Source of the DNA: Spizellomyces punctatus DAOM BR117
Taxonomy: Eukaryota
Assembly: GCA_000182565.2 (NCBI GenBank)
Contig: KQ257452.1
Length of the DNA: 64,000 bases
Strand: one strand, 5' to 3'
Below the pieces are notes generated by a model. That model made no database searches. It was not told the origin of the DNA and saw nothing but the letters and a program-made list of their open reading frames with translations. Positions within the stretch are counted from its first letter, which is position 1. Each line of letters opens with the position of its first letter. The position numbers and the translations under genes are program-made. This document shows positions 1-64,000 of this stretch, one piece after another.

Positions 1-961
1 AGCATCCAAGGACGAGGTTTTAGATCATAGCCCCTTCACTGTCCGTTTAAATCCCACACAAGCAAACCGGTATGCGGCTGTGAACTAGTTCAATTTTGAA
101 GTTTTTCTGGATGTTTCTCACCGGATCTTCTATTGCAGCTATCTTATGATTTACAGGTATGGCCCTGCTGCTCACCGGGCCGTGAACGGAACTCGCCCTC
201 CGTTGACCATTGATAATTGTACTGATTCATGCTCGGATGTGCCCTCTTCAATCGGGACCTCCAGCTTGAACATAGGCGGCGTGCGTCGATGGTTGAAACT
301 CACCAATCAAGAACGAGAGACGCCTACGGAAAGCGGCAGAGCAAGTGAAACACGCGACACTGATGAGCATGTGAAAGGCAAGACGGGAGCCAGCAAAGAA
401 GCTTCAGCCCCGTGGTGGACAACAAGCGCTTTAGCTTCGCGGTTGTTGGATCCACAGGTTCCAGGTAGCGAACTGAAAGAGTACAAACGGTGGGTATTCT
501 CCCAGCGATTGTCGTGGACAGTGTGGTGGCTGATATCTCACGTTCTCCAGCTACATTCACCAATTCAAACCCTCAACCACCCTTCTAACACCCACTGTCG
601 AACAGGATGTGAGAACACAATCTTCTCATCCTGATTATTCCATATTTGCGGAGTATGTTGGTCGAAGGCTTGGGGAACAATTAGATGGCACATCCCCGGC
701 GGATCATTTCGAGGTCGACTCTCGCGACGAAGCTTTGTATACTACATATGTTGAAAAGTCGGGGAAGACGAGCCACTACGTTGGTTCCGGTGTACAGAAA
801 ACGGATCTGCCCAGATACGAGGTGAGATGAACGGCCACTGTGTATATCTTGATTTGTTTGATGATGCATATTAACCAGCACTATGGCAGGCATATGCAAA
901 ATGGTTGTCTACAGGAAAGTTTGTGTCCTCGCGATCCAAACCGGTCAAAGGAATGGCGTGA
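1..961 (+). CDS. 3' part of a spliced gene, probably FIG4/SAC3-type polyphosphoinositide phosphatase (partial, runs off window start)
   Basis: Exons joined at GT-AG introns read ...DHSPFTVRLNP...LLDPQVPGSELKEYKR-YIHQFK...AYAKWLSTGKF...GMA* (TGA 959-961). SPFTVR and the 'E-KEY-RYI' segment resemble the FIG4 C-terminal region; the catalytic domain is not in the window. Confidence 0.45.
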
Positions 962-1278
962 GCAATACCTAGTCATTTATGTACTTTTTTTATATTTATT
1001 GAGAGCATCGTTTGCATCGTTTTGTCTCTTGGCGGACAGCAACCCAAAAGCCACGTGATATACATCCTAAAATTTATCAATGCGCAGCTTCAACATTTTT
1101 TTAATCTGCGGCACGTTTCCATGATCGAATTTACCATAAACTCTTAACTTTTGTACAGCCAATTATGTAGCAAGTTGCACAGCTGCAAGGCTGTGCTTTT
1201 TATTTTCTGTTATTGCTGGAGGTTGATTTCTCCACACACAAGGACTCTGCCTTTACCATAACACACACTCCCGCTACA

Positions 1279-1956
1279 ATGAGCGAAAAGAGTAATCCTC
1301 CTCCTCCCGTTCAGACCACAGACCCGTCTCCCCCCGCATACGATGGCCATCCCCAAATCCCTATCGCCGCGCCTTTACAACCTCTGCCACAGACCACCGG
1401 AGCCGCTGTTCCAGCCGCGCAGCCTGTTCCATTCATGCACTCTGTTCCACCTATCAACGGAGCGTCTCATGGCACTCCTCCATTGATGTATCCTCCGCAA
1501 CCACCCCAAGTCGCCGTTCCCGGTCAACAGGTACCTGTGATGCTACCAAACCAGCCTATGTACGTCGCCCAACCCCAACCCGGCGTCCAGTACGCCATGT
1601 ACCCGGCAACCGTGGCACCAAGTGTATCAATCGCTGTGCAGCAGGGCCTTCATTTTGACGAGAGCAAGCCGCAAATCATGGTTTGCACAAGATGTCAAGA
1701 AAATGTCACAACAAGGGTTGCTATGGAGGCTGGTCCTTTTACATGGTTAATGGCCGGTCTCATTTGCGTTATTTGCTGCCCTTGTGCATGGATCCCGTTT
1801 GCGTCTGATACCTTTCAGGTGAGGAAAAAAAGCATCTTTTGTTGGTTAACTACATATCGGATTCTCACGATACATTTTCTGTCGTCTATAAAACAGGACA
1901 AGCATCATTACTGCCCGAAATGCAACAGCTCCTTGGCAGTCTTCAAAAAGATGTAA
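1279..1956 (+). CDS. LITAF-domain zinc-ribbon membrane-associated protein
   Basis: Pro/Gln-rich N-terminus with PPAY motif, then CTRC...hydrophobic Cys-rich segment...HYCPKC. Intron 1819-1896 (GTGAGG...AAACAG). Confidence 0.85.
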   Translation: MSEKSNPPPPVQTTDPSPPAYDGHPQIPIAAPLQPLPQTTGAAVPAAQPVPFMHSVPPINGASHGTPPLMYPPQPPQVAVPGQQVPVMLPNQPMYVAQPQPGVQYAMYPATVAPSVSIAVQQGLHFDESKPQIMVCTRCQENVTTRVAMEAGPFTWLMAGLICVICCPCAWIPFASDTFQVRKKSIFCWLTTYRILTIHFLSSIKQDKHHYCPKCNSSLAVFKKM

Positions 1957-2080
1957 ATTACGTTTGGTTGAAGGACTTTTGACAAGTCAACGTGGATAGA
2001 TATACTTTTATTAATCATGTATTGCATACATAATAGCCTCATGGATCAGGCCTCTATGATCTGGACTATTTTGTCTTTCT

Positions 2081-3516
2081 TCATTCTTTCCTTATTCGCT
2101 CTTCAGCTGTGAAAGCAATCTTCTCCACTCTACAGCGAGTATCTATTCTAACTGTACCTGTACGTAGTAATTCACACACGATTGCGCTGTCCATCCTTGT
2201 CATCCACATAAGATCTATAGTACATTTCTTATCCACTGGGCGACCTTTCGCCCCATTATATCCGAATATCCGAGAACAAACGCATGGGGGAGATCGTCTC
2301 GACATAGATAAATTTCAGCTGACGTACGAACAATTAGCCAAAGTAGCACATCTGCCATCCAATCTACTTTCTCACTCACCCTTTGGAAACTTGGCAGACA
2401 TTTGTTCCCAATGCCAGACCGGGCACCACTCGTCCCTCGTTCCATAATAAAACACAAACTTTTCGATATATTTCTCTACCGTCTCCTCATCGAGGTCCTT
2501 AATCTCTCTCATCTCATGTGATGCCAGATATAGCGTGTTGAGAACAGTGCGATAATGCAAGAGTTTGCCACACGTTATTGAGAGATCAGTTCCAGTTTGT
2601 CCCGAAAATGTCGAGATGAGACGTGGGAACAGTTTTGGAGTAAAGTACGTCAGAGTTCGGAGGAAGGAGACGAACAGAGGAGGGATGGAGCGGACGACGG
2701 GGAGAGTAAGGTACTGAATCATGGTCAGATCGGTAGTCGTTTTTGGGTATTCCCTAAACACCATAAACTTACTGATATGCGCCGCCCCTTCGGAGTGGCA
2801 GCGATGGAATGTAAAGTTGGAAACAGGGCAAAGATTTTGACAATATTCGCATAGGGCCGCGCCTTGAGCATCTACTTTGATACAAACCGTCCATCAGCAA
2901 AAAACCTTGAAATCCTATGGAAGGCTATCACATCTACCGCACCTGAACAGACACCCACGCCCCAAAACTGTGACCCATGAGCACAATCTTCATGTCTTTT
3001 CCATATTTTTTCGTGATAAGATCCAACAAGGCAATCTTGTGATTCACTTGATCTTTGACTGAAAAGTTTCGGTCGTGATCTACTGCTGAAGAATGACCTA
3101 GGTGTTGAACTGCCCGCAGGGTTTATTAGTCCATTCACTTCTTATCAAAGTCTAGCTGCAGAATCCCACTCACCTCCGATAATGTCAACCATCTCATTGC
3201 AGCATTCATACACCACTTGCAGGAAGGTCTCGTAGTAGTCAATCACACCTGGGTTTCCTGTATATTGCAAACGTTATAAAGTTTGAAATACAAAAGGCCG
3301 ACACCTTTTTTACTCACCAGGTACCATGACCAATACAAGCCGTGGGATCTTAATCCCTTGTGCGCGAAACAGCAGTACTTCAGTCTCTTCTTCCCCCACA
3401 TTCCAAAACTCGTATTCACCCGCCGTGCGAGCTCGGGATAACGAGGACAATGAGGTAGTGGTTTTGGTCGTGGGAAACACAGCTGACGCGGCTGAATGTT
3501 CGCGTATGTCTGTCAT
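2081..3516 (-). CDS. Lipid droplet-associated alpha/beta hydrolase (LDAH/YPR147C-like), multi-exon
   Basis: Spliced exons give VMVPGNPGVIDYY, nucleophile motif MGHSFGAW, LFPTLHSIAATP and FYYGTRDEWCP, typical of the LDAH family. Confidence 0.8.
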
Positions 3517-3625
3517 TTGATTTCGACGACCACAATGAGTTCGAGGAACAAAGAGGTTCGTGTGCCACAGCGCACGGATGACGTCCAAAAACTCTCTCCA
3601 AAAAACGTACAGTCACCTCGGGGAG

Positions 3626-3699
3626 TGCTCCCTATAGGGGTCGAACCTATGACCTTGGCGTTATTAGCACCACGCTCTAACCAACTGAGCTAAGAGAGC
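3626..3699 (-). tRNA. tRNA-Ile (anticodon AAT)
   Basis: Reverse complement GCTCTCTTAGCTCAGTTGGTTAGAGCGTGGTGCT-AAT-AACGCCAAGGTCATAGGTTCGACCCCTATAGGGAGCA folds as a cloverleaf. T5 Pol III terminator at 3601-3605. Confidence 0.95.
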
Positions 3700-4307
3700 T
3701 TTGATTTTCATCTCGTAGGCATTAAGATGCATCTATCAGAATATTACGATGGTCGGCTAGGGTTAATGTAGGCCATATTTTAACGCAAAAAACAACAGCG
3801 AGCCATCACATTGACACCGTCTCTGGCCAAGGATGAACTCGGTGCACGAGCATGCGCCCGAATGGCTACAAATTACCGCTTTCCGTATTCAAATCCAACT
3901 GGGGATAACATGAAATCTTTTGTAACCGAGGGACAATGAATACAGATGAGCAATTACCTGGCTTATTGTGGTTGACGGATAGTAGAAAATCATCTGGGTC
4001 AATCAGGTAATATGAAAGCTCGAAGTACCTTTTTTGCATGTCATTTCACCCTGTTCTCGTAGTTATCAAAAAGCTCACAAATGAACTGTCCAAGGAGCAA
4101 TTAGCAGCGGTAACTCCTTGTCCAGAACAATTTTAGGGATCAACGGCCATGCATACTGATGCCCAATCTTGGGTGACGCGAAACGTTGAAGTTCTCTCAT
4201 CAACCAGTCAGGGTTATCTTCACGCCACATTTGTATTAAACCCATCGCATACCAGCTACATATTTACAACCCTCGTGCCCATCACAAACAACCGCAGTTT
4301 CAAATCT

Positions 4308-6416
4308 TCAAACGCCCACCTTTCTTGACCGAGGAACAGCCTCTACACTACCACCAACCACCGGAACTTTATCTGTCTGCACAGGTACTTTGCGCTGAAC
4401 AGACCTGCGCTTGGACTCCACCATCCGATTTACCGCGTTGATATATGCCTTTGCAGATGCTACCAAAATATCTTCGTCCGTTCCTTGTCCCTGGAACGTC
4501 TCGCGATCTTGAAAGGACGCTGAGGACTCGTCCTCCAGACGTGGCGCTTTTGAAGGACGAACTGCATCCTCGTCCTCATCACTTGCCTCGTGAATTCGAA
4601 CTACCACTCTTCCCAGCGAGTCTGATCCTTCAGTTACGGCTTTGACTTCATAAGATGCCAGCATGTTTGTGCAACCGATCAGACGGTTGATGGCTGAGAA
4701 AATCGCATGTACTGGCCCATGCCCAATGGCCGCATCACAACGTTCCACGCCTTCAGGTGCGTCAGGTGTAGATGCCGCTACCGGGGAAGTTTCGCCATTC
4801 TCACCAATTGACCCATTTGAGTTCGTTTTTGTCATGGTTGTGTCAATAATTGTAACGGTTGCGGTGGACAAGACGCCAGATCCGGAGACTACTTGAATTG
4901 ACTTGAAATGGTAAGTTTCCCTTCCAGAGTCGTGCATGTTAAGCTGATCATCTAGGAGAGCCAACAAATCCTGGTCTGTTACGCCGCGCTTTTTCGTATC
5001 CGCCAATTTCTTGAACGCGACGAAAAGCTTCTCAAAGACGGCAGGCTCACTCTTCAAGACATCCTCATACATGGAATTCTGAATCAGCTGTTCCAACCTG
5101 GTGCGGAATGCATTTCGTCCAGAGTGCTTGCCCAGCACCAGGGAATTGGAAGGAATGCCGACGACTCCGGGTTCAATAATCTCGTAAGTCGATTTGTTTT
5201 TCAGGACACCATCCTGGTGAATGCCAGATTCGTGCGCAAAAGCGTTGGCACCCACAATCGCTTTGTTACCCTGAATTACCATGCCCGTTTTCTTTGTGAC
5301 TAGCTGGGAAGTATTGTAAATTTGGTATGTATCGATGGTATGGAACACAGGATATGCGGTTGGATGGGTATAGATTGCCATAACGAGTTCTTCCAAGGAA
5401 GTGTTGCCTGGTATGATGAATATGGTAAATAAAAAATATTACAGGAGATATTTGCTGAATCCCAATTACATACCAGCACGCTCCCCAATACCATTGATAG
5501 TCACTTCCACTTGCCGTGCGCCGTTTGCCACGCCCGCCAACGTGTTGGCAGTCGCAAGACCAAGATCATTGTGGCAATGAGTAGACCATGTGACATTTTT
5601 TGCGCCTTCAACATTCTCCACTAGAAACTTTATCATTGCCCCATACTCCTCAGGTGTGTTGTATCCGACTGTGTCCGGAATATTGAGAGTGGTCGCGCCA
5701 GCTTTAATCACCTCGCCCAGGACTTGACACAAGAATTCACGATCCGAGCGACCAGCGTCTTCTGGAGAAAACTCTACATCCTTGCATCCCAAAGATTTGG
5801 CGTATTTTACTGCAGCGACGGCACGCGCAACGCACTCCTCGCGATTGATTTTAAGCTTGTATTGAAGGTGGATGTCGGAAGTGGCGAGGAAGGTATGAAT
5901 TCGGTGGGCAGGTGCGTGTTTGACAGCATCGTAAGCACGTTGGATATCAGCTGGAACCGCACGTGCAAGGCCACAGATAACCTTGATATTAGGATTAGCG
6001 TACAGTTTGCCATCCAGCCGGTAAGCCATTAACACAACCTACCATTGGCTTGTTACTATGTCTCCCCGCCGTCAAAGGCCCAACCTCTTTTGCTATACGC
6101 TCTACAGCCTCAAAATCACCCTGTGAGGCAATTGGAAATCCGGCTTCGCAGACATCGACTCCCAAGCGTGACAGTTGTCTAGCAATCTCGACCTTTTCAT
6201 GTGCTGTCAAGGTCACACCGGGTGACTGGATAAGTGCGATCAGTACAAGGAAGAAGATGGAGTTGGCCAAAGTTGCAAAAGGTATAGAGCGACTGCGGCG
6301 TTATCTCCTACCAGATAAGACTGGAGGGGTCTGCAGGCGTTGCATAAACGTACCTGCTCACCGTCTCGCAGAGTAGTGTCAAAGATGATCAACTTTTCCT
6401 TTCCAGAGTTTGTCAT
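4308..6416 (-). CDS. leuA: 2-isopropylmalate synthase (bacterial/plant LeuA type), spliced
   Basis: [56 protein letters not shown] and a C-terminal regulatory domain (G.GPV.A...[10 protein letters not shown]). Confidence 0.95.
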
Positions 6417-6659
6417 TTTGAATGTGAATATATATTTAGAGTGTGGAAAACGACAGAGTCTATGCAGGGAGACGATCGGGAGGGATGCCGTTTGTAAATG
6501 CTGTGCGTTGGGAGGGATGAGTGTGTGGAGTTTTTATAGTCCCCGCAAAGGCGGAAAAGCAAATTGCTCGTCGCCAACGGTCCGTGGGTGCCACATCAGC
6601 GCTCTGATTGGCGGAAAGAATCTCAATGAAAAAGATCTGATAAGGGAAATGACACATTT

Positions 6660-6668
6660 ATGACTCAC
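6660..6668 (+). promoter_or_regulatory. Gcn4/CpcA-type (AP-1) site ATGACTCAC upstream of leuA
   Basis: TGACTCA at 6661-6667, ~245 bp upstream of the leuA ATG. Amino-acid biosynthesis genes are classic Gcn4 targets in fungi; function is inferred. Confidence 0.4.
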
Positions 6669-6906
6669 ACGAATTTGTCACGGCCTTTTGTTTATAATCA
6701 GTTTTAGCACACTTGCTTAAAGTATTTGCAAGGCTTTTCTAATTTTACTTACGGATTGTACAGGCAAGTTGATGGGTTAGAGTTCATCAGTACATGTGTA
6801 TGCAATGAGCAAGGGAAGGGACGGGCTTTGGTTTCTATCGCGTAAGAGTAATGTTATACAGTAACCACGCTCTTGCCAACAATTGTACGTTGGCAAAAAT
6901 TACAAA

Positions 6907-7305
6907 ATGCATGGAAATCCGTACGATACATACAATGTTTTTGGATTCAAAATTCCCCGTTACAAGGTGCGCAGTTGATGGAATGTGTGTGCTGCCGTCG
7001 TTTTCATTTTAGATACCCTCACACGAGCTGACACATCAAATGAAATTCTTCCTATCTCCTTATCTGATAATCATTCTGACCGTTTTTTTTGCGCTTAAAA
7101 GCTTGCCCTTTACACAGTTTTGGGCTACACAGGTATCATTGTCGGCTACCTTGAATACCGGAAGCACCGTCCCCCTCCACCGATTGAGATCCCAGACAAG
7201 GAAGAAGAGGAATTTGTGAAGCGTTATGTCGCGTGGCGTTTGGAAGAATTGAAAAAGCCAGAATTAGTTAGGAGGCCTTTCGACCCAAAAGCGGCGGGAC
7301 TTTGA
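6907..7305 (+). CDS. Small single-TM protein, likely mitochondrial ATP synthase subunit k (Atp19-like)
   Basis: Exon 6907-6966 plus exon 7102-7305 give 87 aa: ..YNVFGFKIPRYKLALYTVLG...PPPIEIPDKEEEEFVKRY. This matches the Atp19 pattern Y-x-I/V-FG...TM...PPI...EEEFIK. Confidence 0.6.
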
Positions 7306-7423
7306 TGGATGGCTGAATTGACACTCAGGCCATTGATTTCGACATTGTCACTGGATTTCACGCCAATATATATTACAGATCCGGCGAAAGAAAACAACCC
7401 CGAATGCCTAACGGTAGTCCGAT

Positions 7424-8633
7424 CTACACTTCATACTTTTTTGCTATCATGCCTTCAGGAGGCGTAGTTTCCACCGTCTTCTTTCCAACTTCTTCCCAGT
7501 TTGTGCTCAAGCATGTACCATTACTTTCAATGTAGCTCTTCATCATTGCACGCCGCACTTCCTCGCTCGAATCCCGGTAGATTTGCTGGAATAGCGCATT
7601 CAAAGCTTGTTCCCCTTCAGGCTTTTCTTGTTCAAGAGATTTGGCTACCGCATCCCAGTCGTGTTTCTGGACAGTGATATAGACTCAGTGAAAGTGTTCC
7701 TCGGCTGCACTTGGCGGCTAAAATGAGAAAATACCTTCTTAGCGGATGATGGATACGCAGGCCTATCCTGGGCATTCGCCCCTGCAACCGTCGTTACTGG
7801 ACCAATTTCCTCTCCTTCCAATGTGCCCCATCTCACACCCAGATCTTTCTTTTTGAGCTTGATTTCAATCTTTGTACTCAGAATGGAGTGCTTGCTTTCG
7901 CTTGGCACAATTTCATGAGCCAATGGATCCAGTTCCAACGAGTAGTCCCCACCGCTGGGAAGCTTTACGCTTAAGGAAAGTGCGCGCTCAACCAAGACAA
8001 GATTAACATCTTCTGATTTAGCATTTTTGACAAAAACTGTGAGGGTAACAAAGTTTTCGTTTTGAAACCATTCATGGCGAATTTTTGAAGGTGGTAGGAA
8101 CGAAGCAGGTTGCGGAATGCTAGCGGGAGTCGATGTAGACGCGACATTGGAGGAGGGAGCTGGAGCTGAGGTTGACACTGGCTTTGGGACTCCAAAGTAA
8201 CGGCCCTTAGCAAAAGCAAGGAAAACGAGCTACGCTGACAATAGTGCTTACCTACGGCACCCAATTTTTCACATTTCTCAATCCATCGTTTGACGCCATC
8301 TGCGTCCCCAGTCACCCTTCTCGCCTCCAGAAAAGCATCCAAAGCTTCCTGTGCATTGCCCAATTCCAATAAACCCATGCCTCTCCTTATGTGAGCTTTT
8401 CCCACAACTTTAGGATCCCCCCCGGCCAGCATGGCAGCTGCTTTTGCATCCTCCACAGCTTCACGAAATTGTTCCAGTTGATGGTAGCATGCCGCACGCT
8501 TAAGATATAGATCAGGAGTAGACGGAGAGGTTTCTATTGCGCGCGCATAGAGGGAAAGTGCTTCCTGGTAATCTTCATCGACAAATGCAGTGTTTGCGGC
8601 AGAGAGGATGGATGATGTGTCTTCAAGAGTCAT
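7424..8633 (-). CDS. SGT1: SGT1 co-chaperone (TPR + CS + SGS domains)
   Basis: TPR N-terminus, CS domain KIRHEWFQ...KIEIKLKK, PAYPSS, and SGS motif RRAMMKSYIESNGTCLSTNWEEVG...PPEGM. Confidence 0.93.
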
Positions 8634-9290
8634 TCTTGCTCAATATAAACTATATCCTCTTCGGAATAAGGAAATCAGGCGGCTCTCTGTTTTGTGTGTG
8701 CTAAAGTATTTTCAATAAATGTTTTAACAAAGGATCGTAATGAGTGCAATGGAAGAAGATGGAAAATCCTGCTGCATGCGAAAGGAGAGTCTGTCTGCTG
8801 GGAGCTTCGGTGACCGCGCCACGCACGTGTCTCTTCAAAACTTCGCGCGTCCGGGACGCGTAGGGAGCGCAGCAGTCGACGACCGGCCCCCTTGCTCCCT
8901 TTCCAACGTCTCCAGGCTACTCTGTATTGAAACTGTTATTCGACGGTCGCCAACGCCAGAGGAATTCACTCGTAAGACCTTTTCCGGATTGCCCAACGTC
9001 TTGTGTTGCACCTTGGTCTCTCGAAGCCTGCGGACGACTGTGAACAACTACCTGGCCCGTCCCGTGGAACAAGCGAAGACAGATCCGAGTTCAGAGTGCC
9101 GTACGAGTAAGCAAGCGTCCACTTTCTCTTAGCTGTGAGCTTGTTTTCTCGGGATAGACAATTAAGTCTTCGGTAGGTACTGCTGGTTTGTTCTGAATAT
9201 ACTTGCAAATTGTTCCATACGTGGTGTTTTAACGCTTTGAACGTGTAGCTCTTATAGGCAATTGCTAGCAACTGTCGAGACCAAGCTAGC

Positions 9291-11890
9291 ATGATTCGTG
9301 CGCACGACATGGCCTTCGAAGGTGGCGCTCAGTATCCTTCACTTTCGCACACTACGGTCGGGAGTTCTGGCGCAGGCGCAATCGCTACACCTGCTAATGG
9401 CTCTCTCTCGGATACACTTGCCGGAGGGCTTTCAACTCCTTTACCACCACTGTCAAGCTCACATGACTTTCTCCAGTCGTACTTTGGGAATAGCTCTTTG
9501 AATCAAATGAGTGGCAGTTCAGGTCCCCCACCGTTCTTACCGTTACAAATTCCTGCGTTATCCCGATTGACTGAAGGCAACTCGATTCTTGGCGTTTCAC
9601 CCCGTAACATATATAATCAACCCCCTTCACCAAAGAGATTACCAGAAGAAGAATCGGAAGAGGACGAGGGTCATGCAGATGGAGGGTCATCGACTACATC
9701 TACCCCGGCACCCGCTCTAAACGGCGAAGGGGAAATATACGCTGCCGTTTATTCCGGAATTCCAGTGTACGAGATGATGTGTAATTCTGTGGCCGTAATG
9801 AGGAGAAAGAGTGACGGGTTTCTGAACGCAACGCAGATCTTGAAAGTCGCGGGTGTGGATAAAGGGAAGCGGACTAAGATCTTGGATAAGGAAGTTATGA
9901 TTGGAGAGCACGAAAAGGTGCAAGGAGGATATGGAAAGTATCAGGGTACATGGTAAGTCGTGATCCTGTCGAGACATAAGGATGAGTGTTACGCGAGACT
10001 GTACATAACGCTTTCTGCCATTTCTCTAGGATTCCATTCGAACGAGGCGTGCAACTGGCTGCAATGTACGGAGTGGATGGATTTCTTCGGCCACTCCTGG
10101 AATTTGAGCTTCCGGCACCTGGCCGGGCAGATCAGACTCCTACCAAGGAGCAAGTAATGGCTGCTAACCGAGACCTGCTGAAGCGATCCAACTCTTCCAG
10201 CTTCAACAAAAGCAAAAGTCGTTCCCACGGAGATGATGGTACTGATACTGCTCAACGCAGGCGAAGAGCGGGGGCTCCAAGCACGAGGGCAAGCAAACGG
10301 TTGATGGAGATTGAAAGTTCGGATATCCATGATGACGAGTCTTCAGACAATCCTTTGGCCTCACCAGGTCCCCTTGGCAACTACGCTAAGAAGAGACCAA
10401 GAACTGACGCCTATGCCGAGAGTGTTATCGAAACTAATGCGGAAAAGTACCGTGCCATGTTAATGGCAATGTTCGTCCACGAAGATCCACTGTATATACC
10501 CGATATGTTGTCGGGCCCTACGCTACCGAATGACCTGGACCTGGATATTGTGATCGATGAGCAGTCCCACACATCATTACATTGGGCCGCCGCACTAGCG
10601 CGGATTAATGTTGTACGAGTACTCTTGCAAAAGGGTGCCGACATACGGAGTGTTAACAATGACGGGGAAACGGCGCTGATTAGAGCCGTTCGTGTGACAA
10701 ATAACTATGACAATCAGACATTTCCTGAGCTTCTCGACCTTTTGCATTCGACTCTCTCGCTAGTGGACGCTAAGAACCGCACCGTCCTGCATCACATCGC
10801 CGCCACCGCGGGTCTGGAGGGCCGTGTAGCGGCCAGCCGCTACTACTTGGAGTGTTTGTTGGAATGGGTTGCTCGCCACGGTGGTAACTTCTCATCCTTA
10901 GTGGACATACAGGACAGCGCTGGGGACACAGCGCTGAATGTTGCGGCCCGTATCGGGAACAGGAACTTGGTGGAACAATTAATCGATGTCGGTGCTGATG
11001 GTACCATTGAGAATCGTGCGGGCCTTAGGCCATCGGATTTCGGGTTTGAGGACGTCCTCGGGTCTAGCAGGGGAGACGGAGGAGTAGAAGGCACAGGCGA
11101 TACTGGAGAGGCCGAGAAGATTGAAGGAACCAGTCGAGTGGTGTTTCCTAGTATCAGAACCGAAGAGGAGGATGCCGCTCTAGCTCTAAGTGCTGTCGCG
11201 AGTGCAACAAAAGGAAGAGAGATTGCTTCGGGTAAGTCTGCTCAGTATCTTCCGCCATTGACATGTTCTAATGTGTAACCATGCATAGCGGTTCAACAAA
11301 TGGTTGACGAGATGTCATGCACCTTCTCTGCGGAGATGAAAGTCAAAGCAGATCAACTGACGGAAGCCCGAAATCAGCTGCGGCAGGTAACCAAAGAACT
11401 CGCCGATGTCCGAAAACAGAATCATATACTGCGCAAAGAAAACCAGATGCTGCCGGAAATGGTGCAACAGATCAAAAATTTGGAGCGGTGCCTCGGAGAA
11501 GAAATGGCAAAATGTAATACTGCCACTATTCATGATCAACGGAGTACAGATTCAACGCCTGGAGGAATGGTCACAGGAGGGATAACAGAAACCAAGCAAA
11601 CCCCACAGGACCCCAACGGAGAATTGGCTGCTCTACGCCGAACCCTTCAAGAAAAGGAGGCTCTAGAACGTTCACTGCGCAGCGAGATCATCCGGTTAAA
11701 ATCGACATCTGGCAAATCAGAACTGGGCTGCAAAAAAATTATTGCAGCATGTTGCAATGTTCCTGTCGAGAGTGTGGACGAGCTACTGAATCCCCTGTTA
11801 CAAGCTGTTGAGAGTGACAAGGAAGTGGATATGAGTGCTGTTGCCGGGTTTATGATGGATGTGAAGAGACGAGAGGGAGGACGTTGTTAA
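9291..11890 (+). CDS. SBF/MBF G1-S transcription factor (Swi4/Mbp1/Res family: KilA-N/APSES domain + ankyrin repeats + coiled coil)
   Basis: [13 protein letters not shown]...[20 protein letters not shown]...[17 protein letters not shown], ankyrin repeats ([23 protein letters not shown]) and C-terminal coiled coil. Two introns (~9953-10030, ~11232-11288). Confidence 0.92.
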
Positions 11891-12139
11891 TTTTGGATAG
11901 GTACTATTTATTGTGTGCGAAAAGCGGATTGTACAGTAGTATCCAGAGGTAGGATCAATTGAAACCCATTCTTGCGCTGCTAGGTTTCAGTTTAGGATAG
12001 GCGCCTTGCGTTGCACTGGCGATTCTTAATAAATGAATTGTAATTTATTGCTCAATTTGTTCCAATCCACCATCTATATAGCGCCGAACAATGTGTTCGG
12101 GAAGGAATGCATCGCCGGCTGCCGGAGTCCTACCTATAT

Positions 12140-13076
12140 TCAAGCCAGTTCCTTTGCTTTTTGCCAGTCGAGATTGTATTGAGCATCTTCTGGCATCTTG
12201 AATTCTTACAGCATAGATTGCGATCAAAGGATGCCAAGAACACTATAAGCAAGTTCAGTCTTACCTCGCAACGCTGTCAACAAGTCACTGACATTGTCCC
12301 GAACAACTATTAATTCTCTATTAGATGGCTTAATGAACCCGCTTTCGATACTCTTATCAATTAATGCTATCAGCGGGTCGTAGAATCCATTTGTGTTCAG
12401 GACACCAATTGGCTTGGAATGGATGTTGAGTTGAGCCCAGGTAATTGCTTCAAACAACTCTTCAAACGTGCCAAATCCGCCCGGAAGTGCAATGAAAGCA
12501 TTGCAATTTTCTTCCATCTTTTTCTTTCCTATATGGGCAAGTGTGACAGTCAGTATTTGTCCTCCTTTACACTACTCTAAGACGCAAATTCCAGCAACTG
12601 AACTTGTATGCATGTCCTAGGGAAGCCCCAAGTTAGAAGAGAGCCAAAGCCGCTGTGCGATGTGCTATTTGAGACACTTTACCGGTACGATGGTGACATC
12701 CCCCACGAGGAGCATCCCTTCGAACTGCGTCATGGCCTAGGACGCAACAAATAATAAGATTACAGATCCCTACCTAGCAATGCTAGTTTTGCTCATGAAT
12801 GCTACCTCTGGTATAATTCCCACTACATTTCCTCCTCCTTCGTGAACAGTCCTAGCGATTATTCCCATGAGACCCTTGTCGCCGCCTCCGTAGACCAGCG
12901 CGATTCCATTCTGCCGCATGGCATGGTTGAGCTGCAACGCTTACGGCAATTAAGGTTTGACATGAAAATACCTTGACTAAAGCTTCTCCAAGCTCTTGGG
13001 CGGCTTCTACATACTTTTGACTGTTGCCAGTGCTGCTGCCGCAGTAAACACAAATTGCGGTGATCTCCGTTGGCAT
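12140..13076 (-). CDS. LOG-family phosphoribohydrolase (cytokinin riboside 5'-monophosphate phosphoribohydrolase-like)
   Basis: ICVYCGSSTG, LVYGGG..GLMG, signature PGGFGTFEE, WAQLNIHSKP. Multi-exon; last exon EFKMPEDAQYNLDW...*. Confidence 0.9.
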
Positions 13077-13399
13077 TGTCGGAGTGGGGGGCTTGCTTGT
13101 CCATTAACCTTGCCCAACCAAATCCACGTCACCCAACCAGCTCTCCGGATCCAACCGCACTGTCGGTTAGATGGCTTAGGTGCTTACGTACAAATCAACT
13201 GTTCACGTGCGCTTTGGAAACACAACGTCCATTTCAGGCGCCGCTACTTTCGGCTTTGATGGAACCACCATTAGGACAAGGCATCTGTAAATTAACCGCT
13301 GGACCTCTTAATCCCTTTTACGGGCAACCATACGGTGTGCATTCATCCAAGTTTACCCTTGCTTGAGTGGCATTACCCCGTCGCGAAACACCGCTGTCA

Positions 13400-16300
13400 A
13401 TGACCAGCGAGGCCGGACAAAGGCAGGAATCGCCAACGGAAAAGGAGGTGTGTGCAGCAGCTAAAATCGTTCGGGAAAAATAGCATAGCAAGTACGAGCT
13501 TGCGTAAAAGCTACTTTGGTTTTGAGCTTTTTTCAATTCTGAATCTTGCCCAAGCCGTAAATTGCCGCCCAAAACCTATGGGGATGCTGGATATCTAAGG
13601 ATGAAAATTGAAGGGAATTTCTCCTTTGTATAGATCGGTCAGTTCGATACCGCTTTCAATGACAAACCGCCACATACATCTCCGGCGCAGGAAGAGCCCT
13701 CATCTGGAGGTGCACCGGTAGCAGTGGACCTGACCCTCCAAAACAACAGCGCCGCCGATGATTCTGATTCTAATATTGACCGCCCAGAGAACGAAATCCA
13801 CTCCGACCTTCGCTTTTCTCAGCCAATAGATGAAAATGTAGACGACGACATTGACGCTTCCTCGGTCGGTGCCATGGATGGAGATAACAATTCCGACGTG
13901 GACTCAACTGGGCCTATGGAAGAATATTCATCACATGATCCCGACACAAAGAGCCAATTGCAGGATCACACATCTCTCTCCGAAAAAGAATTCGAACCTT
14001 CCCCCGTACAAGTAAATATGGAATCTTCAAATCGCACATCACCACCTGTAACGCCACCATCGTCTTCTCCTCGACGGCCGGACTTTCTGGACCGACGGCG
14101 GACGTATCAAGGCCCAGGCATATCCCGCCATTCCTCTTTCCCGTCTGTCCAAAGGCATTCCCGCGATGTGTCACCTGTACGAACAGAGTACGGCGGTGAG
14201 CAGGAGGCCGACAATGATGACGTGATGTCTGTTCGCTCAACCATGACAACCCATACTCTACGCGCAAACCGACCGCGTCCGGTCACAAAGTCGCAGAAAA
14301 TCTCCAGTATTCAAAATATCTTCACAGAAAGTCAGAAAATTGCATATGTCGGACTTTGCTACCTCAGCGCCGTGCATAATAAAAAGGCGGATGTGAAAGC
14401 ATGGAAGAAGGCCAATGAGTCGTACACCAAGTGGGCCGATGGATTTATGGAGCGACTATATGCATATCTGGATATAAAGGAGGAGGGTAAGAGCATCTTA
14501 CCAGTCGCGCTGGTGAAACTTGCTGCATCGAACGGGGATTAAAGAGATTTCTGTGACCATTTTGCAGAAAGAGTCATGATCAAGAGCCTTGCCGAGCACG
14601 GTCTTGTACCCTCCGATCTCTCTAAATCACTCATAGACGATGCCAAAAAGGCGGCACAGATTATCAAAGACCGACAAGAGCGTCGCCAACGCGCCGAACA
14701 AGAAGCGCTTGAAAATGGGATTCCCTTTGAGCTGGACGGTATAGAAGATTCTGACGACAACATGGACCCAACAGACATTCGATATACTATTTTGACGCAT
14801 TTGTTTATCCTGTGCATCGCGGATGGGCGGTATGATGCACGGAGTCGAGCTGTTCTGAGGTCGGTTGCAAACGACTTGGAGGTTCCGTGGCTGGATGTGG
14901 TCAAACTGGAAAGAGCAATAGCGGAGCAACTGCGCATTTACGAGGACAGCGAGGAAGTGAAAGGGGACGTGGAAGTGATAGGAAAGAGGAATGTGGCTGA
15001 TAGTAAAAAACGATGGTTATTTACCGGACTGGCCACTCTTGCTGGCGGTGCTGTTATCGGATTAACCGCCGGATTGGCCGCTCCTCTCATTGCTGGCGGT
15101 ATTGGGGTGGCCCTGGGAACGTTTGGTGTTACGGGGGCTACTGCCGCTCTTTCGACTACTGGAGCTCTGGCTCTTATTACTACAGGAGGAGTGCTTACCG
15201 GTGGAGGTAGGTAGCATTTAGTTACCATACCGTTCAAATCCAAACATCCATACTTCCATTTTTGTAGGCATGGGTGGGTTCAAGATGATGAAACGGACCA
15301 AGGGAATCACGCAATTCGAATTTTTGTACATCGAGGACGCGCTAAGGCTCATAGAGGAGAACAAGGAGAAGAGACGAACGGAAAGAAGGAAACGGAGACG
15401 AAGGGAGGCGCGCCAAGCACTACAGGACAAGTTGGATCAACAGCGAGTATCAAAAGAGGAGAAAAGAAAAGCGGCGGATGACCAGAATGCGGACGGAAAA
15501 TCCCCGATACACGAGGCCGGAGAGGGCACAAAGGGTGAAGAGCTGGAAAATGTTGCTGAAATGCCCGAAGAGTTACCACGCTATGAGCCTGCAAACCAGG
15601 ATAAGCTCAATCGAATCGGACATTGGGTGAGCATTTCGGAAAGCCAGCGAAAGGAACTCGACAAAATGACTGGCGACTCTCCTGGAAAGAGAATCCCTCC
15701 GCCTATTCCCAACAGACCAACTGCCGCTGAGCTTGCCAGCGTGGCAGAGCGGGCAGCCACTGTAGACGCCTCCCCGGCAAAATCTGTACCACCGCGTCTC
15801 GTTGTATCTACGACAATGGATGCGACTGAAAGCTGCGCCTCGTCTTCGATTCTCACATCTGGGGATGATCTCGGTCTGACACATGATTGGGGACTTGACG
15901 AAGGGCTGGGATTATCGGATGGTAGTCATGATGAAGGTGGGATTAATATCTACTCGGAAACCATGTATGGAGCCGGTGGGTTGGATGCAAACGTTTTGGA
16001 GAGCACTCTATTATGGGAATCGAGTCCTCAACTCCATAGCGAGAATGAACTCGAGCTGAAAAGTGTACGTAAGATGCCAAGCTTCAATCCTGGGGATCTG
16101 GATGATGTGGGAACCATCGACGAAGAAATGGCCGCTGCAATGTTCGACGATCTTCAGTCTACCATCGCCGGTGACGAAGATGATGGAATTCGGTTCAAAG
16201 AACCCGAAGGTCCACCGAAAGCAAAGCAAACAAACGTCCTCATAACTATTGCCGGATGGATCACCTATGGTCCCGATGACCACACCCTTCCGTTTTCCAC

Positions 16301-18188
16301 TTTAGAGCATGACGTGCATGGTGATCAATACGCTTTGTGTTGGGAAACAGACGTGCTTCAAGAGCTGGGCAGTGCTTTGAAGTTGTTGGTTGGGGAAGTG
16401 GCTAGTTTCCTTGTGCAGCAAGGACTGCAAGCAACTGTATTGTCGACCTTGATGATTGGACTAGCGGGGCCATTATGGGTGATGAAATTGAGTTACTTGG
16501 TGGATAATCCATGGGGAAATGGATTGAGCAAAGCAAACAAGGCTGGCAGGGTAAGTTGAGAGACGTGTTTGATTGAAACCCTGTTGGCAGCTGACAAACA
16601 GTTCTCCTTTCAGGTTCTTGCCGACACTTTAATGCAAGGCGTGCAAGAAAACCGACCAGTCAGTCTTATTGGATTCTCCTTGGGTGCGCGTGTCATCTTT
16701 CACTGCCTTCTCGAATTGGCGTCTCGTGGAGCGTATGGTATTGTTGAGGACGTTTATTTGCTCGGCTGCCCCGTAATGGCGCAGAAAAACGAATGGGAGC
16801 AGATTGCCTCCGTCGTAAGCGGCCGTCTTGTTAACGGCTATTCGACCAACGATATGGTGCTCGGCGTCCTATACAGAGCGAGTGTTGCGGTGTGGAACAA
16901 TGTCGCTGGACTTCGGCCTGTGGAAGGAGTCGCCGGGGTTGAAAATATTCAATTGGACGACGTCATTCAAGGGCATTTGGATTATCGACTGTGCATGCCT
17001 AAGATATTGGAAAAGCTCGGATTTTCCGTTACCCGGGACTATTTTGATGATGAGGATGAGGAGGAGGAGAAAGAGCGTATGGAAATCGAGGAAGAAAAGA
17101 GAAAGGAGAAGGAAGAAAGACTGCGAGCCAAGGAGGTGAGATTGAAAAAGAAGCAGGAAGAATACGAGGAGAAATTGCGAAAGAAGAAGGAAGAGCAAGA
17201 GCGAAAGCAAAAGGAACGGGAAGAGAAGGAAAGGTTGAAAGAGGAAGCTCGCCGTAAAAAGGAGGCGGAAAAGGCCGCAGCAGCGACCTGGGCCGGGAAA
17301 GATACAAGCGACAAGGTCAACCGATTAAGTTGGTTCGCGCGGCGTAGTAGCGGCCGTGCAACGCCCACCCCAACACAGGAGAAGGTACCGGACGAGATCG
17401 AGCAGTTGATGCAGAACTACTGGATGCCAAGGGAAATCAAAAGCACGCTGCCGCCTTTGGTTATTAAATCGCCCGAAGATGCTGTCATTCCTAAAGAAAT
17501 CAAGACCACGCTTCCACCGCTTGTAATCTCTAGCGCAGAGATCGATGATGATGGTACAGATGCAGCGAGGTCGACAGGTACAGACGCACCTAAATCGGTA
17601 AGGGAAAATGCAGAGGGGAGCCTGCCCGACCTTACCTCGCCACCTCCAAGCTCATGCCCACCGGATGCTCCGGACACAAACGACGACCTAGTCGCGGCGC
17701 AAACGGAGCTATATGAAGCAGAGGCTGAGGTTGAAGCAGCCAAGAGGGAAGTTGCCGAAGCAGCGGCGGCAGCCGCTGCTGCAGCAGCCGGGAGTTTGGG
17801 ATTGAGGGTTACTCTCGAAAATGGAACCGAACTGGAGCAGATTATCATTGCGGCCCAGAAAGACGGTACTGCAGGTGCTGGCGCAGGGGACAAGCTCGAC
17901 GGAAGAGCTGGTATTGATGGCCATGAGAAGGACGATGATGAATTTACCGACGGGATAACGCCATCATCCCCGTCCTCTCAACCCATCGTCCCCCCAGAAG
18001 ACGCACAAGATCTAGGCGTATGGCACAAACGTAGTACTGAAAATATACCCGAAGGCTTCCTCGATCCTCAGCCAAAGATTGAACCAAGCCTAAAGAGTCC
18101 AGGCGTGCATTCGTTCATGTCCTCATCATCTGACGACTCAAGCGGTAGTGCGTTCGTGGACGCCCGAGAAAATCCATGGGTTGGATAG
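13400..18188 (+). CDS. DUF726/TMCO4 (Mil1-like) membrane alpha/beta-hydrolase-fold protein
   Basis: DIRYTILTHLF..DGRYDARSR, Gly-rich TM segment GGAVIGLTAGLAAPLI, LVDNPW, RPVSLIGFSLGARVIF, GHLDY. First exon 13400-13447 is inferred from an in-frame splice to 13634. Confidence 0.85.
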
Positions 18189-18515
18189 AATCAATGATGT
18201 ATGTATTCACAGTGTATCTGTAGCTTAGCGGATGAAATGGGGAATGGGTGGCATGGATTTGATAGAGATGACGCCTATTTTTTTTATCTATATTTTTCTT
18301 TTTTTTTGATATCATCCACCTTCTCCGATGCCAAGCTATCCATCTTGCATCGTCCATCTTTGTAATACACGTATCTTTACAGGACAAATCAGTCCACCCT
18401 TTCAGTCATGGGACGCGATGCATTTAGTAGGTGGATCAGTAGATATTTCGCTGCTTTCGTGTCTCGTAATATACCACTAATCAGTCTATTCATATGGATG
18501 CTACCTTCTAGAGAC

Positions 18516-19858
18516 CTATTTGCCCAATCCAAGTTCAATACCAAAGGCGAGGACGAGCTTCACAAACTCCTTCATGTGGCTGAATGAGATGTGAGAAATA
18601 TCGTCGCCAGATGTGTGCACATATGGACTCGACTGGTCGAAGGGCGCCTCAAAAGTGAATGTTGCCGGGTAGCCAGCGCGTGTCCAAGATGCGTGGTCTA
18701 TGGGAATTCAAAGTTCTAAATTCTCCAAAATCGACTATGAAATTAAAGGCGCCATATTGCATACCAGAGCATCCGTATCCACATTTCACATCACCCCAGG
18801 GAATGCCGCAATATTCCTTAGCAATGGTTTGCAAGAATTTCCTAAGCGGTTCGTCGATGAAGTCCGTCGCAATTCCAACAATCTCCTTCTTATTCGGCGG
18901 TTTGTATCCAGTCATATCTACTTGTATCATACCGACCACCTTGACACCTTCGTCAGCGTACTTGCGAACCACCTTTTGCGACCCAAGAAGCCCGCCTTCC
19001 TCGGCAGAATACCAGTGAAATTCAACTGGGCGTGATGGAACGATCCCGTTTTCAAGAATAAGCCGGAAAGCTTCAAATGTAGTGGTAGTACCGGAGCCGT
19101 CATCATCAGCGCCGGGTGAGCGGCCCCAGTAAGGGTTCCATTGGTTCACCGAGTCGAGATGCGCACCAATAATCACAATGCCGTCATCTTCCGTGGCGGA
19201 AGCGACGGGATTGATGCGAGCAATGACTGAAGATTGTTGCCATGGGTGAGCAAATTGCGTTACCGAGACATTGAGGCCTTTTCCAGCGGCGTTTGCCTTG
19301 TTCGCTTCTTCTTGGGCCTGATCAAAGATCCATTCGGAGGCGGCTTTGCCACTAGACGTCTTGTAGTATCTGGTGGTGAATCCCGTCAGCCTAGTGAGAA
19401 AGTCTTTCATGTAGGACTCAGATATCTGGTCAATGACTTGTTTCACGATGGATTGTTGCACGGGGGCCTTTGGAAGCTCTTGATAGTTATAATTAGCAGG
19501 GTGAGAATAGCATCTCACATATGAAGTCAGACTCACCCGTACGGGAAGTAGACACAAGTCGATCATTTTCAAAATCCAGATCTCCGTCCGTGATATCGAT
19601 GAACTTCTGACCTTCACGGATGAGGCCAAAAACCTGCCGAGAATATATGCTTGGTTCGGAGAGGGTTACCAAATTTCATAATAAACAAGACCGCACCTCC
19701 TCTTCGGTCATCCATTGTGCCTCCGTTTCAGATAAAGATATGAGGCGCTTTTCACTGACATCAGACAAAGGGATCTGGTCTACGGGAGCAGAGGCGGCGG
19801 GGTTCAAGGCCAATAGACAGAACGTGGCCGCCGAAAGGAGGAGCGCTTGGGCACGCAT
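18516..19858 (-). CDS. Secreted M28-family leucyl aminopeptidase
   Basis: Signal peptide, IGAHLDS, PGADDDGSG, YSAEEGGLLGS, QVDMTGY, CGYGCSDH zinc-binding motifs. Confidence 0.92.
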
Positions 19859-20301
19859 GGTGAGCTGGCAAGTAAGGAACAAATGTAGGTAAGCCGAAAG
19901 AATCTACACAGCTCAGAGTTCTGACTTACAATCTGCAAGTTAAATGATTTTGACAAAACACCCAACGGAGCGATAGGACGCGCGTGCTTCTCCCCCTGAT
20001 CACGGGGGGTTGCAAGTTATGACGGTCAATAATCACACTTTCCAGTCACACTTGCAAGATAAACAAAAGGCCAATAAAGCAGATATTTTAACTGCATATC
20101 CCATCGATATTTCTATTGGATATTATGTCCAGTATCTTATAAAGGGGACTTATCACAGTCATTGATGGGGTTATATCCATTCTTCGTGATGTTTATTACT
20201 TCATCAATGTTAATAGAAAACAAAACATCACACTTTGTATGCATGTTGTTCCCCTTCCCCCTCTTCTCCAATACAGAATCTTGATTCAAGATTGAAACTA
20301 C

Positions 20302-21806
20302 TTATACCGCTGTACTAGGACACTGCCGCGATACAGACCCTGCTGGTCCGCCGAATGATTTGTCGCCATCGGATGTTCCCTGTCCTGCAGACTCTGCGGT
20401 GCCAGACCCGGATTTAATGGTGGCTTTCCTAGCTGGAGCAGGATTGATGTCGGTCTTGTAGATTCTGTAATTGAAAGCGGAGGAATGGTGAGCCTAAAAG
20501 ACCATCTTTTGAAATACACAGGAATGATACACACCCGTAAATGATAAAAGCTGAGACAACCACCATCAAGACCGGCGCACAAAAGTTCCACAGCACACAA
20601 AAGAGAATAGACAGGGGAGCATAGAGCATTAAGATCTGCCGTTGGCAGGTTGCGTAGGCTACGATGGCAAACACATAGGAAGCGAGGATAGCAATGAGGG
20701 TAGCAGTGACGTATAGAAGCTACACCAAGTTTATGAGCCATTGTCAACTGCAATTCACGCAGGCGGGTAGAAACTCACTTTGCGCCTAGCAGCCTCCAAG
20801 TTGTCAATGCGCCCTCCTGAGGCTTTTTGTTTCATTTGGGAAATATTTGCAGCTAGGAGTCGGTTGAGCTGGCGACCGAAAAAGCAGAAGGCCAGCATCA
20901 GAAAGAAGCTCCAGAGGCTATGAGAAACCAGAACAGTTAAGATATCAGCGGCGCAGCAAGGATGAAGGAAACTCTCAGTCGCTATACTTACGCCCAAATC
21001 CAGTAATGAGCTGCTGTCAGCTTCAGCGCCTTGTCCATATTATTGGTGTCAAAGTAATGACCGGCAATGCTACGAGTAGTATCACCGATCAGATGAGTTG
21101 ACATGTATCCTGATGCTCTTCGCAATTACACATACCCAGCCAACGTGTTAGCGAGAATAGCCGGTAACACAACCATGAGCAAGGTGAAGATATTCATCTG
21201 AAGTCCAGAAGGCAGGTATATTTTCGCCATTGTGGGATCATTGATGGTTTCGGGTGTCGCAAAAATTCTGAAGGGAAAAAGTTGACCGGCTGCTATGAGG
21301 GCTGGGTAACATGCCAATGCGAGTCCCTATCATATAACTCACATTCCGATGAGATATAAGGCGATACCGCCGTAGCCAAATCCCCATGGCCATTCATGAA
21401 ATGCCTCCATAATATAACCTTCATTGGAAACTACCCCATATCCCAGGGTGCCCGAAATCATCATAGCGCAAAATACAGTCCGTCCTTTACCGATGAAAAA
21501 AGAGCACGTAAATAACGACACTCAAGAATCACCCTATGAGAAGCACGACTTACCTATGATAAATATGGTTACGCTTGCCACATATGCCTCCATCGGACGC
21601 GGTTTGAATACCCCATCCTCAAACTTATATATCGGCCGACGTTTTACGATGACCAAGTAGTATAACAACCCAGAATAAACGATAGTTGTGATGACACTGA
21701 GGATAAGATTGGCGACGTACAATCCCCAGACAATTTCGCCTTCAGTGCCGTAAATCGAAACCCGCCAGTCGGCAGAGGGATGGAAGGGATTCGTAAGGTA
21801 ATTCAT
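20302..21806 (-). CDS. Multi-pass (about 7 TM) membrane protein, GPCR-like, unknown function
   Basis: Several short exons each encoding hydrophobic helices, joined at GT-AG introns, ending in a Ser/Gly-rich cytoplasmic tail. No recognisable family motif. Confidence 0.6.
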
Positions 21807-23334
21807 TCTCGTCGGCAAGTTCTCTAACCTCTACTGTTACGTGTGGAGACGGACGATGCGCTTCCGCACTTTATATTTGTTTGGCAATAATCGTTATTTA
21901 TGTTTATTTTCACATGGGGAATAGGGTTTCTCGCTCAGCATTTTTTGACGCCATTGCCAAGCGTTTGTGGGCCGAGTTATCTATTGTGCTTCGGAGTAAT
22001 GTAAAGATCGGGAAGCGCATAATTAAGGTTGACCAATGGATCAAATGCCTGATCCTTGGAAAAGTCAAGTTTCCAACAATGTTGTGGGTAAATATATCGG
22101 GAATGAACAATACCAAATGTTAGCCTCGTGCCTTAACCCATGGCCACCCACGGAGAGACCAGGGCTTTATCCTAAAAAAACATGTTCCCGGAACCCGCAG
22201 AGAACTACGTAGCGCACGCTCCCCAGTCGTTCTCCATGCTCAGAAATAGAAACAAGAAGGTTTGGATCTGCGCTATTTATCGAGCTATATTATCCAAGCC
22301 TTTTGACTAATGATAGTGGCTCCGTTTCTCGTTAACAAGCATAACTACCCTCTGCTTTTAAGTTAATCGTCCTGCGTCGAGATGCGGGACACGCTTAGAA
22401 CAAACAGTTACCCAAAATACTATTTTGGAATTAGCCATTAAGTTTGATGAAAAAATCTGGGTGTTTTTGTCGCAATGATTTATAATCCTATCTGGCTGCT
22501 ATCTATTAAGTTAATTTAACCTTCTCCATGACTTGCTAAGCAAGGCTGCGGATTACCCAATCTCAAAGCATTATTACCATCCCTAGGAAGGGCCCCACTG
22601 GTCTTCCAACCAGTGGTTGGAAGCTTGAGCTCTAAGGGCTTCCCCGAACAATTTGACGATCTCTGCCACACGCAGTTAAGCCAGAAGATCCTGATTTGAT
22701 GTCTCACATTCTGCGGGAGCTGCTGATGATAATCGCTTCAGAATCTTTGTCTTTGCTGCATCACAGCTGCGACTGGGCAAAACCATATGGACGAGACCAG
22801 TTAGCACCGTCGGTCGAACGCTGAGTTATGGAACCTCAACAATAAGACGCGATTACGTGATCTGAACCAGCCACAGTAAATCACATGATTTGCGGTTAGT
22901 TGGAAGGCAACCGGGGCGTGTGGCGGCTCTCGCGAGAGCTTCGCCAACTGTCGAAACGAGATTTGACCCAATCACCCAATCCGACGAAACCTCCAGCAAG
23001 CGCTTCTCGACATTCCCCCGCTGGGCGCGACAAGTTTCGACGGTCGGTCTTTTTACTATCCTTAGGTAAGAATCGCGTCAAGTCTTTAGGATGGCGTTGT
23101 GGGAGCAATGTGCGGGATGAGCGGTCCATGTATTATACGTTCGTATATGTTACTTTCCTGGAGGTATCTAGTATACGTTGCTTACTGGCTATCGCCATTG
23201 CTAATCAACAAAGATTGACCCAGAAAAATGGGACAGACACTTAATGAGTTTGCACATTTCCTCCCTGTTTCTGCTTTCTAACTTATTCAAGTTGCAGACA
23301 GAGACGCTTGACGCATCAGTATAGTTCTAACACC

Positions 23335-23883
23335 ATGGGTGCCATATTTTCCCGACTATTTTCCCGGCTGTGGGGGTCAAAAGAAGTTCGGATATTAATT
23401 CTTGGACTCGATGGCGCCGGAAAAACTACGATTCTTTACCGATTTCAAATTGGAGAAGTCGTGACAACAATCCCAACGGTCGGGTTTAACGTGGAAACAG
23501 TGACATACAAAAACATCAAATTTCAAGTGTGGGATCTGGGTGGACAAACGTCAATTCGACCATACTGGCGATGCTACTACGCCAATACAGATGCGATTAT
23601 CTATGTGGTGGACTCACAGGATAGAGACCGGGTGGGAACAAGTAAGGAAGAGCTGGTAGCTATGTTGGAAGAGGAAGAGCTAAGAGATGCAGCGCTGCTG
23701 GTATTGGCGAATAAGCAGGATATGGAAGGAGCGATGTCACATACAGAGGTTTCAGACGCTTTAGGCTTGACGAGCCTACGGAACAGAACGTGGACGATCT
23801 ACAAGTGTAGTGCTAAGACGGGGGAGGGACTAACAGAAGCCTTGGATTGGCTGGTGAATGTTGTATCAGGAGGGAAGAAATGA
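23335..23883 (+). CDS. ARL1: ADP-ribosylation factor-like GTPase Arl1
   Basis: Myristoylation MG start, [26 protein letters not shown] (Arl1-diagnostic), NKQD. Single coding exon. Confidence 0.95.
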
Positions 23884-24962
23884 TTATCACTTTGAGACAA
23901 ATAATAATGTATAGGTGACAGAAACTGGCACTAGCTACTACACCAGGGAATAAACCAGCGTAAACTGGCTCGGGAAAAGCTAACTAAGCTACTACTAGGC
24001 AATTATACACGCAATACGTAACGGTTGGTTCTAACCGTATAATTGCCCACCACCACATCGCGTTTCTACTGGGCCTTGATCCGGAACTGTTGATTGACAT
24101 TGAAGTCAGAGTCATCGCATGAGAGTTAATATCGTCAGGGAGACTCACAAGCCGGAGGATTTTCAGTAATGAAGGCTTGGAGACTAAACAAGTGCAAGTC
24201 AGCCAGATGACAGAAATGACAAGAAATGCCATCGGTACATACCAACCAAGCTCAACAAATGTGGCAGCATAATAGCAGTTTTGTTAGCGGATCTGATTGG
24301 TTGCCGCTGGTTCTGATCGCGGTTGCTGTCGGGCAGTTGAGGTCCTCGGCACCACCACATCTGCATTCTCATGATTGGACCGAGTCGCAATGAGAGTTGC
24401 GATGTGGGTCATGATGAGCGTTTGCGCAGATGGTTTGAGAGTCGAGGATGGGTAAAGAGGAAAGAGGGAAGAGACAGCAAAAGGCCCCCTTTTTATAGAC
24501 CTTTGGCATGTGCCTCACCGCAGGTTGGAGGAAAAAAAAAACATTACATTAGCATGCCACAGTGCTTTGATTAGCATGCATGCCTCACCGCTTTGAGGGA
24601 TAGATGGGGGTGCTGATTATGCGATATGATTAACCGGATTATCCGGATAATAATGGGTCTTCGTGCCATTTTCAATCGCCTCCACACTATGTTGCTTGTG
24701 TTGGAACACGTTGACTAAACTGTGCCACTCTTCATTTTGCCTATTTCGGAATGTCCAGTCGGCAAACGAGTCCAGATGGTCGCGAGCAAACGACCAACTC
24801 TGTTCTTGGTGACCGTTTGAACGCTCCAAAGTTCTTCCAACATCTTCGCGTCCTTTGGCATCGCTGGTAGCTTGGTTCTCACTGGCTTGGTTTCGCCTCT
24901 TGCTAGTAGCCACATAGCACAGAAGCTACGGGGAGACCTTCGGACTAGCGTTGGGCGGGCAA

Positions 24963-27900
24963 ATGGGGTTCTTTGCGTTTGCCCAGCTGGACGAGGTTTA
25001 TCACCGCGTAAAGGCAAACGCTCTTCGTAACGGCGTTCCTGGTGCATCTACCGTGCTCATCTTTGTCAGTCCCGACGCTGACGCTTTGTGTGCACTAAGA
25101 ATATTGGTGGTGAGTGGGATCTTCATGGGAGGCAAAAAGACTCTTGCTGGACAGCACCCAGGAATTTTCGGTTAAAGGTTGTGGGGAAGGAGGTCATAGT
25201 GGATTCAGACAACTTCTAATGAGAAATGGAGCTATCAAATTCGTGAAGCTGGAACCTGAATGCGCGCGAACTCGGGACACGGGTTGGACTCCCTGGTTCA
25301 GCATCTGTTGGAGGTTTCTTGAAGGTTCCCCTTGTCGTGATATCTTCAGCTAATTGCGAACTTCCTCTCTCATAGAATCTCCTAAAATCCGACTGTATAG
25401 CGCATAAGGTGGTGCCCGTCGCGGGGTACACGGATCTCAGTGAAGCCAATGAAGATCACGTGGAAGCTAATGAGGAGGTAAGGCCTGTCCTCACCCTCGT
25501 TAACACTACTCTCAAATGCTCATTATTATTCTCTGAAGTTGCGAAGCATCATAATGCTAAACTGTGGAGGATTGGTCGACCTGACGGAGATGTTCAGCTT
25601 ATCAGAGGAGATGACTGTGTACGTCTGCGATTCGCATCGACCGTTGAGCTTGCAAGGCTTGTTCGGACATGACCAGGTACTTTTACACGTCAAACATATA
25701 CTTGCAAGTTTTCTCGTCATGATTTAACTCGATTGAATAGATCATGTTTTTGGACGATGGTGATGTCGATCAGATGTCCGATTTACGGGAAGCTGTAGAG
25801 GAGCTCGAGGTAGATTTAAAACATGTGACGACCTTGCCGATCGATTTCTGAAGCGTTGGATGTAGTTCGCAGAAACAGATAGTGAAGCGGACGAGAACGC
25901 GGAGGAAGAAGGATCTGACAGTGAAGCAAGTGCCAGTGAAGGCGAGAATGAAGATCCAACAGAGGAGGATGAAGTTGGGGAAGTGGATGAGAAGGTGCGC
26001 AAATACAGGAAACCCTCCCGAGTAGAATTTCGTCTCATATTGCTTGGATAACAACTAGGACGACGAACATCGGAAGCCAGGAAAGCGAAAAAAGCCTCCA
26101 GCGGATGAAGCAATGGAAATCATATCCCCACCAACAAAGAAAGTTCGTGCATCAGAGCGAAGAAGGCGACGAAAGCAGCAACAGCGGCTAATAGCAGAAT
26201 ACTACGCGGAAGGGGCATACTATGGGATGTCAGTTGCAGGAATAATATATACAATGGCTTCTCAGCTAGGGCGGGCATCAAACGACTTTGTTTGGTAATG
26301 TTCTGGGTACAAGTGCTCTATATATGTACATGTGGAATTGACATCTGTTTCTCCGAAAATTTAGGTTGTCCATCATTGGTTTAAGTGATCAGTACCTGCA
26401 CGATCGAATTGATCAACGTCGTTATTTATCACAAGTTGAAACGTACAAGGACGAGGTTGCGCGTTTTAATATCCGCCATGGCGGCGGGGACGAGAATGAC
26501 GATATAGACTCCCTCTTTGGTGAATCTGCGACAAAGTCAGGACCGGGATCTGCCATTATCCGGAACGCGGACGACCACGCAATACGCTGTGATGATGAGT
26601 TTCGGCTGATGCTATTGCGACATTGGACCTTGTATGAGTCTATGTACCACTCTAGCTATGTGGCTACTAAGCTTGGGATTTGGAAGGAACGTGGGCGCCA
26701 AAGGCTGACAAACTTGCTCGTAAAGATGGGGTAAGTGGCTTTGAACTTGCTTTTGAAGACTCGCGCATACTTAACAGAAACCGACTATAGCTTGCCTCAT
26801 AAAGAGTCACAGCAACGATTTACCGAAATGAACATAACGTTTAAGCGATCCATACGGGATAAGCTGTCGTCAGTAGCTCCCCGGTATAATATGTCCGAGA
26901 TTATCTTTCCTTCGTTCTGCAAAAGTTTTGGGTACAAGGGTGTTGTATCTGCTCCCGATACGGTATACGCCCTTACAGCTCTTCTAGATTGGGGGGCGGA
27001 ATGGATTACCCGGCATAGTGCCATTGCTTACAGCGAAGGCATGAGACCAGTGTCTTCAAGGCTTGGACGCCCGGGCGGTGGCAGGGACGAAACCTCGGAA
27101 CTTGGAACTGGCGGACTTGCAGGAGTAGGTGTAGGAACGCGAACAGGGATGGCCGCGGTCGCAATGAGAACTGGTGATTCAATACATGACGACGGAAATA
27201 AAAGTGATGAAGATGATGAAGACCTTGCGGAGGAGGAACAAGAGAGAAGAAAAAAAGAGAAGCAAAGAGCATGGGTCCGCAACTTTTATGTCGCGTACGA
27301 TGCTCTTGACAGGTGTGTTGAGCCCCATCCAAGTAATCAAACCATTGCATACCAGTGGTTCTTATCATACCATGCCTACACTCTAGCTTTGACATCCTTC
27401 AGCAAGGCATCCAGCTTTCCATGAATTTCCAAAGGATCCTGGTTCGCACCGGCGTGTCTGTTTTGGAGAAGAAGCTCACACAAACGCTACGGACTTTTCA
27501 ATTGGCTGTGCTAACTGGGGAAGGATTAGGCAGTGCCATTGATGGTAGCGGCGCTCTCACCGATGAGAACGACTTTTCCCTATTTGGCCGCAGTCCGGCA
27601 CATTTGGGACGGCTTGCCAAATTTTTAATGGATGCATTTCGGGTAAGGCGTGGGTGTCATACGGTCACTATTCATTGTCTAACCAGACACATGTACTATT
27701 CAGGAATATCGTCAGAAGGATCTTCCATTGGTTATAGCCGCTTTCAATACCGTTGCGGATGCCTACCTTGTCATTGGTTTTACGGGATCGACAAAAGGCG
27801 GGGTCGTGCGTAAGAAGTAAGGCTTGGACGATCTTTACCTGGAATGCAGTTACAAAATATTAACGCCCATTCGCATTCAGCACCTTTGGTCCGGCATTTC

Positions 27901-28022
27901 AAAGGGCAGCGCAGCGTACGAACGCCCGCATTCGGCATGACAGTTTTGAAACATCAGTCATGGAAGTACGAAAAGAAGATTTGACAGACTTTTTGGAGAG
28001 CTTGCAACTGTTCATGCAGTGA
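24963..28022 (+). CDS. CDC45: Replication initiation factor Cdc45 (multi-exon)
   Basis: VLIFVSPDADALCALRIL, VPVAGY, LNCGG, DSHRP, acidic insert, RLMLLRHWTLYESM, NFYVAYDAL, and FG.AF..AA.RTNARIRHDSFETSVME. Confidence 0.93.
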
Positions 28023-28191
28023 AGAGTTTGCCGCTTCTCGGATGTAGGCGTGAATGTATAGTAGCGGGGTGGACTTTTTTTTGTAAATACTGTTATCTTC
28101 TTAAAGAGCGGAATGGCGCTTAAATAGATTAATGGGATATATATAAATGGCTACTAAGGACCGGATATTCCATTTCCTACATACAAAAGCT

Positions 28192-31186
28192 CTAATCGAG
28201 ACTCACTACATTATTTTGTACAAGCCAGATCCGCCAAAGCTCATCGCGCGGTTCCTCTGACACGTTTCCATCGATTGGCCCCTGCACAAAGTTGCTCAGT
28301 CAGAGATTCAATGTTCTTGTACATTTCATCATCGTCAAAGTTGCCTAAATATAACATAAGTGTTTTGCTCTTTTCAAGACCGACCTTGCTAACGTACCTC
28401 CAAGTGAAAGCGCAGCCTTGTCCGCAAATAATCCATCCAATCGATCAAACTGGATCATGTATGCTGGTGACGACGCTGCTGCACTTTTGTGGTAGCGTCG
28501 CGAAGACTCTGGCGTGACAACGAGCGTCCAGATGGAGGGTTCGAAGCTGTTGTGCAAAGATAAGATTTTCAAGTAGCAAATGTAATCAGCTACAGGTTCC
28601 GTCTTACCCCGCTACCATCCCTGTTAACGCCTTTCCAGTCTCACTCGAGAAACGCGGGAGAGCCAGTCGGTACATCACCGTCGCTGTTGGGTCAACACAA
28701 TTTGGTTCTCCCTCTTCTGAACCTCCTGCGTAATATTCGAGCGCGGCTTGCACTAACGCCCGCATCCCTTCCGTGGGCATTTGGAGGACATTTGTTTTGA
28801 CTAAGCTCCACAATTCCACGATACGGTGCAGTCGGCGCAGCCTGTTGACTTGTTCATCCAAGGGTAGGGTTGCATCCACAAATGCGTCCTACGGCATCAG
28901 ACATGTTAGATTGCTGCATTGCCACGTACAAGGAAATATGCAAGTTTACCAGTTGATCCCAGCTCGCCACATCATTTTCTACACACTAGAGTGGTCAGCA
29001 CTGCCAGCAGGGAAAATGAGCGAATGCGCTTACATACTTATCAAATGGTAGAAATAATCTCTTTTGAGCTTCCATATCCCTATCTCCACCATCAGCTCCA
29101 GTGGTTGTTCCAACCAGTAGTCAAATGTACGACTTATCGCTTCCTTTTGCTCATCGAAGTCTGGAGCCGTTTGCATCCGGACCAGCTTATAACAATCGCG
29201 AATAATCCGAGCAAAACTGGAATGATTCGCTTTATTAACCTATACCTAGTCAGCCGGTGCCATTGAAGTAGAGAAGTGTAAAAGACAATCATTACCATTG
29301 GCTGCAGACGTCCTGTTTCCAACTCTTCTATGACGGCAGTAAGTGCAATTGCGAGATCATTACGATTCATCGCTACTTCTACAACAAAAGGTGGCATCAG
29401 GCAAAGTACACAGTTTTGCTTCCCTGCCATCTTACGTTACCATGAGTAAATTTCCAAAAGCGCTCCGGGAAGTCTAGATCGGGTCGCGAGGGTAAAGCAC
29501 TAGAGGCGTCAAGATCGAACGTGGTGTTCTCGCTTTCAGCTGAGGATTCGCCCATCACAAAACCTTCATCTTTGATTTCTATTAAACCATGCAAATCTTC
29601 AGCAACAGAGATTGAGCTAGAAGTAAACGGTAGTGAAGATACACACGCTTTACCCACTCATCGACTAGATTCGATGATATCCTGGCTTCCTGGGCGTCCT
29701 CTAATTCGCATTCACTATCGGGCCAGTCATCACGGCAGCGAATGCCATCCCACTCCATTAATTTTGTTAGCTCTTTAAGCAGGGGGGCGGTAGGCAAATG
29801 ATTTTCACAATCAATTCCTCCAAAGACATTCCTGATTTTCTAGAACTACCCGTGAGCTCTAATGGAAGCAATCCTGCTGTATGGGAACTTCGATCATACC
29901 ACGGTAATGTGCCCCGAAGGCGGAGGAGAGGATAGCAGCTTTTGGACGCCTCTCCAACCCACTTCCATCACAATTGAGCTTAAGGGACTATCAACTGAGG
30001 ACTATGAGGCAGGAAGCAATGAGCGGCCCCGTCTATTCCAAGGATGTAGTTAAGAACAAACCTTAAAAAGGGTCTCGCTCAGAATGTCATATTTGGCGGA
30101 AATATGAAGATCCAATGGGTCCTGCAACGTGCGATCGTTATCGTTCTGCCACTTTTATCCACAGCCTGTCAATTGACAGATCACCCACGCATTCACGGTC
30201 CAGATTGAACTCATCATAGCAGTCCTCCAGGATGGCTTCAACAGTGGGCGGAGGTGTGCAACCCTGCTCCGCTTCCTTTGCGACCCAGCCTGAAGACGTG
30301 CATGCATATGAGGATAGCATGAAAGGAAGCTCATCTGTCACTTTGTCGTGAAACCCACCTTCGCTACTCTCAAGATGATACAATTTGTACTGAGATCCCT
30401 TCTGCAAAGGAAGGGCTTCAATCCCCAGATATCCTTTTTTAGGTGCTCCCAACTCATCAGGTTCATAATATAATATAATTATAGGAGGAAAATGCGTTGT
30501 ATTCGTAGCAGTCGACGGTTGGTGTCTACAGTACAGAGATAGCAGATATCTGATATCCTCAAGTTTTACCGCCAGATTCAGATTTGAAAAATTTCAAAGG
30601 ACACTTCCTTACGTACCTCGCGTCATCGGCAGGTATCGGCGTTGACATGTCTCTAGATGGTGGAATTTGCCACTCACACGTGGCGGATGATTCGGAATGA
30701 AAACCACTGAGATACGATGTCCTCTCAGTATGTCGCGGTCCAACATCCAAACAGTCAACACGCGTCAGGGGTAATGCGACGACCTAAACAAGAGAACAGT
30801 GAGTACCAAAGTAAGGACCACAGTATCACGTCATCTCAGTAATCAAGCAACCTTTGTATCTTCATTGAACGGCTCGCGGCGCTTCGTTGCGAGGAAGAAC
30901 GGCTTCGGTCCAAAAGCGTCGCATAATGGATGTGATATGCCAGGACGAATATGCCATATCCAATTATCTTCAAAGGCAAGTCCATGTAATACCTAGCGGT
31001 GATGTTTACGGGTGGGTGTGCTAGTGAGTCTACTGAAAAGGCGAGACTGAATTCCCACGCGGCGAACCATACCTCTGGCTGATCCCCTGCCATTTGCTGA
31101 CAAGATGCCAAAATGTCCCAGAGCCTCGACACGTCCTGATCCAAGGACTCTTCCACATGGGTTGATGTCAATTCCGCAGAGAGCAT
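28192..31186 (-). CDS. ZWILCH: Zwilch, RZZ kinetochore-corona subunit (multi-exon; start approximate)
   Basis: C-terminal exons read RPDLDFPERFW...LETGRLQPMV...PLELMVEIGIWKLKRDY...ASWDQL..FVDATLPLDEQVNRLRRLHRIVEL...AALEYY. This parallels the animal Zwilch C-terminus as I recall it (DLDFAEQLW...IQPWL...LLEIGLDKLKKDY...EQVYRVQKLHHILE). Confidence 0.75.
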
Positions 31187-31458
31187 GTTGGAAATGAAGC
31201 GAGGTAAATGGTCCTAGATGCCAGCGATCGTCGTACTGTGGCAAGAGCCCAACCCCGACCTCATTCCATCCGGAGCCAATGCAGCCATGTGATATGTTGT
31301 CATGGTAATAAATGAGACAACTTTTCGAAAGCAACACAAAGAGAATCCCTTTAAGTAGTAGAACTTGTAGCTTTGTACTTTCGGGGCCTACTTTCCTCCT
31401 TGTGCCCATAACGTAACCCAGCGAGGACTTCAAGCTCCGAACATCGCGCGCTCGAGAC

Positions 31459-32754
31459 ATGGTGGAGTCCCCGCGACCTGCTCTGTCCTTTGTTCAAATG
31501 ATGACGGCTCCTCTTGGTCCCAACCAAAATAGAGAAACAGGCAGTGAGGCTAATGGGCAGCCCGAGTCGCCCGTGCCGCCATCTAATGGCAGCCGACCGT
31601 TTTCACCAGTTTTACTCAGCGAACCTTACTCGGGGCTGGAAGCCGAAACCAGTAATAAAGAGTTGGAAAAGCCTCTCGCTGAGCAAGAACCCACAAAGCA
31701 ACTGCCAAGCATTCATTCCGTTCATCCCGGGCCGCATCGTCTTCCTCCTGTACCACAAAGTCACTACTTTTCTCCAACCCCTAGTTTTGGCTCCCTACCA
31801 GCACTTCTCCCACCTCCAGCAGGATCGCAACAACACTATCCAGCACCACAATACCAGCGACAAGCTTTTGAGCGATCGCCTTTTCCCATCTCTGCGTATC
31901 CCGGATATGGACCGGCCTACCTTCCTTCATTTTCCCCGCAGTATGCTCCGTCTACAGCCAAGGCTGAACAGTCGTCAGAGCAGCAAGAGAATGGCATGAG
32001 GCAATCAGATAGACAACTACATCCAGCACCAGCCTCTGTGTCGGGACAGACCCTTGCGACGCCACCGCTCGAAGCTCAGGCGCAAGAACGACGAGATCAC
32101 GACGATCCCCTCGGACCAACACCACATACTAATTCATGGGATCGATTATCTGAACACCCGCCTTACCTTGCTCCTCAATCAGCACACTATTCCACTCGCC
32201 CCGAATTTGCAGCATCCGGAAATCCAACCTATGTTTATCCGCCTACCGTGGATCCCCGGTCAACACCATATGCATCACCCATGTTCTTGTCCGCTCAAGA
32301 ACGCTCGTCACCCGCCATCGCCGCCCCAGCTGCCGAAAGTACCTCTGGCACGGCGGTACCTGCATACCTATACCCCCCTTTTCCAGCGTCATCCACAGAA
32401 ACCCGTTACTACACAGCGCAGGACTTTAAGAATGCCATCATTAGTCGAACCTTTGATAAGAAAGAAGTCGCTCTGGATTTTATCAAAGAAGAGGCGCAAA
32501 AGTTTGGTTTTTCCGTATTGGTACGAACAAGTAAGCCCGATTACGTGGTCGTGATATGCAATTGCGGCAGGAGATTGAAGAAATTGCAAACCGAGAGGAA
32601 GAGAAATCGGCGCTTTAAGACGGCAATGACCGGTTGTGAATGGCGTATTGTTCTGTTCCGAAACCGGAATATAGGGGGAGGTTATGAATTTCGGGCAACA
32701 CCAAAGATGGAGCACAATCATCCTCTGCCGGTGATACCGCCCTCTTCAGTTTGA
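31459..32754 (+). CDS. Pro-rich protein with C-terminal FAR1/AFT (WRKY-GCM1 fold) zinc DNA-binding domain; putative transcription factor
   Basis: Single exon, 431 aa. C-terminal AQKFGFSVLVRTS...ICNCG...TGCEWRI...HNH gives the C..C..HxH pattern of FAR1/Aft1/MULE-derived domains. Confidence 0.75.
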   Translation: MVESPRPALSFVQMMTAPLGPNQNRETGSEANGQPESPVPPSNGSRPFSPVLLSEPYSGLEAETSNKELEKPLAEQEPTKQLPSIHSVHPGPHRLPPVPQSHYFSPTPSFGSLPALLPPPAGSQQHYPAPQYQRQAFERSPFPISAYPGYGPAYLPSFSPQYAPSTAKAEQSSEQQENGMRQSDRQLHPAPASVSGQTLATPPLEAQAQERRDHDDPLGPTPHTNSWDRLSEHPPYLAPQSAHYSTRPEFAASGNPTYVYPPTVDPRSTPYASPMFLSAQERSSPAIAAPAAESTSGTAVPAYLYPPFPASSTETRYYTAQDFKNAIISRTFDKKEVALDFIKEEAQKFGFSVLVRTSKPDYVVVICNCGRRLKKLQTERKRNRRFKTAMTGCEWRIVLFRNRNIGGGYEFRATPKMEHNHPLPVIPPSSV

Positions 32755-33163
32755 AATGCCTTTGATAGAGTGGACATAGCATAGTCTCTTGCTTTTTCTT
32801 ATCGATTGTTGGCGTTATTCAGACCTATTTTTCTTTTTCTGTATATCCTTTGCGTCAAGTATGGTTTCATTCATATACAATAGAGTTTAGTCGACAAGTT
32901 TGATAAAGTCAACCGAGTTAGCTTTCTATGAGATATATTTAGTTATTTTCCCTTCCAACACTGCATGGCCCAGCTACCTGCTCGTCACCATCCCATTAAA
33001 CAAAAAACCCCGTACAGCAAAAGAATGCTCCAGGCATCCAAAAATGATATGAGGTCGGATTATTGCCATCACCGGCGCCTTCAATCCTCATCAAGATCGC
33101 TTTCACCAATCAAGTAAATGAGGAATAAACGGGAGCCCTTCTCATTCAACAACACTGCTTAGC

Positions 33164-34032
33164 CTACAAATCCTCCAGACCTTTCAACGTCGAGTCAAGC
33201 TCCTGCTTAACGACATTGTATTTTTGGGTCATGTCATCCAGTCGCTTTTCGAGGTCGGACTTTTCGGCATCAAGTTGTTTTGCTTTGCGTTCAGCCTGTT
33301 CTACACTGAGTTCCAAGCCACGGGATCTGCGACAGAGAGATTAATATAGCTGTTACAGACTCGATGTCGTAAGCTACGTACTTTTCGGTAGCATCTCGCA
33401 AGTCTCGTCCCTTGTCTTCCAATTGCTGCTCCAGCATTTGGACCTTACGTTGGAGGGTTTCCACTTGGGATTCCTCCTTGTCGCCTTCCACCTTCTTGAG
33501 TTTAACCTTTGCGCAAAGAAATTAAGGATCCAGTTAGCATACAGTGCTTTATGGCCATCCACATCAGGCGGCGGGAGTACAGGACAGATAAGTGGCCAAA
33601 TGTTGGTGTACCTCCTCGACTCGCTTCTCAGTACGATCCAAGTTCTCTTGAAGAAGGGTGACTTTGTTGTTGAGACTCTGCACTTCGGTTTCCCGCTTTG
33701 CAAGTTCTTCCTTGAGCTGCCTGACTTCGGCTTCCGCCTTTTCAGCTCGTGAGTGATGGGACTCCGACTCGATGCGGAGCTTTTCGAGTTTCTACGCGAG
33801 ATAAGAGTACCAGGTTAACTACAATGTTCTGCTAAAGCATATGTGACCATGAATTTCATAGTCTGCCCCGCTGCCCAAGCAAACTCGTTTCAGATCTCCC
33901 ACACGCCAATGGGACTTGAGAATCCTATGGCCATCGCATCCAAGAAAAAGCGCGTCGTGCTTCCCAGGCAGCCACTCGGCCCCAGTTTGAATGCTACACG
34001 TATACAAGACGTACCTCCTTAATCTTGTCCAT
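33164..34032 (-). CDS. Tropomyosin (fungal Tpm/Cdc8 type)
   Basis: Four exons: MDKIKE-KLEKLRIESE...RAEKAEAE...LQRKVQMLEQQLE...ERKAKQLDAE...KQELDSTLKGLEDL*; continuous heptad coiled coil. Confidence 0.92.
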
Positions 34033-34821
34033 TGTGAATGACTAACGAGGGGGAGTAGCGGGGAGAACCGTGTAAATAAAAAACAAAAAGATGGACTTGT
34101 GAGGATGATTTGAAGAAGAAAGCAAACCGAACCGTGTTCTTTTAGCATGCATTTGTTATTCCACGCCCAAAAGCGGCAGCCACGGACCGACATGTGGCAC
34201 GGTGACTTTCAGAATATGATATTGGGGCAGAGATGGCTTGCATCATCACTGAATGGAAAATCGTTGAAAGACAAAATAAGCGGGAGAGCAGATGATCAGG
34301 CACCATTACCCGCAGGGAGACACTAGAAGCATGCTCCAGAAGTGAGGGCATCGGAAGGAACTCGTTGCGAGAAGCTTATAGAGAGAATTTGGATCCTGAT
34401 GTCTGCTTCCAGACCACCAATGCATTGGCTGTCAACTTGCCGAGGAATGGCAATTCACCGAGGGTTTTTCTATTTCCTCCAGCCTTTTCACATGGTGGAA
34501 TAGGGTTGTGTTTATGTATATTCGATTCTTCTGCTAAATTGCCAGCATAACTGCAAAGAGGCAACAAGCTTCCAAACCTGGGCTCTCTGCCAAGAATGCA
34601 ATTGTTCAAATTCAACACTGTGTAGTTCCAAAATCCGGTGTCGAAGAAGTCTTCACAGTGTTTTCGCTGTTGGACTTCTCCGCGATACTTGGATTCTGTA
34701 TGGCATGTGTTCTGTCTTACACGTTTGCGAACACGTAATAAGACCAGCCGTTGTCGAGGCAACCAGTCTGAATCAGTCCTTGAATCAGCAATAGAGATCA
34801 TGCCGTGGTAACATCAGGACC

Positions 34822-35811
34822 ATGGCAGTGTACTATGTTATAGGGATCACTGTTCCTGACCTTGCGGATCAAGAGATATGGAAGGTTCCGGTACTCGATC
34901 TCAACAATGCTGGAATACAAGTTCATTCCGAGAAAGTCCATGATGGCGTTCTACTCCTGGAATGCTCAACAGAAGACCATAATGAGACTCACCTGCTGGG
35001 AGCTCTCCAATCGATACCTGCCGTCTCAGATGTGGAGATTTACGTCTCGGCTCCTTGTCGAATACCTATCAAAAAGTGGGAGCTCGCGTCGCTGGACTTG
35101 GGAGCTGCAGGTCAAGAACTATTTGCGGAGACGGGGCTAGGGATATATCGGAGAGGGATATCAAAGGAGCAGTTGATAGCGCTTGAGGAAATTTGCAATA
35201 GTCGCATTGCGGATGCGCATTCGCGGCTACAATCCCATCACGATATTGACGTTGGTTCACAACAGTTTGCATTTAAAGAATTGGGAAGTCGAGGAAAACA
35301 AAGATTTGATTTGATTCTACCCGAAAACAATGCTGCCATTGGACAAGTTGTTCAATCGGGGCCTTGGGTTCCGCTAATACGCAAGGTACTGAACCTTACG
35401 GACACCGCAACCCCTCTTCCATGTTTGGTCAGCGTCGTATATTCCCTACCGGGGGCTGATATCCAAAGTTGGCACGCTGATGGCCCTCCGTCGAGGCCAC
35501 CATCACGTCCTTACGCCGTTTGCGTCTTCTTACCGCTTATTGACCTTACCTGTGAAACCGGCTTCACTCAGTTCTGGCCAGGTTCTCATAAGGATGCCGG
35601 TTTGCTTGGTTTTGGGCCCGCTGCTGAAGTCTGTGGGGCGACCGTCGACGGAATGGTCAGCAAAGGTGATGCTGTGATATACGACTACGGGCTTCTTCAT
35701 AGAGGAATGGGAAATACCAGTAATTTGCGGAGACCTGTGGTTCAAATGGTCTATCATGTGCCTGGCTGGCAAGACAGGAAGAATTACGGACGAGAAAGTT
35801 TGTTTTCTTAG
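34822..35811 (+). CDS. PhyH-family 2-oxoglutarate/Fe(II) dioxygenase
   Basis: QSWHADG (HxD), G.TQFWPGSHK, GDAVIYDYGLLHRG..N.S..RRP. Single exon. Confidence 0.85.
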   Translation: MAVYYVIGITVPDLADQEIWKVPVLDLNNAGIQVHSEKVHDGVLLLECSTEDHNETHLLGALQSIPAVSDVEIYVSAPCRIPIKKWELASLDLGAAGQELFAETGLGIYRRGISKEQLIALEEICNSRIADAHSRLQSHHDIDVGSQQFAFKELGSRGKQRFDLILPENNAAIGQVVQSGPWVPLIRKVLNLTDTATPLPCLVSVVYSLPGADIQSWHADGPPSRPPSRPYAVCVFLPLIDLTCETGFTQFWPGSHKDAGLLGFGPAAEVCGATVDGMVSKGDAVIYDYGLLHRGMGNTSNLRRPVVQMVYHVPGWQDRKNYGRESLFS

Positions 35812-36372
35812 AAAGGGCCACGAATCGATTGCTTTCTCTGCAGCGCGAATGCTCTCTTTCAGGCGGAACATGTGGTTTCCTATGATAGAACCAAACATTT
35901 GGACACTGGCAGTGGCCTCCCCAACACAACAAGGCAAGCTACGCACGTCACAATAATGCAAAGCTGAACGATCGCGCATAGAAGAAATAGAGATGAATAT
36001 ACATGTTTCAGTACCATCTCCTTCAAAACGAGTGGTTACTGGTCCTGTTAAATATCTGTGGCGATATTTGCCAAGCTGCAAGTTTTGTTATTATGTGGGT
36101 AGGATGCTTCTGATACCCAAGGTTTTTGGCTCTCGTAGGGATGATCCCTACCCTTAGACAAGCGCGGGAAATTCTAGATCAGGATGAATCCTCTTTCAAT
36201 TGCAGCTTATTATCAGATTGGAAGATTAGAATTGTGGCAATATATTACGTAGAACTAAAATAATATCCGTGCATTCTGTGGTCCCAAACATTTGCACAAA
36301 GTCTAATTTCACTTTCAAGCGCATGTACCAATGCCACATGCGCCAAAGTACTCCCCTCGGGCTCCAGAGGTC

Positions 36373-37514
36373 TCAAGCAGCCGTGTCTCCCGACTTTTTC
36401 GTGTCAGCAGACTTGTGCGCATCGCCGCTTTTCCCTCGTGGACCAGTCCCCTTCCCCTTATCAAACCCGCTAAGCACTTGAACAATAGTGTACAAGTATA
36501 CCAAATTCGACGCATAGTATAGTCGAATAAAAAGTTGACCCAGCACGAGAGAAATGGTTGTATACAAGGCTACAATGACTCCGACCAGTACGATGCCCAG
36601 GAGGAACGAAAGACCGATGAAAAATACCAAAATTCGGGTTGCATTCTTTTGGACGGGCTGATGGTCGCATGGAGGTCTCGCCATAGCTTGCTGATCAAGT
36701 AGATGGATACTCCAGAGATGATCGAGTCAGTGAATAAGATCCAAACGACCACTGGCGCAGTGCCGTAACTATAAAAGATATAAGTATAGAAGATAAGGAG
36801 ATATACCGGGTAATCTAGGGAACCAAGAGCCTATGGAATCTGGTACGCACCTGAACGATGATCCATATACAATATATTTTGAAATTGCGAGCTGATTGTA
36901 CATCTCAACCGGGAGTAGGTCAATAATTATTGTCATAATCACGCCGATCAACCAAATAATCATGCTGAGGATCTGCAACCGTAGACAAATCGGCTCGTTG
37001 TACCATCTCCTTGTCATGGATCTGAACGACAAAAACCGTTGCATTGCAAGAACGGTGTTGAATATGCCGCCGGTGATGTTGAATATCAAGGCTAGTTTTC
37101 CACCCTGTCTCCAACTAGTGGTGCAATTACATTGAACAGGTAAGCTGCTTGCTGTGAGGAAGAAGATGTCGGAGAGACTAAACCAAACGCGGTAAGTTAT
37201 GATGTTTTTCTCATTCCAGAGTTGAAAAGATTAGCCTACCCGAGAGAAATCCAGCAGATGACAAGCAGCATATTGAAGATGGTGCGCTTCCTGTTCCAGC
37301 TGGCAATGATAACTCAAGTTAAACAATTGTCTGACATGCCAGAGAGTGAACCACATCATCCAAGTGGGATCACGATGGATACCTACCTCCATACCGTAAA
37401 TGCTATAATCGCCAAAGTGAATGCCAAGGAAACAGTGGATACGCCAACGGCTGTATACTGGGAGGAACCTCTTGGCTCATCAGCAGCGTATTTCTCGGCG
37501 TCGTTGGTGCCCAT
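36373..37514 (-). CDS. About 7-TM GPCR-like membrane protein, with an apparent 1-nt frameshift near 36667
   Basis: Exons encode successive TM helices (VSTVSLAFTLAIIAF; TIFNMLLVICWIS; NTVLAMQRF...; VVWILFTDSIIS; ILVFFIGLSFLLG). The last two segments lie in different frames with no intron between them. Confidence 0.6.
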
Positions 37515-38074
37515 ATGGATACAGTTTCGCGCCTTTCAGTGCAGTGTCTCAGTGTCCCGTCTAGTGTGGGGGTTTGTCAGGAACGTGGAGGCACCCTGGG
37601 GTGCCATTTTAAGGTGAAGATTAACTTGAATCACACATTTCAAACAATGGCCAGCTGAAAGGGGTCAAAGATAGGGTCATGTCGCGATGAATACAAATAC
37701 CGAGCTTTAAATGGTAATCCGCTGAGGGGTTCTAGGAGCAAGAGACTAATCTGAAGGGTACAAGCCGTATTTCAACCCTTGCAAAAGGTGTTCTGCTACT
37801 CTGTTTACGTACGGTTTTGTTGGGGGGGCGCTCAAAAACAAATACAACTCTGATCCCCCAACAGCACTGTGTGTACGCGTGACTAAGCCACTACTTACTA
37901 AGCATTTTCGGACATGAAAGTTTTTGGAAATTTACATGCAAAATTTGAAACTTCTTTTCCCAGACAAAAGCCACGCTCTCGTTGCCCCCCCTTTATATAA
38001 AGAAGCGTTTGCCGTCTTTTCCCGTCGCCCATCTTTGACTTTTTTTCCTTCCACTCGATAACCACCCGTCAAGC

Positions 38075-38651
38075 ATGAAATCAATCGTTGCGTCAACTGC
38101 GCTCCTCGCCCTTGGTGCTATTGCTGGAGTGCAGGCACAAAACTCTTCCAGCGTCTGCGCAGCTCCGTTGCCATTCGAGGAGGTCGGTGGTGCTATGTCA
38201 TTGCGCGCGTTTTCAGGGCTGCGCATTTAACATGAAGTGTTTCCTTTCTTACTAGTGCTTGAACAAGACTAATCAACTCGCCGCTACGTGCAGCACTGAT
38301 CTTGCGTGCCAGTGTCGGACCTCCAACGTTTACGTGTTTTGCTACGTCAACTTTTGTGGCGGAGTTGGTTCCTCTCACCCGGACTACCCAGCAGCGACAT
38401 GCAAACGTAACCAGGTCTGCGCACAGACTTCTCAAAATATAACTCAACCGGGATGGTCAGGCTCTTGCAGCAATATTCCTACCAACGGAAATGGAACTAC
38501 AAACCCCGGAAATGGTACAACCGGTAACAACACTGGGAACGGAAACAACAACAGCACGAGCGGCAAATCTAGCAGCGCAGCCGTGTTTACGCGGGTGGGT
38601 CTTAGTGGATTTGTGGTCGCCGCTGTGGCTGGATCAGTCTTTTTGCTCTGA
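38075..38651 (+). CDS. Small secreted Cys-rich, probably GPI-anchored surface protein (CFEM-like)
   Basis: Signal peptide MKSIVASTALLALGAIAGVQA, Cys-rich domain, Asn/Gly/Thr linker and hydrophobic C-terminus after SSSAA. One intron; TATATAA at ~37994. Confidence 0.8.
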
Positions 38652-38977
38652 GTTTCACCTCTAGCGTGAGAGAATAACCTTGAATTAGAGTGCTTAAACT
38701 TATCTACGTAGTCTGTCTGTTTTTGTATTTACATAGTATCATAGTTGTCCAATTGCAAATAAAGTCATGGCATATACAGTACCATCATAAGATCCTGATG
38801 CGGATGGATTCGCCTTTATTCATTGACCTGAAATAACAGCAGTACGTTGTGTTTGCTCATAAAACAAGCTATCTGTACATCTTTGGAGGTAATTAATACT
38901 AAAAAACATAAGGACGCCAACTGCTACACATGAAATACAACTACAAAATATTGGGTGACAAATTGTGTACATGTGGT

Positions 38978-40021
38978 TTAAAGTCCAGTGTATCTCCCAC
39001 TCCCTCCACTAAACACGCCGCGAAGTCGGCCTACAAGCGATGATCTCGGCTCAACCCTACAGTCAAGAGACATCAAAACAGGCAATCAATAACTGGTAGC
39101 CGATAAATACTCGTCAATCGGAACATACCCTATATCATCCGTTGTCGGAAGGGAAACTGAAGAGGGAGTAGGAACAAATGCCTCCCATGTCTCCAGCCAT
39201 CGAAGCGCTCGACTTGTTTCAATATAAACGAGCGCTTGGTCTGGGATAAAGAAGAATTTTAGGGCACCAATATGATCTACATGGAAGGCACAAGAATAGT
39301 GAGATCCAATGCGGCTTCCGTCAGAAGAGGTTCATTTGAGAACGTACATAATATCCCTCCCAGAATTCCAGCCAAGTTGTAAAAGAATGGGGATGCCGTA
39401 AAGAATAGTTTTGAGAGCACAAGTAATATCCAAGGGTATATGGCACCTGGAAGTGGAACACCAAATATTCTGCAAACCCGCGCAGATGAGTATCTCGAAA
39501 GTCTGTCAATCAGCAAACTGCAACGCGACATTCACTCACCTTCGTGTTTTGAACACACCGACCTTTTGATTAGCTTCGACGGTCATCAAGGCATACATCA
39601 AACCATTCAGTCCCCCAATACACCAATCGACCTTGATCCCAACCGCCCAAAATGGTATCACCACAAGTACATAAAGCAGCCCCGTAACAATCCCAACAAT
39701 GACGACAAAATTCATGGAATGCAGGGTTCCTCGCTGCGTCTCCAACATTTTATTCAACGGCGGAAAAAACAGCAGGTTGAGAAGGAGGGTAACAATGGAT
39801 GAATGAAGAAAGGGTACGGTAAGGAGATGGTAAATGTTTGAAAGCGGGGACGATAGAATGAGGTTAGGACAGAGTCCAACGTCAGGAGATCCTCTTGCGA
39901 CGTTGACAATGGAGAGTGTGACGCAAGTCAACACTGTAACTGCACTGCTTAGGGGAAGTGAGAGGTACCATTTCTTGATAAACTTTAGCGTTTCTATAGA
40001 GTAATAGCCGACCGCGGACAT
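38978..40021 (-). CDS. Rhomboid-superfamily membrane protein, likely catalytically inactive
   Basis: IYHLLTVPFLHSSIVTLLLN, LE...GT, CIGGLNG, IFGVPLPGAIYPWILL, FFYNLAGILGG. Rhomboid fold, but Asn occupies both the catalytic Ser and His positions. Confidence 0.7.
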
Positions 40022-40308
40022 GATGATCTAGTGCACGATGCGGACGCAGAGGAACCTTGGGTCGGTGGCCTCTTGTTGACGTGGCCATGTGGCTTAGAGT
40101 GAGGCTTATCCCCCATTTCGCAGTTCAATATCCACACACGATATTTGGAACAAACTATAGTATTAAAATCTAAGACATGATAAAGACAACATACATGACA
40201 TAATAGGTATTGAGATAATTTACAGTACAATATGAACGCAATGACATATCAATTTGGGGTATCCAACCTTCGCACAAATAAAAAGTTCATCCAGCATCAT
40301 GGGGTTCC

Positions 40309-41946
40309 TCAATAACCGCCCTTCTTTCCCTTCTTTTTCTTTTCGCAGACCGCATCAATATCACACCCAACGAGATCGCCAAGTGCAGCTTCCCACACAT
40401 CCAGATCACAAGCCTCTTCTGTGCACCCAGGGAGGATGATAGGCCGTTCGTTGAGAAGAGCACGAACCTTGAACTTATTCGAGCCGGAGCATTGGTGGAG
40501 CTCAAAAGCCATATTAGCCATGAAAGGTGCAATGTGGGACGTGCGAAAGACGCGATCCGGTAGCGGAGTAGTAGCGTTGCCTGTTAGACGTTGGGTGTCT
40601 TTGAAAAGACCCTAATGTGCCATTGTCAGCATCTTCAATACAAGAGTAACATGAAGTCCTAAACGGGATTTACCAGCGAGGTGACGAGTGCAAGTAGCGT
40701 CTCGGAATGACCAAATTTGAAATCGGCAATGACCCGCGAGTTTCCTTCAGATCTGGCTTTCAGCCCTTGCACAATTTCAGTGACCAGACGACAAGCAATC
40801 TTTCCATTGAGTTCATGGCCATATCCATTCTCCAACCAGTCATCGAGATCCTCGCCGTATTCCAACCATTCCACCTCGTCCTCGTTGAACATGGTACACC
40901 ATCCATCCCGTCTCCCAAACACCGACCATTCAAAGGCACAGGCCTTGAACGCTGCCAACGCATTTGCAGGGCTGAAAGTCAAGCAAGTAGTTTCCGCAAG
41001 TCGACGAGCAATGGGAGGCAAACGAGCAGACTTGAACGCCTCCATTTCTGCGCGATGAGCAGGTCCACGTTGCACGTGTTTCCGCCAGGCAGAGCACGAT
41101 TTTTGGGGATTCATAATATGGTCCTTCTTTTGCGGGGACGTTGTCATGTAGATTGGAGTGTTCCGGCATGTGCCCTCCTCATTTTGTGGAGTGAACAGAC
41201 CCGCCGCAAAAGAGCTGCCCGTCTGTCCCGACCTTGAGCGACCAGAGCTACTGAATAGGTAAACATTTGGGTTGTAGGGAACATTACTAGAAACAACAAA
41301 TGTCAATGTCCGCCTAAATATCCGACATGGAAGCGGATGCGATCAAAGGCTTACGCTAAAAGACTCTCGTAACGTTGCATCGTCCTTTTTCCAAACAGAT
41401 ATGCTTCTCCTTCTCCGGCTTTGGAGAGCAGACCCTCATCCTCCAAGTTGAACGGATTTTTCTGTAGGGCAAAAAACGTTGTATTACTTGTTCCCTTTGT
41501 GCAATTGCTATAACGATCACACTTACCCATGACCTAATCCACTCATGCTCTGGTGACAGGCAAGAATCCGCTGAACGTGCAAATGCTTCCAATTCATTGA
41601 AAGATACAATATCTTCGTAGGTTGGCGCACGGGTACCATGTCTCACAACCTTAAACAGGTCTTTAGCATACAATTCGCATATCCCATTCTCATATCCCAC
41701 GCAACATACCATCTGAACGTGGGCGAGTGCACATCCATTCACCTCATCCTGATGTGCCTCATCATTCCGAATCGGGTATGCACCTTTTGTTCCCAAGTGT
41801 CGAGTAATATCAAACTCGGGTTCCAAGTAGAGTGCAACTTGTGAGGAGGTAGCAGATGTAACAACAATGTGAGGATATGTCGGAGCTGCCAGCGACTGTG
41901 ACCCAAACAAGAGCGTCGCAAGAAGAGAGACACGAATAGGACTCAT
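40309..41946 (-). CDS. Secreted histidine acid phosphatase (MINPP1/phytase-like)
   Basis: Signal peptide, HLGTKGAY, RHGTRAPT (RHGxRxP), FKFGHSET, PFMANMAFEL. Confidence 0.88.
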
Positions 41947-42385
41947 GAGGTATAATTTAGCGGCGATGAGAGATGGTCGTCGACTGCAAAACGCTGGTGT
42001 GAGAAAATCGTAACCGTAAACCGGAAGAAGACGACCGTTTGCGACGACCGACGAAGCCGAGGTGAACGAGGTCAACGAGGTAAACAAGAACAAGGTGGGA
42101 ATCTGCTAAAAAGCAAAAGGACAGCAAACGTAGGAAAGTTCCCAAGAGGTCTATATCTAAATATCCTTGTTTAAAAAAAACGGGCAGGTCCTTCTAGACA
42201 TCAAGTCAGTAAGACACGTGTAGGAACGAGAGGAGGCAATAACTGATGAGGGCCCCCCAATTTCCAGAGGACTCCGCGCACCAATCAGATTTGATCGTGC
42301 CCAGGGAAGTGGAGCTGATTGGTTGGAATATGGTGTAGTTGGGGCAAAGCATTATTAAGGAAAGCGTTTCATTAGATTTTCAATT

Positions 42386-42457
42386 GGGGTAGTAACTCAG
42401 TGGTAGAGTGTCTGCTTCGCATGCAGGAAGCCCGGAGTTCGATCCTCCGCTACTCCA
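42386..42457 (+). tRNA. tRNA-Ala (anticodon CGC)
   Basis: GGGGTAG/CTACTCC-A acceptor stem with the G3:U70 Ala determinant, anticodon arm TCTGC-TT-CGC-AT-GCAGG, GTTCGATCC T-loop, T-run downstream at ~42480. Confidence 0.95.
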
Positions 42458-42689
42458 ATCAGTATTTCACCCGTGACCCTTTTTTGAAGCACTGGCTTTT
42501 TATTACTCGTTATTTACACCTTCATCGATAGCAAAACCCTTTCATCAACGGGTAAATCATGCAGAGACAAACTGTTTTTAATGTCAAAATTGGCGATGAT
42601 AATGTAATGCTGCAGCGAGCTATGGAGCATCTACCTACTCAGACCGCCCCTCACTGAAATCTAACCAACCTCTCTCCCACGACACAGCC

Positions 42690-43418
42690 TTAAGCGATCT
42701 CCACGCCAGTCATATCAGAAAATTCACTAATACCAGACGGATCCTCTACAATACAAGTCCACGGCGCGGGAACATCCAAAAGATCATTCAAACTCGTAAT
42801 GCAGTCCACAATCTTGTTTTGATGGTCATCCGACATGGGAACCGTTCGTACATGGGTCCCAAGCTCAAAGATGGCATTTCCGATATGATTGTACAAGGAA
42901 TCTATCTTTTTCATTCCGTTTCGTTGGATGGCAAACTCTAGTTCGGGGATTTCTATTGTTGCATATGGGCTTTTGAGGAGAACGTTCCATAACTGGATAC
43001 ATTCCACAAAAAAAAGAACAGTCAAACAAAACGTGTCTCAAATAAAACTAAATCAGCTTTCTTTAATACTTGCCTGCGTACGGTCAGTGATGCGCAACGT
43101 CAGTTTCCGAGCCTTCCATTCTTCTTCCGGTGGTTCGGGGACCACCTTGAAGCGCACCTCTCCATTCTCGCCGGTTTGAGTTTGCACGTTGGGAAGGGTG
43201 TTGAGTAATTCTACAAAAGTTCCTCCAAGAGCGTCGTTAAACTCTTCTTCGTCTTCATAACCCAATTCCCGGGACAATAGATCCGCTATAGGAGCCGCTG
43301 GAATCCATTCTACCGTAGTAGTGGTGTATGCCTTTTCCAGCTCTTCAATGATACGAGCGACTTCCTGGTGGCTCAGGTTTATCTTGATGGGCGACTCAGT
43401 GGGGATTGGAAGACCCAT
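42690..43418 (-). CDS. ZPR1-like domain protein lacking the zinc finger
   Basis: Two exons. C-terminal half VLLKSPYATIEIPELEF...WTCIVEDPSGIS resembles the ZPR1 A/B domain; no CxxC pairs. Confidence 0.6.
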
Positions 43419-43650
43419 GATGTTTGAATTTGACAAAAATGTGTGAATGCAAAAAGGAAATAAAACAGCGACTCGATGCACTCTGGGGCGAAACTGCTCT
43501 CATTATTTTTGTCAGCGTCCATATTTAGACAAATGACTGCTTACGAGAGCATGATCTTCCTCTGCAACTCAAGACTCTTGTATTTCAAGTGTCCATATAC
43601 CTTGGTTATACTCTATAAGCTATACCTGTCTTTCTACTTTTATCTAGAAT

Positions 43651-44831
43651 CTACTTACATGGACCGCTCACCTCTGCACCATCTTCTGCATCCAACGTCA
43701 GGGTACACGTGGCCATCCGATGTTCTTGTTCTGGGTTGTGAGTGATCCAAATGCAAGTGTAGCTCTTCAAGGACTGTTCGACAAGTTCGCATGTTTCAGG
43801 GTCGAGTGCACTGGTCGGCTCTACAGAATACGACTGAGCGGCGTTTTCAATGTGCGGGTAGTTGGAGAGTCTTTAGGTACCATCCAATAACAAAATGTCT
43901 GGTTCGCACGATATGGCACAGGCAATTGCGATTCGTTGCATTTCACCTAAAAGCCAAATTTGAAGGTGTGAGCACTCCTGAGGGTTCACACCAGGTACAC
44001 ACACTTTTGAAATTCCGGCGAATGGTAACATGGGTGCGACTCACCTCCCGAAAGCTGATTCCATTCTTTATCCCATGTCTCTGGTGCCAAATTCCAGCTA
44101 TGCTTGACATTAGCACCATCCCCTCAATAGAATCGCTTCATCAACCGTAGAACAGTTTTGTCTCACCCAGCAGCCAATTCAATCTAGGGATCAATACATG
44201 AGTATCAAACGAGGTGTTGCGGCGTTTACGACATCCATACGTTCCTACCGAATCAACACATTTAGATTGCCGCTTCTTTTGAGCCGAAAATGTATTCACC
44301 GTTTCTAGAAATTTGGCAGGTGTTCCAGGTAGGATCGGTGGTCGTTGGGGGACGTACATAACCCGCGATCTCCACTCTGTTATGCCGTACTGCTCTGGTG
44401 TTCTGAAAAATCCCAAGGTATTGTCAGCACGGACAGGTACGGCATGTTTGTGTTCAAGGTAGAGCCTTTCTTGACCTTCCATCTAAGGTGATCTTGCCGG
44501 AATTGTACGGTATGAGTTGGGCGAGACATTTCAACAATGTCGTCTAACATGGAGGTGATTATGATGAGTAGCTGTCAGCGTGACCAAAAGGCAGCCCTTA
44601 AAGCATGCCAGAACCTTTCCAGAACCTGCCAATAGTCATTAAGTGCACTTTAAAAAAAACCATGCTGCATGCAGTTTGACCAAAATCACTACCCTACGTA
44701 CCACTGGGACCACGAACGGCTAGAATCCTCGGATTTCGCTTGTCTAGCTCAAGGGAGAAGTGAACGTTGGAGAAGAGGTGCGAACCGTTTGGTAGAGTTA
44801 AGCTCAGGTTTTCGACTTGTAAAATGGTCAT
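43651..44831 (-). CDS. Stand-alone ABC ATPase (YbbL/FetA/STAR1-like); 3' end approximate
   Basis: Walker A GPSG-SGK-TT split across exons, WRSRVMYVPQRP, LSGGES, LLLDEPTSALD, WITH. Confidence 0.82.
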
Positions 44832-45002
44832 GATGAATGTGAACAAAAAGCTAGTTTGGAATGCAGGAACCGCGTTATATAGGATTAGTTCGTCATCATC
44901 ATTACCCACACACGCCTGCTTCCTCTACTTTTAATTACTACATCAAATATAGCTATATCCTATCCAAGATACTCTAACAAAAACTAATCTGCAAACGACA
45001 AT

Positions 45003-48000
45003 CTATACAGCCCTTCTCTCAACAACTTGATTCCAAATATCCTCATCAACAGTCCCTTTACAAATAAACCGCCACACATGGACTTTTTTCGTCTGCCCAT
45101 ATCGTCGAACCCGTCCAATAGCTTGAGTTTCGCACGCATCATAGACTTCCGGCGTCTCAAGATGCAAAGGGGATACGAAAATAACATGATTGGCTCCCGT
45201 TAGATTTGCTCCACTGGCTTCTTCATTGGTTGCAGTTAAAAGTAGAACCCGAGTTCCATCAAGATCGTGGTCGACATCAAGGTCATCCATATTCTGGAAT
45301 CGTTCCACAGCTTTGCTCATTTTCGTTGCGCCGCCCTCAATCTTGAGGTGGGCGATACGAGCATCGTCGAGCGCCTCGCTCACCTTCTGCTTGAGTTCAG
45401 GAAACTGGACAAAAATCAGGATACGATCCGTACTTGGGATCTTGTCCTTTATCAACGATACGATGGCGGAGAGTTTTGCTCCGTGGCCAGAACCAAAATC
45501 GTCTTGATCGACTCCAAGACTTTCTGGGGTTACTATAAAATTGCTCCGGGCTGCAACTTGACATCCAGGCGTCACGCATGTTTCTTTCTCGGCTTCCTCA
45601 AGCACACATGTTTGGCATCCCAAGTGTCCACAACATGAAAGGAAGACAACCTGGTCATAGTTGTCAGGCAGGTGGAATGATTTTTGACATTTTGGGCAAA
45701 TGACCTCGGCTTGTTTGCGGGTTTGAACATCTCGTACCGCTTGAATATATCGCAATGATCGCAACCGATTGACCAGTTCTTTTTGTACTTTACGTAAACG
45801 GTGGGTATGCTCTCGCAACTCCCATTTCTTGTCAGACAGAGTTGGGGCCTTTTTGGGTTTACCCGTATCTTCATCCTCATCATCATCATCCAAAAAGTCG
45901 TCATCCGCCGATTTCCGTTTAGAAGAACCCACTTTTTTCTTTCCATTTTGCTGCGTTTTCTTGATCATATTCCCAACTGGTTTCAAACTCGTATCTCCCA
46001 TGTTTTCTTTCCCTTTGCCCTTCTTGTTGCCCAATTGTCCCATGTTTTTAACAATCTCCGCGACCAACAGCCCTGTATCGACATCATCGCTTCGTCCGGC
46101 CAGAGCCTGTCCCCACCACCTCTCAAGCGGCAAATCATCTCCTTCTTCATATCCACCATGATCCAAGATCCAAGAATGCAGTGCTTTGGCATCATTCAAG
46201 TGCTCCTCAAACAATTGTCGACATTCCTCCAACTGCGCTTTTCGTTCAATCACAATCTTTTCACAAGCTTCCGCAGCGTTCCTGACGCGCAATTGCTGTT
46301 TTTTGCCATCCCGTCCAGGCGATCGCAATTCCAAATCAAAATGAGAGCACCGAATCAAAAGGGCTTGTTCGGGTGACTTCATTTTTTCTAATGCGAGACC
46401 TAGCCGGAGTTCACGGTCCCCTTGAGCTGCCTTGCCTGCCCTGACCGTCTTTCTGACATTCATCTCGACACTCAGCAAGTAATGCTGTAGTTCGTAATAG
46501 AGGGCAAGTTCTGCAGGGGGTAACTGTATAGGCATGATATGCTCCTCACACAAAATCTCATCAATCTCTGCAATATTCTGACGCACGAAGCCATCCAAAA
46601 ACGTTTGAGCAACCGCATGTCGTCGGGCATGCCAAGCAGCCGTATGCACCTCCCGGAACGAATGAAATTTTTCGGCAGCTGTTCGCTCATTAAGTCGCTT
46701 TTTAACCATATCTTCACCCATTTCGGCATCATCATCCACTCCTAGATGCAAACCAAGGAAACTTGCAATGGTTTTGACGGTAGCGAATTCGTGGACCGGA
46801 GAAGTTCCAGATAGGACCCACCGGTAATTGGATCGTAGTTCCAAGATGCATGCATAGTCTTTGCCCGTTACATAGGTGTACTCGTCAACTACGATACGGT
46901 TGAAATAAAACATTTCGAGAGGTGGGCATTGCATTTTTTTCCAGTTTTTTTGTACGGATTGTGTTTGGAGGTTCCATGGATCTTTATCTTCACGGGATGT
47001 GGTATCGGCATTTTTAGATTTGGACGTTTTACGTTTGTCGTAGGTGTCCATCACATCACTACTATCGCCATCTTCCAGGTCATTCAACTCTTCACCTGTT
47101 TCGTCTGTTTGTTGCTTCAACTGATCCCGGTAGGCCTTGGTGCCCCTCACCTGCTTTTGGACAGGTACAGTCTCATCACTTCCTTGCTGTTTCCTCCTCA
47201 ATAACCCCTCTTTAACAGCCTGGATAACCAACTTGACGCCGTCGGTTCCGCCAATCTCGGTCAACTCCTTGACGCGAATTTTGAGCTTTTCCAAAGCCTC
47301 CTGATATCGGATATTAAAATACCGTCCCTCAGAAACAGGCAAGAGCTCACTTCCAGCCAATCCAGATAAATTAGACCAGTAATTGATACCCGTCAAAACA
47401 CTCCGCGCGCAAATAATGATATCCGCTTCCTCAAAATCCGCGACAGTCGTTTTATTAAAATTAGCCACATTGAGCATGGTGAGGACTTTGAACCGGTTTC
47501 CAGTAAACTTTTTGATTTCCGCTGGCCATTGTGCTACCAAATGAGATGGAACAATGATTAATGTTGCTTTGATGGGGATACGCCCTTCGAGTTGCGAGGG
47601 AGGCGGGGGAGGCGGGGGAGGTAGGGACGCAGCGTAGTCAATGAGACCGAGTGTGATGGCGGTCTTTCCGTATCCGACTTGGTCAGCTAGGACACCCCCT
47701 CGAACAAATACTTGCCGCTCCGCCTTGGCTTCTACACGCCACCCCAACGGTTCCAAAACAGCTTCTGAAACCTCTTCTTCAACAAAAGGTTCAATGGTAG
47801 CTTGCTCTTGACGCACCATCCACGTTAAAGACCGACTTTGCTCCTTTCTCAGCTTGTACCGCTCAAAATGCGGCGGCTGCTCATGTTCCGGATCCAGTTT
47901 GTTACTCTTGACTTCAAGAGGTTTCAATTTCTCTTCTTGGTCAGTAAATTCTGTGGAAAGTCGCCACGATACTCGAGGGGATTCGGGACGGTCTTTACTA

Positions 48001-51000
48001 GGTAATCTCGATAGGGCCCGATGAACCAAAGACGCAACATTCACGCCGAGACGGAGCATACCCAAGGTACCATCCAAACGGAATTGAGCGACAAAAGGGG
48101 CGGGTCGCCGCTTTAGATTCTGTTCGTAAGCACCAGCTTGTTGGGGATCTTCGAATGCAGAGGCACTCGTTCCTTTGCGGATCCAGAGCAGTTCTGGAGG
48201 TGTTGGAGCACATCGCTCGCAAGGAGACGGTTTCCCTCGCTAACACATACAAAAAAAAAAAAATCAAAAATCAGCAACTACTCCAAACTTTTTATTAGAT
48301 TCACTCACATCATCAATATCATGCACACCAGGAACATCCATCCAATCCTGAAGGGCAGTAATTCCCTTTATCCGCTCCGTAATCCACGCCAAAGACTCAA
48401 ACGTCGACCGTCCCCGATGCAACAAATCAATTTCCTCCCACTTGTCACGAGGCCATACAGGCTCTGCATGCGTAAGCGGGACTTTACACGTCAAGACGGC
48501 AGTAGCGGTTTTACATGCATCCTGTTTGCAGGAAACTGATAATGGTCCTGCTGGTGTGCTGACGGTACCCTGGAGAGTAGCCTCGGTGGTTGGGACGAGT
48601 CGTGCGCATTCCAAGGTAGCCCATTTGCCTTTGACGTGACAAGCAACGGATTGAGGTCCGTCAACAGAACTAGGTCGCCATTTGGGATCCAATGTAGCGT
48701 TTACAAGGCGGACTTCTCCATAGGGTAATCGACGTGCATTGGTTGAGAAATTGAATGCATCCCCACTTTGCTCACCGCAAGGTTGTGGATCAAAAAAAAA
48801 GAACAATGGGAGTTTTTGGTCATCGGTGGATGCTGGTCGCTTTTTATGGAGGGCGTTCATGGCCGTTCCGCACTTTTCCAGCAAGTCATATGTACCCGAG
48901 AGATCGCGATCCAAATACACCCGTGCATCATCAGGGATCCCGGAAATCTCCAACTGAGACCACCATTTCCCAGATGCAAGGTGATTCTGCAAGCCAATAC
49001 GTGCTTCCCATGATTCAACAAGTTCACCCCGTCCAGTGATCGTAATGGAAAATGATTTGGATGCAGGGAAACATACTTCCCACGTCCCACTGAAAAAACT
49101 CGTGTCCTGGCTCTTGAGATCCAAATACATTCTGGCTGCTGGGCTAGCAAGGAGACTTCGTAGACGGCCATTGACAGGTTCGTCCTCGGGGGCTTTAATA
49201 GTTAACTGCCATACGGGCTGGTGGGGATCGATGATGAGTTCAAGTATCGCCATGGGTGCGTCATAAGTAACAACCCAATACTCTTGTCGCTTGACAGATC
49301 TGAATCGGAATTCATTCTTGACGGCGTTCACAACAGCGTCGTGCCAGAGTGTCCAATCCTTGCTGACAAGATCGATCGTGTCATGCTGAGATTTGAGCGC
49401 TTCTAGTGCATCCAGTGTAATGCCTTGGAGATGAAGCCGCATGGGTAAGGCCGACCTAAGCTCCTTCTCAAATCCCGTGGGAGATAGTCGATTATCACTT
49501 GTAACCTGTTCATAATAATGTTCAGGCCGAATTCCGCATTTAACACAAGAAGTTGCCCAACATTCTCGGCATTTCTGAATCTTTTCTTTGGTGACACCCG
49601 TTCGTCCCTCACAGTCACACTGCCGGCTACTTCGATCCGCATCCGCAACCAAAGCCTCCAACGACATGTTGGTATAGGTGCCTAGTTCGAGTGGGAGTTC
49701 ATTGAGCTGGTCATCTCCCCCAATGGTAGGAAACGGATCCAATTCAATTTGTTTCGGAGGTACACCCGACCCCGGCTCCAAAGTATCCAAAGACACAACA
49801 AGAGCAGCCAACATGCACGCACCAACCACGGTGGTGGTCATGGCGTTACCAGCCAAATCATGCAAATTCCGCTCCGATTCGCGGGTCAGTAACAATTCAT
49901 CAACAGGGATTCCCTGGAGATTCAGCGCCTCACGACCGACAACAGGGCCTCCACGGCTCGTCACAAACGGTATAACCCTCGGAGTCAAACAAGGACAAAT
50001 ACCCGGCCGAACACTTGTACTAATCCGATCAACATTCTGACTTAGTTCCCATACCAGCGTCTTGGACATGGCGTCAATGCCCTTGACAGCCATCTTTAGG
50101 TACAGAATATCAATGGAATCAAGCACACGCGTAGACTGACTAGCCCCCCAATCATTCCACGCATAATCAGGAAACCGACACACACTATTCGGTTCCCATC
50201 GCGAAAAAGGACGCTTGATACCTAATCCTTCTTCAATCCGCTGACGTTCATGCCGACTTTCACAGCGTTCCCAATCCGTTCGAGCGGCCCTGCGATCCAC
50301 ACTCGCACGCGCAAGGTCGAGTCGAGCTTGATGGACACGAGGATCATCTGTTGGGAGGAGGAAGGCTTCCAAAGGGGATGAAGCGGGTCGTTGCATGGAT
50401 TTGACAAGGTTGATCCACATTTCTGGGAGGTTTTTGGGTCCTTCTGCTGCAGCAAAGAGGTACCCACGTGTTCGGGTATGCGGGATATAGTAATCCTTGG
50501 TATCAAACCGGGTAGCCGTGACTTTATACCGGATTTTAGTAAATTCGTGTTGCATGCTCGTCCAATCGGCTCCACAGACGTTTTCGAGGATAACGAGTTT
50601 AGGACGACATGTTTTGACCCAGTTTAACATTCCCCAAAACGTTCGGCCAGATTCGCCGCCGGCGTGGATGCCCTTTTTCTTGTTATTTAGGTTAGAGTAG
50701 TCGACGCAGGAGGTTCCTGCTACGAGGAGGTCGACTTTGACGTTTGGGACTTGCACGAGGGATCCGTATGCGGTGGTTGCTTTTGGGTTGGCGAGTTCGC
50801 ATACATCGCGGAATAAAATGGGTGGGGAAAAGTTGCGTTCAATGTAGGCTTGTTTAAAAGGTTCGATTTCACAACTAAAGACATGGTCAATCTCAAATTT
50901 GATTCCATGGTGACGTTCAATGGAGCGAGATATTTGGCCGAGGGCCAATAGGGGACTCTCGGTTCCGCTGCACATGGTAGCGACACGGAGTTTGCGGCCT

Positions 51001-51584
51001 TGGAGTCGTTTGGCTACTGTGGCGCTTTCGGGTAGGTTTTTGACCATGTCGAAAAACATGGCTGGGATATCTTGGATGGGGGGAAATTCCGTGGCATGCA
51101 GTTTTTGTTTCTTTCGCGCGGGGCCGGTGATGGGTTTATGTTGCAGTCGCTTTTTGATGGGGGATGCTTTCTGCGGGGTGAATTTGAAGATGTTCTTCCA
51201 GGCGGCTATTGGGGACTGTAACGGGGTCAGTTTGGTTGGTGAAGTCATGGGTGGTGAAGGAACCTCTGGCAACGTCTTGACCCGTTTCGAAAGAGGCGAG
51301 TCAAAGGCTGCATTTTGTCTCCTTGTATATTCCACCGCCGCTCGTTTGGTCCCGACTCTCGACGTAATGACCACAAACGGTCCCTTCACATCCTTCTTGA
51401 CCGACGACCGTCTCCGCAGACTCCTCCGTCGAATATCATTCCCCTTGAACGCATCCTCGTCAACAGATAATTCCTCCTCACTCGCGACACTTGGCTCAGA
51501 CATCGAGTCGGATATATCATCACCGCCATTCCAGTCCTCGTCATCCGAAACGACAAGAGACTTTCGTTTGCGTACCATTACCAT
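45003..51584 (-). CDS. DNMT5: DNMT5-type C5-cytosine methyltransferase fused to RING and SNF2 ATPase (about 2,170 aa, 2 exons)
   Basis: MTase motifs LRVATMCSGTESP, SCEIEPFKQAYI, LVAGTSCVDYS (catalytic Cys), ILENV, R.RGY, LAGNAM. SNF2 motifs GGVLADQVGYGKT, VVDEY, VLSGTSP, QAIGRVRRYGQ. RING-like CPKC..CCGH.GC..C..C...C. Intron 48240-48308 (GTGAGT...TTAG) keeps the frame. Confidence 0.9.
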
Positions 51585-52323
51585 TCTTTACTCGTATATT
51601 CAATTCTGCAAGAAGGTAGTGGGAGGTAAAAAGCATCCGGGCACCATGTGTGTCCGAAGACACGGACGTGCGACGTGCTTTAGTAAGCGTCCAATTTCGA
51701 TTTGCAAGGGGGTTTTGGCAAGGGAGTTTTTCTCCATCTCTCACCGTGATCAGTACCCGCACCTACTTTTTACATACAAGAAGACCCCCTTACAAAAAGA
51801 TCCAGAGTTTCTTATAGACTTCCATTCATGTCGGCGCGTCAGACTGACAAGTGGCCACACCCTTACGCGGGTTCCCTTCCTGACCCTCTCGCCCTTGCCG
51901 CCGAACAACTCGGGAGTATCCCAGATCAAGTATGGCCAGCCCAATCCACACTTTTACAGTACGGAGCGCCAGATCCTGCTATACCAGCTCCTGCAATACA
52001 AGTGCACTCAAAGCAAAGCTCGAAGGTACGATTCCAAAACCATTTTCATTGAAACACTTTTTAACATTTTTTGTCAATAGGCAAGGGCAGGTGAGAGGCA
52101 CCGAACTGCGTCTCAAAACACAGAGAACACAGAATCACGGGCCGATATAGAACGGGTACAAACTCTCGAAGCCCGTTTAAAAGCTCTTGAACAGAGTAAC
52201 CCTGTAGCCAGACCCATATCAGCATTACGATGGACACGGGACCAAGTTCTGGGTATAAAGTTTTCACGATACATCTTGTCAGACCGTATCGAGATCCATC
52301 GCGTTGCAACTGAATTGGACGTC

Positions 52324-53796
52324 ATGGATGTGATTGCGGGTGGGAAGGTGGAGTTGATGGGATGGTGTCTTGTTCGTCCTTTTGAAAAGTGTCCACCCGT
52401 TTTGTGTAAGAACCCGATGCCGTTTTCGGTGTACATGCAGCACCCCCTTTTTCAAGCGGATTGTGAGATCCTAAAGGCGCATTACAAGTGTACGAGTCCT
52501 GTACTTGTTGGACAATTGTTGTACCATATCCCGCATGTTGGAATGGTTGTGCATCCTGCGCTAGTCGTGTCTTACTCCAGGTGCGTTGGAGGGGTGTTTG
52601 AACAATGTGTAAAGCAGTGCCTTGATATGTATGTACCGCCTGATGGTGTACTACGATCGTGGACTCGAAATATCACCACGGGTGACAAAAAAGAGATGAC
52701 GTCGGAACAGTCGAAACAGCCGGACCAGCTCAAGGATACGATTATTGATCTCATGAACGAACACTTGGAAAAAAATTTTGGAGAAGAAATCAAAAAGTAC
52801 GTGGCGCATCAGGTCTCGCAGTGTATAGCCGACCGTTTGAACAGGCACGAACAAAACTGCAATGCCCTTGAAGAAACCTTACACGCCACCATTGAAAAAG
52901 AGATTCAAAAAGGGATCAAATTGACGGGTACGAAAATGGCGAGGGTTGTGAAAGAATTTGAAGGGGGTACACGAAAGGAGTTGTTTGACCGGTATCAATC
53001 GATCCAGCAAGGTGTCTTTCATCTTTCTGATCGTGTAAAAATCCTTGAGGAAGCGCGAACCATGATGGATCTCGAATGGTTGTCTCTAGCCACTTGGCGA
53101 GAGGATACACAATCCCGACTTCAAGCCCATGGCGACCGTTTATCGTCTCTTTCCTCGTCGCAAACAATGACCACTACGACGCTGGATGCGCTTTCCCAGT
53201 CATGTACTACCCATCAAGCAGAGAACACCCGTACACTCGACAAACTCCAAACCACCGTCTTTCCTGCACTAGATCTCCTTCGCACCCGACTTGACACCCT
53301 AGAAGCCCAACATGGGAACCACACAATCACTGATATGGAAAAAATGGAACAACGACTGGATAGATTGGAGAAATCAGTATCAGATGACACTGAACTAAAA
53401 CAAGAGATTATTGAACTCATCAACGAGATGCAGGCGCGTGTTGTGGATTTGGTTTACGAAAAAGTTGAGCCGGTTGTATTGAGGTTTGTTGAACAGATTG
53501 TGCAAGGTGAGAGTGTGCAAAGTGGTGGTGAACAGTCGAGTGAAAAGGCTAGATTAGAAAAACGGAAAAAGGATGTTGAGGATGATTCTCAAAGTGGTGG
53601 TGAAAAGTCGAGTGAGAAGGCCAGATTAGAAAAGCGGAAAAAGGATATAGAAGGTGATTCTCAAAGTGGTGGTGACAAGTCGAACGAAAAAGCCAGATTA
53701 GAAAAACGGAAAAAGGAAGCAGAAGGACGGAAAAAAGTAGAGGATGGAAAGAAACGGGTGTCGCCTACTCAAAAATCGAGGTTGAATACGTTGTGA
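52324..53796 (+). CDS. Uncharacterised intronless coiled-coil protein with C-terminal basic repeats
   Basis: Long open frame (first ATG 52324), heptad-rich middle, three 24-aa repeats; no family recognised. Confidence 0.6.
   Translation: MDVIAGGKVELMGWCLVRPFEKCPPVLCKNPMPFSVYMQHPLFQADCEILKAHYKCTSPVLVGQLLYHIPHVGMVVHPALVVSYSRCVGGVFEQCVKQCLDMYVPPDGVLRSWTRNITTGDKKEMTSEQSKQPDQLKDTIIDLMNEHLEKNFGEEIKKYVAHQVSQCIADRLNRHEQNCNALEETLHATIEKEIQKGIKLTGTKMARVVKEFEGGTRKELFDRYQSIQQGVFHLSDRVKILEEARTMMDLEWLSLATWREDTQSRLQAHGDRLSSLSSSQTMTTTTLDALSQSCTTHQAENTRTLDKLQTTVFPALDLLRTRLDTLEAQHGNHTITDMEKMEQRLDRLEKSVSDDTELKQEIIELINEMQARVVDLVYEKVEPVVLRFVEQIVQGESVQSGGEQSSEKARLEKRKKDVEDDSQSGGEKSSEKARLEKRKKDIEGDSQSGGDKSNEKARLEKRKKEAEGRKKVEDGKKRVSPTQKSRLNTL
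53518..53718 (+). repeat. 72-bp coding tandem repeat, about 2.8 copies (QSGGE/DxSS/NEKARLEKRKK)
   Basis: CAAAGTGGTGGTGA starts at 53518, 53590 and 53662. Confidence 0.9.
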
Positions 53797-54429
53797 TGAT
53801 ATTATGATCGTATTTTTTTTTGCCTATTTGGTTGGTTTTGTTTTGGTTGTTTTGTATTATTTGTATGTTTGGAGGGTTGTGGATAGGGACTGATTGTAAA
53901 TGTAGAATATTTTATTGGTTATGTTGGGATGCTTTACGAGTTTATTGTTTGTGATGGTTACCATGATGTTTGGATGTGTATCATTTTCATTGCTGAAGAA
54001 TGGTGAGAGTCGAGTAACTAGATAGCAATACTTACTGAAAAACGTAAATGCTCCATTCCCGATATCTCATCATGCTGTAAAATTCCGTTCTCTGACAATC
54101 CACTTATTTTTTCAATCTCCTCTTTTATCTTCCTGGATATAATTTAATCGTCATGCTGTGGGATGAACGGGGTTGGTGGGGTAAGAGGTCCTGGTCTTTA
54201 TGGAGAAGAAAACCGAGAATAACTTTACAAGAACCATACGTAGCATAGCCATCTACGCACACACACATCCAAAAATGCACAAGTTCTTGGGATGCTATGC
54301 TGAGGTCACCCAAATGGGTGACACTATTCCCATAACAACAACCCCATCACATGACATACACACGGTGCCGTTTAACAGCGTAATCAAACATCCTCCCCAA
54401 ATCCACTTTTGAACACAATTCCAAAAACA

Positions 54430-55161
54430 ATGCATTTACATTTCCCATTCCTCTTGTCGCTCCTAAGCATCCTCACACTAACGACCTCCCAAACCATAAA
54501 ACACATTTCCCAATCCGAACTCACCAAACTCGCCACCCAAGCCGACCAAAACATTACATTTATCCCCCACACGGTGTTCAAGCAGACGATATCCGATGGG
54601 ACCTGGTTGGTGTTTTTTGGGGCGAGGTGGTGCAAGTATTGTAAACAGTAGGTTTTCAATGTTTTGTTTGGTAGCTTTAGAATGGGAGTTGAAGTGTTGG
54701 GCGGTTTAGGTTGTCGCCGACTTGGTTGACGATTCAGGAGCGGGTGCTCGATGCGGTGCAGGGGATCAAGATGGGAAAAGTGGATTGCACGGATCAAGAA
54801 GGTAGGTTTTGGAAAGAGTGGATCTTTAAAGAAAAAGACAAGAGGGTTGATATCGATTTTCTTTAATACAGAGTTTTGTGAAGAGGAGGGTGTGGATGGG
54901 TATCCAACACTTCATCTGTACGTTATTTTTGCAATTATTTTGTTGGGTGTTGTAAATGATGGCTGATGACATGGCATAGATACAATAACGGTAAACTGAT
55001 TGAAGAATACGATCAAGGTCACGATCTAAAGAGTTTGTACACGTATGTTGTGACAAAGGTATGTTTTTTGTGTGTGTGGATTGTACTGGTGGTTCATGCG
55101 ATGGTAATTTGTTCATGTGTAGGCGAGTTATTATCAGAAATTGCGACGAGAGGATTTGTGA
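54430..55161 (+). CDS. ER-resident single-thioredoxin-domain PDI-family protein
   Basis: Signal peptide, WLVFFGARWCKYC (WCxxC), MGKVDCT, GVDGYPTL, last exon ending ...RREDL* (KDEL-like). Four introns. Confidence 0.85.
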
Positions 55162-55406
55162 TATGTGTGATTGCGTGGTGATGATGGCGATGATGGTGAT
55201 GAGTTTGTGAGAACGGCGTGGGATGAGAGGATGGGAGCGGGTACGAGTAGAATGGGAATGCGGGGAATGATGGTAGATGTGAGGTCCATGATGGGACATT
55301 AGAAAGGACAAGGACGTGTCGAATAATGTGTGCCATCGTTGCCTAGAGGCATTTGTCGAGATAGGGCATATAGAATGTGTATGGGATAAACAAGCCTGTC
55401 CAGAGA

Positions 55407-55497
55407 ATACAAGATGATGGATAGTGCGGACGCCGGTGGGTATTGGCACTAGCACCCGCACCAGGGATGAACCGCGCGACAACCGGCTCGGAAAACC
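55407..55497 (-). ncRNA. Predicted Fanzor omegaRNA: about 75-nt scaffold (55497-55422) + about 15-nt flank-derived guide (55421-55407)
   Basis: - strand GGUUUUCCGAGCCGGUUGUCGCGCGGUUCAUCCCUGGUGCGGGUGCUAGUGCCAAUACCCACCGGCGUCCGCACUA|UCCAUCAUCUUGUAU. It lies between the stop codon and the element end, with complementary segments GCCGGU/ACCGGC and UGGUGCGG/CCGCACUA. Exact ends are inferred from characterised Fanzor loci. Confidence 0.82.
55424..55455 (+). repeat. Right-end terminal inverted repeat (32 bp)
   Basis: Matches the left TIR with one inserted base and two substitutions. Confidence 0.92.
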
Positions 55498-55510
55498 TAA
55501 TCTAACCAAT

Positions 55511-57415
55511 CTAAGCTACGGCTGGAACACCCCTGCTGAACACTTCTGGTCTACCGTGTCCATCCAACATTGATTGCACGATCGTTAGCATATTGCAGGT
55601 GCTCAGCGTATCTCGATTCCAGTAGCGCATCGTCCAGGCTTGCTGCAAACAGTTAGGGTTGGTACAACCCAGCAATCCATGGACTTTTTCAATCTTGCCT
55701 TCTCGTCGTCGATAAGGTCTTGAATGAGGTCGTTCTTTGAATTTTTTCTCCACAAACTCAGATGAGGAACAGCGAGGGCAAACAGATGAGGTCTTGTACT
55801 CGTCGAGAAGGAAACAATCAATGCGGTTGCGCTTAAAGAGGGTGCGCCAGCCTTTTGTCTTTGATGAGGTCTGAAATCTTGCAGTTCGACCGGCGTCGCT
55901 CCAATCACCCATTACAACAGTAAGGTTTTCACCGTACTTGTTGCGCATGTTACTTATGAGGTCTGATTCGCTCTTCTGACGGTTTATGAAGGAGTGCCAT
56001 TTCCATCGAGTATGAGCAGGATGCGAATAGAAGTCCTTGCGGCGGTTCCAGTCGACACGACGGACGAGGAGGTAGCGGAGGAAATCCATGAGGTTCATCG
56101 TCTTGTGAGATGGTATTCGCGATTCTATAAGGTCCATTCCCGCTTCCTTCTTCATCCACTGCCGTTCCTTTTGCTGCCGACGGCTTCCAGTCTCCTTGCA
56201 GCGTTGATTGGCGGTGTAACGGAAGATGGTGCCCTTGTTGTCTTGGCAGTAGAGAACGTCGCGCTTGTTTGGGTCGATAACGACGACGTTCTCTGCTGCT
56301 CGACAAGCAGGCAAGTTTTTTTCCACATATACTGCCTTCACCTCAGCTGCTAGAGTCTTTGCCGACTTCTTCTTTCCTCCGCGCTTTCCGTACTTGTCGG
56401 CGTCAGGGTGTTTCAAATACACAGACACCGAGGTTCCGTCCGTCGTGATCGAGCCTTCAAACTGCATACCGCCGCCGCGGCGAGACCGAAAAGCCTTCGT
56501 GCGTAGATTGCAGACGCGCAACCACAGATCATCCTTTTCGACCGCTTCTGCCTCTCTGCGAAAAATGCAAAGAATGTGGGTGTAGAGAATGACGGTGTCA
56601 ATCCGGACATGGCTTTGAATGAGAGACCGGCGAAGAGGTATCGCGCTGAACCGTCGGAAGCCATGTCGTTCATACAGCCCAGAGAGTTTGCAGTACGCAG
56701 GAAAAAATGACATCGGATCAGCAACAATGGCGTAGGCAAGGGGATTGTCGGGAAGGAATGGGAGATCCAATGACCAGATCTCTTCTAGAAGTTCACTCTC
56801 TTCAGCAGTCAAATCATCGAGCGACTCAGGCACGATATCAAAAAGGAAAATTGACTTCAAGTAGCGAAGACGAGCAAAGAAAGCGTTTCGCGCATCGCTT
56901 TTCAGTGGTAGTCGCTGCTTCTGTCCCTTCAGATCAAGCCGCAGATTAATGTACCGGAGCAGCATCATCATGAAGTGTTCCTGGACATTGACCTTCAGAT
57001 TCGTCATCATACTCGCTGTCAGGTAATTGACTGATTGTTGCTCGCCTCGCAGGTTTGGATGAGAAAAATCAACGATGCGGCAGTACCGTCGAACATATGG
57101 CCACAAGCATTCACGTAACGCCTTCTTCGCATCAGTTTTTGGTTGCCACGATTCACCTTTGTTGAGAAGATAGAGGATGACTTCAATCGTCTCTTGATTT
57201 ACCGTGGGAAAAGCTGGTGCTGATGAAAGGAGATAGAATTTCAGTGCGTGGGAAGCATGGTTGGCGAGTTGATGGATGATGGCAATGTAATCTAGAAGCC
57301 GTTGGCGGGAGATCTCGTTTGGCAGGAAAGCTTTTGCAAAGGAAGTCTTGTTGCAGGTATGTAAGCAAGTAGGTTTGTCGAGTTTTTCGAGTTTTTGCTT
57401 TTTCTTTGGTGGCAT
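55511..57415 (-). CDS. Fanzor1: Fanzor1 RNA-guided endonuclease (eukaryotic TnpB/Cas12-like), 634 aa, intronless
   Basis: N-terminal NLS-like PPKKKQK; TDGTSVSV; RuvC-I VVVIDPN; RuvC-II LLDEYKTSSVC; zinc finger CPRC...CTNPNC; RuvC-III WNRD. Closely resembles, but is not identical to, SpuFz1 as I recall it. Confidence 0.95.
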   Translation of the reverse strand: MPPKKKQKLEKLDKPTCLHTCNKTSFAKAFLPNEISRQRLLDYIAIIHQLANHASHALKFYLLSSAPAFPTVNQETIEVILYLLNKGESWQPKTDAKKALRECLWPYVRRYCRIVDFSHPNLRGEQQSVNYLTASMMTNLKVNVQEHFMMMLLRYINLRLDLKGQKQRLPLKSDARNAFFARLRYLKSIFLFDIVPESLDDLTAEESELLEEIWSLDLPFLPDNPLAYAIVADPMSFFPAYCKLSGLYERHGFRRFSAIPLRRSLIQSHVRIDTVILYTHILCIFRREAEAVEKDDLWLRVCNLRTKAFRSRRGGGMQFEGSITTDGTSVSVYLKHPDADKYGKRGGKKKSAKTLAAEVKAVYVEKNLPACRAAENVVVIDPNKRDVLYCQDNKGTIFRYTANQRCKETGSRRQQKERQWMKKEAGMDLIESRIPSHKTMNLMDFLRYLLVRRVDWNRRKDFYSHPAHTRWKWHSFINRQKSESDLISNMRNKYGENLTVVMGDWSDAGRTARFQTSSKTKGWRTLFKRNRIDCFLLDEYKTSSVCPRCSSSEFVEKKFKERPHSRPYRRREGKIEKVHGLLGCTNPNCLQQAWTMRYWNRDTLSTCNMLTIVQSMLDGHGRPEVFSRGVPAVA

Positions 57416-57465
57416 GATGATATCTGTGGAAAAAGACGAAAGCCTGGGAAAATGGGCACGACAAC

Positions 57466-57472
57466 TTATATA
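57466..57472 (-). promoter_or_regulatory. Putative TATA box for the Fanzor gene
   Basis: CC-TATATAA-G on the - strand about 50 nt upstream of the ATG, inside the element. Confidence 0.5.
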
Positions 57473-57545
57473 GGACTTTTTGGATCAAACCAGAGTTCAT
57501 GAGTCTAAATCGAGTAAAATTATGATTAAATTGGTTGGAATCTTT

Positions 57546-57576
57546 GTACTAGTGCCAATACCCATCGGCTCCGCAC
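57546..57576 (-). repeat. Left-end terminal inverted repeat (31 bp), preceded on the - strand by 5'-CATA
   Basis: + strand GTACTAGTGCCAATACCCATCGGCTCCGCAC-TATG. Confidence 0.92.
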
Positions 57577-57703
57577 TATGTACCTTGTAAGATATCGGAC
57601 GCTGAGTCACACGCGACTGTCCACGCAGCTAAGCAACACGCTTCTGGCTGTGATTCCCGCTGTGATTCCCACTTCAACTATTGTCTGTTTGACATTTTGC
57701 AAA

Positions 57704-58481
57704 ATGGCCCGTCACTCGACTAGCGCAGTGCGCCCCAGCACATCCCGCCAACCAAGCACCCCACCACCTCCACCAACCCCACCATCACCAGCCCTCTTTT
57801 CTCCCACCCCAATCCTCCACGACCCATACGAAACAGACATTGAAGACCTCACGACAGCAGCACTCGAAAAAACAGACGCATTTTTCCGGGAATTCAAGCT
57901 TTTTGTATTGCAGAATCGGGTCTTGGAGACGGGTGTGGGTGTTATTGTTGGTCAGGCGTATGTATTTATAAGAGATTTGCCAGAACGAGAGCATTTTGCC
58001 AATTCGGTCCATCATTATATAGATTCCAAGATTTTGTGCGTAGTTTTGTCAACGATGTCATGGTACCCCCTCTTACACTCGTCACCGGCCACCGCCTCAT
58101 CAACATCTTTTTTGTTCTCCGCCGAGGCAAAACCGGCCGTCGTCCCAAAACGATTGAAGAAGCCGCGACCGATGGAGCCGTGACAGTCAACCTAGGCCGA
58201 TTCATTCATCAGACACTCAATTTTTTTACGGTTGGGATGGCGGTGTATTGGTTTTTGAGGGGGTTGAGATGGTATTTTCGGTTACGAGTTCAGTTGCCGG
58301 ATACGAAAAAGTGTCCGTTTTGTTTGCAGGATGTTGCCTTGTTGGCTTCTAGGTGCGTGCGATACTTTGTTTGCTGGATGATTCATGTCTTTTCATGTTT
58401 TGTTTATTTTTTTTAATTGATTCTAGGTGTTGCTTTTGTACTTCGATGCTCTCGGAATCTCATGCACCCCCAACTGAATAA
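57704..58481 (+). CDS. mscL: MscL-family large-conductance mechanosensitive channel with C-terminal zinc ribbon
   Basis: FFREFKLFVLQNRVLETGVGVIVGQA-FQDFVRSFVNDVMVPPL, VTVNLGRFIHQTLNFF, TKKCPFC...R-CCFCTS. Two introns. Confidence 0.85.
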
Positions 58482-59487
58482 ACAAATGTAACCAAGGAAA
58501 TATAAAACATTTTTGCCTGGCGGTCGTGACTAGCAGAGATTTTTGCAATGCCGCCATATCTGCCTCTCTCTCTGATCGAGTTGACAAAAGATTTGAGAGA
58601 CAAAAGTGGGTTTCAGATCATAATTTTGATTCTTGATAAGAGCTGTCTAGAATGGTAGAGAGTTGGGCAGAGTGCAAATGCATCAACGATAGAGCTCCCT
58701 CTCTCCATTGCCCATTGCTGAAATGGTCAGTCTCTCCAATTGTATATCTCCACGACGAGCGTTAGCCCTCGACCCAAATGCTAAACACGCAACGCTAAAT
58801 CCGAGCGCTCAATTTCAAACCCGAAATCAACCCGAACCACAAGATTGAAGAGAACACTCTGCCCCCGCTCTCCAGTCCGCCTGTCCGATAGTTTAAAGGC
58901 ACAGTCATGAAATAATACGAGTATGGCTGCTCCCACGTGACCAAATGACGGCAAATTGCGCAGATCAGTGGTTTGTGTGATGAGAGACAGAAGGGTTAAA
59001 AAAGGGATAAATTTGAGGAGTGAAAAATGTTTTAAAAACAGCCGTTTTTCTCGTTTGAAAGCCATTTGCTGATAAGAATGATTCATGGAGGGATTGATTT
59101 GCCATTTGCGGTTGAATATCGGGCAGTGTGCACGTTTGTGTGTGCATGCGTGTGTGTGTGCAATGTGTACGTGGGCGGGTATGTGTGTGCAATGTGTGTT
59201 TGTGCATTGTATGTGTGTATGAAATGTGTGCATACATATGATACAGCGACTACACTCTCCATAGCATGAATCCCACTCTAGAATAAGAATAAGAATGAGA
59301 ATAGTACAAGAAGAGTAATAATAAAAAGATAAAAAATCAAATGACGTGTTTCCATCTTATCAATCAAAACAATCAAATGACTAGTGTGTTGTAGAAATAA
59401 GGAATAGACGCCCCAACAACAAGAGAAGAAATTCCCACGTAGCAGCTCTATAGGCAATTCTCTCTTTGTAGCAATCTACCAAGTACT

Positions 59488-59490
<3 letters not shown>

Positions 59491-59532
<42 letters not shown>

Positions 59533-59542
59533 AGTTTGTGTA
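59491..59542 (+). repeat. (CT)15 microsatellite followed by (GT)6 and short TAGTTTGTG repeats
   Basis: Directly visible in the sequence upstream of the GATA gene. Confidence 0.95.
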
Positions 59543-59800
59543 GTTTGTGTAGTTTGTGTGTGAGAACTCTCTCTTATCTCTCTCTCTCTCTCTCTTGTCC
59601 CATCAAATTCCCTTCTTCTTTCAATCAACGCGTTTTTTTTTATTGTTTTTTTTTGATTGTTGTTGTTTTTACTTTTTGGTCAGACGCTCAGTCTGCCAGT
59701 TGTTTATTTTATATTCCCACTCTTTGTTTATTCCCACACTCTTCTTTCTACTCGAGAGCATCATCATGCTCGTTTCCTGCATTTCCCACTAGATACAGCC

Positions 59801-61465
59801 ATGGTCAACGTGCAACAACAACAAGAACAGACGGCTGCGGGTCTTGCCTCAGTCGCTGTCGTCAAGCCAGTCCCTTCCCTCTACGAACGCAAGTATGGCG
59901 CATACGGGGCTCAGCGCTTTTCGCCCTTGCTTCATCACTCGAGTGACCACCGGCGTCCACCCGTCGACAAGGACGTAGGAAAGGAACGGAGCAAGCACCT
60001 GGCTCAAAAGGCTGCCAACAAGTGTGCAAACTGTGGCACAATGTCTACTCCACTATGGAGGAGAGGACCCAAGGGTGAAGTCATTTGCAATGCTTGTGGT
60101 GAGTTTTGTTAGGGTTAGGGTTAGAGTGTTGGAGTTTGGTTCAGGTTAGGGTTCGGGTTGGAGTTGGGTTAGGGTTGACGTTCGCGTTTTCGTGTTCGGG
60201 TTAGGATTCGTTTTCTGGTCGGGGTTAGGGCCATGACTCGCTGACGCTCGTCATGGCATAGTTACTCACATTCGCCCCCTTTCATAGGCCTCTATTTAAA
60301 GGCGAGAAATACATATCGTCCGACATGGCTCAAGCAACGCCGCCCGAAAAAGGAGGGAGATTCTGCGCAGGCCGCACCACCACCATCATTGACATCGTCC
60401 AACAACCATACCATTGAGCGGGCGCCCACCTCTTTGGACGCGCTCGTCACCATTGCACATTTGACCACCCATATTCCCCAACTCGTCCCCGTCAAACAAG
60501 AAGATGGTTTGCGTCCAAACGTCTCGACTCCATTTATGGGCGACACGTTGCCCGATGCGCACATTAAGCAGCAGCAAGGATGTCACTCTGGTCTTGGCAG
60601 GCCTCCCGGACCCGGCCGCGAACACATGCAGTGCATCAACTGCAGTACGACAAGCACTCCTCTTTGGAGGCGCGACGATAAAGGCAATGCCATTTGCAAC
60701 GCCTGTGGATTGTACTACAAGCTCCACCACACTCATCGCCCAGTGACCATGAAGCGGGCCGTCATTAAACGTCGCAAGCGCGTGACACCCAACTCGGGTG
60801 CGGTCCTGTCTCCGTACGAGACAAGTTTGTGGTCCTCAATTGACGCTTCTGCTGATCATGGAGCACCAGCGAGTGCGGCAGACGCGGAGCACCGTCGCAG
60901 GGACACGCCTCCCCAGCAGCAGCAACAACAGCAACAACAACAGACGAGCGAGGGCAGATTTGTACTTCCTCCCCTCAAATCGATTTTACCCATGGGACCC
61001 ATGGCACTGGACGCGTCTCCCGCGTCATCGACATTGTCATCTTCGTCGCCTCCGGCGATGGACGCTCCTTTGGTCGATGGGTCCTTGTCGTTCCGCATGT
61101 TACCTTCACCGTTTGCCAATCCGCCTCCCGCCGCGGCGAGGTCACCATACCCAACCTCCCCCGCCACACAGCATGAGCCTATGACCGTCAACTCTGGACT
61201 CATCCAGCACACAAGGGCCGAACTCGTGAATGAGATTGACCGCCTCAAAACGCTTTTATCGCACAAGGCTGGTATTTTGGTGGGGTTAGACCAGGCTGAA
61301 CGTTTCATGGACCAACATGCTCCCCAGCCGTTTGGAAACGAGACGGTCCGACTTCCTCCCATTCGTGAGGCGTTTGATTTACAGCGACATGAAGGGTTGG
61401 AGGATGCTGAAGCATCTGCGACGCAAGCGCTCATGTCGTTGGCGACTGGGGCGGGAATGCGTTGA
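59801..61465 (+). CDS. Two-zinc-finger GATA transcription factor (SreA/Fep1/Urbs1-like)
   Basis: [14 protein letters not shown]...[14 protein letters not shown] and [15 protein letters not shown]...[11 protein letters not shown]...IKRRKR. Poly-Q tract and C-terminal coiled coil; intron 60099-60287. Confidence 0.9.
60109..60230 (+). repeat. Degenerate telomere-like (TTAGGG) tract inside the GATA intron
   Basis: Perfect TTAGGG at 60109, 60115, 60146, 60169 and 60225, interspersed with TTAGAG/TTCGGG/TTGGAG/TTAGGA variants. Confidence 0.75.
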
Positions 61466-63354
61466 TGCAGTTTTTGGCTAGAAGTGTGTTGACGTTGTAT
61501 ATACACTTGTGGGTGTATTGTTTTTGTACTATTGGTGTGTTGTTGTGTGCGTTTATGATGATGATGCATGTGGAGACTTTTCAAAACCACCATGCAATTC
61601 GTGCAAATGTTTCTTTTCTGTTGATGCTGTCCTTTTTATTGGTACTTTTGCAGAGTTGGGTGGGATGGACCCTATTTGATCTTTGGCGGCTTTGCAGGCA
61701 GAAAGTGCAGACAAATACACTGGCGTGGAGTGGAACCACTTGGGTACTGGCGACAACCAACGTATGTAGATACAGCTACTGGACCCACTAGGCAATACAT
61801 AACGGTTGATCTAACCGGGTAATTGTTGTCAAAGGGGGCCCTGATATGCTCAGTACAAGGAGCTTTTTACACCCGTCTAGCAAAAGAGGTCGACCGGCCA
61901 AAACTGTCTCCAAAGCCAATTTTCACAGCGATATTGCAATGTATTGCATTAGCTCTCTGTGTGTGTGTAGTAACTCTCAACCACCATGAGAGAAAATCGT
62001 AATAAACCTCGTTTCAAAGCTTTTTTGATCGGATAATGTGATAGATACTAGTAAAGCAGTCGATAATGAGCTTTATGAAAACCGCATGGAATCACAGGAG
62101 CACAGTAGAAGGAGTAGTAGTCTGGGCGATTGCTTGTTATTTGTCGGGAGTTACAGGTCCATCAGTATCCAGATCATTCTCATCGAAAATTGTTTTTGAT
62201 GAGTTGGCCAAATTGCTTGAGAGTCAGAACAAGAGAAGGGGAATGTGATGCGAAATCAACTCATCAGATGGCAAGAGACAGTCACTTTATCGCATGCATG
62301 TAAATGGACCCATTTTCATATGGCCTTAGGGTAACTGACCTTGGGATATTCCCATACACGACACCATACTCTACTATAATCTACATATCCATAACAAGAG
62401 ATGCCCAAAAACTTGGGACCGGCGATCATCACAGTCTACATCGCCTTTTTTTGAAGCTTTACAAGAGTCCAATCCTAATGCTGCTTTCCCATCTCACCTC
62501 CTGTCCCTACTGCTTGCCATTCACAGTCTTTTACAAAGCATAACCATATTCATACCCATCCACCTCCTCAACACCCTCTCATATTCTAAAAGTTTGGTTT
62601 TTGGAAAAAAATAAAAATACAGTGTGTGTGTCAAACAGGTTCGTTTTGTCTAGCATTCCGACCATGGAAAAGTTTGTAATCACTTTTGAAAACTATACCG
62701 GTTTTTGATATCGGTTGATTTATGAAATTGTACTGTTGGAGTGAGTAGAAACGTGTACTAGTGCAAATGGCAGATACGAAGTAAAGAAGGAATCACACTT
62801 TTATTCTGTCGCATTTTGTTTGAATATGGTGAATGGAATGCAAGGCATTGTTTTGAAAAGAGGTAATGATATCCATCTTGTCATTTTGCACATTTGTATC
62901 GTCAGACCGGAAAAGGTCGTCCTGGGGAGCTTTCGCTACATAATCCAAATGAAGAAACTTTTCTTCCTACTTTTCTACAAGACGACCTACAAGAAAACAA
63001 TCCCAATCTCTCCGAAACCATCTCGAGAAAAAAAAAAAATGAGGCCCATTATAATTGGAAAACGTTGAACGAAGAAGGCTATCCCGTTGACGGTTTTTGG
63101 CAGGTGTGCGTGGAGGACAATCTGTTTTGACCCTTATGTCTATTCTTGCATAGTAATAGTATGTCATATTGGATCTACATCCTTTTTTTTTTGCTATTAC
63201 TTGTATCGCTCCACTCAGATGTAAACACTCGCAAAACCTCGTAACTACTCGCCTACCATCCCAGACTCACCTCATCATCATAGCAACATGGGCAAAACCC
63301 CCTCATTAGCAACAACCACACCACTGACCATTCACAACAGACTTACCTACCAGC

Positions 63355-64000
63355 ATGTCCTCTCCACCTCATGTACCAACATTTACACTCTCCAATGGTG
63401 TCCAACTCCCCTCACTAGGCCGTACGTACACTGACCCACACTCTCACACACTAAAAAACTAACATGCGTGGCGTTAGTGGGAACTTATCGACTCAAGGGA
63501 ACAGAATGCCGCGAGGTGGTCAAGAATGCACTTAAAGTTGGGTATAGGTTAATCGATACTGCTGCCGTCTACAAGGTAAACCAAAAAACGAAATCCTCTA
63601 TGTCTATGGAAAAAATGGGCTGACAAAAAGTAAAAAGAATGAAAGTGATGTGGGAGCGGCTGTACAAGAATTGGTAAATACTGGGGAAATTACCCGGGAA
63701 CAAGTATTCATTACGACCAAGATATGTGAGTTTTTAGAGTTTGTTTGATTATTGAGTTTGAGAGGGGCTAAGATTGCTTTTTGGATTTTAGCGCCCAAGG
63801 ATCAAGGATTTGATAAAGCGTATGCAGCGGGATTAACATGTCTTTCCAACCTCGGTCTATCTTGTACGTTTTACCTACCTCCCAAAACACCACACTACAA
63901 CCACATCACTGACATACACAAAACCATTTTCAGACATTGACCTCCTCTTAATCCACTGGCCAGGCACACAAGGCCGCAAACCCACCGACCCCCGCAACAC
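63355..64000 (+). CDS. Aldo-keto reductase (partial, runs off window end)
   Basis: MSSPPHVPTFTLSNGVQLPSLG-LGTYR...GYRLIDTAAVYK-NESDVG...REQVFITTK...YIDLLLIHWP, covering the AKR catalytic D/Y/K/H positions. Confidence 0.92.

What the first reader, a model, noticed from the sequence alone, without database searches (positions are those of the whole stretch)
55407..57580. Complete eukaryotic RNA-guided nuclease locus: Fanzor1 + omegaRNA + TAM inside a TIR transposon
Seen: an intronless 634-aa ORF with an intact RuvC triad (D codon at 56273-56275 in VIDPN, E at 55799-55801 in DEYK, D at 55610-55612 in NRD), a CPRC/CTNPNC zinc finger and an N-terminal NLS-like PPKKKQK. It is bounded by 31/32-bp TIRs and TA duplications, with a structured non-coding tail of under 90 nt between the stop codon and the right end. 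Established: Fanzors are eukaryotic relatives of IS200/605/607 TnpB (the Cas12 ancestor), and Spizellomyces punctatus Fanzor1 is a programmable omegaRNA-guided dsDNA nuclease. Inference: this copy has all parts intact and is a candidate active paralogue. The system class is published; whether this copy has been tested I cannot tell.
Basis: partly seen in the sequence, partly recalled or inferred. Interest (0 to 1): 0.92.

Follow-up and report, generated by a model that had tools for sequence, protein, structure and literature searches.

The report
Paralogous copy of published SpuFz1 Fanzor element

Summary
A 634-aa intronless ORF (55511-57415, minus strand) sits in a 2,153-bp element (55424-57576) with terminal inverted repeats and a TA on each side.

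The protein matches the solved SpuFz1 structure (8GKH) end to end (E=0). It is 86.7% identical to SPPG_07727, the tested SpuFz1. It keeps 4 of 4 metal ligands, 4 of 4 zinc-finger cysteines and 43 of 48 published nucleic-acid contact residues.

The 89-nt tail after the stop codon holds a 75-nt omegaRNA scaffold. Its numbering and two-stem fold fit the published RNA, and a 15-nt locus-specific guide follows. CA plus TA upstream of the left end spell the published CATA TAM.

This is the SPu-1/Spu-1 family described in 2013 and characterised from 2023 to 2026, where 19 full-length loci were counted. This copy is a paralogue, not the tested protein.

Differences from the tested locus: K replaces the TAM-groove arginine R96, and the RNA linker is one base shorter. 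Base 55431 is missing from all locus-specific reads. Expression of this particular copy is not shown.

Verdict: real, correctly interpreted, already known in kind, low interest.

The parts
57579..57580 (-). CA dinucleotide just outside the left end. Together with the adjacent TA it spells CATA, the published SpuFz1 TAM.
   Evidence: Sequence read. Saito 2023 section 7 reports a conserved CA upstream of the 5' IR and a 5'-CATA TAM. The same CATA precedes the ghost element's left end.
57577..57578 (-). TA at the left end (target-site duplication copy).
   Evidence: Bao & Jurka 2013 report putative TA TSDs for SPu-1.
57546..57576 (-). Left terminal inverted repeat, 31 nt.
57416..57545 (-). 130-nt leader between the left repeat and the start codon. 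A promoter or 5' UTR role is inferred only.
   Evidence: RNA depth here is inflated by reads from other copies.
55511..57415 (-). Fanzor1 ORF, 634 aa. Features: NLS-like PPKKKQK (57392-57412); RuvC D381 (56273-56275), N383, E539 (55799-55801), D602 (55610-55612); zinc-finger C546/C549 (55769-55780) and C584/C589 (55649-55666).
55422..55496 (-). omegaRNA scaffold, 75 nt as assembled (74 nt if base 55431 is absent, as in the reads). Unpaired 5' UUCC, stem-loop 1 at nt 8-28, linker at nt 29-33, stem 2 at nt 34-75.
   Evidence: With nt 1 set at 55496, the published positions U5, C6, C7, U16, G17, U18, C19, G20, G22, A29, C32, G70, A72, A75 and U76 all carry the right letter. Fold; 74-nt form.
55424..55455 (-). 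Right terminal inverted repeat, 32 nt as assembled. It forms most of the 3' arm of omegaRNA stem 2.
55422..55423 (-). TA at the right end (target-site duplication copy). It also forms the last two scaffold nucleotides, U74 and A75.
55407..55421 (-). Predicted 15-nt guide, transcribed from the flank beyond the right end. It occurs once in the window.
   Evidence: Published guide length is 14-15 nt, starting at U76.

Best explanation
This is one full-length copy of the SPu-1 (Spu-1) non-autonomous TIR element of Spizellomyces. It carries a Fanzor1 gene that is a paralogue of the tested SpuFz1, plus its own omegaRNA.

Mechanism, taken from the published family and fitted to this sequence:
1. The 634-aa protein enters the nucleus through its N-terminal basic peptide.
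2. It binds a roughly 90-nt RNA transcribed from the right end, made of the scaffold (55496-55422) and a 15-nt guide copied from the flank (55421-55407).
3. The complex cuts double-stranded DNA that carries 5'-CATA next to a match to the guide, using the RuvC site D381/E539/D602 with N383.

The sequence shows that an unoccupied copy of this insertion site would be exactly such a target: flanking CA, one TA, then the right flank. In the occupied locus the four bases before the guide match are ACTA, so that locus is not a target. This fits a TnpB-like role in cutting empty sites so that the element is copied back by repair. Transposition itself must use a transposase supplied in trans.

Shown here: homology, residues, ends, RNA fold, and the TAM/guide geometry. 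Inferred: that this copy is expressed and active, and the homing role, which is unproven for any Fanzor.
For: - Full-length match to the solved SpuFz1 (E=0, residues 2-634). 546 of 630 aligned positions are identical to P0001/SPPG_07727.
- Of 40 database relatives with E<=1e-10, 17 are named S. punctatus DAOM BR117, at 77-87% identity. The published spread among copies is about 82%.
- Residues identical to the published SpuFz1 contacts: metal ligands 4 of 4, TAM contacts 5 of 6, heteroduplex contacts 13 of 13, scaffold contacts 21 of 25. Zinc-finger cysteines are 4 of 4.
- The element is 2,153 bp with 31/32-nt repeats, TA on both sides and CA upstream. This matches the published descriptions.
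- The scaffold numbering fits the published nucleotide identities, and the two-stem-plus-linker fold is recovered.
- UUCC followed by a hairpin is also predicted in 4 of 4 other related right ends examined: the ghost element in this window and metagenome loci L008, L005 and L002. Their stem letters differ, but the aligned loop shares an invariant CGC.
- DNA reads of run X20 cover 30 of 30 bins, including both flanks. An X1 contig joins unique flank to the right repeat with 0 other letters.
- The N-terminal peptide is identical to that of SpuFz1. A 2026 paper says that peptide has intrinsic nuclear-localisation function (PMC13434818, passage).
Against: - Nothing shows that this particular copy is expressed. 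In RNA run X19, with about 6 in 100 of the run read, the ORF body 55863-57253 has depth 0 on the ORF's strand in 12 of 13 bins and at most 2 on the other strand.
- The sense-strand depth over the 3' end (38, 17 and 9 in bins 55435-55755) comes mostly from other copies: at 55531, 21 of 25 such reads carry the other letter.
- R96, which contacts the C of the TAM, is K93 here. A REC-loop arginine inserting into the TAM groove is described as conserved among three solved Fz1 proteins (PMC11423790, figure legend); that this arginine is R96 is my inference.
- The linker is 5 nt against the published 6 (A29-C34). R419, which contacts that linker, is E417 here. W570, which stacks on U5, is Y568. S598 falls in a 2-residue deletion.
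- The local Pfam copy gives no hit at E<=1.
- No transposase lies inside the element.
Confidence: 0.85

Rival explanations
1. An intact-looking but non-functional or silenced copy. The ORF is open only because the copy is young, and it contributes no active RNP because of transcriptional silence, the R96K change, or the shortened linker.
For: ORF-body RNA depth is about 0-2 in X19. Most 3'-end RNA reads carry letters of other copies. 5 of 48 published contact residues differ, including the TAM arginine, and the linker is 1 nt shorter. Bao & Jurka found intact ORFs in only 9 of 17 full-length copies, so decay is ongoing in the family.
Against: - All catalytic, zinc and heteroduplex residues are kept.
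- 4 of the 5 differing contacts are shared with other open paralogues: K at R96 in P0005; Y at W570 in P0004, P0006 and P0009; T at M607 in most; E at R419 in several.
- Natural ghost scaffolds of 74-76 nt work with SpuFz1 (PMC13434818, passage).
- Only about 6% of one RNA run was read, and poly-A-type libraries lose 90-nt RNAs.
Confidence: 0.3
2. The same family but in a different Spizellomyces strain or species from the published DAOM BR117 genome. The locus would then be an uncatalogued member rather than one of the 19 published full-length loci.
For: No protein at 90% identity or above to this ORF is in the 5.8-billion-protein collection (best 85-87%). The neighbouring DNMT5-like gene found no S. 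punctatus protein in either length band searched; the best hit was Spizellomyces sp. 'palustris' at 93%. Base 55431 differs from all reads.
Against: Reads of four coded runs match the unique flanks at 97% or better. One 330-nt contig piece has 0 other letters. Transposon ORFs are often left out of gene annotation. Lengths of 1888-1938 aa were covered by neither search.
Confidence: 0.2
3. A domesticated host gene derived from Fanzor that is no longer part of a mobile element.
For: It is a single copy in this window, lying between two host genes: thioredoxin-like upstream and MscL-like downstream.
Against: Both inverted repeats, the TA duplication, the CA motif and the omegaRNA scaffold are all in place. 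The family is multi-copy: read depth inside the element reaches about 739 against 10-50 in the flanks, with many alternative letters.
Confidence: 0.02

Closest known systems
SpuFz1 (SPPG_07727, S. punctatus DAOM BR117; PDB 8GKH and 9CEU-9CEZ), Saito et al. 2023, Xu et al. 2024
   Same: Full-length collinear homologue. 86.7% of 630 aligned positions are identical. It shares the same RuvC ligands, zinc finger, N-terminal basic peptide and lid region, the same locus layout, the same scaffold architecture, and CATA upstream.
   Different: 634 aa against 638, with six small indel sites. R96K, W570Y, R419E, M607T, and S598 deleted. It naturally carries R where the engineered, more active SpuFz1-v2 has C310R. 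The linker is 5 nt, not 6, and the guide is different.
SPu-1 element / SPu-1-1p (Bao & Jurka 2013, Mobile DNA 4:12)
   Same: About 2.1 kb, a single intronless ORF of about 633 aa, terminal inverted repeats of about 30-33 bp, TA duplications, and no transposase inside.
   Different: The paper reports copies about 92% identical to the consensus.
Ghost Spu-1 elements (Saito 2023; 126 unique scaffolds collated in Nat Commun 2026, PMC13434818)
   Same: Same left-end start (CATA then GTG.GGAG) and the same UUCC-hairpin right end. One such element lies in this window at 23912-24691.
   Different: Ghosts carry no Fz ORF. The one in this window is about 0.78 kb, and its right repeat is shorter than its left.
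IS200/IS605 and IS607 TnpB (for example ISDra2 TnpB) and Cas12
   Same: It works the same way. A RuvC nuclease is guided by an RNA made from the element's right end plus flank, and the TAM is formed at the left-end junction, so the empty site is the target (Saito discussion).
   Different: It is not a member. The element has inverted repeats and a duplication instead of subterminal hairpins, no TnpA, and a larger REC domain. The omegaRNA does not overlap the ORF and lacks the pseudoknot (passages).

Membership tests
Fanzor1, SpuFz1 type | Full-length sequence homology to a solved or tested Fz1 | tested here: met
   8gkh_P E=0, 1240 bits, query residues 2-634; 9cf0_P 8.1e-49
Fanzor1, SpuFz1 type | RuvC metal ligands D383, N385, E541, D606 | tested here: met
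   D381, N383, E539 and D602 are all identical, 4 of 4. Ligands are taken from section 10 of PMC10432273.
Fanzor1, SpuFz1 type | Zinc finger in the NUC/TNB domain (CxxC ... CxxxxC) | tested here: met
   C546, C549, C584 and C589 are present. Each is conserved in 11 or 12 of the 12 relatives aligned.
Fanzor1, SpuFz1 type | TAM-reading residues R96, Q129, Q130, N133, R291, Y345 | tested here: inconclusive
   5 of 6 are identical; R96 is K93. The effect on CATA reading cannot be judged from sequence.
Fanzor1, SpuFz1 type | [quoted passage not shown] | tested here: met
   Numbering and fold fit. The linker is 5 nt, not 6. The length is 75 nt as assembled and 74 nt by reads.
Fanzor1, SpuFz1 type | RNA-guided, TAM-dependent dsDNA cleavage | not testable with these tools
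   Needs biochemistry.
SPu-1 / Spu-1 TIR element | About 2.1 kb, 30-33-bp inverted repeats, TA duplication, CA upstream of the left end, single ORF, no transposase | tested here: met
   2,153 bp between repeat ends, arms of 31 and 32 nt, TA on both sides, CA at 57579-57580.
Pfam OrfB_Zn_ribbon (PF07282) / PF26935 | HMM match above threshold | tested here: not met
   The local Pfam-A copy gives 0 families at E<=1. All 40 database relatives carry a precomputed PF26935.1, which never appeared in any local Pfam scan; its name was not shown.
IS200/IS605-IS607 TnpB element | TnpA (HUH or serine recombinase) partner, no inverted repeats, no target duplication | tested here: not met
   Inverted repeats and a TA duplication are present, and the only long ORF inside the element is Fz.

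The most novel reading that the evidence does not exclude
This paralogue may belong to a functionally distinct protein-RNA sub-lineage inside one genome. Lysine replaces the TAM-groove arginine, and glutamate replaces the linker-contacting R419. These are paired with a one-base-shorter omegaRNA linker. Together they could give a relaxed or shifted TAM, or preferential pairing with its own scaffold variant. The natural arginine at the C310 position could make it more active than the SpuFz1 that was tested.
Probability: 0.1. Interest if true: 0.45.

Novelty: already known. Interest (0 to 1): 0.17.

Why it matters
The result matters mainly as a check: a reader working from raw sequence alone correctly recognised a complete eukaryotic RNA-guided nuclease locus, down to the guide and TAM boundaries.

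Biologically it adds little. The family is the prototype Fanzor (2013). Its RNA, TAM, activity and structures were published from 2023 to 2024, and its natural scaffold variants were mined in 2026.

There is modest practical value. This is a natural, open paralogue that already carries one of the three activity-raising SpuFz1-v2 substitutions (R at the C310 position), and it differs at the TAM-reading arginine. It could therefore serve as a natural variant for engineering or TAM studies.

Tried and rejected
- Whole-genome search of the window's own assembly: none is held, so the copy number in this genome could not be counted directly.
- Pfam on the ORF: no hit.
- Rfam on 55300-55700: only a chance-level match, RF02837 at 14.3 bits against a gathering score of 49.5, E=0.86. 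No curated omegaRNA family matched.
- Earlier findings of this scan: nothing for this genome or this sequence.
- Sequencing-run index: no RNA holder listed.
- Laid reads could not settle whether this copy is expressed, because reads from paralogous copies dominate.
- Two protein searches with the neighbouring DNMT5-like gene, meant to name the species, returned no S. punctatus protein. The best hit was Spizellomyces sp. 'palustris' at 93%. Lengths of 1888-1938 aa were covered by neither search. The genus is supported; the species and strain are not proven.
- MAFFT alignment A2 of five right ends puts the 3' half of stem 1 of the window copy one column out of register. I did not run pair counting on it, and rely on the five single-sequence folds instead.
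- L006 has no recognisable scaffold after its extended reading frame. L001, L004 and L007 end before or at the stop codon. All four were left out of the RNA comparison.
- Inverted-repeat search found no convincing element ends in L002, L003, L005 or L006.
- Supplementary Data 1-2 of PMC10432273, which list the 42 Fz loci and 134 ghosts, and the supplements of PMC3627910 are closed. I could not check whether this locus is on those lists or is one of the four loci with native small-RNA reads.
Full report
**The observation**

The minus strand carries one uninterrupted ORF, 55511..57415, of 634 aa.
- GAC at 56273-56275 is D381, in VIDPN.
- GAG at 55799-55801 is E539, in DEYK.
- GAT at 55610-55612 is D602, in NRD.

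One search places CPRC at residues 546-549, CTNPNC at 584-589 and PPKKKQK at 2-8.

The ends are inverted repeats: 57546-57576 (31 nt) and 55424-55455 (32 nt as assembled). They differ by two mismatches and one single-base indel. blastn reports 32 identical of 35 columns when the shared ATA is included. TA flanks both arms. From the stop codon to the right-hand TA is 89 nt.

**What the protein is**

phmmer against all PDB chains gives E=0 (1240 bits) over residues 2-634 to the MBP fusion of Spizellomyces punctatus Fanzor1 (8gkh_P and six more entries). It gives 8.1e-49 to Parasitella Fz1.

In the 5.8-billion-protein collection, 40 proteins score E<=1e-10. Of these, 17 are named S. punctatus DAOM BR117, at 77-87% identity. 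None reaches 90%.

P0001 (SPPG_07727, 638 aa) carries the expected letter at every residue number quoted in the SpuFz1 structure paper, so I take it to be the tested SpuFz1. The window ORF is identical to it at 546 of 630 aligned positions, or 86.7%. This copy is therefore a paralogue of the tested protein. The paper says the copies in that genome share about 82% identity (PMC10432273, section 7).

The local Pfam copy gives no hit. All 40 relatives carry a precomputed PF26935.1, which never appeared in any local Pfam scan.

**Functional residues**

I mapped every residue named in section 10 of PMC10432273 onto the window protein.

| Residue class | Identical to SpuFz1 |
|---|---|
| Metal ligands D383/N385/E541/D606 | 4 of 4 |
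| TAM contacts | 5 of 6 (R96 is K93) |
| Heteroduplex contacts | 13 of 13 |
| Scaffold contacts | 21 of 25 |

The four scaffold differences are W570 to Y568, R419 to E417, M607 to T603, and S598 lost in a two-residue deletion. Overall 43 of 48 contacts are identical. The four zinc-finger cysteines are present.

Most of the differing letters recur in other open paralogues, so they look like family variation rather than decay.

Two points deserve notice. First, a REC-loop arginine inserting into the TAM groove is described as a conserved feature of three solved Fz1 proteins (PMC11423790, figure legend). I take this to be R96, and here it is lysine. Second, the position of C310 is arginine here, and C310R is one of the three substitutions of the more active SpuFz1-v2.

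**Ends, TAM and guide**

On the ORF strand the left junction reads flank-CA, then TA, then the repeat. The right junction reads repeat, then TA, then flank.

The published TAM is 5'-CATA, and any single change abolishes cleavage. The published guide is the 14-15 nt of flank transcribed past the right end. An unoccupied site would read CA, a single TA, then the right flank. That would place CATA directly before a perfect match to the guide 55421-55407. In the occupied locus the four bases before that match are ACTA.

So the locus is built to target its own empty site and spare itself. This is the logic proposed for TnpB and discussed, but unproven, for Fanzor (PMC10432273 discussion). The guide occurs only once in the window. 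No transposase lies in the element, as published for the family.

**The RNA**

Setting nucleotide 1 at 55496 makes most published nucleotide identities fit: U5, C6, C7, U16, G17, U18, C19, G20, G22, A29, C32, G70, A72, A75 and U76. C34, U35 and G37 fit only if the window has one base fewer in the linker.

The fold gives an unpaired 5' end, stem-loop 1 (nt 8-28), a 5-nt linker (29-33) and a long stem 2 (34-75). The MFE is -30.7 kcal/mol with z = -2.19, and 7 of 200 shuffles fold at least as well. On its own that is a modest statistic. The published architecture is two stems and a 6-nt linker, A29-C34.

Reads from other copies carry an extra base at 55467, with X20 showing 97 of 319 reads. That restores the 6-nt linker, so both linker lengths exist in the family. 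Natural ghost scaffolds of 74-76 nt are reported (PMC13434818). No Rfam family matches.

**Comparison with related right ends**

A second, ORF-less element lies in the window at 23912-24691 on the minus strand. It has the same CATA-plus-GTG.GGAG left end and a UUCC-hairpin right end. This fits the published ghost Spu-1 class.

A metagenome scan gave 8 loci with Fz1 relatives at 39-57% identity. Four have readable sequence after the stop codon. L002 and L003 are identical there, which leaves L002, L005 and L008 as distinct cases.

All of these, and the ghost, are predicted to form a hairpin straight after a UUCC motif. Their stem letters differ, and the aligned loop shares an invariant CGC. That makes 5 of 5 sequences examined, counting the window copy.

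L008 is an internally deleted element. Its repeats start with the same GTGCG, with CATAG upstream and TA downstream. Five sequences are too few for a formal covariation test, and the MAFFT alignment was out of register for one row, so I did not run pair counts.

**Reads**

Four coded runs were laid at 97% likeness or better.
- DNA run X20 covers 30 of 30 bins. Depth is 10-50 in the flanks and up to about 739 inside the element, with many alternative letters, as expected for a multi-copy family.
- An X1 contig covers 55121-55450 with 0 other letters and one gap, and carries a GT..AG joint at 55056>55121. The upstream plus-strand, thioredoxin-like gene is therefore transcribed into the right repeat, antisense to the guide and stem 2.
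- All locus-specific reads lack base 55431: X19 4 of 5, X1 71.2 of 71.2, X20 3 of 3. Without that base the two arms align without a gap and the scaffold is 74 nt, with the same fold.

In RNA run X19, about 6 in 100 of the run was read. I take the first mate as sense, because the flanking plus-strand gene gives 12.8-91.6 on plus against 0-0.65 on minus. This is an inference.

On that reading, the ORF body 55863-57253 has zero sense depth in 12 of 13 bins. The 3' end shows sense depth of 38, 17 and 9 (bins 55435-55755). However, 21 of 25 such reads at 55531 carry another copy's letter. Expression of this copy is therefore not shown either way.

**Provenance**

The genus is Spizellomyces. The Fz hits are S. 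punctatus paralogues. A DNMT5-like gene in the window is 93% identical to Spizellomyces sp. 'palustris', and every other hit is at most 57% identical. No S. punctatus DNMT5 appeared in either length band searched, and no whole genome is held.

I judge it most likely S. punctatus itself. If so, the locus is presumably among the 19 full-length loci counted by Saito et al. I could not check this because the supplements are closed.

**Verdict**

The thing is a member of the prototype Fanzor family:
- the element was described in 2013 (PMC3627910, passages);
- its RNA, TAM, activity and structure were described in 2023 (PMC10432273, sections 7 and 10 plus passages);
- its conformational states were described in 2024 (PMC11423790, passages);
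- it was engineered, with natural scaffold mining, in 2026 (PMC13434818, passages).

What is particular to this copy is small: K at R96, a 5-nt linker with E at R419, natural R at C310, and an assembly base not seen in the reads. I rate it already known in kind, with low interest. The residual novel reading is that this sub-lineage differs in TAM preference or RNA pairing.

Noticed in passing
window 23912-24691 (-): An ORF-less 'ghost' Spu-1-like element of about 0.78 kb. CATA lies at 24691-24688, followed by a left repeat starting GTGTGGAGG. The right end has the UUCC-hairpin scaffold, TA at 23913-23912 and its own flank-derived guide from 23911. The right repeat is several bases shorter than the left.
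   Followed up: partly
window 55431: This base, inside the right repeat and omegaRNA stem 2, is absent from all locus-specific reads: X19 4 of 5, X1 depth 71.2 of 71.2, X20 3 of 3. It is either an assembly error or a strain difference. Without it the two repeats align without a gap.
   Followed up: yes
window 55056-55450 (+): The transcript of the upstream plus-strand thioredoxin-like gene, spliced at 55056>55121 (GT..AG), runs through its 3' region into the element's right repeat. It is antisense to the predicted guide and to the outer part of stem 2 (X1 contig).
   Followed up: partly
window 55919-55992 (+): A GT..AG joint skipping 72 nt on the strand opposite to the Fz ORF, seen in one X1 contig (depth 13.6) and one X19 read. 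This may be a spliced antisense transcript of this copy or of a paralogous one.
   Followed up: no
window 57575-57788: RNA depth of 13-16 on the ORF's strand lies outside the element, upstream of the left end, in run X19. This suggests read-in transcription from the flank towards the Fz gene. The strand assignment is inferred.
   Followed up: no
window 45003-51587 (-): A large DNMT5-like gene, with a C-5 cytosine methylase domain followed by an SNF2 domain, in two long open frames. It is 93% identical to a 2170-aa protein of Spizellomyces sp. 'palustris'.
   Followed up: partly
L008:1469-2035: A soil-metagenome relative that is an internally deleted element of about 570 bp. It keeps the same GTGCG repeat start, CATAG upstream and TA downstream, only the last ~150 codons of Fz, and a UUCC-hairpin right end.
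   Followed up: partly
window 15222-18188 (+): A DUF726-family gene read as two same-frame open stretches separated by one stop at 16557-16559. The stop probably lies in an intron.
   Followed up: no

Follow-up and report, generated by a model that had tools for sequence, protein, structure and literature searches.

The omegaRNA of a catalogued SPu-1 copy in Spizellomyces punctatus very probably folds as two stems and a linker, not as a pseudoknot

At the right end of a Fanzor transposon in Spizellomyces punctatus DAOM BR117, a short stretch of minus-strand DNA raises a question of RNA architecture: what RNA does this transposon end specify, how does that RNA fold, and which of its base pairs sets the boundary between the scaffold and the guide? 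The locus lies in a stretch of 64,000 nucleotides that we analysed as a whole and refer to here as the window. The preliminary description of the locus had proposed an omegaRNA scaffold that overlaps the right terminal inverted repeat and folds into a pseudoknot. We therefore asked which element this is, how its RNA is laid out against the transposon ends, and whether the proposed helices are the ones that the RNA would adopt.

The element, its protein and its catalogue record

The element is a copy of the SPu-1 transposon that spans 55422-57578, a length of 2157 bp with both TAs counted. Its coding region and its ends are as follows.

55511-57415, minus strand: Fanzor1 open reading frame, intact, 634 aa, with an N-terminal PPKKKQK motif, RuvC motifs and a zinc ribbon
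55422-55455, no strand assigned: right terminal inverted repeat in our own alignment; 55422-55452 (31 nt) in Saito et al.
57546-57578, no strand assigned: left terminal inverted repeat in our own alignment; 57549-57578 (30 nt) in Saito et al.
57577-57580, minus strand: CATA at the left junction, made of the flank CA and the TA that starts the repeat; equal to the published SpuFz1 TAM

The protein belongs with structurally characterised Fanzors. Compared with PDB 8GKH chain P by phmmer, the Fanzor1 ORF gave E = 0 and 1240 bits over residues 2-634; the ORF matches SpuFz1 (8GKH) and six further PDB entries, and it matches Fanzor 1 of Parasitella parasitica at 8e-49. The ORF keeps the segments IDPNKRD, LLDEYKTSSVCPRC and YWNRD, where the published metal ligands D383, N385, E541 and D606 lie, and it also has a zinc ribbon of the form CPRC...C..C. 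A Pfam search with this ORF returned no family at E values up to 0.1.

The locus can be tied to a published record through its neighbor. ORFs that adjoin the left end of the element encode an MscL-like protein; of four peptides taken from it, three match a single record in Supplementary Data 1 of Saito et al. 2023 (PMC10432273). This record, "NW_015971539.87 Loci with Fz (reversed)", comes from supercont1.3 of S. punctatus DAOM BR117. Its features are the MscL gene SPPG_02142, a left "end" of 30 nt and a right "end" of 31 nt (in window coordinates, 57549-57578 and 55422-55452), a 1905-nt ORF equal in length to the Fanzor1 ORF of the window including its stop codon, and an "fz" feature that covers SpuFz1 residues 18-638. 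Saito et al. 2023 (PMC10432273) catalogued 42 Fanzor loci in S. punctatus. Since the record matches the layout of the locus, the element is one of these 42. The locus, the omegaRNA design, the flank-derived guide and the two-stem fold have been known for the SPu-1 family since 2023.

Several features of the surroundings bear on annotation. The MscL-like mechanosensitive channel gene SPPG_02142, which contains introns, lies within 57578-58416 on the plus strand. Its start lies ∼126 bp from the left end of the element, and thus the transposon sits in the upstream region of SPPG_02142. The RefSeq model SPPG_08989, a two-exon model contained in the NW_015971539.87 record, is antisense to the intact 634-aa Fanzor ORF. 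RefSeq consequently offers no translation of this copy's Fanzor protein, and SPPG_08989 is probably a mis-annotation. On the minus strand, an ORF at 54826-55509 passes through the omegaRNA; we rejected it as a gene, as it is an unsupported read-through of noncoding flank. Simple repeats of the GGTGATGATGG type flank the element at 55176-55201 and 57765-57790 and form a weak inverted pair (77% complementary). These probably represent low-complexity flank outside the element.

Scaffold, guide and transposon junctions

Scaffold nucleotides are numbered here on the minus strand, with nt 1 at 55496 and nt 75 at 55422. The parts of the RNA are the following.

55422-55496, minus strand: omegaRNA scaffold, 75 nt in the assembly; identical by eye to the ID16 omegaRNA except for two single-base indels
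55469-55489, minus strand: stem-loop 1 (nt 8-28), GAGCCG paired with CGGUUC, pairing probabilities 0.98-1.00
55464-55468, minus strand: linker (nt 29-33), 5 nt as against 6 nt (A29-C34) in the published RNA
55422-55463, minus strand: stem 2 (nt 34-75), 13 pairs, then 3 pairs, with an 8-nt loop
55407-55421, minus strand: predicted 15-nt guide, UCCAUCAUCUUGUAU, in host flank directly after A75

The omegaRNA starts ∼15 nt past the Fanzor1 stop codon. At the other end, the scaffold finishes in CCGCACTA and stops at 55422, where the annotated right repeat also ends, with the 15 nt of UCCAUCAUCUUGUAU beyond it. Stem 2 takes its 3′ strand from the outer half of the right repeat.

This arrangement can be read against a body of published data on sister copies. 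Small RNA-seq of S. punctatus detected 88-90-nt RNAs downstream of Fz at four loci, and omegaRNA was also recovered in pulled-down RNPs; the published omegaRNA consists of a conserved 75-nt scaffold that spans the right IR and a variable 14-15-nt extension (Saito et al. 2023, PMC10432273). In the 2.7 Å structure of SpuFz1, the scaffold is described as "two stems and a linker". Its first modelled bases are U5, C6 and C7; U16-G20 and G22 lie in stem-loop 1, A29-C34 form the linker, U35-A75 form stem 2 and the guide begins with U76; in the canonical omegaRNA the hairpin loop is 8 nt long (PMC10432273). According to the same source, stem-loop 1 is gripped by many RuvC and NUC residues, and the linker touches the RuvC domain, its phosphates and bases contacting R415, R419, K483 and N480. 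The segment C40-G70 is reported there to be flexible, poorly ordered and free of protein contact, and activity in human cells was kept when it was deleted (PMC10432273).

Much of the preliminary description agrees with these data. It had drawn the scaffold as running into the right inverted repeat and finishing at CCGCACUA, and indeed A75 at 55422 is the repeat end, as published for sister copies. It had read the following ∼15 nt of host flank as the guide, which corresponds to the published 14-15-nt variable extension with U76 as its first base. Its proposal that one piece of DNA doubles as transposon end and RNA scaffold is borne out by the position of the 3′ strand of stem 2 within the right repeat and has been published for the SPu-1 family. 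The 5′ end that it gave for the RNA was within 1 nt of 55496.

By eye, the scaffold of the window is identical to the omegaRNA of ID16, the SpuFz1 cryo-EM locus, except that one linker A is missing and an extra G is present at 55431. With these two indels allowed for, the residues named in the cryo-EM work (U5, C6, C7, U16-G20, G22, A29, C32, G70, A72, A75 and U76) have the same letters here. Because the two scaffolds differ by the two indels alone, all six helix arms named in the preliminary description are identical in the solved RNA. The linker region reads UCAUCCC in the window, UCAAUCCC in four of the five published S. punctatus omegaRNAs and UCAAUUCC in ID14. Thus, the extra linker A is carried by all five published RNAs and is absent here. 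Contigs of other copies (runs X2 and X12) also carry the extra linker base.

The second indel involves a disagreement between assembly and reads. The X1 contig for the locus, which has no other differing letters across the unique flank, lacks base 55431, and the right repeat is then 30 nt long, as in other copies. The extra G at 55431 may be an assembly error or a variant. Since the assembly and the X1 contig disagree at this base, the exact length of stem 2 is uncertain. A contig from one possibly-RNA run covers the flank at 55330-55405 only.

Searches for relatives of the RNA added little. Rfam gave no family for the omegaRNA, and its sole hit in 55300-57700 was a chance lncRNA match (E = 0.43). 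A metagenome search with the Fanzor protein produced 175 pattern matches, none of which was confirmed. Four metagenome loci (L001-L004) that share a 20-nt scaffold pattern were rejected as relatives, as their sequence is unrelated and the rest of the scaffold is absent. Three of them (L001-L003) are near-identical contigs with a 20-nt exact match to stem-loop 1; they are otherwise unrelated and coding-like, and we regard them as chance matches.

The transposon ends place the guide in the context of insertion. In our alignment, the left and right repeats match in 32 of 34 aligned columns, with two mismatches, plus one single-base gap. Both repeats begin with TAGTGCGG, TA stands at both ends of the element, and the end-to-end similarity of the two repeats ceases at 55422, save for one shared flanking base. 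When further repeat copies were sought within the 64-kb window, nothing beyond this element's own two ends turned up. At the left junction, CA is followed by TAGTGCGG. The published TAM of SpuFz1 is 5′-CATA, each base of which is required for cleavage, and a conserved CA is reported upstream of the left IR (Saito et al. 2023, PMC10432273). An empty site with a single TA would read CATA and then TCCATCATC..., which is exactly the TAM followed by the guide match. At such an unoccupied site, CA from the left flank, a single TA and TCCATC... from the right flank would together restore the CATA-guide target. The single-TA reconstruction, made from a single copy, fits a TA that is either duplicated or shared; in Bao and Jurka 2013 (PMC3627910), the TA duplications of SPu-1 are called putative. 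The occupied site differs at both junctions: at the right junction ACTA, not CATA, precedes the guide match, and at the left junction the repeat, not the guide match, follows CATA. Judged from these letters, the occupied insertion site would escape Fanzor cutting.

Fold of the scaffold and the proposed pseudoknot

The preliminary description had gone further and drawn three helices in the scaffold. Helix 1 joins GCCGGU (55487-55482, nt 10-15) to ACCGGC (55437-55432, nt 60-65) in 6 Watson-Crick pairs. Helix 2 joins GGGUG (55457-55453, nt 40-44) to UACCC (55442-55438, nt 55-59) in 5 pairs, one of them G.U. Helix 3 joins UGGUGCGG (55463-55456, nt 34-41) to the terminal CCGCACUA (55429-55422, nt 68-75) in 8 pairs, one of them G.U. 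The segments do lie at these positions and each pair of arms is complementary. However, helices 2 and 3 share nt 40-41, so both cannot form in full, and helix 3 is simply the base of stem 2: its pairs are the first 8 of 13 unbroken pairs (nt 34-46 with nt 63-75), which are followed by 3 more. Helix 1 crosses helix 3 on paper, as had been claimed, but the pseudoknot itself is absent from the predicted fold. Helix 1 competes with stem-loop 1 and with distal stem 2, and both of its arms contain the self-complementary CCGG. Within the right repeat (55422-55451), the terminal GCACUA (nt 70-75) could instead pair with UAGUGC (nt 46-51) in an alternative hairpin of 6 bp.

Energetically, the two-stem arrangement dominates. 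RNAfold gives the 75-nt scaffold a free energy of −30.7 kcal/mol as stem-loop 1, linker and stem 2, and the MFE and centroid structures are identical. This fold has a z score of −2.19, with 7 of 200 shuffled sequences at least as stable. Pairing probabilities in stem-loop 1 and stem 2 are 0.96-1.00, with 0.60 for the closing pair U34-A75, whereas helices 1 and 2 have a pairing probability of 0.0 in the ensemble. The best nested fold with helix 1 enforced reaches −21.5 kcal/mol, as against −30.7 kcal/mol unconstrained, and helix 1 is thus disfavoured by 9 kcal/mol or more. Taken alone, before any knot penalty is added, helix 1 contributes −8.0 kcal/mol and helix 3 −10.1 kcal/mol. A knot of helices 1 and 3 therefore cannot approach −30.7 kcal/mol. 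Attaching the guide to make a 90-nt RNA leaves the fold unchanged and the guide unpaired, and with base 55431 removed both stems are kept (−28.9 kcal/mol).

Short complementary segments are also common by chance in an RNA of this composition. In 2000 dinucleotide-preserving shuffles of the 75-nt scaffold, a Watson-Crick helix of at least 6 bp occurred in 690 (35%), and a helix of at least 8 bp with G.U allowed occurred in 1121 (56%). A run of 13 or more pairs occurred in 12 (0.6%). With a 13-pair run in 0.6% of the shuffles and a 6-bp helix in 35%, stem 2 is beyond chance expectation and helix 1 is not.

Natural variants, compared by eye across five published S. punctatus omegaRNAs and two Parasitella omegaRNAs, bear on the same point. 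In three of the five S. punctatus RNAs (IDs 19, 20 and 23), nt 10 is A; helix 1 then contains an A.C mismatch, and stem-loop 1 has A-U where a G.U pair stood. IDs 14 and 19 carry a C-to-U change that leaves stem-loop 1 paired as U.G, and stem-loop 1 is fully paired in all five. Among contigs of run X1, the A variant at 55487 accounts for 607 of 630 depth units. In both Parasitella omegaRNAs, the UUAUCG loop is retained together with its flanking UCC and AAU, and their 7-bp stems are entirely different yet complementary; between Parasitella ID58 and ID20, six of the seven stem pairs differ on both sides. By eye, neither Parasitella RNA contains a second downstream complement to the 5′ arm of stem-loop 1.

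How, then, should the locus be read? We are highly confident that 55496-55407 on the minus strand is the omegaRNA gene of a catalogued SPu-1 copy and that its RNA has the two-stem fold, without a pseudoknot. In this RNA, a short 5′ tail would be followed by stem-loop 1 (nt 8-28), the 5-nt linker and the long stem 2 (nt 34-75). Stem 2 would close with U34-A75, and the next 14-15 nt of host flank would serve as the guide. Fanzor1 would bind this RNA by stem-loop 1, the linker and the base of stem 2, and have the guide pair with DNA located 3′ of CATA. RNA ends, RNP binding, TAM, cleavage and three-dimensional structure have been shown on sister copies, and the identity of the sequences suggests that this copy would behave in the same way.

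The alternative drawn in the preliminary description, an H-type pseudoknot in which nt 10-15 pair with nt 60-65, GGGUG with UACCC and UGGUGCGG with the terminal CCGCACUA, and in which the crossing of the helices defines the guide boundary, now seems scarcely credible. It is true that the complementary arms are present, that helix 1 crosses helix 3, that a 6-bp and an 8-bp helix in such a crossing arrangement turned up in just 75 of the 2000 shuffles (3.8%), and that a pseudoknot is present in the omegaRNAs of bacterial TnpB (Saito et al. 2023, PMC10432273). Yet helices 1 and 2 are absent from the ensemble, enforcing helix 1 carries the energetic cost given above, helix 2 overlaps helix 3 by 2 nt, and a Watson-Crick helix as long as helix 1 is an everyday product of shuffling. 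The A.C mismatch in three of the five S. punctatus RNAs and the missing second complement in Parasitella count against helix 1. Finally, the RNA solved for the sister copy has the same sequence in each of the six arms and folds as two stems joined by a linker; the 5′ arm of helix 1 belongs to its protein-bound stem-loop 1, and the 3′ arm falls inside the deletable C40-G70. Unlike the RNAs of TnpB and Cas12, the SpuFz1 omegaRNA "lacks the pseudoknot" according to Saito et al. (PMC10432273), and the word "pseudoknot" is absent from the passages on Fanzor structures in Xu et al. 2024 (PMC11423790). Energetics, chance expectation, natural variants, C40-G70 trimming and the sister-copy structure all speak against the pseudoknot. 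Nor is the guide boundary marked by a knot: what fixes it is the pair that closes stem 2, at the base of helix 3.

Two further possibilities concern function more than fold. One is that the RNA is a true omegaRNA homologue but the copy is silent or crippled, a relic with a shorter linker, a stem 2 indel or no transcription. The linker is 5 nt here and 6 nt in all five characterised RNAs, and the published linker makes contacts with R415, R419, K483 and N480; because the linker touches the RuvC domain, the activity of this copy could be lower. Moreover, small RNA-seq found omegaRNA at just four loci (PMC10432273), and this locus is outside the five that Saito et al. assayed in yeast. Against a relic stand the intact ORF with its catalytic motifs, the intact repeats at both ends and a scaffold that, apart from the two indels, is letter for letter that of the active ID16, the extra G falling in distal stem 2, which proved dispensable in the published trimming. 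On balance, we consider an inactive copy unlikely. The other possibility is that the complementarity of helix 1 represents a transient alternative conformer that gates Fanzor assembly, or that the shorter linker is a natural variant with altered activity. We give this very little weight. If true, such a conformer in the unprocessed transcript or in protein-free RNA would delay or gate assembly with Fanzor.

Comparison with known systems

What was published in 2023 for the SPu-1 family already contains the essentials of this locus: a transposon end that is a guide-RNA scaffold, a guide that changes with every insertion and an RNA that folds into two stems with no pseudoknot. The locus is useful mainly as a calibration. 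Sequence alone gave the 5′ end within 1 nt, the boundary between scaffold and guide, and the guide length; short complementarities were over-read into a pseudoknot. For annotators, two points stand out, namely, that SPPG_08989 lies on the strand opposite to the Fanzor ORF, and that assembly and reads disagree by one base inside the right repeat.

The closest known system is the SpuFz1 omegaRNA (ID16, PDB 8GKH), which shares with this copy the family, the genome and a 75-nt scaffold that follows the stop codon and spans the right repeat. Stem-loop 1, the linker, stem 2 with its 8-nt loop, a guide that follows ...CACUA and a CATA left junction are shared as well. In contrast to ID16, the copy described here lacks one linker A, has an extra G in the distal 3′ strand of stem 2 and carries another guide. 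Its protein differs from SpuFz1 at many positions; identity among the paralogues is reported as ∼82% (Saito et al. 2023, PMC10432273).

A more distant parallel is the omegaRNA of ISDra2 TnpB, from the IS200/IS605 group (PDB 8H1J as cited in Saito et al.), which likewise is an RNA from the right end of the element with a flank-derived guide and a left-flank TAM. ISDra2 TnpB is a RuvC nuclease homologous to Fanzor1 (PMC10432273). As described by Saito et al. (PMC10432273), the TnpB RNA has a pseudoknot and overlaps the end of the tnpB ORF, whereas RNAs of the SpuFz1 type have no pseudoknot and start after the stop codon.

Within S. punctatus, the Ghost Spu-1 loci, 134 elements that encode no protein, have an omegaRNA laid out in the same way at the right end, with scaffolds that support SpuFz1 activity (PMC10432273). 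They have no Fanzor gene, their repeats differ at seven positions, and a 3-nt bulge in stem 2 replaces the 8-nt loop (PMC10432273). The copy described here, in contrast, has both a Fanzor gene and the canonical 8-nt loop. Finally, SPu-1 as introduced by Bao and Jurka 2013 (PMC3627910) measures ∼2.1 kb, encodes ∼633 aa in one ORF, and has TIRs of 33 bp and putative TA duplications. With its 2157 bp, its 634-aa ORF and its repeats of 33-34 bp, this copy shows no difference from that description, which predates the discovery of the RNA.

What the first reader, a model, noticed from the sequence alone, without database searches (positions are those of the whole stretch)
57577..57580. 5'-CATA at the left end: the reconstructed empty site is a perfect TAM + guide target
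The - strand reads ...AAGGTA-CATA|GTGCGG at the left end and CCGCAC|TA-TCCATCATCTTGTAT at the right. Removing the element and one TA gives 5'-CATA-TCCATCATCTTGTAT. CATA is the TAM reported for SpuFz1, and the following bases equal the predicted guide. In the occupied allele the TAM and target are 2.15 kb apart (the target is preceded by ACTA), so the locus avoids cutting itself. Inference: the nuclease cuts excised or empty alleles and drives copy-back repair, as shown for TnpB. It also implies the mobilising transposase prefers CATA sites.
Basis: partly seen in the sequence, partly recalled or inferred. Interest (0 to 1): 0.78.

Follow-up and report, generated by a model that had tools for sequence, protein, structure and literature searches.

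The report
Known Fanzor transposon with CATA flank
This is an ordinary copy of the already described SPu-1 Fanzor transposon, and its CATA left flank matches the published cutting motif, a layout already in print whose proposed copy-back role is still untested in any Fanzor.

Summary
On the - strand a 2153-bp element (57576..55424) has 31/32-nt inverted ends. TA flanks both sides, CA precedes the left TA (CATA, 57580..57577), and TCCATCATCTTGTAT follows the right TA, so the target is preceded by ACTA. The 634-aa ORF is 85-87% identical to SpuFz1 and keeps all four listed active-site residues (the D/E/D triad and N385) and five of six TAM contacts (R96 is K).

The guide match is true by construction. 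Only the CA is informative, and CA precedes 7% of TA sites here. A second, ORF-less "ghost" relative at 24687..23907 also has CATA on its left.

The layout is already published:
- TA duplications (PMC3627910).
- Conserved CA upstream of the 5' repeat, and TAM CATA (PMC10432273).
- 5' duplication read as part of the TAM, 3' duplication inside the ωRNA scaffold (PMC13565253).

Homing has not been shown for any Fanzor. No empty allele was found, though the search had low power. A transposase preference for CATA is not established. The motif sits on one side only, and reads show flanks with T at -4.

Verdict: correct observation, known system, low novelty.

The parts
55424..57576 (-). Full-length SPu-1-type Fanzor1 element, inverted end to inverted end (2153 bp)
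   Evidence: matches the published description of about 2.1 kb, roughly 30-nt inverted repeats and TA flanks (PMC3627910; PMC10432273)
57579..57580 (-). CA dinucleotide upstream of the left TA; together with the TA it reads CATA, the published SpuFz1 TAM
   Evidence: [quoted passage not shown]
57577..57578 (-). Left TA (putative target-site duplication; second half of CATA)
   Evidence: 'putative TA TSDs' in PMC3627910
57546..57576 (-). Left terminal inverted repeat (31 nt)
   Evidence: 2 mismatches and 1 indel against the right repeat
55511..57415 (-). Intact 634-aa Fanzor1 ORF, a paralogue of SpuFz1
   Evidence: 8gkh, E=0; 85-87% identity to SPPG_07727; D383, N385, E541, D606, Q129, Q130, N133, R291, Y345 kept; R96 is K
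55422..55499 (-). [quoted passage not shown]
   Evidence: fold -32.1 kcal/mol, z -1.8; 8 of 200 shuffles fold as well; 76% similarity to the ghost ωRNA region; loose ends of family reads at 55500/55504; - strand RNA depth 129-162, not assignable to this copy
55424..55455 (-). Right terminal inverted repeat (32 nt; one extra base at 55431 relative to the left repeat)
   Evidence: table 4 (base at 55431 missing in X1's one contig, 4 of 5 X18 reads and 4 of 10 X19 reads, probably from other copies)
55422..55423 (-). Right TA (putative target-site duplication; predicted to pair inside the scaffold stem)
55407..55421 (-). Predicted 15-nt guide and its DNA match in the right flank; preceded by ACTA in the occupied locus
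   Evidence: native guides of 14-15 nt (PMC10432273)
23907..24687 (-). Second family member in the window: ORF-less ghost Spu-1-type element (781 bp) with a decayed right repeat (18 of 25 match)
   Evidence: by my count from the alignment the left repeat differs from the Fz repeat at about 7 of 30 positions, as published for ghost loci
24688..24691 (-). CATA upstream of the ghost element's left end

Best explanation
The locus is one intact copy of the SPu-1 transposon family of a Spizellomyces punctatus-type genome. It carries a Fanzor1 RNA-guided nuclease, a paralogue of SpuFz1, and its ωRNA.

Shown here:
- A TIR-bounded 2153-bp element flanked by TA, with CA in front of the left TA.
- An intact nuclease ORF with the catalytic residues kept.
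- A structured non-coding stretch that runs through the right inverted repeat and the 3' TA.

Inferred:
- The ωRNA ends with about 15 nt copied from the right flank.
- The nuclease reads CATA, that is CA plus the single TA of the unoccupied site, through its REC and WED domains.
- The one sequence in the genome that combines TAM and guide match is therefore the same site without the element.
- The occupied locus is immune because the element separates TAM and target by 2155 nt, and the target is preceded by ACTA.

Most likely consequence, not shown for any Fanzor: a never-occupied or seamlessly restored allele is cut and then repaired from the occupied copy. This would be homing, as shown for TnpB of IS605 and IS607. 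Alleles carrying an excision footprint would not be cut.

The whole layout is already described for this family.
For: - Sequence anatomy.
- Nuclease identity and residues. Nine of ten named SpuFz1 residues are kept.
- Fold: the 3' UA pairs in the terminal stem and the following 15 nt are free.
- A second in-window family member has CATA at its left flank, so 2 of 2, against a background of 7.05%.
- Another copy seen in reads also shows CATA (35 X18 reads, loose end at 57583).
- Literature read: TAM 5'-CATA and loss of cleavage on any TAM mutation; conserved CA upstream of the 5' IR in Fz and ghost loci; 14-15-nt guides beyond a 75-nt scaffold; the legend of Extended Data Fig. 3a draws TAM regions at the loci (PMC10432273). 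Putative TA TSDs (PMC3627910). 5' TSD as part of the TAM and 3' TSD in the scaffold (PMC13565253).
Against: - No empty allele or element-skipping joint was seen in four runs (0 of the 8 joints listed bridges the element). Power was low: the only raw-read DNA run, X19, has reads of at most 38 nt; X1 is spliced RNA-like contigs and X2 is low-depth contigs of unrecorded kind.
- No transposase lies inside the element or in 10 of the 12 other ORFs of 300 aa or more in the window. None was found by the authors inside Spu-1 repeats. The excision chemistry is therefore unknown, and a DDE-type excision would not recreate the target.
- At least two left flanks of other copies have T, not C, at -4 (X18 93 reads and an X1 contig at 57579; X2 record in table 5c).
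- The TAM of this paralogue is unmeasured, and its R96 equivalent, which contacts C(-4) in SpuFz1, is K.
- The fold z-score is modest: -1.8, with 8 of 200 shuffles as good.
- Expression of this copy's own ωRNA could not be separated from that of its relatives (one search was run at 85% likeness).
Confidence: 0.62

Rival explanations
1. The CA is only the footprint of the target preference of an unknown trans-acting TA-inserting transposase. The Fanzor TAM co-evolved with it or matches by descent, and the nuclease has no homing role at this cut-and-paste element. It may serve another purpose, for example acting in trans on other targets.
For: The published discussion leaves the biological role open and suggests action in trans, and it reports no transposase within Spu-1 repeats (PMC10432273). 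DDE excision already leaves a break, which the review gives as a reason why OMEGA nucleases rarely accompany DDE transposases (PMC13565253, section 6.2). No empty allele was seen.
Against: A dimeric TIR transposase is expected to show a palindromic preference (established knowledge). The right flank after TA is TC in the Fz copy and TT in the ghost, so TG occurs in 0 of 2, and one further copy seen in reads reads AG (X2 loose end at 55432). The measured TAM includes the TA that exists as a single copy only in the unoccupied site, which is hard to explain if that site is not the natural target.
Confidence: 0.22
2. TA is the terminal dinucleotide of the inverted repeats and not a target-site duplication. 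The unoccupied site would then read ...TACA directly followed by the guide match and would lack the TAM, so the empty site is not a substrate.
For: TA is its own reverse complement, so a TA at both ends fits either reading. PMC3627910 calls the TSDs 'putative'. PMC10432273 places CA directly upstream of the 30-nt IR, which implies that its IR begins with TA. No empty site was available.
Against: The biochemically measured TAM is CATA, not TACA, and every TAM base is required. The review reads the 5' TSD as part of the TAM. TA duplications are the hallmark of the Mariner-type Fanzor1 carriers described in PMC3627910.
Confidence: 0.08
3. CATA at this locus is a coincidence.
For: CA precedes 7.05% of TA sites in the window. 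The guide match itself carries no information.
Against: The second family member in the window also has CATA, giving a joint chance of about 0.005. Conservation of CA across Fz and ghost loci is published.
Confidence: 0.03

Closest known systems
SPu-1 / SpuFz1 loci of Spizellomyces punctatus DAOM BR117 (Bao and Jurka 2013, PMC3627910; Saito et al. 2023, PMC10432273)
   Same: A single Fanzor1 ORF in an element of about 2.1 kb. Inverted repeats of about 30 nt, TA flanks and CA upstream of the left repeat. [quoted passage not shown] Ghost relatives without an ORF.
   Different: This copy's protein is a paralogue, 85-87% identical to the crystallised SpuFz1 (SPPG_07727). It has K at the R96 position and small indels. 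Its right repeat has one extra base. No identical protein is in the searched collection: the best of 40 hits is 85%.
IS200/IS605 TnpB-ωRNA (e.g. ISDra2), restorative homing
   Same: The TAM sits at the left flank, the guide is transcribed from the right flank, and the joint without the element is the only TAM-plus-target site. The occupied locus is immune.
   Different: Those elements have no inverted repeats and no duplication. They are moved by an HUH transposase with scarless excision, and homing is shown experimentally. Here there are inverted repeats and TA flanks, the transposase is unknown, and homing is untested.
IS607 TnpB (ISXfa1; Yoon et al. 2023, PMC10711439)
   Same: An invariant flanking nucleotide created by the insertion chemistry is absorbed into the guide-RNA scaffold, so the guide starts after it. 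This parallels the 3' TA here.
   Different: IS607 uses a serine recombinase with a GG crossover and has no inverted repeats. Its TAM is G-rich.
Mariner-type Fanzor1 carriers (PGv-1, PUl-4 etc.; PMC3627910)
   Same: TA duplications, inverted repeats and Fanzor1 cargo. Some members are non-autonomous.
   Different: Some of those elements encode a Mariner transposase. Here no transposase was found in the element or in the 10 of the window's 12 other ORFs of 300 aa or more that were scanned. Assignment of SPu-1 to Tc1/mariner is not established.

Membership tests
SPu-1 Fanzor1 element | Fanzor1 protein with RuvC D-E-D residues and a zinc ribbon, close to SpuFz1 | tested here: met
   8gkh, E=0, 1240 bits; 85-87% identity; D383, N385, E541 and D606 equivalents kept
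SPu-1 Fanzor1 element | Terminal inverted repeats of about 30 nt bounding about 2.1 kb | tested here: met
   31/32-nt repeats, 2153 bp
SPu-1 Fanzor1 element | TA on both flanks and conserved CA upstream of the left end | tested here: met
   the same holds in the ghost copy
SPu-1 Fanzor1 element | Expressed ωRNA of 88-90 nt spanning the right repeat and 14-15 nt of flank | tested here: inconclusive
   Fold. In one search, - strand RNA depth is 129-162 over 55362-55615 and 0 over 55235-55361, but reads were accepted at 85% likeness and cannot be assigned to this copy. Rfam has no matching family.
TnpB-type restorative homing system | The nuclease TAM equals the motif at the left flank | tested here: met
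   The flank is CATA. The TAM CATA was measured for the 87%-identical SpuFz1, not for this protein. Five of six TAM-contact residues are kept.
TnpB-type restorative homing system | Scarless excision that recreates TAM plus target | not testable with these tools
   No transposase is known for the family. No genome is held. No empty or excised allele appears in reads.
TnpB-type restorative homing system | Cleavage of the empty site and repair from the occupied copy | not testable with these tools
   Needs biochemistry or genetics. The review lists this as shown for TnpB and IscB only.
Tc1/mariner (IS630-Tc1-mariner) non-autonomous element | TA target-site duplication | tested here: inconclusive
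   TA is present on both sides. Without an empty site, a duplication cannot be told apart from terminal TA bases of the repeats.
Tc1/mariner (IS630-Tc1-mariner) non-autonomous element | A related DDE/D transposase with matching inverted repeats somewhere in the genome | not testable with these tools
   No genome is held. There is none in the element and none in 10 of the 12 other ORFs of 300 aa or more in the window.

The most novel reading that the evidence does not exclude
The one-sided CA is seen at the left end of both window copies, and print reports it as conserved in Fz and ghost loci alike. The right flank lacks the mirror TG. This asymmetry may not be a transposase preference. It may instead be the genomic trace of Fanzor activity, by one of two routes. 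Insertions that land behind CA could be the only ones kept, because only they can be homed or restored. Alternatively, the nuclease's protein-only recognition of CATA could orient and steer integration. Either route would be the first in-genome evidence that a eukaryotic Fanzor shapes the fate of a TIR/TA transposon family, and it could be tested from flank logos stratified by copy age.
Probability: 0.2. Interest if true: 0.6.

Novelty: already known. Interest (0 to 1): 0.2.

Why it matters
The natural function of Fanzor nucleases is still open. Both PMC10432273 and the 2026 review PMC13565253 say so. This locus shows cleanly the geometry on which the homing hypothesis rests: an intact nuclease, an intact guide region, a TAM made of CA plus the 5' duplication, and an immune occupied allele. 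With the neighbouring ghost copy it gives two ready-made substrates for a cleavage test.

It adds no new principle.

Tried and rejected
- **Whole genome:** not held, so flanks of all copies could not be tabulated.
- **Metagenome scans:** the protein query gave 175 pattern matches and 0 relatives by tblastn. A 21-nt repeat pattern gave 0 matches.
- **Rfam:** one chance-level match to an unrelated lncRNA family (TCL6_1, 18.9 bits against a gathering score of 60, E 0.47), nothing relevant.
- **Local Pfam:** no family for the nuclease, although its relatives carry a precomputed PF26935. I take this as a gap in the local library, not a property of the protein.
- **The look-up of sequencing runs:** no RNA holder listed.
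- **Read laying:** no joint skipping the element in X18, X19, X1 or X2. The raw DNA reads are at most 38 nt. The culture may be clonal and, I assume, haploid. This says nothing about whether empty alleles exist. Only the best-supported loose ends were printed (416 more not shown), so the flanks seen there are anecdotes and not a count: CATA once, T at -4 at least twice.
- **Search for more copies in the window:** only the ghost at 24687..23907 and a 35-nt fragment at 61792-61825.
- **Supplementary Data 1 and 2 of PMC10432273:** these list all Fz and ghost loci and would probably settle the flank statistics and show whether this locus is among them.
- **Alternative boundary considered:** a TA at 57582..57581 as the duplication, with CATA inside the element. 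I rejected it as less likely because one other copy seen in reads has AA at those two positions (flank read from the loose end) and the ghost copy has AA there too.

Full report
**1. What is in the sequence**

Read on the - strand (checked by script), the region holds a 2153-bp element from 57576 to 55424.
- It starts with GTGCGGAGCC... and ends with ...GGCGTCCGCAC.
- The two ends are inverted repeats of 31 and 32 nt that differ by two mismatches and one extra base at 55431.
- TA lies directly outside both ends (57578..57577 and 55423..55422).
- After the right TA comes TCCATCATCTTGTAT (55421..55407). In the occupied locus this stretch is preceded by ACTA.
- The only long ORF inside runs from 57415 to 55511, is 634 aa long and has no stops.

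**2. What the ORF is**

- The ORF matches the solved SpuFz1 chain 8gkh from end to end (E=0, 1240 bits).
- In the large protein collection its best relatives are 17 proteins named Spizellomyces punctatus DAOM BR117 among 40 hits. None is identical, and the best is 85%.
- P0001 (SPPG_07727, 638 aa) is the crystallised protein. It matches chain residues 396-1032 over its residues 2-638, and all ten residues named in PMC10432273 fall at the stated numbers.
- The window protein is 87% identical to P0001 in the alignment.
- It keeps the catalytic or metal-binding residues D383, N385, E541 and D606, and the TAM contacts Q129, Q130, N133, R291 and Y345.
- R96, which according to the paper contacts C(-4), is K here. 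Two other S. punctatus paralogues (P0005, P0015) also have K there.
- The copy therefore looks functional, but its own TAM has not been measured.

**3. The guide RNA region**

- The 93 nt from 55499 to 55407 fold into two stems at -32.1 kcal/mol (z -1.8; 8 of 200 shuffles fold as well).
- The terminal stem pairs an internal GGUGCGGGUGC stretch with the right inverted repeat.
- The stem includes the U and A of the 3' TA. The following 15 nt are unpaired.
- This fits the published picture of a 75-nt scaffold followed by a 14-15-nt variable guide (PMC10432273, section 7). It also fits the review's statement that the 3' duplication is part of the scaffold (PMC13565253, section 6.2).
- Rfam holds no matching family.

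**4. RNA reads**

- In run X18 the unique flank 55235-55361 is covered only by first mates on + (98.9 against 0). X1's spliced contig there has GT..AG introns on +. I therefore infer that first mates in X18 carry the sense of the RNA.
- On that reading, - strand RNA covers 55362-55615 at depth 129-162 and stops before 55361.
- This agrees with short transcripts ending just beyond the right end.
- Because I accepted reads at 85% likeness, these reads come from the whole family and prove nothing for this copy.

**5. Is CATA more than chance?**

- The match between guide and right flank is true by definition and carries no information.
- The informative letters are the CA. In the window CA precedes 421 of 5968 TA sites (7.05%), so one locus is not significant.
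- A local blastn found a second family member. It is a 781-bp element without an ORF at 24687..23907 on the - strand.
- Its left repeat differs from the Fz repeat at about seven of 30 positions (my count from the alignment), as published for 'ghost' loci. Its right end carries a 76%-similar ωRNA region, and its right repeat is decayed (18 of 25 positions match the left one).
- The ghost is flanked by TA on both sides, and its left flank again reads CATA (24691..24688).
- Two of two family members in the window thus carry the motif, a joint chance of about 0.005.
- Loose read ends add anecdotes from other copies. One reads CATA and even shares GTACATA with this locus (35 X18 reads). At least two different flanks read T instead of C at -4 (93 X18 reads with an X1 contig, and an X2 record).
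- Only the best-supported rows were printed (416 not shown), so these cannot be counted.
- The published statement is that CA is conserved upstream of the 5' repeat in both Fz and ghost loci.

**6. Search for an empty allele**

- No whole genome is held. Two metagenome scans found nothing.
- None of the eight joints listed by read laying bridges the element.
- Power was low. X19, the one clearly genomic raw-read run, has reads of at most 38 nt. X1 turned out to be spliced and so RNA-like. X2 has low depth and contains the filled left junction without a difference (record 15).
- This leaves the question open.

**7. How it most likely works**

- *Shown:* the anatomy described above.
- *Taken from published biochemistry on the 87%-identical paralogue:* the TAM is CATA, every TAM base is needed, and cuts fall 16-21 nt from the TAM.
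- *Inferred:* the unoccupied site, made of CA, one TA and the right flank, is the only place where TAM and guide match meet. In the occupied locus they are 2155 nt apart and the target follows ACTA, so the element does not cut itself.
- The argument has some force beyond analogy. The measured TAM contains a TA that stands next to the guide match only if the TA is a duplication of a single target TA.
- From there, homing into a never-occupied allele, or restoration after a seamless excision, is the natural consequence. This has been shown only for TnpB and IscB of IS605 and for TnpB of IS607 (PMC13565253, section 5.6). The Fanzor authors state that the biological role is unknown and that they found no transposase inside Spu-1 repeats.
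- If the mobilising enzyme is a DDE cut-and-paste transposase, as the inverted repeats and TA suggest, excision leaves a break or a footprint. A footprint would put other bases in front of the target (established knowledge; the review makes the same point).

**8. The transposase-preference claim**

- A dimeric TIR transposase is expected to prefer a palindromic site, which would put TG after the right TA.
- The two window copies read TC and TT there, and a further copy seen in reads has AG.
- The motif is therefore one-sided in the few cases visible here.
- That leaves two possibilities that I could not separate: an oriented insertion preference, or a filter after insertion in which only copies behind CA benefit from the nuclease. 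The second is the more novel reading. A flank table stratified by copy age would decide between them.

**9. Comparison with what is known**

- Bao and Jurka (PMC3627910, passages) described SPu-1 as about 2100 bp with 33-bp repeats, putative TA duplications and 17 full-length copies.
- Saito et al. (PMC10432273, section 7, discussion and legends) counted 42 Fz and 134 ghost loci, noted the conserved CA, measured CATA, and drew TAM regions at the loci.
- Jiang et al. [quoted passage not shown]
- Yoon et al. (PMC10711439, passages) showed for IS607 that the fixed flanking base belongs to the scaffold, and they colour TSDs in Fanzor2 guide RNAs.
- The 2026 review (PMC13565253, passages) states the general rule outright: the 5' TSD is part of the TAM and the 3' TSD is in the scaffold.
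- Three literature searches turned up no experimental test of Fanzor homing.
- The finding is thus an accurate re-derivation of a published architecture at one more copy.

**10. Context**

- The element lies between two + strand host genes. Upstream is a thioredoxin-like gene with four short introns, whose transcript contig runs into the right repeat (joints and X1 record 1; weak Pfam match). Downstream is an MscL-like gene (intron 57957-58023).
- No transposase was found among 10 of the 12 other ORFs of 300 aa or more in the window.

**11. Verdict**

The geometry and the self-avoidance are sound. Homing and a transposase preference remain inference.
- Novelty: already known.
- Interest is low, apart from the open question of why the CA is one-sided.

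Noticed in passing
window 23907-24687 (-): An ORF-less ghost Spu-1-type element of 781 bp, longer than the roughly 550 nt given in print. It has CATA at its left flank, TA on both sides, and a right repeat decayed mostly by C-to-T type changes on the - strand. Its predicted guide would be the 15 nt at 23904..23890.
   Followed up: yes
window 61792-61825: A 35-nt stretch 86% similar to ghost positions 643-677 (E 3e-4). It may be a fragment of another family member.
   Followed up: no
window 57581-57590 and 24692-24701 (-): The two left flanks in the window also share ACAAG at -12..-8. Another copy seen in reads shares GTACATA with the Fz locus. This could be an extended target preference or chance. 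With three flanks the sample is too small to judge.
   Followed up: partly
window 55121-55450 (+): A spliced host transcript contig (X1 record 1, GT..AG introns at 54647-55121) continues 27 nt into the right inverted repeat. The element therefore sits at or in the 3' UTR of the thioredoxin-like gene. The repeat part of the contig lacks the base at 55431 and may be assembled from other copies.
   Followed up: partly
window 57267-57647 (+): + strand RNA, antisense to the 5' part of the Fanzor gene, at depth 118-200 in X18. Most of these reads carry letters of other copies (for example 134 of 167 at 57437), so they come mainly from paralogous elements.
   Followed up: no
window 55431: The right inverted repeat has one extra base relative to the left repeat. 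Reads and contigs without it (X1's one contig, 4 of 5 X18 reads, 4 of 10 X19 reads) suggest that other copies lack it. It falls in the terminal stem of the predicted ωRNA.
   Followed up: partly
window 45003-51584 (-): Adjacent large ORFs with an SNF2-related domain and a C-5 cytosine DNA methylase domain. Cytosine methylation in this genome could bear on the C-to-T decay seen in the ghost repeat and on the T-for-C flanks.
   Followed up: no
PMC11423790, Results, first paragraph: The sentence giving the TAMs of GtFz1 and SpuFz1 'respectively' lists them in the opposite order to PMC10432273 (CATA for SpuFz1, TTAAN for GtFz1). I take this to be a slip in that text.
   Followed up: no
window 55511-57415 (-): The local Pfam copy gives no family for this protein, while all 40 relatives carry a precomputed PF26935. 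No identical protein is in the collection, so this copy seems not to be annotated as a gene.
   Followed up: partly
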